From Monosiga brevicollis MX1 (Eukaryota), in NCBI RefSeq assembly GCF_000002865.3, contig NW_001865061.1, positions 100,597-164,596 of the forward strand: a stretch of DNA of 64,000 nucleotides. Direction: 5' to 3'. Each line of letters begins with the position of its first letter. Within the stretch, counting starts at the first letter, position 1. Made by a program: the position numbers and the translations under genes. Of the stretch, positions 1 to 64,000 are shown piece by piece. Under the pieces are notes generated by a model, which ran no database searches, was not told where the DNA came from, and was given only the letters and a program-made list of their open reading frames with translations.

Positions 1-1729
1 CCACCTTGATTCCAATCGTTCTTTTTGTTCCTTCCCAACTAGAGCTCAAACGGGAACCCTTTTTGATCTTCAGCAGCGTAAGTGGCATTGTTTAGCTTGA
101 TTTGGCTTCGAGCCGGCTCCCATCGGCGCAGGCTAACAACCTGGTGAGATAGGAGGCCTTTTGCGAGCATAGTGCGCCAGTGCGTCTCGTCAAGCGCGCT
201 CCCTCTGGACCTCTGGTCATCTCCTACGACGAATCACACTGCATCAAGTCAGCTGTTCTGCGCGTTTCTGTGTCGTGGCGACTCGGAAGCGTCACGTCGG
301 GGATCTCTTACATTCAGCTTCTTTGACACAGGCTGTGGAATGCCAGTTCTCTGGAAGTGGTCATGGCCTTTGATGCGCCCGAGGACCTCGTGGCCGCTCT
401 GTGGTGCCAGACGCTTGATCGTGTGGTATGTCACCTCCGACTGGTCGCGTTTTGCCCGGCATTTTCTGCAAGTTGATGCTACTGATGTAGTCTTGCGCTT
501 GTTGTTCATCAAAATGTGCTGTTGATGTGCGACCGCTTGCCACCCAAACCAGCAACCCTTTGTCCTTGTGTACGCGTCAGGGGCCCTGGCCCTGGTGTCT
601 CCCATGCCCGGTGCTACTCCCACAACTGCCAATGTTCATGAGCATACCAAGTACGTATGCTTGAGCATGAACACACGTTTGGGGGGGGGGGAAGGTGGGC
701 CTCGGAGGTGGAGGCGTGTGAGATGGTCATTGCCTTATCGCTCTGGGCACGGCGCTATGGTTCAGGGGCACGTGCCGTGTGGTGGATGCCGATGGTCACG
801 CGGAGAGCAGTACCATGCTGCTTCTGGTTGCTGAAGGAAACGGAAGATCTTCCGTCCAGCGATGGAATATGGCGCAAATGAAGATGGTGGGCCGGTTTGC
901 TTTACCGGAAAGCTTTGAGGCCGGCACTCGTTGCTGCTTCAGCTCGCCGCAGGTGGCAGCAGTGGGGTCTCAGACTGGCCAAGTCTATCTTCTTGGTGCG
1001 TCTTGCCTTGGGCCATGGTTGCTTACACGCTTCGAACGTCATTGTGATCCAGTTTTGCAAACAAGCGTGGTCTGACTTTGCTGATTCATTTATTTTTTTT
1101 TAGATTTGGATCAGGGCAAGGTCATTATGAAGTTGCAGCCACACCACATGGCAATCCGGCAGCTCTTGTGCGTTCTTGACCGAGCGCTTTCCCTGGGGGT
1201 TGGGCGCCTCTTGAGTTTTTACAGTCACCTTGCTTGCCTGCCTTTCATTCTTTTTCTCACGGTGTTTGGCAAACCGACCGTAGCTTCTCAGCGGACTGGA
1301 ACCGTATTTATGCCCTGAGCCAAGATGGGTGTCTCAAATGGACCGATGGCCGTCGTCTCGGAGAGCCGCCAGGGGTGGTTCTCGACTCTCGTGCAAGCCC
1401 CGAAGAAAGTGAGGCATCGGTTCCCATCATGGCCACCAGCGATGGGGCTCAATTTTGCATCCTAGATGCAGAGGGGCGGGGCGATCCAACTCGCGCCCTC
1501 ATCTTCAATGTACGCAATCGTATGGTGTCCTGCTCTGACTGCACATGACAAAGCTCACCCTCATGCTTAACCAAATCTCTTTCGCACAAAGCTGGCCGAG
1601 GGCGGCGAGCCCGTGATGCGGTTGGAGACGCACAGCAATCGCTTGGCGGCCGTGGATTGGACCGGAGACTGCATCCTGTTGGGCGATGCGGATGGAGCAG
1701 TGCGAGTCTTGAGCGTCGTTCGAGTCTAG
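1..1729 (+). CDS. WD40-repeat protein, WDR91-like (3' portion, multi-exon; 5' end upstream of the window)
   Basis: Exon translations include ...RCCFSSPQVAAVGSQTGQVYL, LDQGKVIMKLQPHHMAIRQL and FSADWNRIYALSQDGCLKW. The last exon LETHSNRLAAVDWTGDCILLGDADGAVRVLSVVRV* ends at TAG 1729. These are WD40 blades, and the ending resembles the WDR91 C-terminus as I recall it. Confidence 0.6.
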
Positions 1730-2174
1730 GGGCATGTTGAATTTGAGTGACACTATCAGATGAGAGTAATTTCCCCCGCACCGGGGCTACCAGGCCGCGC
1801 CTCGCTCTGCTCTGTGGGCTCTTTTAAAACCGATGTTGATAGCCTTGCGTCTTGTTTCGAGTTGATCCCGAACCATGTTTAAGTGACCAGACGCGCATGC
1901 CTTGCAGCTGAAGGCCGTGGTGCGAGCAGTCCTGATGGTGTCTTGCCTTTTGTTGAACGATTGCGAGAGACACACCCGGAATGAGATAGAGTCAAAGTGA
2001 GACAGGCGGGGTAGAGAGAAAGAAGGCAAGTCGCGATGATAGCAAGCCACATAGAAACAACAAGACGAAAGGAAGATAAAAGTACCACAAGTAGGCATGA
2101 AAAGAAATGCGAATTTTCAATGATTTTCGCGAATTTTTCCGAGTTTTATTTTTATTTTTTTCGAGCTGACGAGG

Positions 2175-2179
<5 letters not shown>

Positions 2180-2237
<58 letters not shown>
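2180..2237. repeat. (GA)n microsatellite just upstream of the LRWD1 ATG
   Basis: Pure GA dinucleotide run seen directly, about 40 bp before ATG 2280. Confidence 0.95.
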
Positions 2238-2238
<1 letters not shown>

Positions 2239-2279
2239 CGAAAGTGTGAGAGAAATACATTGCGTTGTTGTCGTGCGTG

Positions 2280-5200
2280 ATGGCCGAGGCCGCGGAAGCG
2301 GCGTCGCCAGTGGGTGAAGCAGCAGGCAGTGAGCATGACGAGCCCGTGGCAAGGCCTGCTCGGCGCAAGGCAATCGATCTGAGCGCCTTTCACCCTGGCC
2401 AGCCGGCATCAGAGGTGACCCAGCTCAAGTAGGTGGCGGTTGCTTGTCAGGTCTCGTTGCCCCGGAACTTGCGCCTGTTCTTCTCGATCCTAGCCGCGCC
2501 TGGACTCAAGCATTGCATTGGGCCTGCTAGGGTGACGAGCCTCAAGGCCAAGCAGCTCGAGGCCCTGGACTTGGCGGCCTACACCAAGCTCACCGACTTG
2601 GATCTTAGCGGTTGTCAGCTGAAGGTGGGTCACGTTTCTCGATGCACCTGTGGTTGGATCCCTTTTTATTGGTTGCAGGCATCGCAGCCGCGATTTTTCA
2701 CAAAAGTTCCCCCGGTTGTCCCTCTAGTCGCTTGAGCTGGCAGCCCTACCAAAGCTAACGCACCTGGACGTTTCGGACAACGATTTGCAATGGCTCAAAG
2801 GCCTTGTTTCTCTCCCAGCCTTAAAAAGCATTCACTACACTGGCAATCCTCGCATCCCGGTGCGTTAGCAGCCATATTATGCCCTTTGCAGCGGTATCAT
2901 GACTTGCAAGCTCACCATACAGTGTTGTCCTTCGCTTTGGCCGCTACACTTGTCCAGGCGTTCTTCCCATTCTATCTGGCTTCTAGGCTGCCGGCTTTGC
3001 GGACGATCAACAACAACGTGAGAGCAATGATTCACGTCTGCACCTGTAGTTCTTTAACCTTTTCTCCATGCGCACTGTGACCTATCCCGTCTCACCGTTT
3101 TGAAGCCCACATCCATGCTGTTTCTTGTTCGCTCCTAATCCACCCCACCGTGGTACTGCTGGCATGCACGCACAGCCCCTCGGGACCACCCGCAGCATGG
3201 CCGAGCGCGTCGCGCGCGATGTTGACCGTCAAGTTGAGCAAGCCTATCAGAAACTCGGACTTCAAGAGTCGTCGGAGCACCAGGACCCAGAGGTATGTCT
3301 GCTTTTTGGAAGTAATGCCCCTGTCTCGTCGCATCTCACGTCTGTGTCATGGCATGGCTTTAGGCCGTGCGTGCTGCGCTGCGCAAACACTTCGCGGCCA
3401 AACTAAACCCCACTGATAATATGAAGGCGGGCTATGAACGACACATGTTATCACGCCTCATTGATCGCATGCCTGGAGGTCAGCCTGTATGCCACTCCCA
3501 ACGTGTCTGCCATTTTGCAAGGCTCTTGCCTCGCTTGCTCCTACTGACCATGACCGCGCTCCAACTCGTCCTACCCAGCTCTTGAAACCATTTTGTCACG
3601 TGCACACGGTCGAGCTCGCGCCTCAGCTGCCAAAACCGCAGCCACCGAAGATGGGAGCCCAGCAGCCAAACGCAGCGCCACTGGTGCCGGCAGCGCTGGA
3701 CAAAAGTCGACGTCACGAGGTGCAGGTCGTCCACGCAAGCCTCTGCCAGTGGATGAGAATGGCAACCCAATACCCAAGCGGGGCGTGGGTCGTCCTCGAA
3801 AGCCGCCGCCGGTGGACGAACATGGGAATCCCATTCCAAAGCGCAAAGTGGGCCGGCCTCGCAAACCGCCACCAGTGGATGAGAACGGGAATCCCATCCC
3901 AAAGCGCAAAGTGGGTCGCCCACGCAAGCCACCGCCAGTTGATGAGCATGGCAATCCAATTCCAAAGCGTCGGGTCGGGCGACCTCGCAAGCAGCCTGAA
4001 CTCGACGAGCAGGGCAATCCTATACCCCCGCGCCGTGCTGCACGCCGGTCAACGTCCAAAGCTGAGAGTGCACCAACCACTGACGGTGAGGCAGCCTCGG
4101 GCACGACGACAGAAAACACTTTGGCTGAGCCGAATGGCGCCAAGGCTCCAACCAAGCGACGTAGTAGAGCCGCAAAGACTGCCGTTGACGGTGATGCTGC
4201 GCCGAGTTTGGCACCGCCACCCCCGACTGAGCCTCAGATTCTAGACATGGCCGGGCCAGTCTCGCGCATTCCCATGCCAGATGCAGCCGCAGAGCCAGTT
4301 CCCGTCGTCCCACTCGATCCCGTTACCGGCTTGCAGTTGCAACGCGCGTTTCGCATGGTAAGAAGGTGCCAGCGCAGCCAGGATTTGCGATGAGCAAGTA
4401 TTTCCTCGTGGCTTTAGCCCTGCTCGACAATCGTTGCCTGCGTTTGCTCACGTTGTCCTCCCACTCAATCATGCCTACGACTACGCCAGCATCACGAAGA
4501 CGATGCCAGTGTGCTCGCAGCCAAGCATGCGTGGGGTGTGGCTTGTGCGCCTCCCGAAGATCCTCGCTGTACGTTGATTATTATTTTTTATTTGTTTTGT
4601 TTGGGTGCTCAATCGTGGTGCCAAAGCCTAGTCTCCCCTAGCATTGCTTCCTCTGGGTTTGTACCAGGTGCCACACTGATGAGATGGCTTGATTGCATGT
4701 TGCTGGGTTGCGTACTTGCTGGTTGTGTAGATCGCACCGTGGCCGCCTCGGTTGGTGGCAGTTTTGTTTGCCTGGTCGATATGATAGCGCAGCGCGTTGT
4801 ACAGCGATATCACTTCCCCAACGAGGTTGGCCATGTATCCATCTCGGGGCTTTCCATCTCCGGCAAGGGCGCATCCTTGTTTGCTAACGCTCACAACCCC
4901 GACAATATCTTGGGGTTACTCTGCGCTTAGGACTTTTACTGTTGTGCATGGAGCTACATTCCAGAGCTGCAAAGCAGCATTTTAATTGCGGGTGGTTCGT
5001 GCCCGAGTCCTGGCGCGTATTTGGGTGCAATCTTTTCAGTATGATGCAGTTGACTCTTTCATGCCTTCCATTGCGCTCGTAGGTCTGCAAGGTGTGCTTC
5101 ACATAATATCTCCGGATAAGAATGAATGCTACGAAATGCTCGGCACGACCGCGGAACCCATTCACACGGTGGTTGTCCACCCTCGCAGCCCTCGCCACTG

Positions 5201-6375
5201 CATCAGTGAGTCCTCTTGCAACCGAGGAACCCGCGTCATGGCAGCAATTAGCGTAGGCCCACAGCATGTCCAAGTCATTTTCATCACTTTGGGGTCGTAG
5301 GTGCGGCGGAAGATGGTGACGTCACGCTGTGGGGACTGCCGATGCCGGACGAGCCGTACGACCTTCAAGCCTGGTATGCTCAAGTTTTACTTCCCTGCGC
5401 ACGCTTCAACACGTTCCTTGTGTCAGCGCTGCCCCGTCTACTGCTTCAAGTCGGGTCGAGCCATTGACCTTGCGCTGATTGGACCGTTCGTTCCATCAAT
5501 AGGACTCATGATTTGGATAAGGAGTGTCATTCGGTGGCTGTGTCGCCGGACGGCGAGCTCCTCGTTGCTGCACTTCACAGCGGTGACATGCAATGCTATA
5601 AACTGGATATCGCAAAGCCGGCCTCCTTCTTGAAGCTTGCGTGCACAATCCCGCCGCCGCCCGTCGAGGCCGTTGACACAGTGGCCTTTTTGTCCAAGCG
5701 TATCCTGGGTGCGTTGCTCGCATATCTTGCAGTCTCACATCACCTGTGTTGAACAACTTGCGGGCGTTGTCGATGATAATTATACGAGTGAGGAGGCCAT
5801 GCCAGGGGGAAGAGCATCGCTGGCTCATTGTCATTGTCATCTAACGTGCTCTTGTTTCCAACATATCATTGCTGCGCGAGCAGTTACGCGCGTGCCTGGC
5901 TCGGCAAGAATGAGCCTATTCAAGATATCCGACGACGCATCGGCTACTGAGCCGTGCGGGGACATTGACGTTGTTCCACTTCCGCAGTATTTTGTTCGCT
6001 TTTCTGTCATTCCAACCAATCAAGGTTTGTAGATGCTTATTGAGGCGTCTGGAATTGTATTGCTCTCGCATGTTCGAGGCAAGCTTGCTCTTGACCTCAC
6101 CGTGGGTTTGTGTGGTCATGCATTTTTGCTTGGGTCGACGCGTACGGGTAGCCGGTGTGGTGCAAGTCATGGTCCCAGGTCCTCGAGGAATGGTCCAGAT
6201 TGGCACCGTCTCTGGGCTCGATACGAGCTCACCGTCGGCGACAACGCAGCACGTGCTGGTGCACGAACAGCTAGGCGCAACCATCTTACCACGACAAATG
6301 GCAGTTTCATCGGCCGCTAAGCGCCTGGTAGCTGCTTGTGAAGCCAACTACGTCGCAGTCAGCGAGCTAAACTAA
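2280..6375 (+). CDS. LRWD1: LRR + WD40 protein, ORCA/LRWD1 homolog, with an internal AT-hook-like repeat array (multi-exon)
   Basis: N-terminal LRRs: LTDLDLSGCQLK, LTHLDVSDNDLQ, LKSIHYTGNP, LPALRTINN. C-terminal WD40 exons HHEDDASVLAAKHAWGVACAP, RTVAASVGGSFVCLVDMIAQRVVQRYHFPNEDFY and IALVGLQGVLHIISPDKNECYEML follow the order and pattern of LRWD1 (QLWACAF, TVATCGGEAVCVIDC, LAAAGLRGLVRLL). Stop TAA at 6375. Confidence 0.75.
3716..4030 (+). repeat. Coding tandem repeat: 5 x 60 bp (20 aa) units, R-x-(A/V)-GRPRK-x-x-x-(V/L)DE-x-GNPIP(K), AT-hook-like
   Basis: Seen in ORF 3593..4393. Units differ mostly at third codon positions while the peptide is conserved. Confidence 0.9.
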
Positions 6376-6690
6376 CGTGGCTGAGCCGCGACGAGCACGC
6401 CAACATGACGGTTATTTCATTCAAGACAGGGCCCTGCTGAGCGTTCCTCTCCTGATGTGTGCCGTTGTCTTGCGGGCGTCTGCATGTCTACTATTGTGTC
6501 CTGGGTCAAGCTGTGTTGGCTTGCTTTCAAATGAGATCAGTTACTGATTCGGGCCTTTGGCGCTTGATCAAACTGAAAAAAACAAAAAAACCATGGCATT
6601 TGATTTCTTTTTTTCCTTTTTGATTTTGTTTTACCAAGCAAAGGGGTCAAGAGGAAAGTCAACCATGAGATCAGATGAGAATTCATCAGG

Positions 6691-9600
6691 TCAATTCAAA
6701 AAGCCTTTGCAGTTTTCTGCGCCACAATAGCAGGGAATTTTCTCGTCCTCCATGGGGAACTGATAGTCGTAAGTGATTTCCTGGCCCTCGCGAATATCGC
6801 GTTTGCTGTAGATAACAATGTGCTTCTCCTGCCCAATAGTTACTGTCTGCGCCCAGGCGTTGGGCTAAGTAGCACACAGCAGGATAATACGTCGTGAGAC
6901 TCAAAAACCTTTGGATGAAACGGGGTGTTCGGAATTGAGCGCGGTAAACCAACATCGCAGCTGTGATTCATGAAGCGGGCAATGTGCCCGCGTCGTGTGG
7001 CATCAATAACGTTGAGCTCGTCAATGCGGAAAAGGTACGAACTAAAAGCGCCCCCACAACATCATCAAAGACAATCAAAGACAAAGAAAGCAGCAAAATC
7101 GAAGCGAGGGCATGGTCTGGGGGTTTTCGGGTTGCAAGAGGTGTGGAGAAACAAAGGACGGGCTGGTTGACAGCAGGTGCGCACCTGCCAATTTTGACTT
7201 GAGTATAACGTCGCTCGCGCTCGTCGGCCACCGACTGGCGAATCACCTCGCCCACATATTCAATGACAACCTCATTGGCCGGGATATCCTGACGCCATGA
7301 TGGGAGCAAGGAAGAGCAAGGTATAAAAACGACCAAAATGCAGGTTGTGAGACATGCTCGAGGGCAGAACAAGGCAAAGACGATTGCCTTGAGGGGGGCG
7401 CATTCACCGAATCAACCAACCTCCATCGCAAAGAGACCCCATGCATGGATTGTCGATCGACCAAATGCAAGCTTCTTGCTGCGTGTCTGCGGATATGGAT
7501 GCGGTGACAAAAAAAAAAACAAAACAAAAAAAAAGAAAAAAACAAAAAACAAAAAAAAAAAAAAAAAAAGTCAAGGGATGGTGCAATAGCTCGGCGCATC
7601 TGCGATCAAAGGCAATACCTTGAGTTGCTGAATTAGGCCCACTTCCGCAGCCAAATTCATGTTTCCGGTCGAGGCCAGGGCGCTCGTCACGTGACGAGCC
7701 TGCCGCCGATTGTCACGCGTGGCGGTGCGGGCAACCTTTTGCACCTGTTGACGGCCTGCAGCGGGTCACGGTTTGTGAGGATGAGCGGCGAGGAAACGGT
7801 CATGGGGCGGATGTATGGGTAACAAGCAATGGACAGAAAAGAAGAGGCAGAGGAACAGGGCGAGCCTACCGGTAGCCACATTGGCACGCTTGGTTTCGGC
7901 TGAAACAAAGTAGTAGCCTTCGGCACGGGCGCATCCAGTAGCATGGGGGATGACCTTGGGGACTTGGGGCGGTTCTGAGAGTTCGTTCGGCTCGGCAGTT
8001 GGCTTGTGCTCGACAGAAGTCGCGATGAGCTGCGACTCAGCGTCAAGACTAGCAAGTTCGGCACGCAAAGCGCGCAGCAAGGCTGGAAGATATTGCGTGG
8101 CATACGCAGGAGCATGGTCCTTGGCCTTGCGATCGGTTTGCGCGAAGAGTGCTGCAATCACAAATTCCACGTCCTCGGCTGTTGCCGAGGCCAACCACGT
8201 TTCAATTTCCTGCTGGGCCTGCGCCAAAGCCTCTGGTTGATCCAGGGAAACGGGGGTACGCAACGGCTCGTCCAAGGCTTTGTCCAACGCTTCTTGGGCG
8301 GCTGCTTCGGCTTCTCGAGCGGCTTTGTCAGCTTCTGATTCAAGTTCAGCCTCTTGGGCGCGACGCGCGGCATCAGCGCGGCGTTGCGTTAGCCGTGCCA
8401 GCTGCTCAGATGCGTCTTCGTTGTCTGGCATGCTGTCTGCATCGCCATCATTATCATCCTCATCCACGTCCATGTCCTGCTCGTCCTCTGAACTGGATGA
8501 AATGTAGTCCCGGCGCTGCGGGGCGTCCTCATCCTCCGATGACTCATCGTCGGACTTGTCCGAAGACACAAGACCTGACGTAGGTGATAAGGCACATGAT
8601 CAGCACCAGGTGCGGAAAAGCAAGGTGGTCGCTAAACATGGGTGAAGATGCGGGAGCAAAAGGGGGTGGGAGGGTGGCGTGTGCCAGAACGTACGACGGC
8701 GGGGCGGCGATGGGTTTGGATGGTAGCCCGCGGGCAAGAGTCCAACAGAGTGGAGATCTTTTTGCTCCACGCTGCGTGCAGCTTCATCGGCTTGTTCTTG
8801 ACGTTGGCGCTTGCTTTCGCGACGATGGCGGCTCCAATCGACATGCATGGCAATCAAGTCGTCAATTTTTGGCTCAACCACCTGCGGGGAGTAGCGAAGC
8901 AAAAAAAAAAAAAAAAGAAAAGAAAACAGACCAAGGCAAAACATCATCCATGAGTGAATTGTGCAGTCACAATGAGAAGGTGGGCGAGCACAAGAGGCTG
9001 GGAGGAAACGAGAGGGGTTTACCTCGCGGTGCAGTGTGCGAGTAACAGCACGCAAGACGTTGCTAAAGAGTGTCTTGCGGACTTTGGCAAGGAGGTGGCG
9101 TCGAAATGAAGCGGCACGCGCTTCAGCCACGGCTCGAGGGTTGACTGGGGGGGACGCCGGGCGGGCAACTGCGGTATCACCCAAAAAGGCAAGGGCAGGA
9201 GATCGATGCTGTGTGTAGGCCGCCTCGGCAAGTGCTGCACTGGCAAAATGCACAACAGCGCTGGGCGGATCGCCGTGCAGAGTCACACGCAGTGGCTGCC
9301 AAGCACGAAACGCGGCAAGCAGGAGTGCTTCTTGGCAGGCGTGTGGCGCCAGCTCGGTCAAGCGCAGACAGGTGTGGCGAGGCTCAAAGCGAGCCGGGGC
9401 GACAACAGGAGGGGCGGAGCTNNNNNNNNNNNNNNNNNNNNNNNNNNNNNNNNNNNNNNNNNNNNNNNNNNNNNNNNNNNNNNNNNNNNNNNNNNNNNNN
9501 NNNNNNNNNNNNNNNNNNNNNNNNNNNNNNNNNNNNNNNNNNNNNNNNNNNNNNNNNNCCCGCTCCTTGTGATGGACGCGTGTCAGGACTTGGAGGGCGC

Positions 9601-9820
9601 GCAAGACGAGCTTTATCGGCTTTAATGTGGTGTTCATCTTCGTTCTCAAATACCTTGCGCACACCCAAGGGATAGAATTCGCGCAGGTACGGCATGAGCG
9701 TGTCAGGGAGGCACCCGGGCTGAGTCCGGGTTTCAACGGCATGGGTGCACTCGGCCACAGCGCGCCGCGAGAGGGCGTCCAAGAGTTGATCTGTGGCCAA
9801 AGGTCAGAGAAAAAAATTGA

Positions 9821-9885
<65 letters not shown>

Positions 9886-11026
9886 ATGGGGAAGCAGAGT
9901 CAGACGAGTGAGGTGCCCGCCGAACCAGGGGCGTGGGTAGGCGGTGCTGCATGGCACACCGGCAGGAAAACAGCGGCAGCGATGAAACAACAGCAGGCCA
10001 CACCTTCATAGTCGAGGAGAGCTACCAGAGGGGCGCCGCTCAAAGTTTGCAAATGGAGGCGGCGTACGATCATCGAGGCCTGTCGGGGGTGCTCCACCTG
10101 CATGACAGCTAGGCGAAGGCTGCGCTTGAACGTGGGATGCTCAATGATCTGGGCCGCGGAGTGGGGGTCACTTGGCGTAAGACCAGAGAGCGTAGAGTCG
10201 AGGCAGAACTTGTTGCGAGCCACAGCAAAGCCAGACCTTAATGGGCGGAGCACCCATGCGTAAAAATTGGCGGAGGTTGCGTCCGAGATCATCGCCGGTG
10301 TAATGGGCGGCAAAGCCGATCAGAACCACGCCACTATAAATTGGCCCGAGCGATGAGGAAGAGATGGGCAACGACCGTGGGGAATGACGGTTTAAAAAGT
10401 TGAGCACGGGGTAGGATCAACGCAATACAAGTAGGGTCAAAACAGGCGGGGGTGCCACCCACCTCAGGCCTCGCCGCGGCTCTGTCGCGTGAAAGGTCTG
10501 CACACAGGCATCGGAACAAATGAGTGTGGAGATGGCGAGGTAAAAAAATAAAAACAAAAGAACAGCAACAAAAAGCACAGGATGAGGGGGACGGGAGAGA
10601 CTACGGCGGTGATGAGCGCACGCACAGTCAGGGAGACGGCCTGGACGGAGGCGCGGCCGGGAACGACGAGCGGGGGTGGCCGTTCGCCATTTTCGAGCAG
10701 ACGCGGATCTGGGCGCGCAGAGCGGGCCTAGAACACAAGCAAGAGGATGGTGGGATCAAGCGATGAGCTGTCGGACGAAGGAGGGTACGGGGACAGAGGC
10801 GATCATGATCGGGCGGTCGGAGGGTGGCGCTGCATACCGGGGGATCAAAGAGTCGATGCTTGACTTGCTTGACTCCAGGATGGAGAGCCGGATCCTCGAG
10901 CACCACGTAGCATTGTCGCTTGACGCGCTTGGCTGAAGACGCGTAGGCAGCGAGGCATGATGCGTTGGTCAGAGCAAAGGCAAGAGGTGAGACCGGCAAA
11001 CCGTTCGTTGCAGCAGAAGAGGCCAT
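6691..11026 (-). CDS. SET1: Histone H3K4 methyltransferase SET1/SETD1 (N-terminal motif, RRM-like region, N-SET, SET, post-SET; multi-exon, spans a gap)
   Basis: C-terminus [32 protein letters not shown] pieces [58 protein letters not shown] motif [12 protein letters not shown]. Acidic linker. N-terminal YVVLEDPAL motif. Confidence 0.9.
9422..9558. other. Assembly gap (N run) within SET1
   Basis: N characters. Confidence 1.
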
Positions 11027-11231
11027 TGAGGAAAAAAAAAAAAAAAAACGGTCAGGGAATGAGCCAGCGCGGCACGAAGCAGCCTCAACACCGGGTCGAA
11101 GATCCCTCCAGCCCGCCCGCCACACACACACACACACACACTATAATGCGCAAAAGGATAGAGAGGCAGGCGCACAGACAGGCGGACAGACACACACGCA
11201 CACACACACGCACGGACGCACCTGGCTGCTC

Positions 11232-11885
11232 NNNNNNNNNNNNNNNNNNNNNNNNNNNNNNNNNNNNNNNNNNNNNNNNNNNNNNNNNNNNNNNNNNNNN
11301 NNNNNNNNNNNNNNNNNNNNNNNNNNNNNNNNNNNNNNNNNNNNNNNNNNNNNNNNNNNNNNNNNNNNNNNNNNNNNNNNNNNNNNNNNNNNNNNNNNNN
11401 NNNNNNNNNNNNNNNNNNNNNNNNNNNNNNNNNNNNNNNNNNNNNNNNNNNNNNNNNNNNNNNNNNNNNNNNNNNNNNNNNNNNNNNNNNNNNNNNNNNN
11501 NNNNNNNNNNNNNNNNNNNNNNNNNNNNNNNNNNNNNNNNNNNNNNNNNNNNNNNNNNNNNNNNNNNNNNNNNNNNNNNNNNNNNNNNNNNNNNNNNNNN
11601 NNNNNNNNNNNNNNNNNNNNNNNNNNNNNNNNNNNNNNNNNNNNNNNNNNNNNNNNNNNNNNNNNNNNNNNNNNNNNNNNNNNNNNNNNNNNNNNNNNNN
11701 NNNNNNNNNNNNNNNNNNNNNNNNNNNNNNNNNNNNNNNNNNNNNNNNNNNNNNNNNNNNNNNNNNNNNNNNNNNNNNNNNNNNNNNNNNNNNNNNNNNN
11801 NNNNNNNNNNNNNNNNNNNNNNNNNNNNNNNNNNNNNNNNNNNNNNNNNNNNNNNNNNNNNNNNNNNNNNNNNNNNNNNNNNNNN
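11232..11885. other. Assembly gap (N run)
   Basis: N characters. Confidence 1.
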
Positions 11886-11900
11886 CGGTGATCGACTCAC

Positions 11901-22209: not shown

Positions 22210-22910
22210 GCACACACACACACACACACACGCACACACACACACGTGAAGGGGTGAATCAGAACAAAAGAGCTTTTGTTCTCGCAACACAGAGAGAGCG
22301 AGAGACAGAGAGTGAAGAGAGAGAGAGACAGAGAGAAAGACAAAGAGAAAGACAGAGAGAGAGACAGACAGAGAGACAGACAGAGAGAGCGAGAGCGAGA
22401 GAGAGACGGAGAGAGAAAGAGAGTAAGAGAGAAAGAGACAGAGAGAGGAATGATCGCACAACCAGAGGTACATTCAGTTTCTTTGGTTGACCAGGTCAGT
22501 GCACACACACAGTCTAAAGATTAAAAATGGCAGCGGGTAGAGTGATGATGATGATGGTGATGATGTTGGGGATGAGGGCGGCGGAGGCTGGCAGGGTTGG
22601 ATCTTTGGAAGGGGTATCATCGCCTGTATGTGTATGTGTACGTGGGTGAGGGTGCCAATCTGTATGCTGTCATGGCTCGCACGAGCACGGCTGCCGGCAC
22701 TGATCTCTCTCCTCTCTCCCTCTCTCTCCTCTCTCCCTCTCTCCCTCTGTGCTTGATGCCTCTTGGTGATGGCTCAGAGCATCCGGCCGCTCCCTCTTTT
22801 TCTTTCTCTTCCACCTTCCCCCTTGTCTTCCCGTGTCGTTCCTAGTACGATCGCGCCTTTTCCCCCTTGTTCTTCTTCTCTCTGTCTCTCTCTGTCTCTC
22901 TCTCTGTCTC

Positions 22911-22965
<55 letters not shown>

Positions 22966-22980
22966 TTTTTTTTTTTTCAA
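22210..22980. repeat. Microsatellite-rich intergenic block: (CA)n, (GAGACA/GA)n, (CT)n, poly-T
   Basis: Seen directly. Confidence 0.85.
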
Positions 22981-23295
22981 TGTGTGTGTCTCTCGTCCGT
23001 GCACGTCCTTCCCTCCTTTTTTCTCTACCCCATGTCATCTGAGTTGCTCGTGCAAATGTGTGGACTCAACTGTTGCCCCCTTGTTCTTTCCGCGCACCTC
23101 TGGCGACACACATCGTTTTCTATCACCAGTGTCTTCGCTCTCCCTTTCCTTCTCTGTCTGTCCCCTGACGTTCTTCTCGCTCGCGCCTTGTCAAAGCTGA
23201 CTGATTTTGCTCACTTTGATCGTCCAATCCTGCTCCTTCTTGCAGATCAGTGCTTTTGTCAACGTGTGCCATACCTCCTCTCCCGACTCGACAAA

Positions 23296-24660
23296 ATGAT
23301 GAAGCTTGCGCTCCTCGTGCTGGGCCTGGCCGGCATGGCCAGCGCTGCCTCGGTCACCTGCTCTGACCCTGTCAGTAACAATGGCCGCGTGACCGCCAAG
23401 TGCGGCTCTACCACGTAAGCTACCCGCGCCCTCCGCTGCACTATTCACACGCCCACAAGATTTTGAATCGGCTCGCACCCTTTGCACCAACTCTTCTTTT
23501 TTTTTTTTTTTTTTCACACCAACTCGTTTGCTGCGCCGACAGCTATGATTTGACTTGCGCCTTCCAGACCAAGGACACCGACTACGTCTCTGTGCTGGTA
23601 CCCAACGGTGACAACGGTCAATACATCTTCTACCTCAACGCCAACCAGGGCCTCAAGGCCGGCTCCTCGGATGTCCAGTCAGTTGGACCACACACGCATG
23701 CTCTCCTTGATGGTTGGCCCAATGATGTTGCCTTCAAACTGACGCCCTCGCCCTTGCCCGTTTCCTCCTGTTCCTTCCAAATCTGTAGATACTGTGCCTC
23801 GGTTGATCCTCTGAGCCCCACCGTGAGCGGTGGCTTTCAGGCCGACTACAAGCAGGGCGGCTCTTGCTGGTCCATTGGTATGTCGCTCTCCTACCGCTGT
23901 CTCTTCGGCGTATGCGCCATTCCACTGCGCTCGTTTTTTTTTTTTTTTTTGTTTTTTTTTTCCCTTTCCATCAACGCATGTCCAAATCCATTTCACAACG
24001 CCTCATCGGCATCCGCGATCGTCTTTTCCTTTTTGACTTGTAGGTGACATCACCCAGCAGACCTGGATTGAGGCATCCCCCGGACAAATGCAAATCCTGA
24101 TCAAGGGTGGTACCGGCAATCGCCAGGCTGCCATCTACGTTTCCTGCGATGAGAACGCGGTACGATCCATGGGCACTGTTCATCGAACGGCTGCGCAAAC
24201 GCTTGTGGGCCGTGTCACAAACCGCCTCGCTTCCACCTCTTAATCCTTACCTGCTTCGCCTCCGCCCCATCGGTCACAGGCGGTCCCCAACGTCACCTAT
24301 GTGGGCGAGAATGATGCTACCAACACCTACCAGTTTGAAATTTCCCACCGCAGTGCCTGCACCGACTACACCCCCGGCGACTGCAACAGTGCCCCCGCAC
24401 CCACCAAGAGTCCCAGTGGCAAGAGCGGCCACAAGAAAACCGATGTTGGCGCCATCCTTTGCGGCGTCTTCTTCGGCGTCCTTGGTGGCTACTTCATCTT
24501 TGGCTTTGTTATCCTCCACTTTGTCCAGAAGAACCCTCCCAGCGAGAGCGTTCCCAACAAGGAATTTTGGGTGTCACTCCCCGGCCTCGTCCGTGATGGC
24601 TTTGCGTTTACTCTTGCTCGTATTCGTGGCCAGAGTGCATCCACCTATCAAAGCATCTAA
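23296..24660 (+). CDS. Mannose-6-phosphate-receptor/ATG27-like type I membrane protein (multi-exon)
   Basis: Signal peptide MMKLALLVLGLAGMASAAS. MRH-like pieces YDLT, YIFYLN, GGTGNRQAAIYVSCD and YQFEISHRSAC. TM helix, then PNKEFWVSLPGLVRDGFAF and a C-terminal YQSI (YxxPhi) sorting motif. Confidence 0.8.
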
Positions 24661-25461
24661 GTCGTCTCAGAACCATGTTCGCACCTCCTCTTGCTGCCGG
24701 AAGACCAGGCTTCGGAGAGACCAGGCTGCTTATTCCTGGCCGTTGCCGTTTGGCATCCAAGCCGTCAGGCTTACAGGCAGAGCGTGTGGTGCGCGCATGT
24801 ACGGCTCAATGTCTTGAACCGGTGACGTTTTGGTGTTTCTTGACCTTTCCCCTCTTCTTCTTTTTTTTTTTCTTTTTTGAGGGGTTTGATGTTTGAGGAC
24901 AAGCATGACCTTGATGTCTGGCCTTTATCCTCAACTTGGCGTGGCACATGCCATGTCAATCCCTCTCTGTTTCTTCCTTTGTATTTTTGCGTTTTTGTTT
25001 CGTTTTCCTATCCTCTCTAGGTCGGACGGGAACGACTCGTGCATGAACCCTGTTCGTGGTAGTGCTTCTCCTTCAGAGAGCATGCCGTGTAGACCAGATG
25101 CGCTCGCTTCCGTTCAAATATTTTCTCCTTTCACTCTGTCATTGGTGTCGTCCCTTTTGCTCGCGCTGTACTTTGGGGTTGGGCGTTATTCTAGACTTTT
25201 GCCCCCCTTTCCTCTTTCGCGATAGAACCAGTTGAGATGAAACTCATCCCCTCCTGCTTCCCTTCCCTGTGGTCATCTGGTCCCATCCAACACGAATGAG
25301 AAGATGCCGGTTTGAGCAGGGAATTCAATTACAGACTGGCAGAAGACAGAACAAAGCGAGAGGGTGTCGTGGATTGAGAGCGATTGAGAGAGACTCTCGC
25401 ACACGCATGGAAGGGAGCATTGAGTAGGGAAAGGAGAGAGGGAAATCAAGTGGGTTGTGTT

Positions 25462-25684
25462 CTCTCTCTCAAAATCTCTTCTCTCTGAATCTCTAAATCT
25501 CTCTCTGAATCTCTCTGAATCTCTCTCTCTACAGCTCTCTCGAAATCTCGAAATCTCGAAATCTCTCTCTCTCTGAAATCCCTCTCTAAATCTCAAATCT
25601 CTCTCAAATCTCTCTGAATCTCTCTCTCTAAATCTCAAATCTCTCTCTATCTCTCTGTCTGTCTCTCGCTCTCTTTCTCTCTCT

Positions 25685-25747
<63 letters not shown>

Positions 25748-25757
25748 TTTTTTTTTC
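25462..25757. repeat. Degenerate (CTCTCTGAAT/CTCTAAAT)n repeat followed by (CA)n and poly-T, abutting the PTEN-like ATG
   Basis: Seen directly. Confidence 0.85.
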
Positions 25758-25772
25758 CATCTGCTCGGGACC

Positions 25773-28700
25773 ATGGCAGCGGCAGGTGGGGAAGAGGCAT
25801 TGCCTGTGGCGCCGGCGGACATGTCGGATAGCTTGCGGCTGCTGGAGGATGCCATTGATCACTACCGGCACCGACATGAGGCTTGCTTGGCTCAAAGCGC
25901 TGGAGGCGAAGCCGACCCGTCGGCCATTACCGTCAACGTTCACCCAGATGTCCAGGTTGGACCCGCTCGCATGGCTTGCAGTGGCTTGGGTCGCCGCCGC
26001 CGCCGCCGCCGCCGCTATGATCGTGGCTTTTGCTCCCCCTCCCCGTACAAATACGCAACGTGCCTTTTGCTTTGAACTCGATGACCTTGGGAATGCTCAT
26101 GTTTGGGGTCTGGGAATTACCTCTCGCGCCGATCTGCTCTGCCATCATCCGACATCCAGGTTCAACTCAATCGAGAGGATGAAAGCACTGTACGCTTGGC
26201 CAACGGCACGGTCATTCAGCATCGGTATGCTTGCCTCGATCGCCGCGTCTCGTTTCCCACCGTCTTGCTCCTTCTCTCTTTGTACCGGATCGATTGTTCA
26301 AGCCGGATCGTCAACCTGGCCTCAACTCGGCAATCCTTGTCCCATCGATCCCTCCCCTCTAGCTTCAACGGCACCAAGATCGTGTCCTTGCCCGACGGTA
26401 CCGTTGTGGAAATCTTGTACGTCAACAACTCCACCTTAACGTGCATCTTTTGCGTATCCGCGTGCGCAGTCCTTCATGAATGGTGATTCACCTCGAACCC
26501 GCCGCCTTAAACCGTGCCTAGGCTGGATGGTACCCGCTACATCCGCAATGCGAGGACCGGGACCATATTGACAGAGACAGCCGACGGCGCCCAGGTATAC
26601 CGCACAATGACAGGCCTTTTCTTTGCTCTCACTGCTCCAGCCACCCGAGCCTTCAGCCAATGCGTTTCGGCCGACTCATGGCCTTTTTTTTTCTTGCTTG
26701 GAATCCCACCATGCCTAGAGCGTTTCCAACCCGGCACAGACCCCACTCCATAAACCGGAAAAGCGGGTCGGCTTTGGTAGTCTGGCGCCCTTGTTGGAGA
26801 AACAACAAATGTACGCTTCGACAACCAACAACGCTGAACACACGGGTACTGCTCAGTCGCCTGCGTTGGACAGCACAACCAACGCCAGTGCTAGCCCCAG
26901 TCCCAGTCCCAGTAAAGGTACCACTGCCTCAGCTTCAGCCATGGACCGATCGGCCGTTGAAGAACCTGATGAGGATCAAGATGCGTCCCTGGATGAGCCA
27001 GATTCTGAAGACGATGTTGATAGCAGCTCAGATGAGGAGGAAATCGATCGCAAGCCCAGCCTACCAGACGCCGCCTCGGCCGCCTCGGTCGTTGAGCATG
27101 ACAATGTCATTCACCAGGGCTGGCTGTTCAAGGTCCGCGCCTAGCCTGGCCCGTGCGCTACGCAGCTCTACCTTTTGCCGGTGACACGCCCGCTTAATCC
27201 AGGTATTCGTTTTGTCTTGTCGGCATGCGTAGGAGGGTGGCCAAATTCGTAGTTGGCGCCGGCGCTATTTCGTCCTGCAGAGTAACGGCCTGCTCGTCTA
27301 CTTTCCCGATGCCCCACAAGCTTCGGGTCGGAATAGTACCCCCATCAACGCCATTGACGTTGTAGGAGCCGAGGTACGCTCCACGCCGACCAATAGTTCA
27401 CATCACATACGCGAAACTCTTGACATTCATTTTGTGCCCTGGCTCGTCACCCCCGATTTTGCGCAGGTGACACAATCTACCAGCAGTAAACGTCCCCATG
27501 GCTTTATCGTCGCCTCGGATCAGAGTGCCAAACGTCGCAGTAGTGCCACCAATAAGCGCGAGTACGGTCTTGCTGCTCATTGTCTCGTTCAAAACTACAA
27601 AGCTGGGACTGCGCTCACCAACGGCCTGCCACTCATAACCACGTCGAGTAGAAAGTATGTCCTTGCTGGCAGCAGCGATGCTGACCGTGACGCCTGGATG
27701 GCACGGATCCGCTACTGTGCCGCCCTCGACTCGCAGTCGCTGGATGGTACAATCCTCCCCGTCGCGCAGCACTCTCTCGCATCGCGTTTTACAAACTTTG
27801 CACGTGGTATCAATGCCTCCAACAAGGTTTGTGCTGACGGTATCTCTTGTTGATTGTTGACATTCGGGCCAGGTTGCCCCTTTTCCCCGGCTGTCCGTTC
27901 TTTTTTTTTTTTTTTTTTTTTTTTTTCTTTCTTTTCAGCCTGACCTTTTTTGGGCTATCGCATTTTGCAGGTCCGCCAGCTGGTCTCGAAACAAAAAATT
28001 CGCTTCCAAAAGGATGGATTTGATCTCGACCTGACCTACATCACGCCCAACATTGTGGCCATGGGCTACCCGGCGGAAGGGACCGAAGCCGTCTATCGCA
28101 ACCGCTACGAGGATACCCTGCGCTTCTTGGAAGAGCGGCATCCCGGGGCCTACCGTGTCTACAATCTTTGCTCCGAGCGCGCTTACCCTCCTTCACGGTA
28201 TGGCCGTCATGTCTATCCATTGGGTGCAGTCGTGGGTAGCGCCTCCATTCGAACGGTAATCCGGCCTGTCCAACCACCTACAGGTTCCACAACCGTGTTG
28301 GCGTGTACCCATTCGACGACCACAATCCAGCGCCACTGCCGCTCGTGTTGGCGTGTTGTGCGGACATTCATGCCTGGTTGGCTGCCAATCCCGAACGCAA
28401 CGTAGCTGCCATCCACTGCAAGGCCGGAAAAGGTTCGTACACAACACTTCGTTTGAGCTTTCAAAGTGCTGCCGTCCAAACAGGAAGCACTTTGTTTAAC
28501 GTTGTTTCTGTGTATGTTTGATCTCGTTTTCAGGCCGCACCGGGCTCATCATTAGCTGTTATTTGATGTACGCCGGCATTTGCCCGGATCCGGACAGTGC
28601 CATGACCATGTTTGGCGCTAAGCGCACACATAACGGCAAGGTAGGTGCCCCGTGGCTTCAAAGAGAGACCATGCGGTTCGGGCATGCCTCAGAGAGACTT

Positions 28701-29334
28701 TTCGTGTCGCGTGCCCGTTGGTCCCATGCCAAGCGAACATGTTACATCTCAATCACCGGCGTCGCGCTGCTGCAGGGGGTGACCATCCCATCTCAACGCC
28801 GTTATATCCGCTACTTTCATACTATGTTGCAAGGGGATCGTACCGTGCCCCCGGCAACGCCATTGACTCTGACAGGCATACGTCTGCATGGCGTCCCCAA
28901 CTACGACTTTTCGGGTGGTTGTCAGCCCTACTATCAGGTCTACCAAGAAGGCGTGCTCATCTTCTCTTCAAAGCCCGCGGAGCTGCGGCAGCTTCAGGCG
29001 TACAAGCGCCAAACCCATCGCGATATCCGGTTCGTGTGCTTGTCCTTTTGCTAGTCACTCGTGGCTACCAAAAGTTTCCTCACTTTTCCTACGAAACAAA
29101 TCGTGTAGCTTTTCGTGCAATATGGCTATCGAGGGCAATATCCGCATCGAGCTGTGGGACTGTGACCGTGGCTTCCATTCCGAAGAGAAGATGTTTGCTG
29201 CGACTTTTTTTACCGGCATGGTTGAGGGGACGTCTCTGCGCATGGTTCGCCAAGAACTGGACGGGGCGCACAAGAAGAAACACCTCAAGATGTTCGAACC
29301 CCAGTTTGCAATGGAGTTGACCTTCAAGTCTTAG
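25773..29334 (+). CDS. PTEN-family lipid phosphatase with N-terminal beta-hairpin repeats and a PH domain (repeats-PH-PTP-C2; multi-exon)
   Basis: [25 protein letters not shown]...[75 protein letters not shown]2: [11 protein letters not shown]...IEGNIRIEL...ELDGAHK. Confidence 0.9.
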
Positions 29335-29943
29335 TTGGCGCTCTCGCCCATGCTGGCCTGCGTGTTGCTACCGTTGTTATGCTTCTGATTTGACAGGCAG
29401 ACAGGTTGACAAAAATCAAGATTCAGATCCATGATAATCGATCCCAGACGGAAAATAAGATAAAAAATCTCGATCAGATGTACAATCTGCTGTCATGTTC
29501 CAAGATGGCAATGGCGAGTGTGTACATCATTGACACGGGCTCATGAATACAGAGGCTAGTTTTAATTGGTGGAGGCCCCTGAGAGGACGGCCAAGGATGG
29601 ATAAAACAAAGTGCAACACACAGCGACAATCATCAAAGAGAGAAACAATGGGTTGAGCGTGCGAAACAAGACGCTGCCTTGTTGCTGCTGTGACCCAGCA
29701 GAACAAAAAGGTGGACGCAACGCCAGAAGGAGTGTGCAAGCTGTCTGGTCAATGACCAGCAGATGACGAGAATACATGAATCACATGGGCACATGAACAC
29801 GGGTGACGGAACACAAGAGAGCAAGAAACCGCTTCCGACGGAACTTTGGGCCGGTGGAAGTGGCCAGCCAAGTGTTGTTGGTCGGCTTGTTTACCCTGCA
29901 GACAAAACATGACGGACACAAGGCAGGAATGAGCTGGTCAAGG

Positions 29944-30890
29944 TCAGGCGGTTGGGAAAGCGTGAGGGCTGGACGGGCAGGTTTTTGCAAACGCACAGCT
30001 CCAATCATCATCGTCGGGCATCTCCTGGACAATCTCAGGCAGGGTGTGGTTCAGGCTCATTAGCTGCCGCTTCATGGCCTTGATCAGGCTGTTCTTTTCA
30101 CGCAGTTGCAGGTGCAGATCCTGGAAGCACCCAAGAGGGGAAAGTGAAATCTGGCAAAATGAGCCAAGGGTCTCAAAGGCAAGCGCGATCACAGGTACAT
30201 ACACTGAGGACATCCTCTTTGTTGGCCAAAATAATCTCCTTCTCAGCCAGAGCATTCTCGTGGTTGGCCTGGGACGACTTGACGGCGGTGATCTTATCCT
30301 GAATTTCGCGGATCTGATCCTTGGTAATCTTGAGATCCTCGCTGTCGTCCTCAATCCACTTTTCGTACATTTGCGTCAGACTGCCACGTGGGAATCAGAG
30401 GTGAGCGCAGTGTCGGGACATTGTTCACCTCAAACTGGTTCGCCTTGAAAGATGAGAAGCCAAGGCATGCTACAGGCAAGGCTTGATGGAACAGATGCAA
30501 CAAAAACTCACGCTTCCTCGTCCTGTTCGAGCTGCTTCTTGGCCTCTTCGAGGGCCGTGTTCTTCTCCTTGAGCTGAGAGTTGGACTCGGAGACATGGTT
30601 GGCATTGCGCATTGAGCGCTGCACAGCCCCCTGCTCCACGCGGTAGAACAGAAAACCACCGCACACCACCAACACGGCTAGAAATACCAGGAGGATCGAG
30701 CCCCAAGGTGAGAAAGAGACTTACAGTGCTGGATCGACAAGAGGGAGAAAAAAAATCCGTCCGTTCTCTGCCTTCCAAGTCACCGGTGGCCAAAAGGCAA
30801 TTCATACGTACCGACAAAGATGCAGAGCTGCTTGGAGAGGATCAAGTGATCCTTGCCAGCCGAGGTGACCAAAGGATTATGGGGTGCCAT
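29944..30890 (-). CDS. Hypothetical type II membrane coiled-coil protein (multi-exon; 3' end approximate)
   Basis: Spliced reading MAPHNPLVTSAGKDHLILSKQLCIFV/AVLVVCGGFLFYRVEQGAVQRSMRNANHVSESNSQLKEKNTALEEAKKQLEQDEE...LKITKDQIREIQDKI...LQLREKNSLIKAMKRQL. Confidence 0.55.
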
Positions 30891-31449
30891 GGCAAAGGTT
30901 CAAATGCAGCCGTGCAAAGTCGACACGATGTCTGCGACATGGCAGGCCATGGATCAAACAGCGATGAGGTCAGACAGCCGCTATGGTTACTCATCTGGAC
31001 TCGAAGGCACGGACAACATGGCAAACAAGCGACCACAATCCCAGAGACGCCAAGGGACCCGAAGCAGAAAAAACAACTCGGAAAAGGCGCTCTGGAAGTT
31101 TGGGCGGCATGGGACTCGATGACTCGACGACCCTCGCCACACGCAAAGCACACGACCACACTGGGATTCCGATGCAAAACACCACAACAAGAGCTGCCCA
31201 GCAAGGATGGGGTTCCGCCATCGTGCCGTCGCCGTCGCCGTCGCCGGCATCACACACGCGCACACATGTGACGATGCACAACCGCCAGACAACGCCACAC
31301 AGCAAGCCAAGAGACAATTCCCCACTGCCACACGCATCACCACCCACACGACCACAATACAAAAATGTTAACAATTCAGCACCTGGCGCCGCTGCCGTTC
31401 ACAACGCCCCGCAACGTGCAACCCAACGAGCACGCAACGCAGCGCTGCC

Positions 31450-31536
<87 letters not shown>

Positions 31537-32037
31537 TTTCTTACAGCAGTTGAGAAACCCAAATGCCATTCAAGTGTGACGCTGTACACACTTGAATGGC
31601 AACACAAGTGGAACGAATAACACACTTTTGGACATGATTGATGAATGTCGTTTGGTAACGGGGAGGAAAGGAATGTCAGCAAAAGGAAGGTTCTGTATAA
31701 CTGTGCGACTGGTTTTTCATTAGGGGACTATACACGTTTCTTTCAAGAAGCAAAGCCTGCTTGCATGCTACGGTCGCCAGGAAGGTTTTCACACCAAGCC
31801 ATGAGGCCTACAGTCGAGGCCAAAGGACTCGATCCGTCTTGTTTCACGGCAGAGGGACAGGACTAGGGTTTGAGATACTACGGCCTGTTCATCGGTCTCG
31901 GCATTCATCTCAGAGACAGGCATCTATTCGTTACACACACTCACACACACACACACACAAGGAACAGGCTTTTCACTTGTTGAAGCAGGCACAGGGGGAA
32001 ATAATAATAATATTATTATGAATACTTATGAGCAACC

Positions 32038-35000
32038 TCATGGCTCGGCATCAGGACGTTGGCGTGGCTCGAGACTGTTGCGCTTGCGGGCCTGCGACAG
32101 GGCTTTTAATGTGCCCTTGGTGGGCGGTGTCATTGTATCTGGAGGGGAGGTGGGATGGGAAATTGCACGGCGCTGGGGTCGCGGCGACGTGTTCGTGGAC
32201 GCGGCGGCGCTCGTCGTCTCACTCGCACTACCGGCCGGCCCCGTTGTCCGTTCCTGAGACGACGGCGGGGTTTGCAGCGCCAGGCGTCGCTGCAGCCGAG
32301 GCGACGACTTGGGCGTCACTTTGGGCGTCGCGCGAGGCGTGTTGCGTGGTGTGCTCCGCGGCGTGCTCCGTGGCGTGCTGGTGGCCGAGTTGGCCCCCGA
32401 ACGTGATCTTCGCGAACAAGAGGGAAACCATGAAAAAGAAGTGAGCTATGGTAGCCAGCATTTCTGTATTGACAAAAGTCGTTTTTGACCACCCACTTGT
32501 TTGCACAACTTACACGCCACGCCCACCGCTGCCAGGCGGCTTGAGAAGCTTGCTCGCCGCTGTCGCAGCACGGACGTTTCGTGCAGCTGCTGCAAACTTT
32601 TTCGCAGAGGCTCGATTTTGCTTGTCTTTCTTGTGTCGCGCTGCCGTAGAATTGACCTGCCAGCACCCGCAACACCAAGATCAACTTGCGTCACGCACCC
32701 CCGACGACGTCGACTTTCAGCATGCCACCGCGCTCGTCGGGGTTTGAGCAAAAGCCCGTACCTCCGTCATGTCCTTGAGCTCGCGGAGAATCTTGCCAGA
32801 GTAATCGCGGTGCACCTGCAAGCTCAAATGGCCCCGCAGCCCTGCTTGCTTAATGGTCTGTCCAATCTGTGCTGCCGTCTTGTGTGTGACAATCTACAAG
32901 CCGAGGCAGGTTAGGGGGCTGCGCGCACCGCACACCTGCACACGCCGATCGTGCCCAAAGGTTCCGAGGCGAGGCTCAACAACCAGACCTGGCCGTTGAC
33001 GCTGAGAATGAAATCACCCAACTGCAGGCCACCGGCACAAGCAGCTGGGCTGTGCTCCTCAATCGAGGCGACGTGTGGCTGCAGCCCATCCACGTCATCG
33101 CCACCCTCTAGCTCAAAGCCGTAGCTAGACGTCGCACTACCATCCTTTTTGAGCTTGTCTGCCCGATTCCGCGTCAGCTTGACTGTATGATTGGCCTGTA
33201 GCAAAAGGAACACAAACCACCACAAATTTCAAATGCAAGATGGGGGTGGGCCAAAGCTGCCGGTTGGAGGCAAGGACCATAGCTGCAGGACGTCAGAGCT
33301 TCTGCGTACCTGGCGGATTGTACGGTTCCGCAGGTTTCGGTCCAACTGCGTTTTGCGTCGTAGCGCTGCTTCCGCTTGTCGCTGACGGTCTTCTGCCTCT
33401 TCCTGCTCTGCCTGCAGCCGACGTTGCTGCTCCTTCTGCTCCCACTCTTGTTGCAGCAGCAAGGTCTATCAACAATGACACCCACAAATCATGAGTCCGG
33501 AATCAAGAACGGCACATGCCACACAAAAGCAGCTCTGGGCTGTTGCACCAACCTCGGCCTGCAATCGCTCGGCTGCCTCTTCAGCTTCGCGGCGCCGCCG
33601 CTCAGCCTCGAGTTTGGCAGCCTCCTCGCGCTCTTTGGCAGCCAGGGCAGCGGCAGCCCGTTGCTCCTCAATTTCTCGCGCACCGGCTGCCCGTTTGGCC
33701 AGCTCCACTTCCTCAAGGGCCTGCTCCAGCTGTGACTGAGCAGCCTGTAGCTCTTCGCGCACGCGCTCTGCCTCGGCTTCAGCCTCCATTGCCTGTGCTA
33801 GGGCACGCTGTCGAGCAGCGTCGGCTGCCTCGGCCTCAGCAGCTTGCTCTGCTGCGTGGGCTGCCAGGCGTTGGAGTTCGGATTGAACACGCTCACGATC
33901 CGCCTGCATCGCGGCAAATTCGGCTTCGGCATCCGCTTTGGCTGCTTGCGCCTGCTGCAACGCTGTCCGCAAGTGCTCCTCGACCTCGCGACGCCGTGCT
34001 TGGCTATTTGCCTCGGCTTGCTCGATTTGCTGCGCGGCTTGTGCTTCAACGCGCGCCACCCTTCGATTTGCCTCCTCCATGGCCTGCGCCACACGAGCCT
34101 CGGCCTCATCCCAGGCTTGCTGGCGGCGCTTGTCCGATTCAGACACAGCAGAGTCGGTTTTAGCAAGAATGGCGGCGCGCTCTTCAAGGGCGCGCGTGCG
34201 CAACTGCTCTGCCTCCTGATCCAGTTGAGCGCGCTGCAAACTCAATTGCTCCTGCAGCTGACGACGATCTTGGTCGAGGCGGGCTCGCTCTGCGGACAGA
34301 TTTTCTTGCAGCTCGTGCAGCTGTTGTTGCTTGATCTGCAACTGCTCGCGCAACTGCTCGGCCTGTGCCGCGGCTGCCTGGGTGGCCAGATCTGAACGTG
34401 TACGCAGAGCCTCCTCCTTGAGCTGGTATTCATGCTCCAGTGCTTGTAGATCGCGGCGCCGCGTCAGTAGAGCTTCCTCGACCTCGTTTTGCTGTTGGCG
34501 TTGCTTTGTCGCCTCGCTCGCAAGGGCTGTGAGCTGTGCACGCAGCTTTTCGAGGTCTTGCGCAGCCACAACTTTTTGTCGGTTTTCACACTCCTGCGCT
34601 TCCAGGCGGGTCTCGAGCGCACGTTTCTCCTGCTCGAGCGCCGCGAGTTGTTGGCGTGCTTCGCGTAAAGCGTCTGCTTGAGCACTCGATGCCTCTTGCC
34701 GTTGCTCCTGTTCTTGTTGTTTAGCTTGCTGTGCGACCGCCGTGGCAAGCTGAAGCTCAAAGCGACGATTCATGTCGTCCAGGTGCCGCTGAAGGACTGC
34801 ATCGAGCTCCTTGCCCACCGCGCTGGCACTGAGAGCCGGTTCGGGTGGTGGGGTGAGATCGCGCAGTTTGTCTTGTATCTGATGTGGATGCCGTGTCACC
34901 AATTCCTGTAGCAGCTGTCGGGCGTGACTTTGCTCATCTTGAACATCACGCAGCTGTTGGAGAAGCGCATCCTGAAGCTGGAACTGTTTTGAATGTTGAG

Positions 35001-35971
35001 TGAGCTGAGCTTTGGCAAGCTGCTGTTGGCTCTGCTGCTCCTGCTGGATGAGTGCATCCAAGTGCGCAGCGAGGCGCTGGAGCTGTTCACCGGGGGAAGG
35101 CTCTGAATGAAGGTGGGTGCTCAGGCGATGCACTTCCTCACGCAAGGCGGCAGACTGCTCCAGCAGCGTCTGCAGCTGGGCCTGTACCTCCTCTTGGAGG
35201 GCACAGACGTCAACCATGCGGTCAAGAACGTTGTCGACGTTTCCTGCCACGCCGTCATCCCGATCCATTAGGTTGTGCACCTCCACCCGCACCGACTCGA
35301 GCTTGACGGTCAGTCGCTCAGTCTGGTTCTGAAGGGTATGAATACCACTGAGGCATTCCGCCACCTCGATTGAAGCGCCGTCGGCAGTCGCAACCGTCCC
35401 ATGCTCATCGTGTTGGTGGCTGCTGACGCCATTAAGGGCCTTTTCAGTCGGGCGCCGGGCTGGAATGGAGACGGGTGGAGGAGAGTCGGGTGAGGGGTAA
35501 TGTGAGCCCGAGGTTGTAGACTTGTGCTCCAGCCGGTGTTGTTTGCCAAGGGCCTATCGAGCGCGCCATCGGATGCGTTGAGGTCGGTGAGGCTTGCACG
35601 CGTTTTGGACACTGAAGAAGGAGTGGTGAAGTTGAAAAGGTACATGGTGTCGTTTTGTATGTGTGTGGGTGGCCGTGGTGGTGGTGTGGTGGTGGTGTGT
35701 GTGGTGGCCGTGGTGGTCGGAGGGGTTCAATGACCGTGGATACCTTGTGGTTGTGCGTGGTGGTGCATTCGCAGATGGCTGGGGCTTCATCGCGGATGGT
35801 CAGGCCAAATCGGCGGAGCGGCCGCTCGCAGTCGACGCAGTAACAGTGGGAGCAGAGCAGGTCTAAGCCATCCACCAACTTGAGGTGGCCCGCGTTGTTG
35901 CCACAAACGACGCACTCGACGTCACGTTGCACAACATCACTCAACAGATCATGCAGGCCGCCCCGTAACAT
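32038..35971 (-). CDS. Cys-rich (LIM/Zn-finger-like) N-terminus + long coiled coil + PDZ scaffold protein (multi-exon)
   Basis: CVVC..H..CSHCYCVDC N-terminus. Coiled-coil ORF 33469..35364 (631 aa). PDZ: SYGFELEGG..HVASIEEHSPAACAGGLQLGDFILSVNG. S/T/P-rich tail. Confidence 0.7.
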
Positions 35972-36699
35972 GGTGCTGGTCGCTTCACCAGCCAGGCTGG
36001 TGCCGCGGGGGACGGGATGTGATCAAATACGCCAATGAAACAAAGTTTGGATGAATAAACTGGGTGTGTCTTTGGAACGGTAAGGAAGCGTGGATGCGGA
36101 TGCGGAGGCGCGGGGGGCACGCCAGAGTGCCGAGTAGCCTTGAGACAAGGCTAAGACAATTGCAGAGTTGGGTGGAGTCGTTCGTTCGTTCGTTCGTTCG
36201 TTCTGGGCAAGGTTTAAGATTGAGATGAGACACGAGCGTCAACGCGCGAGCAGCAGCGCTGTGGAAATGGCCAGTATCGCTTCTCAACCATTTGCTGTCC
36301 TCACAGAACGCGGCTGTCAGCAAGGCCTCTTCGCCTTTGAGCGCTGACCGTTTTTCTTCTGTTCTCCAGCCAACACCAGCGCAACGGTGGGGCGGGGGTC
36401 AGACAGCAGTTGAGGCAAATGTGTGTGTGTGTGTCTGTGTCTGTGTGTGTGTTACGCGCGCACCCAGCAAGGCATCATCAGGCAACTGGATGCATGCAAG
36501 CAGTGATGTGCGCCTGTGCATCTCGGGCCAACCCTTTGAATTGCTGGGCAACGCGCCCCAAGGCCCACTCAGCTCACGGACATCCTATCCATCATCAATC
36601 TACCATCCATCAGAACCGATTCGAGGCGTTGAGGTGGCTGTCCGCTGAACCAAGAAGAGTTGACCCGCCGCCCCCCGATGCCATTGACCCGCACGCACA

Positions 36700-36753
<54 letters not shown>

Positions 36754-37064
36754 CGCCAGTGTATTGAAGCTCGCGTCGTTTGTGCAGATATATTTTCAGT
36801 TTATGTAGAAATCAATGTCTATCCTTATACACTTTTCGTTGCAAATAGGATGGTTATGTGACTCATGATTAAACGTAGAATACTGTATAGCTTTTACTGT
36901 TTTGTTAATGTGTAACATATTAGTTTGAGTAGATTATTGAATAGTTAAATACGATATATTTCATCTGACAATTCGAGTTTGTTGATGATTTTTTCTCCCG
37001 ATCGCACACACACACACACACACACGGACGGACGGACGGACGCCGGCGGTACCAACCAGTGGAC

Positions 37065-38479
37065 ATGATGGGGCAGGGTGGGCTGCGCGCTTTGGCGGCG
37101 GTGGTGGCGGTGGTGGGCTTTGGACTGGGGTCTTGTGCAACGGCAAGCAATGCGCTCAACTTGACGCTGCTCACGGACGGGGTTGATGAGCTTGGCGCTC
37201 GCTGTTTGGATGGCTCGCCAGGTGAGCATCCGCCCTTGATGCGATGGCTCATGCATGGCTGCCCTGGTGATTGATGAGCCTGGTCCAGTCTGAGGTGGGG
37301 GAGGTGTTTTGATCTGCTGAGTCGCTCACCTTGGCCTGCTCCCTCAGGTGGATACTATTGGCGGGCGGGATCGGCGGCCAACGCGACGAAATTTCTGCTC
37401 GTGTTCAACGGGGGCGGCTGGTGCTACAGCTTGGAAGACTGTGCGGCTCGGGCCAAGACCAACTTGGGCACCAGCACCCTTTTCGAGACCACGATTCAAG
37501 GAGACGGCATTACCAAGAATGATCCCGGCTTCAATCCGGATTTTTCATCGTGGAACGTGGCCTATCTCTACTATTGCGATGGCACGTCCTATGGCGGCAA
37601 TCACTCCGAGCCCGTGCAGGTGGGGGACCAGACGCTCTTCTTCCGCGGCCTGCGCATTCTTGAAGCCTTTCTCGATCATTTGCAACGGCATCGCGGGCTG
37701 GACAGCGCCACTGAAGTGTTTTTGAGCGGTCACAGCGCCGGAGGCTTGGGCACGTACATGCATGCCGACTACGTGGGATCGCGTGTACCCGCGGGAGCAC
37801 TTTTTGGCGCCATCCCCGATGCGGGTTTCTTCATGATGAACAACACGGTCGGGGGCCGCGACCTGTACCCGGCCCAGATCCAAAACATTTCGCGGCTTGC
37901 CAGCGTCGTGGGAGACGCTGATTGCATGGCGGCCAACGCTGCCGAAGCCTGGCGATGCATGGCCACACAGCACGCGCTCCCGTTTGTTTCCACGCGCCTT
38001 CACATGATTCAGTCAAGCTACGACTCCTGGCAGCTTTCAAACATCTTTGATGTCAGCTGCACCCCCAAGTACAGCAACAACACGTGCTCTGCCAACCAGA
38101 TGGATCAATTCCAGGTCGGTCCCGAGCCCCACCCAAGGCCCTCACCTTTTTTTTTTTTTTTTTGCTTCTGTTCACGGCCTGTGCCGGCTTGTCTCATAAT
38201 GCCCCCGGCCACCACCTGTAGGCCGTGCACACCACCATCTTGGGACAGATTCGTGCGACCAATAGCACCCGTCATGCGGTGTGGAGTGATTCCTGCATTG
38301 CTCACAGTCAGGCGTATTATGGCGACTACTTTAACAACCCGAGTTGGCAGGTGGGTGGGCGAACGCTACAGGCCAGCATTGGTGACTTTTACCGCGCCCT
38401 CAAGGCCGGTACCACCGATCTCAGCCACCTGCAACGCATTGATGTGGCTGAGTGGCCAGCCAACAAGGCATGTGCCTGA
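37065..38479 (+). CDS. Secreted pectin-acetylesterase/Notum family hydrolase (3 exons)
   Basis: Signal peptide; GARCLDGSP/GGYY, FNGGGWC, NPDFSSWNVAYLYYCDG, GHSAGG (nucleophile), SSYDSWQL, SCIAH. Confidence 0.92.
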
Positions 38480-38724
38480 TCCATCGAACTCAGCCTCCTC
38501 CGACTGTGCCAATGGCGCGTCAACTTCTTCCTTTCCCCTCCATCACTGAGACATACGCGCTGTGGTGGAGATGAACATTGGCCGGCCAGCACGGGAAACA
38601 ACTGCACGATAGGAGGTTTCCCCTCAGCCCTCTCCCAACTTTGTCTGCCCGTGCCTATTCTTTCCATTGACGTGTCCCGCATCAAAATTACAATGTTACA
38701 TAACCCCAGAACTTCAAACTCTCA

Positions 38725-38972
38725 TCTCTCTCCCTCTCAAGAGTTGCTCTCTCTCTCAAACTCTCTCAAACTCTCTCTCTCTCTCTTTCTCTCACTCTCT
38801 CAAACTCTCAAACTCTCTCAAACTCTCTCTCTCAAACTCTCTCTCTAACGCTCTCTCTTTGTCACACGTGTGCGTCAGCCATTTTCCTCTCTCTCTCATT
38901 CTCTCGCTCTCTCTCTCTGTCTCTGTCTCTCTCTCTCTGTCTCTGTCTCTCTGTCTCTGTCTTCTCTCTCTG
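38725..38972. repeat. (CTCTCAAA)/(CT)/(CTCTGT) repeats upstream of SBDS
   Basis: Seen directly. Confidence 0.85.
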
Positions 38973-38986
38973 TGGAAACTGGCAAG

Positions 38987-40058
38987 ATGTCGGCGCGCAT
39001 GTTCACCCCGACCAATCAGAAGCTGTTGACGAACATTGCGGTCGTGCGGCAGAAGAAGGGGGGCAAGCGGTTTGAGATTGCTTGCTTCAAGAATAAGGTC
39101 CTCTCCTGGCGCAACAAGGTGTACGTTGCTTGCGCCCATGCTGCGTGCGCGCGACTTTTGCGTGGTGCAAGTTCTTGGACGCGTGTGTGTCGGCTCCCTT
39201 GCGTGCACGCGGCGGATTGATGTGACCTCTGCTTTGATGGACTGCAGGGAGAAGGATATCGATGAGGTGCTGCAAATTCACACCGTGTACACCAACGTGT
39301 CCAAGGGTGAAGTGGCCAAGAACACCGACCTGCAAAAGGCCTATGGTACCGACGACCACACCAAGATTTGTCGCATCGTATGTCCAGCGCTTGTTCTGGT
39401 GTACTCTCGCTTGTTCGCCGTGGGCCCGCGGTATCTGTCTGGGTTTCACTCGGCCTCTTGGTGGCGGCCCTTGGGGATGTAGATTTTGGACAAAGGAGAG
39501 CTGCAAGTGTCCAAGGAGGAGCGCGATGCACAACTCGGAGCCCTGTTCAAAGAAGTGGCCACCATTGTCGCGGACAAGTGCATCGACCCTGCCACGGAGC
39601 GCCCGTACACGGCTGCACAAATTGAGCGTGCCATGCGTGACATCCACGTCTCCGTCAAGCCCACAGCCAGTGCCAAGGCCCAGGCCCTTGATGTGATCAA
39701 GAAGCTGGCCGAAACCATCTCCATTGCTCGCGCCAGCATGTCCGTCCGCGTCCGCCTCCCACAGCGTGAAGCCAAGCGCGTCAAACCCTTGGTGCTACCG
39801 CTCACCATCGCCCTTGAGCATGAAGATTGGGACGATGACCTGGAGCTGGTCCGTATCACGCACGCCGCGGTTCTTCTGACTGGCACGGTCCTGCACCTCA
39901 CATTGTCGTACCCGTCGCTCAAACGATGATAGGAGTGCACCATTGACCCAGGCACTTTTCGTGCACTGACGGAGCTCGTGGGTCATGAAACCAAGGGCCA
40001 AGGGTTGGTTGAGATTCTCAGCGTCAAAAACGTGGCCGAGGGCGACGAAGTCTTGTAG
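38987..40058 (+). CDS. SBDS: Ribosome maturation factor SBDS/Sdo1 (4 exons)
   Basis: [85 protein letters not shown]. Confidence 0.96.
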
Positions 40059-40246
40059 ATCCGGCCGCATTGCGCGTCAAGAATTGTTTGTTTGCTAATT
40101 TTGCTCTGCGCGTGTCCATTCTTACATGTACGTGTGTGTCCGCTTCCCGTGCACCCCCAACATTGAGGCCTCTCTTTCGGGCCAGCGACGCTGCGCGTCG
40201 TTGTCATTGGCTGCGTGAGACGCCACGCTTCGGGCCTTGCCAAGTT

Positions 40247-42183
40247 TCATGCTTGTCTACCAAGTTGACGCTCAAGACAATTGCATGATTTGACGCAACT
40301 CAATTTCAAAAACTTTTGATTTGCTGAGCTTGCTTGAGCGCCAGCATGCAGCTGTCCACCTTTCTCGCAGAGACTCACGGCTGACACGGCATACAGCAGG
40401 CTGCGCTGTGAACCATCGTACTCGGTACAGGTCAAATTGCTCCAGCGTCGACCACGGAAAGGCCATCAGCCTAATTTGTCCATCCAAAGCTGCCATAGAC
40501 CCCGAGCAGGATGATTTGACTGCCCACGATGCTGCCCAAGGCATAGCGCCAGGGTTGCAACGTCCACCGAGACCAAGCCGGCGCCTTGAGTGCGCGCGCC
40601 ACACTGTCTTTCTCGTTGAGCTAGAACAGTAGCAATGCAGAAGCACAGGCAACAAAGGACGCATCGTGAGGGGAAGGCGGCATGCCGAGTCGGCTGCGCC
40701 GAGCAATGACCCACCTCCTTGACAAAAGTGGAAACGGTCGTCAAACAGCCAGCAAAGCCGGTGATCAAGCCGTAGATCACGGTTGTACCGCGCTCCCAGC
40801 CGTCCTCATTCCCAAAATCGCCACGCAAAAGCACGGCTAGGAGCACGGCCACGACCAACGTGCCCAGCATATTAGCATAGAAGGTACCTAGGCGTGAGGT
40901 CGAGTTGCAAAACTGTGTTGCAAGCCACACTCGTCCTGCGACACCTGACAGCAAGAGGCGTGGAGGAGCCAGGTGAAGGCAAGGTGGTTTTTGCTGTGCA
41001 AGGGCAAAAGATGCGCCACCAACCAAAGGGGGCAAAAATGAGTGCCATGACCAGGTGATGCTCGCCGAAAGCGATGGCGAGCCCCAGTATTAAGCTACCA
41101 TCCAGCACGAGGCGGGAGCGAGCCAATGGCAAGGCGATTTCAACCAGATTAGTGGCAATGAGAAGGCCACCATGAAGAAAGCGAAGACGGTGTTACGCAC
41201 ATTACCCCACACGCGGCCGCGATGGCAGTGAGCACAGACAGGTGCTCGGGCAGCCTCTCCGGGTTTGACTGAAAAAGATCAACTGGTCAGTCCGGCTGAG
41301 GGTACACTGTAGCCCTACTGTCATGCCTTGATCCCCATGTGGATGGGGGCAAACATACCAAAAGTCTGCGACCCATGGCAAAGCCGCCAAAAGAGGCCAG
41401 CAAACCCGTAAAAATGATCACAAAGTAGCCATAGATCTAAAGGTGGAGCGGCGCACATCAATCAGAAGTGTACCGGGAGTCGACAAGGCGGCACCTTGGG
41501 CTGACCTGGTCACCGGTGGAGAGGGTGTGCTGAGCGTCGACTAGGCGTTGGGCAGCGCTGGCCATCCAAGAGGAGAAGGTGGTCAGGGAGCCACAAAAGC
41601 CCGTGCCCACACCCAGGGCCAGCTCTGAACGGGGTTTTAAAAAAAAACATGGGCGGCATCAGGGCTGGCAAGGCGTGTAGGACGACTGTCATCCCTGCTG
41701 CTGGCCGGGCGGTCCGTGTGGCGACTTACCATTGTGCACGGGACGGCCAGCAAAGAAGCGAGTGCTGGCACCAAGGATGAAGCAGCCCAGCATGAGGGGA
41801 ACGAGCGAGGCAAGGGCCGCAAACCCCGACTCGTCCGCGACCCTTTGCAACCCGAAGCGAGCTGCAGCGCCCAGCATTCCAAGCAGCGCCAACAGAGCCC
41901 ATTTCAGCTTTTGCCGAGCCTGCCAGGCCATTTCCTCGCGGTCAACCACCCGATCCTCAACCGCCGCCGGCTCATCCTCCACCTCCACCGTCCCCGATGA
42001 AGCACCGAGCACCGAGCTTGACCGCACCACCGAGCCCCTGGAAGAACCAGCCCCCTCAACCCCCTCCACTGACCCCGCCCCCAACACCCCCCTCCCCTCA
42101 TCAACCACCACAGCCACATCGCCACCCTCCCCTCCCCCCATCCCCCTCACCCCCTCCCCCGCCATGCTGACAATTGACAACAT
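40247..42183 (-). CDS. FEX: FEX fluoride exporter (two fused Fluc/CrcB domains; multi-exon, 3' end approximate)
   Basis: Domain 1: GMLGAAARFGL, LGVGTGFCGSLTTFSSW. Domain 2: FAPFG, LGTFYANMLGT, GLITGFAGCLTTVSTFVKE, LLYAVSAV. Confidence 0.85.
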
Positions 42184-42188
42184 GACAT

Positions 42189-42460
<272 letters not shown>

Positions 42461-42917
42461 TGATCTGGCTGGCTGTCTATCTGATCTGGCAGGCTGACAG
42501 GCTGGCTGACCGACTAGCTGGCTGGCTGGCTGGCTGTGTATATGTTATACATCTGGATGTGGACTGGCACTGCTGTTCTTTAATGATTCAGCTTGAAGGA
42601 GATGAAGAGGCTTGTTTGACACGCCTGTCCAAACCTTGCCTTTCTACTCGACTTGACCCCCTACCCCTCCTGCCCCCACGCACACACACACGAACACACG
42701 AGGCATACAAAATAAGCACCAGGGCAAACCACAGGCAAATGCAAAGCTCAACTTTGACAAACATGCGCGCGCGCACGCACACACACACACACCACATACA
42801 CAGACACACACACACACATGCGCAGGCGCATCGAAACGCCCAAAGCACCCCCTGCAAAGCAAGATTCAAACAAATGTGGGGATGCATCCCTTCAGGAGGT
42901 TGGCAAGTTGTCCTCAT

Positions 42918-43947
42918 CTAATCCCGTAGCTGGTCTGTGGGAACCAGTTGAAAGCGTCGCACAAAAGCATGGTAACATGCCCACAGCTTGGGTGCCGACG
43001 CCTGATATGATAGCCCGGCAGCATCGAACATCGTGAGCGGGGATCAAAAAAACATAAAATAAAATCAACGGCATGCCAGAGCTCTTCGAGGACCACACCG
43101 ACCTCGAGCACAGACGGGTGGTATGCCTTGCAATGGATAAGAATGCGGTAGAGACGCCGAGCCGTCGACGCCACGTGGGCTTGCACCGCCTTCTTTTCAA
43201 TGGAGCTCCTGCGCAGGACACAACACGTACGTTAGAACGACCACTACCGCATCGCTTGGAGCCACGGGTGCAAGCAAAACAATTCCCCCTTTGTCTGGCA
43301 GCTCAATCTCTCGGGGCAACCCACCGCATGGCAAAATGCTTTTCACTACTCAGAAGAGCCTCGGCCTGTGCCAACGAGTGCATGCAGTAGGACACTGCAT
43401 CGCACTAAACGTTCGCCCCCACCCGCATCAACATGAGTGAGCCAAACAAACTCTTTCAAAGATCACGGGCACGAATCTGGACCGACACAATAGTCACACC
43501 CGCCAAGATGCAAAAGACGAGCACCAGATCCCACCTCCTGCGGTACGGCATGACCGCCAGCACACATGAAGGTGGTCTGTTCGTCGGCGCGCATAATCGT
43601 GCAATTGTCATCTTCGCAACATTCCTACCACACGCGCCGGTATCAAGTCAAGCCAGTGCTCTTTGTGCCTGTCTGTGGGCGGCAATTGCACATGTCCAGA
43701 AGCCATACACCTGGCGGCGGGGGGAGGCGCATCGATCGGTCCAAGGCCATACCTGGCGCATGTGAACCGTCAAGATACCAAGCTGAATGGTATAGAATCG
43801 CATCCACTCGTACACCCAGCACGGTTCGTCCGCACCCTCGGGCAACTCATGCAGCGCCTCGGGCGTGGCTGCGGCAGAGGCCCAGCCCTCGACAAAAGCC
43901 TGGTAACCCTCTGCCACATCCTTGGCCAGCTGCAGTGACACATCCAT
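42918..43947 (-). CDS. MOB4: MOB4/phocein homolog (multi-exon)
   Basis: LPEGADEPCWVYEWMRFYTIQLGIL / ECCEDDNCTIMRADEQTTFMCAGGHAVPQE / CDAVSYCMHSLAQAEALLSSEKHF / VASTARRLYRILIH align in order with phocein (PPEGQDEGVWKYEHLRQF, CTQMTATEQWIFLCAAH, CPAIDYTRHTL, SVCRRIYRIFSH). Confidence 0.85.
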
Positions 43948-44152
43948 CCCAAACCGTCTCCAGCTATGCCTCAACTCCCGCTATCCAGTACGCCTCCACG
44001 ACCGCCACGACCGCGCGTCACTCTCTCTCTCTCTTTTTTTTTTTTTCTCAAAAATTTCGAAAAAAAACAAAAAAAAATAATTAAAAATAGGAAAAGAAAC
44101 TCAAAAATAGAGAGAGAACGAGCACTGGCGTCAAAATGCTGACGTTTTGGCG

Positions 44153-44187
<35 letters not shown>

Positions 44188-44188
<1 letters not shown>

Positions 44189-45176
44189 TGGCGGCGCGAT
44201 CGTCGATTCGGCGGTTGCCAGTCGAGACGGGGCAGGGGGCAGGGATCGGAGGAGGCAGGGGTGTTCGTGGGATGGATCGACGAGAATCGAGCGAGTTGCG
44301 TGATATTGAGCTGCAAGTTCGTGCGGAAGAGCTCCAGGTAACAATGATCCAATCGAGAGATGGCGCTCCGCCCCCGCATGCTCCTGTCATGATGCATATG
44401 CTCTCACACCCCTTGCCGCGCTGATTGTTGGGTACTTGACGACGTAGGTTCTCGGTGAGCTAGAGGAGGATGTGCGCCAGTTGACCGAGTGTGAACGACT
44501 CCGACACCAGCTGGCTGAGGTTCGTCAATATTATTATAATTCGACTCCAGCAGCCTGGGTGTACATGTCCGTCGCCCGCATCCACCCGAGCACTGAATCG
44601 ACGTGGTTCACGGCTTGCAGATCATGGAGCAAAGCCAGTCCGTGCTGGCTCAAATTGAGGATTACAATGCAAGGTTGCAACACCTGTTAGCCCACCCCGC
44701 GATGCGCACCGAACAGGACGTGATTGGTCGCTGTCAACGACAAGTTGCCATGGCCTCGAGCAAGCTGCACCGCATGCGTGGCCGACGTGAGGAAGTTACG
44801 AGCAAACTGGACGAAGCCGAGCAGCTGGCCGGATCCGTCCGCTCGCTGGGCACCTCCCGTGACACGACCGTTTGCCACGCCCTCAACGGGCTCGCCAATA
44901 CCAAACTCCTCTACGCGGCTGGGGAACAGCTCAAGCCCGAAGTAGGTGTCGCGCCCGTGACTTTTCCACATCCTCTATTTTGATCTTCCTTTCGCCTCCC
45001 GCTTGAACGTATCTCTTCCCATGGAACTTGCCTTGCACGACTCTTTCTGATGTGCTGCTTGGACGTCTCGCCTTCACAGATGTTTGAACAGCTGCGTGCC
45101 GTGACGCTAGCCACTCAAGACTTGAGCGTCTCTCATAGCAACGCCCGTGCGCGCATGGTAAGCCCGTGTCTTTATT

Positions 45177-45237
<61 letters not shown>

Positions 45238-45499
45238 TTACAAATAGCATCATCACCATCCCTCTACAAGCAAAGAGGTGGCCGCCTTCAAACACAACCC
45301 ACCCTAATCTCGTCACCACCACACAGCCAGCTCAACTTTCACAGGGTTGCGTGCACTCACGACTCATAAATGCCCGGACTGCATACCACAGGAACTGTGT
45401 TTGCGCGGGGCCAAGCGACTAATGGCAGATTTGGAGCCCGTCGATCTCTCTTTCGTCTCGGAACAAGTGGCACAGTTGGAAGAGCGTTTGGCCGACTGA
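44188..45499 (+). CDS. Hypothetical coiled-coil protein (multi-exon)
   Basis: ATG directly after (CA)n. Helical exons join in frame across GT-AG introns: ELRDIELQVRAEELQ/VLGELEEDVRQLTECERLRHQLAE/IMEQSQSVLAQIEDYNARLQ.../ELCLRGAKRLMADLEPVDLSFVSEQVAQLEERLAD*. Confidence 0.55.
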
Positions 45500-45759
45500 C
45501 ACGTTGAGTTGAGGCTCGACAAGCGTGAATGCTGTTATCATGTAATCGATTTGAGTTGCCCTCATGCTCTGCATCCTAACGATAAGAGACATGACCAGTG
45601 TATGTCTGACCACCACCCCTTGCTCAACATTCTCCAATTCTTTTTTCTCACCCTTTCGAGCTTTCTTCTCTTGCCTCTCTCGCTCCCCATTCCGGTTCAT
45701 TTCGACGACCGGGAGAAAACAAAAACAAACAAAAGCCTATTTGTCGACGTAGCGCAGGG

Positions 45760-47214
45760 CTACAATGGCGACAGCCGCAGTGATGACCACTCCCGAGAGT
45801 AAACCACCGAAAAAGGAGCGCGCTGCCACCTTGCGAATAGCGGAGCGGGGAATCTAGCCCATCCAATGCAGCCAGCACGACAACCTGGGATGAGGGGCGG
45901 CGCGAAGGACGACGGCGATTTACAAACTGCTGCCCCCCGCCAAATGAGACCAACCTGGCGGGTTGCGTGGGAGGTCTTGCTCTTTGGCCAACAGGTGAGC
46001 TAAAGCAGATCAAAGCAACCCATCAAAAGTGCGTCGTGGCCGATCAAGGCGGGGCAATGCCAGGGCATGGGGCATGGGCCCGGGCAAGAGAGATGACCAC
46101 ACAAGATCATGTGCCCCGTGCATTGAGGCCACCAGCGAGGAGAAGCGGCCACCAACCCAAATTTGATAGCCGTTGATGGGATCAGTGAAGATGAGGCCTT
46201 GCATGGTGTGTTTGCCCTTGAGCTTGAACGGGATGTTTCGCGCCTTGAGCAGCTTTCTGTGGACGAGAAATGGTGGCAGTGAGTAATGCCCGTGTGCGCT
46301 CTCGGGCCATAGCAACTGTGATCAAGCAGGAGAGCCAGCCGGCCGTACTGGGCATGAGCAAAGCCATGCTCGGAGACGCGAAAGGCAATGTAGGAAAGAC
46401 CGCGTGAGGAGCCCGGACAGAGGGCAACGCCACTGTTGTTGCCTGGACAGGTCATGAGCGCAGGATCGAAACCAAAATCCACTTCGCTGCTGTATTTGTG
46501 ATCACAACCCAGAATGGTCTTGTAAAAGTCAACAGTCCGGCTCACATTGGCCGTTTGGATTCCAATGTGGTCAACGCATTGGAGAAAGAGCGGCGCCATG
46601 CGCTCGCCGGCAGCAGCCGCACCGCCGGCCATGGCTTCGGTTGAAAATGGAGACGCGGCGCTGCACAAATGTGGCGGAGGCAAGATGTTAGCTGTGCCAG
46701 AGGTGCGTCCAGAGATGGGTGCACGAGCCACCCGGGACCGACGACAGCAATCGGCAGACTCGGAGGACTCGTTCCTGCCTGCGTGAACAGACACGGCGTG
46801 ACTGGCTGCGTGAGGGCTTGGGCCACCGGTGACGTTGGACAAGGCTTGCGACACGGCCGTTCGAGCCGCGCGATACCCGGCACGAAGTCGATGCAGACGC
46901 GATCGGCTTGGCGTGGCGGCCGACGCCTGCTGAAGCTGGTGCTGCTTGCGTGTCCGCGCCGCCGCGTAGGCTGCCAAAAACGATGCCGAGGGCAGCGGAT
47001 CCACGTCCCCCAAACCCGCGCCTCCTCGCTCCAAGCCAGAATCTTCCCCGCCGCGCTCAATGGTATCCGCTGCCGTTTGATCAGTTCCAAGCGAAGAAGG
47101 TGAGGAGCCACGGCCGCCGTCGCAGTCTCCGTCGTCGTCGTCGTCGAGCGCTGACGCCGACGGAGAGAGAGAGAGAGAGCGAGCGCGCAACGACGAGAGA
47201 GGCGCGGAGGCCAT
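45760..47214 (-). CDS. Glyoxalase/VOC-fold protein with a low-complexity N-terminal extension (3' end approximate)
   Basis: VDHIGIQTANVSRTVDFYKTILG, LSYIAFRV, KLLKARNIPF and LIFTDPINGYQI are typical VOC beta-alpha-beta-beta-beta elements. Confidence 0.75.
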
Positions 47215-47967
47215 TGTCTACCCGAATCACAGACACTTGTGATTTTGTGAATTGTCAGAGCGTGGAAAATTGCGGGTTGAACTATTTGAATTTATGCAGA
47301 AAAACTCGACTTGACGACACGGCCTTGGGTCGCTTTTTGTCGAAACGAAGGCCTTTTGTTGAACTGATGTCTCTCCAATGAAAGCCAGATTAATACCTTT
47401 CTCTGATTTTAGCACGTCACTGTCCTTTATAAAATCTCGCATCTGCCACGTATCTCTGGATCTCAACCCAAATCCAGTCATTCCTCTGATTTTACGCAGA
47501 ACGACGACAACCGAGAGAGAGAGCGCGCGCGCTCGCGAGTGTGTGTCTGTGTGTCTGTGTGTCTGTGTGCGCGCGCGTCGTTTGTGTGCCTGCAACTGAT
47601 CAAACGGCAGCGCATCAAGCCCTGATCAAAGCCAAGGCAAAACCGCCACGGAGCAAAGACACGCCCCTTGCTGAGCATTTGGTCCAGACACCCGTTTGTC
47701 GCCGTGATAGGAAAGCTGCAAACCTCCCAGCTGAACAGTCGATCGGGACGTCGGCGAGCAAAAGGCTCTTCAAAAGAGGCAGCTCACGCGCGCGGCGGGG
47801 GGCGGGAGTCAATGCAGCCGTCCCACGGCTGACAACCGGAACGCCCGCCCGCGTGCCCACGTCGCCTGCCCGTGCCACCAGTTTAGCCCTTGGCCACACG
47901 CTGAGACCCCTCCCCTTGTTGGTCCATTTGATTCTCCGTCGCTCTCGCTGGCCACACACCGCGCAGC

Positions 47968-49202
47968 ATGAGCAAGAAGAAAGCTGGAGGCACACGCCCC
48001 TCCTCAATGCGGGACCAGGGCGATGCTCCACCCCAGCCCGTTGACCAAACCACTTGGTGCGACCGGTGGTGACTTGAATTTCCCCGTCCCTGCCCGTCCC
48101 TGCCACAGCACTCGCGCTCACCATTGCCGGCCTCGATTTCCGGCTGGGTGCTCCTTCTCTAGGCGCTCCTTGCAAACCCAAGATACCATGCAGCAAAGCA
48201 TCTCCTCTCTCCTTGGCCTGGTGTGGCAGCGCGTGGAGCACCAGATTGATGAGCTTGTCGTCGATCGCAACGTCAAAAAACACGCCGTGGCCGAAGCCGC
48301 CAACATGATGAAGTTTGTCATTGAGGTAAAGCTTTCCTGACGCTTCTCCACCCCGCTGGTTCTTCCCCGAACGCCCCGTCCATGGAATTTTGGGCTGCAT
48401 CGCGAGCTGACACGCGAAACACACTTGACCCCGCCCTCTCGTTGAGCAGACCAACTTTGTCAACGTGGATCCCGGAGAGAGTGCAGAAGACCTCGCATCA
48501 GATAGCTGGCTCCCAGGGGCTTCCTGCCCACCCGCAGACATTGACACCTGGGCTCCTGGAAACATGACAATCATATCCCCCAGCGAGCTGGAAGACATTG
48601 AACAGACTGACCGCCGCCGCCTGATGGCCCTTCGCCAGAGTGCCCGCACAACTGCCAAGGCGCGCTTTGTGGCGCAACAGAACACGGCCCGTCCCAAATC
48701 GGGCAGCAACAGCACCCGTGTGCGCCCCGTACCCCCCGCGACCACGCGAGCCCCGGATGCCAAGGCCATCAGTCTACATCGTCGCCTCGAGACAGCCGGC
48801 ACTGCTGAAACCACCGCTAATCACACACCTGCGCCCCACCGCCCAGACCACGCCCCACAAGCACATCCGCACACACGCCCTAGTAGCAAACCTACCAGCG
48901 CCAGCAGCCAAACCCGCCAGCACTCGGCGACCTCGGCGACCTCGCGCAACGGCTCACCCCCCAGAGACGCCAAATCCCGGCGTATCAAGTCTGCCTCAAC
49001 CTCGAGGCCGTCCTCCCAAACCCTTGCGACCGCCCACCACCCCGCACCTCCAGTGGCGTTGGACAAACCCCGCACCGCGTCTGCAGGGCGTCGCCGCCCA
49101 AAGTCGGGCCGCAGCATTGGCACTCCAGAGAACCTTCCAACCAAACCCGCCTTTGCCGGCAATAAACTCGACAAACTACCTGCCATCTCCCAGTCCTCGT
49201 GA
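47968..49202 (+). CDS. C2orf81/DUF4639-like protein (3 exons, disordered basic tail)
   Basis: W/RSLQTQD..ISSLLGLVWQRV..HAVAEAANMMKFVIE/TNFVNVDPGE..DSWLPGASCPPADIDTWAPGNMTI resembles the conserved block F..RDEGE..W..EEP....D.WAQG.VP, recalled from memory only. Confidence 0.5.
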
Positions 49203-49716
49203 CACCCCCCCTGTTTTTTTCTCCCTCTTGCCTTGATGTGCTCTGGGCGTGCCTGCTTAATGGCGGTCAACTGGCTGGTGGATGGTGTTTTTTTCTGTTT
49301 GTGACCAGTGACCCCTGTGCACTGCCAAGCACGGCTGCAGCGCAGCCTGTTTAGCCCAGCTCCCTTTCTTTGACGGGGAAGTAAAGAACCATCACAGCGA
49401 AAATGGAGCTGACGTGGTTGGTCGAATGATCATCTGACGCGCATGTTTGTCCGACCGTTTGTCCTGCCTGCTCAGGCTCCGCTCTTCTTTGTTCTTCCTC
49501 CTTCATCGCCCGCTTTTGCATCGACTTCATGGGCACGATTGGCAGAGACGATGAAGCTCGTGTGTTGCAATTCTTTTAATTTTCATGCCTGCTATACATT
49601 CGTCCCGTGCGTCGATTTTTTGGGATGGAAACCCCACTCACTCGAACAGAACACAAATGAACAAACAACTTGCAAGGCCATCAGATTTTTACTCCTCGGC
49701 ACGCCCCGCGTGCACC

Positions 49717-51739
49717 TCACGCACTCGCCCCTGTCACAGTAACACTGCTGGATTCCGCAACCGGTGCACCATCCAAACTGAGCATGGCACGCCACTCCTT
49801 GATAATGTCGGGATATTCCGCAAACACCTGCGCAGAGTTGGATGTGAGGTTGCAAGCCATCAAAAGTAAAGAATTTTAGAGAGTACCAATAGCAGCAGCA
49901 GCAGCAGCAGCTGGAGGACCCACCTTGAGAGGAGTGTTATGAAAGTCAACCACCTCTTCGTCGGCGCGCGTGAGACGCACCACCACGGTGTCCCCCAAAG
50001 CATTGGCACCCAGCAGCCGCTTGTGCAAGGATGCACGATCGTAGTGAATAATCTCATCATCATCGTGATATATGAGCATCTTCTTGCCCTGCAACGCCGG
50101 CCAGGCTCCAGCAGCATCCAAACGGCCTGCGCATCAAGGGATGCATCAACGAAAAGTGAGGGAAATGGCTGTCTAGTTGCCTCCTTTATGACCAGACGAA
50201 GACGGGACAAGCGCACCCTTGAAAACCGAGGCCAGAAGACCGCGGGCAACAAAACGCGGAATCTTGACGTATTCCTTGGTCACACGGCCAGCAATCAGTG
50301 CTAAAATGCCTGGATGACCACGCATCAGACGTAAGCCACCGATGAAGCAGGACGAGCAAGAAGCCGACTTTGATAAAGACTGCCGCGGCACATTAATAAT
50401 GGGTTCACGTACTGAAGGCTGCGTCTGGTAGCGAGGCAAAGGAGCGATCCGAGACAATTGGCCCTTGGGGCGAGTGGCATGCTCGCGCCAAAGTACCAAT
50501 GCCACCGCCAATGCTGCGTCCCAGGAGTAGCACGTGACGTGGATTGGCGGCAAGCTGCTCCTCTAGGTATGTAAGAATCAACATGGCGTCATTCACCAGG
50601 TCCTCTCCCGAGGTCGCCTCCCCATCACTGAACGCTACACCTCGGTAGTTGTAAAGAAAGACATTGACGCCCAAGGTCTGCGCAAGCTCCTCCATGATGG
50701 CCAAGTTGAACTCATATACTTCGCCGTTGCCTCCCATGTACAAGATCCAACGACGATCAGGTGCTGCGTGCTGGAGTTGTCGTGGGTGTTGATAAAACGC
50801 CGCGTCCAAGCGAACACCACGCCCATCGGCAACCACCACATTCGACCACTGGGTTGCACCGTGGCGGTCAGCCTCGAAAAACCGGCGTCGCAATGAGAGA
50901 CAGGCTTGGCGAGCTTGAACTCGCCGACCATCAGCCGTGACGATGGTTTCATCCAGCATGCCTGTGGCAGGCAAAAGCAGCATTCGCACAACCTAGGCAC
51001 ACCCATCACCGGCCGTCAAACTTACGGGCGGACGAGGGGTCCCGAGCGCGACGAAGCCACTGCCGCAGTCCACTTGAGAGCTCGCCCGTGACGAACGTAC
51101 CGTTTTGCCGATGAATCCGCGAACCGTCATGGTCAAAAACGCCAAGCCCGCAAAAACGATTGCTAGAATAATGTCCACCACCACCATGGCCGGGTGTGCG
51201 TGTGGCCAGCACGTCCAGTGCAGCAAGAATGCCAAAATCAAGCCCACCGCAACCGTGTCGCGCAACGCCGGCTGCTCGGAAGCACAAAGTACAAGCGCCC
51301 GGTGCACATCAATGAGGGATGGAGCCAACACAACTGGCCTAGACAACGCGGGCTCGGAGAGTTGATCGGCAGCACTCATCAGGCACACACAAACCTCTTG
51401 AGTGTGGGGTTGGCCTGGCAGAAACGCGGCTGGGACCATGATGAACAAGGATGAGAGAGCAATGAGCAGGGCAAGCAGAACCACGGCCATCCAGGCAGTC
51501 CACATGAGCATGGTTGTAAGCATGAGATAGGACACGGTCACAGCCGTGGCCAGCAGCAGAATGGAGCCTGCATAAATGGCATAGGCGCCGAGTCCCGCCG
51601 CCAGCACCCAAAGCACATACACGTCCCAGCTCCCCTCGCGCCGGCGCGCCTCCTTTGTGGCCGGCTCGGAGAGCAACGGCATGGTGGCAGTTTCTTCCTC
51701 GTCCAGCTCAACCTCGTCCTCGTGTTCAGTCATTGACAC
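49717..51739 (-). CDS. Multi-TM alpha/beta hydrolase (ABHD12/13-BEM46 or DUF818-like)
   Basis: About 4 N-terminal TM helices; WILYMGGNGE, LYNYRGV, GRSIGG (nucleophile), DRSFASL, YHDDDEII, FHN. Confidence 0.85.
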
Positions 51740-51839
51740 CTCCTTCCCAGCGATGATCGCCTCGAAGAGATGCTTGAAGAACGCGCGCCACCGCCGTCGT
51801 CGCTTGAGATGATGTCGGGTGTTTTTTTTTTTTTTTTTT

Positions 51840-51872
<33 letters not shown>

Positions 51873-52161
51873 GTGAGAAGAAGAGAGAGAAAAATGCATT
51901 TTTGATGTGTGTGGAGATTCTGAAAAACATAATATGAATCCGAATGTAATTGACTGCCCGCGGGACGCTGTTCAACTAGACATGCAGAACGAGAGGGCTA
52001 TGGACAAAGCCTTCCCAGGCCCATGATCTTGTGAGAGAAACGCATTCAGTGATGCACACGTGTCGATTGTGCTTGGCTCATCATGTGCTTCAAAGGCAAA
52101 AAAAAAAAAAAAAAAAAAAATCCCGCCATCCGCTGTCGTTGCAGATCCAGCTGAAACTGCT

Positions 52162-54670
<2,509 letters not shown>

Positions 54671-55009
54671 GGCCGCTGGTCCGATCCAAACGATTCAAAC
54701 CCCACGCAAGGACAGCAAGCCGGTATTTCCTATACACCTGCTGTGTATCAGTCTACAACCGCCCGCCCACCAACACACAGTTGGGTCAACAGGCGACAGT
54801 GGCAGCGAGGGCGATGCCGTTTCCTGCTGATCGTCGACTGTCGTTCCACACACACACACAAGAAAAAAAAAATGAAAAAGAGGTGTGTTAAGAAACGAGA
54901 GGTGTTGTTGAAATTAAATGCATGCGGTCTGTCTCTGTCTCTTGTGCTTTTCCTTTGTGTCTTTGCTCTTTATTTCTCTCTTTCTCAAACCGACCAAACC
55001 AATTCATTC

Positions 55010-55030
55010 TGTCTCTCTGTCTCTGTCTCA

Positions 55031-55065
<35 letters not shown>

Positions 55066-55112
55066 TGTCTTGGTGTCGGTCTCTGTCTTTGTGTCGGTCT
55101 CGGTCTCGGTCT
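55010..55112. repeat. (GTCTCG/GTCTCT)n hexamer repeat
   Basis: Seen directly in the DDX41-MRPS9 intergenic region. Confidence 0.85.
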
Positions 55113-55424
55113 TGGCGCAAGACGGTCATGGAGGGCAAGGAAGATGCAGCAAGGACGGAGATGGGAGAATATGAGGAGTTGGATGGGCATGTTTCGATTG
55201 TTGGGACAACAGCGTGGCAATGATGGGTCGCATTGCCCACACCACTGTCAAATGAGCAAGGATGAGAGGGAAGAGGTCAGCCAACAGAAAGAGGGGTTGG
55301 CCATGGAGAAAGGACGAGAAGCTGGAATTGAAGGAAATTAAAAAGAAGAAGTGATTGTCTCAGGACGCTGAAGAGACAAGACAAGAGAAGAAAAGAAAAA
55401 AAACGGCAAGAAGAAGCCAAAGGC

Positions 55425-58374
55425 CTATCGCTTGACCCATTGGAATTTGCGGCGAGCCTTCTTTTGACCAGGTTTCTTGCGTTCGACGACGCGCGCATCA
55501 CGAGTCAGGAAGCCACCTAAATACCCATGACCCCCGTGCATCAATGAATGAGGACGAGACAGCACACAGCATTAAAAAAAAAGAATTTAAACTCAACACC
55601 CGTGCCAACACGGTGCACGTGCTTACCCTTCTTCAAAATGGGACGAAACTCGGGGTTCAAGGTTTCCAGGCAGCGACTGATGCCCAGGCGGATGGCACCG
55701 GCTTGTCCTAAGGTATGACAGGCCAAAGGGTTGAGACAGGGGTGAGAAAGAGTGATCAAAAAAAGCAAAAATACACAAAATCTCCACCAGCCTCGCATCC
55801 TGGACGCCAAAAGCCCAATGGCGCATACCCGTGTAGCCACCACCCTTGACAGTGCACATGATGTCATAATCGCCGAGGATATTCAGTGCAGCAAAGGGTT
55901 GGAGCGCATGAACCCTGTCATCATCCATCACACCACGGTTGCTTCTCGTGAGCAAACGCACAAGTCTCATTGTGAACGCTTTGCCATGACAAGCCCACTC
56001 AACATACTTGGCGTCGTCTGTGCCGAAATAGTCGGCCAGCGTGCGGCGGTTCACCTTGAACTGGCCCGTGCCAGGCCAAACCCACACTCGTGCCACGGCA
56101 TCCTTGCGGCGACCTGAGGGAAGACCGATCACGAGAAGTGCGCACATGAGCACGGAATGTCGATGCACGAATGCAAGGAAATCATGACGCGCTTACCCGT
56201 CGCATAGGCACGACCCAGGTCGTCGATCTTCCGCGTGCACCAAGCCGGGCCAGAGAAGCGAACAAAGCAAAATTAGGCGCCGGCAAGCAAAACGAACAGC
56301 CCCAGCGTGCAGCAGGCAAACACAGGACATACAATCTTCTTGCGATCCGTGGGCTTGGAGCGTGAGGTAAAACGCATAAACTCGGAGAGCTGGCGCTCAA
56401 TCAAGTATGCCAGCGGGTGGTCGCGGAGGCGATGAAGACGCGAAATAATCTCACGATACTAGCAAGAGAAGAAACGGAACCACAAGCCATGCCAGATTAA
56501 GGTCATGTCGAGGGGGCAGCACGGCAGCCTAGCTTGTCTTGCTGAGTTGAGATGAACGACAGGCTGTCTCACCTGAAGGATGCGAAGTGGGGAGCCAATC
56601 ATGGCCTCGAGCTCACCGCGCTTGAGCCAGGTGACATCCGATCTGAGCCAGAGTAACAGGCGGTGCAAAGGGTTTGGTGAGTTGACACATATTGTTGCCA
56701 GAACGTCGTTCGATTCCGAGGCACGTGTGCAGGCGATGACAGCAGGCGTAAATTGGGCACACACCGGTCGATGTAACTCTGCGGCTCCTCTTCGCCGTCC
56801 TCCGAGTGGGCCTGCGCTGCCGTCTTATCCGACTCGGCAGAAGCGGCCTCGTTGGTAGTGGCGGCCTCGGCGGTAATGTCAGGCTTGGCATCGATGATAT
56901 CCTGATCCTTTTTGCTGAGGACGGCGCGCGCAGCAGCATCGGCCGCGCGGGCGTCTTCACTGTCCAGGGCCTCAAGCATGTCATCCATGTTCTAAACACG
57001 ACACGGTAAAATGAGCAAAGAAGCGAAATCTAAAGACTGATGAAAGCCCAAGTTTCGCCTGGGCGTGCAATGCCGATGCTGCAAGCGATGGCGGTCAGCA
57101 AGTCACCGACTTGGAGGAGGTCATAATAGACTGAGTTGCCAGTAAAGTAGGCCTGGGAATCAGGACGCGCTGTGGGGTCGCGCACTGGATGACGGCGGAG
57201 AGGCAGAGCGGGGTGAGCCGTGGATGACGCACGGTATCTACCCTTTTGAGCATGACTGGGACGTACGAGGGTGGTCATCGGGCAGGGACTCGAAGCGTGG
57301 CTTGCGCTATGTTGAGACAAGTAAGGCGGCGGGGTCAGACACAACAGGGAGCTTTGCGCAGCGGGATGCCTTGAGATGAAAATGCCAGGAATCACGTTGA
57401 TATCCATACCGTCAGGGCCTGTGCCGTGTTGGGGACACGGGGATCGGGCATGAGGTAGCGCAGCTCACGGCGAAGTTTATCGTCTGAGAGCTGCTCGTAT
57501 GCATCGACGGGTACACCGTTTTTGGCACCGTGGATGACACTGGTTAACAAAGCAAAAGTGGGCAAAGAAGCGACCGAGTGGAGTGGGGCAACACCACACG
57601 TGAGATTGGGGTGCTCTGGCGTGCTTCGAGGCAGGATGGCAGCGCTGAGAGAGAAAGAGAGAGGCAAACGCACATGTACAGTTCAGAAATGAGCTCGCGA
57701 CGTTCTGCATCGGTCCGTGCCTGTGCCAACAAGCTGTCAATCTATCACCCAGGGCGGAGCGGGGCGGCAAGGGAAGAGCTGTGACATGAGAACACGTGCA
57801 GGGGGCGGGGCTGGATTTCTTCAGGCATGACCGGCCCTTTCGGAGACCGGTACGGCTGCGGGGCAAGACTCAAAGGATGTGCACACCTGCTTGCGATTCA
57901 AGTCGGGCTCGGCCGAGGCTTGTGAGCTTTGGCCAGCTGTCGAGGCGCAGCGGCACCTATGACCAGGTCGGACAAAAGAGGCAAGAAGGCGCAAGGTCAA
58001 CCCATGAGAAGAAGAGAAGGCAAGAGCCCGCAGAGGCGCCCAACAACGTCTCCGTGTGCTCTTGCGTGCATTGTCACTCGGCAAAGAAGAACGAGCGCCC
58101 GCGCGCGATCCAGCACAGTGTGCTTCAAGAGCACAAGGGCCGCGCCAAGGAGAAGGGGTCGCCTGGAAAGCTCATCAGAGCAAGGCGCGACGAGCTGTTC
58201 TTACCCGCGGACAACATTCGTTGGGCGAAGAGCAAGAGCAGCCAAACCGCGCACCTGCACCTGCACCTGCATACCCACACCACCCTGTCGTACACCCGCC
58301 CCCAGCGTGGCCATCCGCGCGCCAGCCGCTGCCAGCGAGCCCCAGCTGCCCATCGCCCGCAGCGAAGTCGCCAT
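55425..58374 (-). CDS. MRPS9: Mitochondrial ribosomal protein uS9m with a long N-terminal extension (many exons)
   Basis: [75 protein letters not shown]. Basic mitochondrial-targeting-like N-terminus. Confidence 0.92.
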
Positions 58375-59024
58375 CTCGTCGTTCGCGTGTGTGTGTGTGA
58401 GAGAGAGAGCGAGCGAGTGAGAAGCAAATGTGCGCCATGTTAACAACAGTTGTTCTAAACACTACAATCCTTTAGAACGCGAATGCAGTGAGTGAGTCTT
58501 GAGAGCTGTTTTTAAGTGCAGTTTTACCACCTGTGGTAAAGAGTGCGACAAGAGTCCCTTTTTCCAGGCAGCTCCAGCTGAATCCGAAGCGGGGGACTTG
58601 ACGCCGTGCGCCCGTTCTTCCTCGCCCGCTCCTCGTGTACCATTTGCCAAGTAGCGCGCGCGTTTTGTGTGCATGTTTGATGATGATGATGATGTGGCAG
58701 AGATTTTCCTAATTTGTGGTGTAAAAGCGCCGGTCGTACTGATATGGGAGAACCTTTGTGCTTGGCGAGGAATCGATGGACGTGTTTAAGGTCGGACGAT
58801 TCAACAGCTCAACACCCCATACAACCCTGGCTACAAGCCCTCACACACGATTCACAGGATCCACAGGACCACATGATCGACAACAACAACAACAACAACA
58901 ACAGATTTTCGGCGTATTCAGGGGAAAAAAGATAAAAATCTCGAAAAAAGATGAAAAAATTCGTTGAAAGAGAGAGAGATTATAGGTAGGGAGAAAGAAA
59001 AGCACAAACAACAAACACGAAAAA

Positions 59025-59324
59025 GAGAGAGAGAGAGAGAGGTGAGAGAGGTGAGAGACGAGAGAGGCGAGAGAGGTGAGAGAGGTGAGAGAGGTGAGAG
59101 ACGAGAGAGGCGAGAGAGGTGAGAGAGGTGAGAGACGAGAGAGGCGAGAGAGGCGAGGGAGGCGAGGGAGGAGGGAAGAGAGAGAGGCGAGAGGAGAGAT
59201 CGGAGAGAGAAGGGAGAGAAGAGGAGAGAGAGGAGAGAGAGGAGAGAGAGGAGAGAGAGGAGAGAGAGGAGAGAGAGGAGAGAGAGGAGAGAGAGGAGAC
59301 AGAACACACACAGACACACACACA

Positions 59325-59385
<61 letters not shown>

Positions 59386-59397
59386 ACACACACACAT
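59025..59397. repeat. (GAGAGAGGT/GAGAGAGGA)n purine nonamer tract followed by (CA)n
   Basis: Seen directly upstream of the S28 peptidase ATG. Confidence 0.9.
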
Positions 59398-59451
59398 CGA
59401 CCTCCTCCATTTTTGAATTTTTCTTGTTGAGGGCATTGCTTTATCAACAAG

Positions 59452-60304
59452 ATGCGGAGCAAGATGGCGGCGGTCGTGGCGGCGGCGGTGGCGGTAGTGG
59501 CGGTGGCGGCGGTGGGGTGTGGAGCCATGCCCATGACGACGGCGGGTGTGGTGTCTGAGGGACCGGCGGCGTGGCCTGTATATGCGGCCAAGCGCCATTT
59601 GTTTGAGAAGCACATGGTCGAGTTTCATCGTCAACAGCGAGAGGTGCAGTTGGAAGAGGCGGCGATGCCGTCCAGCAGCTTGCCGGCTCCCCGGTTCGTT
59701 ACGCAGCGTCTGGATCACTTTGACGGATCAGATACCACGACCTGGCAGCAGGCCTACTATGTCAATTCGACCTATTTTCAGGCCGGCTCGGACGCCCCCG
59801 TCTACCTGTGCGTGGGCGGTGAGGGCCCACCCCTGGATGGCAGCGTGGTTGTGGCCTCGGTCCACTGCAACGTCGCCGTCGAGCTGCTGCCCAAGACTGG
59901 TGCCATCATGTTTGCCCTCGAGCACCGCTACTACGGTTGCCACAACATGTCTGCCTGCCCCGTTGAAAACCCCCTGGCCAAGGGCGCGCTTCGCTACCTC
60001 TCCTCGCGTCAAGCCCTCGGCGATCTGGCTGCTTTCATCTCCTACATCCGTCAGCAGTACAACCTTCCCAACAACAAAATCGTCACCTTTGGTGGCTCCT
60101 ACCCCGGTACGTCTGCCTTGCTTCTCGGCTTTCTCGTCGCCTTTTCTTGGGTTCTCGCGTGTTGTTGTTGTTGTGGTTGTAGTAGTAGTAGTAGTAGTTG
60201 TAGTCGTCGTAGTAGTAGGAGTAGTTGTAGTTGTAGTTGTAGTCGTCGTCGTAGTAGTAGTAGTAGTAGTAGTTGTAGTCGTTGTAGTAGTAGTAGTAGT
60301 AGTT

Positions 60305-60336
<32 letters not shown>

Positions 60337-61573
60337 AGTAATAACTCGGCATCAGCCACGGCTACAGCCACCTGGCCAAGCCTATCCTCCAATCAGCTTG
60401 CCAACTCCTCCTCCCATTTCACTTGCCCTTGGCCTCCGCCCTTGTCGTATCTCCCTTCCTTCGGCTCTAGGTATGTTGGCCGGCTGGGCACGTCTAAAAT
60501 ACCCACACCTGGTACATGCCAGCGTGGCCTCTTCAGCCCCCGTCGAAGCCGTCCTTGACATGCGTGGCTACTACGACGTCACTGCATTTGCCTATTCGGT
60601 GAGCGATAACAACGTTGGTGGCAGCGACGCCTGTCGTGCTGCCATCGCCACAGGGCACGCCACCATTGGTCAGTACTTCAACTCCTCCTCGGGCCGAAAC
60701 ACCCTGGCCAACATCTTTGGCCTGCCTGCCAGCTACTTTGAAAAGTACGACAACCAGGCTTCTTTTGCCGGTGGTGGCGTGGCCTACTTCCCTTCCCAGA
60801 GCAATGACCCTAGCTGCACCCAAGCTGGTTGCAACATCAACCTCATTTGCCAGGTCATGACCAATACCTCCCTGGGTGATGAGGTTCATCGTCTTGCTGT
60901 GGTAAGGCTTGCTCTAGTCTTGGCCCGTGTCCAAGCACCAGTCCCCTTGCTCTCTCCTGGTCTTGGATACTGGCTAATCTTGATTTTTTTGTCAAAGAAC
61001 ATCACGCGCCTTGTCCAGCTCAAGTTGATGATTGTGATGCCCCTGGCCGCTCCTTGTTGGCACTAGGTCCGCAAGCAGCAGCTCGAGTGGCTGCCTGCTG
61101 CCTTTGAGAGCTTTGCCACCAAAACGCTTCGCGTCGGCGCCGAGGCCGACTATTGGGGCTACCAAACCTGCACCGAATTCGCCTTTTACCAAACTTGTGA
61201 GGTTGGATCCGACTGCTTCTTCACCCAAGGCTATCTGACCCTCAACGCCACCGAAGCCGCCTGCCAGGCTGAATTTGGCATCGACTTTACCACCGTGCAA
61301 CAAAACGTGATCGCCAGCAACGCCTGGTATGGTGGGCGCAACTCGGCCGGGTCTTGCCTCATGTACCCCAACGGTGAAGTGGATCCTTGGAACTCGCAAT
61401 CCATTCTGAACACGACCGCTCCAGGCATTACCACCCTGATGGTGCCAGGTGCCTCCCACCATGCTTGGACCCATCCCTCTGCGCCCTCCGACCAGCCCAG
61501 CGTTGTGGCTGCGCGCAAGACCATTGCCGATTTCGTCTCCAACGCCCTCAACCAAGCCTGTGGACAGGTCTAA
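59452..61573 (+). CDS. Secreted/lysosomal serine peptidase, family S28 (PRSS16/DPP7/PRCP-like; 3 exons)
   Basis: QRLDHFD, GGEGP, ALEHRYYG, YLSSRQALGDLA, FGGSYP/GMLAGWARLKYPHL, WGYQTCTEF, NGEVDPW, GASHH. Confidence 0.95.
60160..60343. repeat. Compound (GTT/GTA/GTC)n trinucleotide tract inside intron 60107-60470
   Basis: About 60 GTN triplets in one register. Confidence 0.95.
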
Positions 61574-61970
61574 TTCAACGTGCCTCCCTGGCTCGGCGGC
61601 AAGTCAATCAATCAAATTGACTGGATAAATCAAACACCCCAAACGTTTCAAGAAACAAAAACAAAAAAAGAGCAATTGCAAATGATTCTGAATTATGCGC
61701 CCTGGGAGGGGGTGGGGAGAACAAGGCTCAACGCTCACGCGCACGCCTTGTTCTTTGTAGCACTACCCTCGACACACGCTTGCATTCTCAAGGCACAGAC
61801 ACCCGTCCACACACCCGTCCACACACACACACACTCTCTCTCACGCCAGGTCAAAGGCACGCAACAATTAGGCCAGGTTGAGTTGCACGCATGCCAGGAG
61901 CCAAACAATCTCCAAACTGAACACATCAAACTATGGAACTTGAAGCCTTTTCTTTTCCAAAGCGGTTTTC

Positions 61971-63105
61971 CTAAGCGTTTGCCTTTGAGGGCTTTGCAGT
62001 GGACTTGGGGTTCTTAGAACCCTTGGTCCCTCTCTTGGTGGCAGTCTTCTCGTTGGATTCTGATGCGGTCGAGCCATCGGGGATTGCTTGTGCCGGTGAC
62101 TTGCCAGACGAGGGCACGGGGATATCCGGGTGGCCATCGGTGTTGGTTTGGTCACCATGTTGAGCGAGCAAGAGTGCCTCCTCTTCGTCCTCGGCCAAAT
62201 CCTCGGTTTGGTCCTCATCGTCAAGGTCGCCGTCTTCACCGAGCGCGTCAGACGTGTCTTTGGACCCCTTATCCTGGTGTGTTTTCTGATGTTTGTTGCG
62301 GTTTGAACTGTTGGTAAACGTGGAGGGGCAGTAACGACATTTGTACGGCCGTTCTCCTGCGAGCAGATGCATCCACGAGCAAAAACGGGCAACGTGAGGT
62401 TGAAGCCGTCCAAACAGAGCCGCAGTGGGCCTGCCAAAGAACATGCTTTATCGCTGAAGTATGTTGGGCGAAATCAATGGCAGGCGCACCGGTATGCACG
62501 CGGAGGTGGCGCCGAAGGTTGCTCGACCACCCAAACAACTTGCTGCAGACATGGCAGACGTGAAACTTGCGCCCCTCTCGCCTAAAACCAGTGCAGCCAA
62601 CCACGCGCAAAAGTGAGGGGCAGCAATGCATGAGCAGCCGTAAAAGGGGAAAGCAGAGTCGACGCCAGCCTAACATGGTCACAATCTTGATATGTGTGTT
62701 GTTCTCGCTCAAGTTGATGGGAGGGGCTGTCGGATTGTTGGCCACCTGTTGCTGGTGAATCGTGTTGAGCCAGTTCTGATTTGCTGCTTGCAACGCATTG
62801 ATGGGATGGCCGGCCATCCCAGCGCCCGTTAGAGAGGCTAGAGAGGCACTAACGCCAGCCAGACCGCCGCCATTTGACGCATTGACCAGTTGGGCCAAAC
62901 TTTGAAGCGTGGCTGCTTGCGAGACCTGCTGATTTCCAGAGCCAAAGGACACGGCGGCAGCAGCCGGATGAAGTCCGCCTGAACCAGCCTTGGCCTGCTG
63001 ATCTGAGCCCAGGTGCATGTGAGCAGAAGGCTGTTGCTGTTGCTGTTGCTGAAGTTGTTGTTGGAATTGCGGGTGAGGCTGATGTACTTGTTGCTGTTGT
63101 TGTTG

Positions 63106-63178
<73 letters not shown>

Positions 63179-63915
63179 TGCTGCTGTTGGGCGAACATGG
63201 CCATCATCGAATTGTTCTGGCCCATGGACATGTAGGGGGCCAATTGCATGATAAATTGGTTCATGTTGCTGGGGTTGTTGCTTGGCGCGGGTCCCGACGA
63301 AGCAGGCAGGCCTTGACTATTGCCGCCGCTCTGAGTGAAGTTCCAGAGCATGCGCTGCATGAGTGCAGGGTCCTGTGGAATTTGCTGATCGGAGCTTTGC
63401 GGGCTTGCATTGGCGGGCAGCATGGAGGAGCGTAAACCCTCCATGCCCGGCATGCCACCAGCCATCTGCTGAGCCAACATGGCTACGTGACAGAGTGAGT
63501 TGCTTTGGCAGATTGATCATGGAGTGGGGCATGCGGTGTCTTCGGGACAGAGGTGTGCAAAGGTCAAGCGAGCCCACTGACCTTGTGGGTTGCCGAGAAA
63601 GTGTGTGACTTGGTCAGCTGGGTTGCCAGCTTTGGGGGCCTTGGCGCGAGGCCCGCCATCGCCGGTGCCGGCACTGCCGCGTTTGCTCGTAGATTGGCTT
63701 GCAACCGAGGCAGATCCATTGCCCAGGCCAGCGTGGGAGCCATTGGGCTGGGGAAAGCTCAAGGCAGAACCTGGGCCAAATGGGTTGCCATTTGAGCTGG
63801 GGGCTGCACTGGAAGTGTACATTGTGTGCCCGACAAAGTCAGGGAGGGCGGAGCCATAGTTTTGCATCTGGCCGTTAACCAAGTCGTCTATCGCGATGGC
63901 AAAGGTTGTCATCAA
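61971..63915 (-). CDS. C2H2 zinc-finger transcription factor with polyQ/low-complexity region (5' end probably beyond the window)
   Basis: HVCHVCSKLFGWSSNLRRHLRVHTG/ERPYKCRYCPSTFTNSSNRNKHQKTH: two fingers with a TGERP linker. PolyQ of more than 30 residues at about 63030-63190. Confidence 0.88.
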
Positions 63916-64000
63916 TATTCATGGGCGCGTGATGGGGGGAGGGCTAGACGAGTGAAAAAAAAAAAAAAAGCGGGGGGAGGGAAGCCAGCGGTGTAGAGTG

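Follow-up and report, generated by a model that had tools for sequence, protein, structure and literature searches.

A transcribed gene of 15 exons was found on the + strand of the window, by which we mean the whole stretch of DNA analysed (64 kb). According to spliced contigs combined with a model of reading frames and splice sites, its product is 816 aa long and is encoded by a CDS of 2451 nt whose sole stop is the terminal one. The product comprises an N-terminal leucine-rich repeat (LRR) block, a long basic proline-rich linker and a C-terminal WD40-type part. The features of the locus are listed below.

2178..2236, + strand: (GA)n microsatellite of the promoter or 5' UTR, shortly upstream of the point where transcript alignment begins
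2280..2428, + strand: exon 1, aa 1-50 (joint from 2428 to 2531)
2531..2624, + strand: exon 2, first leucine-rich repeat, aa 50-81 (contig joints; Pfam LRR_6 16.6 bits, below cutoff)
2728..2859, + strand: exon 3, two leucine-rich repeats, aa 82-125 (contig joints; Pfam LRR_4)
2958..3017, + strand: exon 4, aa 126-145 (contig joints; no Pfam match)
3176..3292, + strand: exon 5, aa 146-184 (contig joints; no Pfam match)
3364..3478, + strand: exon 6, aa 185-223 (contig joints)
3579..4357, + strand: exon 7, the linker exon, 779 nt, aa 223-482 (contig joints)
3716..4030, + strand: five tandem 63-nt (21-aa) units in exon 7, aa 269-373 (Tandem Repeats Finder)
4490..4568, + strand: exon 8, aa 483-509 (contig joints)
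4731..4825, + strand: exon 9, where alignment to WD40 proteins begins (contig joints, phmmer coverage)
4931..4994, + strand: exon 10, propeller (contig joints, phmmer coverage)
5083..5205, + strand: exon 11, propeller (contig joints, phmmer coverage)
5301..5373, + strand: exon 12, propeller (contig joints, phmmer coverage)
5503..5708, + strand: exon 13, clearest WD40 blade (contig joints, PDB phmmer)
5884..6024, + strand: exon 14, propeller (contig joints, phmmer coverage)
6152..6375, + strand: exon 15, with the stop codon at 6373-6375 (contig joints)

In each of two runs of one study, X3 and X4, which are presumed to be RNA, one spliced contig joined exons 1-15, and 14 of the 14 introns were GT..AG; contigs from X1 and X8 were unspliced. 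The contig joints agreed with the gene model that had been derived beforehand from frames and splice sites. Because single contigs join all 15 exons, the repeat exon shares its transcript with the LRR and WD40 exons, as the earlier note had supposed, and the separate mRNA for the repeat exon that the note had held against its own reading is therefore not what the contigs contain. The spliced contigs aligned from 2245, and the repeats at 2167-2244 were skipped by the aligner. The ATG at 2280 is the first in-frame ATG past an in-frame stop at 2247-2249. The intron that follows exon 8 (4569-4730, 162 nt) lacks an in-frame stop, and the frame is open over 4418-4927. These data show that the gene is real and transcribed and confirm its model.

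Exon 7 of the 15 contains the array, between the LRR and the WD40 exons, exactly where it had been placed. Its five in-frame units are at 3716-3778, 3779-3841, 3842-3904, 3905-3967 and 3968-4030. Tandem Repeats Finder gave a period of 63 with 3.9 copies, 78% matches, zero indels and a score of 280, and GRPRK starts at 3725, 3788, 3851, 3914 and 3977, an exact spacing of 63 nt. A period of 63 nt makes the units 21 aa long, not 20 aa as originally counted. The cores read, in order, RGAGRPRK, RGVGRPRK, RKVGRPRK, RKVGRPRK and RRVGRPRK, and each is followed by (P/Q)(L/P)(P/E)(V/L)DE(N/H/Q)GNPIP. A six-frame scan of the window gave 13 stop-free GRP(R/K) sites, 5 of which belong to the array; only these 5 read GRPRK.

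We then compared the units at the nucleotide level. Across the 10 unit pairs pS was 0.50-0.85 and pN 0.02-0.25, with a pooled pN/pS of 0.17, and variable columns were found at 5/21 first, 6/21 second and 20/21 third codon positions. GRPRK and DExGNPIP are each invariant in 5/5 units, although change at synonymous sites is close to saturated. The claim that the units differ mostly at synonymous sites and that the peptide is under selection was thus upheld: purifying selection maintains the array peptide, and the copies are old. Recent slippage or low-complexity noise as the source of the array was ruled out by the same synonymous-site pattern. The linker (aa 224-470) has a pI of 11.0 and is 18% Pro, and the pI of the array is 11.6 versus 5.4 for the acidic propeller. 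An AlphaFold2 single-sequence model of exon 7 (mean pLDDT 60, pTM 0.15) had no global fold; pLDDT was ~63-81 within the array versus ~39-52 in the flanks, and a beta-bridge from V/L to P around DExGN, forming a small turn, was modelled in 5/5 units, although a repeat modelled from a single sequence carries little evidential weight.

AT-hooks have often been added to chromatin proteins. Excerpts of PMC4615771 and PMC11354804 define the AT-hook as a GRP core with basic flanks, often with prolines nearby. All five units carry (K/R)x(A/V)GRPRK(P/Q)P, and their description as AT-hook-like fits this definition. The residue before GRP is A in unit 1 and V in units 2-5, so that arginine precedes GRP in 0/5 units and the core is (A/V)GRP rather than RGRP, as had been cautioned; in the figure 2 legend of PMC11354804 the core seen in the groove is PRGRP, with arginine before GRP. 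Scoring the repeats with the Pfam AT_hook model (PF02178, cutoff 17.4 bits), which had been proposed as a check, returned no row for either the array or exon 7 at E<=1 or even at E<=10. Database arrays of the KRKVGRPRK type, also without R before G, reached 22.8-42.5 bits with Pfam AT_hook in 6 of the 11 proteins scanned.

The unit had been read as a hook followed by a spacer. The hook-like cores stood, and the 'spacer' did not: because DExGNPIP is conserved and recurs in unrelated proteins, the unit is not simply a hook with a neutral spacer. The grammar GRP-(+9)-DxxGNxI was also found in four unrelated proteins (P0001, P0002, P0003 and P0006), fungal-looking as judged from composition, in which D stands at +9 or +10 from GRP at 2/5, 3/4, 4/8 and 3/8 GRP sites, respectively. 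They share with the array GRP, D at +9/+10, DxxGNx(I/L/V) and a next GRP 11-14 residues on; their remaining sequence is unrelated, none has LRR or WD40, and P0001 ends C-terminally in C2H2 zinc fingers. Since the GRP-to-D spacing of 9 recurs in unrelated proteins, the two halves may work together. The DxxGNPI part alone, without GRP, occurs in 5-7 copies in the tails of bacterial LytR_cpsA_psr proteins (P0008, P0012 and P0013), other bacterial repeats carry the turn motif as WEYVDENGNPV or ALDEHGNPIP, and motifs of the DExGNPIP type are present in acidic bacterial repeats that lack a basic core. We know of no DNA-binding role for DExGNPIP. The pattern (Y/V/L)DxxGNx(I/L) presumably resembles the YD-repeat core; the RHS-type repeat families (YD / RHS) gave no Pfam match at E<=10. 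SSSPR-51 (PF18877), which we take to be a streptococcal surface repeat from a family of bacterial surface proteins, scored 31.9 bits on the isolated array (cutoff 27), over VDENGNPIPKRKVGR, and 25.9 bits on the whole of exon 7 (cutoff 27). Only 15/48 profile positions matched on the array, and we judge this to be a coincidence of a short motif rather than kinship with SSSPR-51.

Exon 7 as a whole matched 15 unrelated repeat proteins in a wider search and 1 in a near search; none of these 15 + 1 matches had the same LRR-WD40 layout, and the window's own protein was absent from both result sets. Protein databases searched with single exons gave no close relative of the gene product. In metagenomes an exact 40-mer scan gave 0 matches, and a scan with exon 7 gave 7 loci, of which the three that were read (L001, L002 and L005) encode bacterial-type repeat proteins. 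The motif strings of the array were not found in the literature searched. That unrelated proteins pair a GRP core with a DxxGNPIP turn in fixed fashion suggests a candidate repeat module that appears to be undescribed.

To place the two ends of the protein, exons were searched individually. The N-terminal LRR block was recognized by Pfam LRR_4 in exon 3 (29.3 bits, cutoff 27, E 9.7e-7), with weaker LRR_6/LRR_1 matches in exon 2. Exon 13 matched the WD40 domain of PkwA (E 3.5e-9) and WDR61 (E 0.012) in a PDB phmmer search and 4022 library proteins at E<=1e-3 among 1.84 billion representatives; Pfam WD40 gave 13.8 bits (cutoff 27) for this exon in an exon-level scan of a domain that is spread over 8 exons. 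The 150 exon 13 matches listed, which together cover aa 515-729 of the spliced model, look like generic WD40 proteins: they are 442-2376 aa long, and each has at least two matched stretches, in most cases 4-13. LRWD1 and EED are absent among them. In an Atlas feature search with exon 15 the best matches were all beta-propeller families (score 0.93, recognition 1820, which is weak), and 0/115 candidates for this exon reached E<=1. PDB searches with exons 10, 11 and 14 and with the frame of exons 8-9 found no EED: exons 14 and 10 had no match, the single match of exon 11 (E 0.75) was dismissed as chance, and peroxidase matches of the exon 8-9 frame were set aside as confined to the intron-coded part. 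The exon-level searches, which have low power with single exons of 21-73 aa, thus found neither LRWD1 nor EED.

The local motifs of the propeller presumably resemble the EED/LRWD1 subgroup. An LRR, a long disordered linker and a C-terminal propeller are the defining layout of LRWD1 in excerpts of PMC3520825 and PMC13068663, and from this LRR-linker-WD40 layout we infer that the gene product is a putative LRWD1-like chromatin adaptor. A review table in the part of PMC13068663 available lists LRWD1 as vertebrate, orthologs outside vertebrates were an open question in 2012 (PMC3520825, in part), and a literature search on the phylogeny of LRWD1 turned up no paper on its distribution.

The roles that the earlier note had ascribed to the ORCA WD40 domain were found in portions of PMC6211026 and PMC6130214. 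This domain of LRWD1/ORCA binds ORC, through Orc2, and chromatin (PMC6211026), including trimethyl-lysine histone marks (PMC6211026, PMC6130214, PMC13068663, all in excerpt). What had been cited on S. pombe Orc4, EBNA1 and HMGA1 likewise appears in the available text of PMC11354804, where Orc4 finds AT-rich DNA with a tandem array of GRP-core hooks and all three recruit ORC via AT-hooks. No connection between LRWD1 and AT-hooks appeared in the literature searched; the available text of PMC13068663 and PMC3520825 carries both terms, unconnected. The window is 56% GC; 71 W-tracts of at least 8 bp were counted in it, versus 51 in shuffles, and 9 AT-rich islands reach 65% AT or more per 100 bp. 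The AT-rich tracts are short, ordinary intergenic stretches. An apparent 39% GC 'island' at 10-12 kb was traced to a run of N (11232-11885) and discarded as an artefact.

The reading that we prefer, at a probability of about one half, is that the protein is an LRWD1-like chromatin adaptor whose array binds nucleic acid multivalently and with low specificity, holding the propeller on chromatin. In each unit a conserved PPxDExGNPIP turn would be coupled to an AT-hook-like core, (K/R)x(V/A)GRPRK; the array would most probably serve multivalent, low-specificity nucleic-acid binding, and through this contact the propeller would be kept on chromatin together with its partners. An unlikely yet serious alternative is that the protein is no LRWD1 ortholog: it would be some other LRR-WD40 scaffold, or a propeller of EED type that acquired an LRR head, and its role would be a different one, on chromatin or elsewhere. 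The sequence searches gave no LRWD1 connection, the propeller matches are generic and the layout is missing from the exon 7 matches, all of which fit such a scaffold; however, its order of LRR, disordered linker and C-terminal propeller is the one that defines LRWD1, and the negative searches were low-powered. Somewhat less likely still, the array may be mainly something other than a DNA reader, with PPxDExGNPIP as a structural or protein-binding motif and the basic residues serving nuclear import or polyanion contact. The invariance of DExGNPIP against nearly saturated synonymous sites, the repetition of the motif without GRP in bacterial proteins (LytR_cpsA_psr tails and others) and the modelled turn, with its higher pLDDT than the flanks (~40), are consistent with this; yet the GRPRK core is equally invariant, its fixed spacing of 9 to D recurs in the four unrelated proteins, the classical import consensus K(K/R)x(K/R) has 0 sites in the whole protein, and the turn comes from a single-sequence repeat model, which is weak evidence.

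That this organism uses the protein as its ORC adaptor, with an array that steers ORC to AT-rich DNA at origins or heterochromatin in convergence with S. pombe Orc4, we regard as improbable, and the array as an ORC tether is speculation. The architecture, the AT-hook-like units, the precedents of Orc4, EBNA1 and HMGA1 (PMC11354804, in part), the binding of Orc2 and chromatin by the ORCA propeller (PMC6211026, in part) and the existence of short AT-rich islands in a 56% GC window would all suit it, but those tracts are short and ordinarily intergenic, and LRWD1 is listed as vertebrate, with orthologs elsewhere still open in 2012 (excerpts of PMC13068663 and PMC3520825). An equally doubtful idea is that the GRP hook and a PPxDxxGNPIP beta-turn fixed nine residues further on form a composite nucleic-acid-binding module, recruited independently into an LRWD1-like replication and heterochromatin adaptor here and into fungal zinc-finger-type proteins. 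The turn by itself would be an older repeat that bacterial protein tails also use, and the module would equip the ORC-adaptor layout of this organism with its own DNA address for AT-rich sequence.

It has long been asked how, in the absence of a DNA consensus, ORC and heterochromatin factors locate their sites; the answer of fission yeast is AT-hooks on Orc4. An LRWD1-type adaptor with its own hook array would be a second, independent solution, and LRWD1-like proteins would extend outside vertebrates, to which reviews still confine them. Overall, what we have is a well-documented gene and an interesting hypothesis, not a discovery.

An AT-hook-like array on an LRR-WD40 protein is plausibly a variant on the known AT-hook theme. 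With LRWD1/ORCA the protein shares, in a comparison by layout, N-terminal LRRs, a long low-complexity linker, a putative C-terminal WD40 propeller and a similar order of size; what sets it apart is the five AT-hook-like units in its linker. S. pombe Orc4 likewise has a tandem GRP-core array on a replication-initiation factor (PMC11354804, in part), which the present protein would be only putatively, but its hooks lie on an ORC subunit itself and not on a putative adaptor; in the present units no arginine precedes GRP, and each core is followed by a DExGNPIP turn. Several GRP cores with K/R and P flanks in a disordered basic region are also found in HMGA1 and other proteins with multiple AT-hooks; the core of HMGA is RGRP, whereas here it is (A/V)GRP and Pfam AT_hook is not reached. 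The CBX2/4/6/7/8 proteins, as described in part of PMC13068663, similarly combine a histone-methyl reader with AT-hooks that sit in a disordered region, for multivalent chromatin binding, the reader being a chromodomain there and a WD40 propeller here, whose reading of methyl-lysine is assumed. The extended AT-hook of Tip5/BAZ2A, finally, has a GRP core with distant basic patches and binds RNA (excerpts of PMC4615771 and PMC11354804), whereas in the present array basic residues adjoin the GRP core, a further patch coming only with the following unit.

The 15-exon gene lies at window positions 2280–6375 on the forward strand and was modeled from open frames and GT..AG sites, then from contig alignment. 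One contig in each of X3 and X4, two public sequencing runs from one study whose kind we presume, as a guess, to be RNA, spanned 2245 to at least 6582 and skipped 14 stretches. All 14 were GT..AG-ended on the forward strand and coincided with the positions predicted from frames and splice sites; contigs from two further runs (X1 and X8) carried the same DNA unspliced. The precise loss of 14 introns from a single molecule is what characterizes a processed mRNA, so the repeat exon shares its transcript with the LRR and WD40 exons, as the earlier note had proposed. The CDS of 2451 nt encodes 816 aa, its sole stop is the terminal one, and its start codon is the first ATG (2280) to follow an in-frame stop (2247–2249). 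Immediately 5' of the point where transcript alignment begins is a long (GA)n microsatellite (2178–2236), and the read aligner skipped 2167–2244 as repeat. Intron 8 (4569–4730, 162 nt) lies within an open frame (4418–4927); it is a multiple of three without an in-frame stop, so its retention would add 54 residues with the frame unbroken. No retention was seen in the spliced X3 and X4 contigs.

The encoded protein is laid out as LRRs, a basic linker and a probable propeller. Exon 3 matched Pfam LRR_4 at 29.3 bits (cutoff 27), and exon 2 gave weaker LRR matches. The linker (aa 224–470) has a pI of 11.0 and 18% proline, the repeat array a pI of 11.6, and the C-terminal 346 aa are acidic (pI 5.4). 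This C-terminal part is probably a propeller: exon 13 matched WD40 chains in the PDB (PkwA, E 3.5e-9; WDR61, E 0.012) and 4022 library representatives at E ≤ 1e-3, and local phmmer comparison of the spliced model with the 150 of these that were listed covered aa 515–729. Exon 15 had propeller-like language-model features under the tool's recognition level. Single-exon scans with Pfam WD40 stayed below cutoff, and the propeller is divided among eight exons of 21–73 aa.

The array lies within a single exon:
3579–4357, forward strand: exon 7, which carries the array
3716–4030, forward strand: five head-to-tail 63-nt units, encoding aa 269–373

The five units described previously were thus recovered, at 21 rather than 20 aa each, with the consensus (K/R)x(A/V)GRPRK followed by (P/Q)(L/P)(P/E)(V/L)DE(N/H/Q)GNPIP. 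Copies differed at 12–23 of 63 bases, and these differences were mainly synonymous, in line with the suggested selection on the peptide: across 10 unit pairs pS was 0.50–0.85, pN 0.02–0.25 and pooled pN/pS 0.17, and third codon positions varied in 20 of 21 columns (first, 5/21; second, 6/21). The unit peptide is under strong constraint and, given this synonymous-heavy divergence, the copies are old duplications that have not been homogenised. Of the 13 stop-free GRP[RK] sites in a six-frame scan of the 64-kb window, five belong to the array.

An AT-hook is defined, in the available text of two papers, by a GRP core with flanking basic residues and often nearby prolines (PMC4615771; PMC11354804), a description that fits all five units. 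Pfam AT_hook (PF02178), however, returned no row for the array or exon 7 even at E ≤ 10. The available text of the second paper gives the groove-contacting core as PRGRP, including the arginine before GRP (PMC11354804), and this arginine is missing in every unit. The Pfam miss is not decisive, since of 11 database proteins scanned with the same tool, 6 were assigned AT_hook (22.8–42.5 bits), several with arrays that have valine before GRP, as here. The AT-hook-like character claimed for the array holds by motif and not by model, and we class the array as AT-hook-like in that sense.

The "spacer" is a motif in its own right. Exon 7 matched unrelated database proteins that had the unit grammar in common. 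In four that we judged fungal-looking from composition (P0001, P0002, P0003 and P0006), GRP was followed by DxxGNx(I/L/V) at +9 or +10 (2/5, 3/4, 4/8 and 3/8 GRP sites, respectively), with 11–14 residues to the next GRP; in every unit of the window array the distances are 9 (GRP to D) and 12 (to the next GRP). Three bacterial LytR_cpsA_psr proteins (P0008, P0012 and P0013) carried five to seven N-terminal copies of a 17-aa unit, RYDENGNPIP plus a basic patch, without GRP. Among the acidic repeats encoded on metagenome contigs were WEYVDENGNPV and, from a small membrane protein, ALDEHGNPIP; motif loci were:
L001, 2935–5364
L002, 693–1484
L005, 4498–7719

A tandem (Y/V/L)D(E/A)xGN(P/L/V)(I/V) repeat, in some cases joined to a basic or GRP part, is seen in unrelated fungal-looking and bacterial proteins. 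It presumably resembles the YD-repeat core; Pfam assigned it no family, and a text search of the available literature found none of four unit motif strings. In Pfam, the isolated array matched the streptococcal surface repeat SSSPR-51 (31.9 bits); the match takes in no more than 15 of the profile's 48 positions, along the DExGNPIP motif, and we regard it as coincidence. Exon 7, modeled by AlphaFold2 from its single sequence, had no global fold (pTM 0.15); pLDDT was ~63–81 over the array versus ~39–52 in the flanks, and a small beta-turn was predicted in all five units, with a beta-bridge from the V/L before D to the P after GN.

The expressed protein has LRRs, a probable propeller and a constrained basic array between them. 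The array would most likely bind nucleic acid in a multivalent, low-specificity manner. The turn's part would be to set how successive hooks are spaced or presented, and the propeller would then carry its partners to chromatin. We speculate that these partners are ORC and methylated histones, which depends on orthology to LRWD1, the ORC-associated LRR and WD40 protein. AT-rich targets are present in the window but ordinary: GC is 56%, nine short islands are ≥65% AT, and there are 71 W-tracts of ≥8 bp, versus 51 in shuffles. The basic cores may have a role in nuclear import; a sequence scan of the whole protein found no classical K(K/R)x(K/R) import consensus.

Other features of the window were:
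6691–7411, reverse strand: SET-domain gene, tail to tail with the LRR-WD40 gene (last exon, Pfam SET 29.7 bits)
18972–20981, reverse strand: Phosphonate-bd long open frame (Pfam 28.8 bits, weak)
37278–38549, forward strand: PAE/NOTUM-like long open frame (Pfam 203 bits)
59537–61066, forward strand: Peptidase_S28 long open frame (Pfam 70.5 bits)
9422–9558, 11232–11885, 17459–17802 and 42364–42413: N runs, 1185 bases in all

The X4 contig (5686-nt record) continues beyond 6700, so the 3' ends of the SET and LRR-WD40 genes may overlap. No Pfam family was found in 12 of 16 large frames scanned. A low-GC "island" in coarse composition profiles was false, caused by the N run at 11232–11885.

The earlier note's observation is confirmed, with the unit length corrected, and its interpretation is partly supported: the gene model and the AT-hook-like nature stand, with the LRWD1 and ORC parts putative. 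An LRR-WD40 adaptor that gained a hook array is of moderate interest; of the two leads, the hook-plus-turn module that recurs elsewhere is the less expected. In the available text, one review table gives LRWD1 as vertebrate (PMC13068663), and a 2012 review treats orthologs beyond vertebrates as an open question (PMC3520825). Both of these papers name LRWD1 and AT-hooks, and their available text does not connect the two. A review from 2024 that covers about one hundred AT-hook proteins is not among the papers naming both terms, and "WD40" is nowhere in its available text (PMC11354804). Low-power searches with short or single-exon queries gave no relative of exon 15 among 115 candidates at E ≤ 1, only generic multi-WD40 proteins and no LRWD1 among the listed matches of exon 13, and no EED or LRWD1 in the PDB with exons 10, 11 and 14 or the exon 8–9 frame. 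The exon 7 search, also of low power, returned no LRR or WD40 protein and missed the window's own protein. Some of the propeller's local motifs resemble, we assume, the EED/LRWD1 subgroup. We put the probability that this putative LRWD1-like protein is kin to LRWD1 at about 0.6–0.7; LRWD1 has the same architecture, with LRRs, a linker and a propeller.
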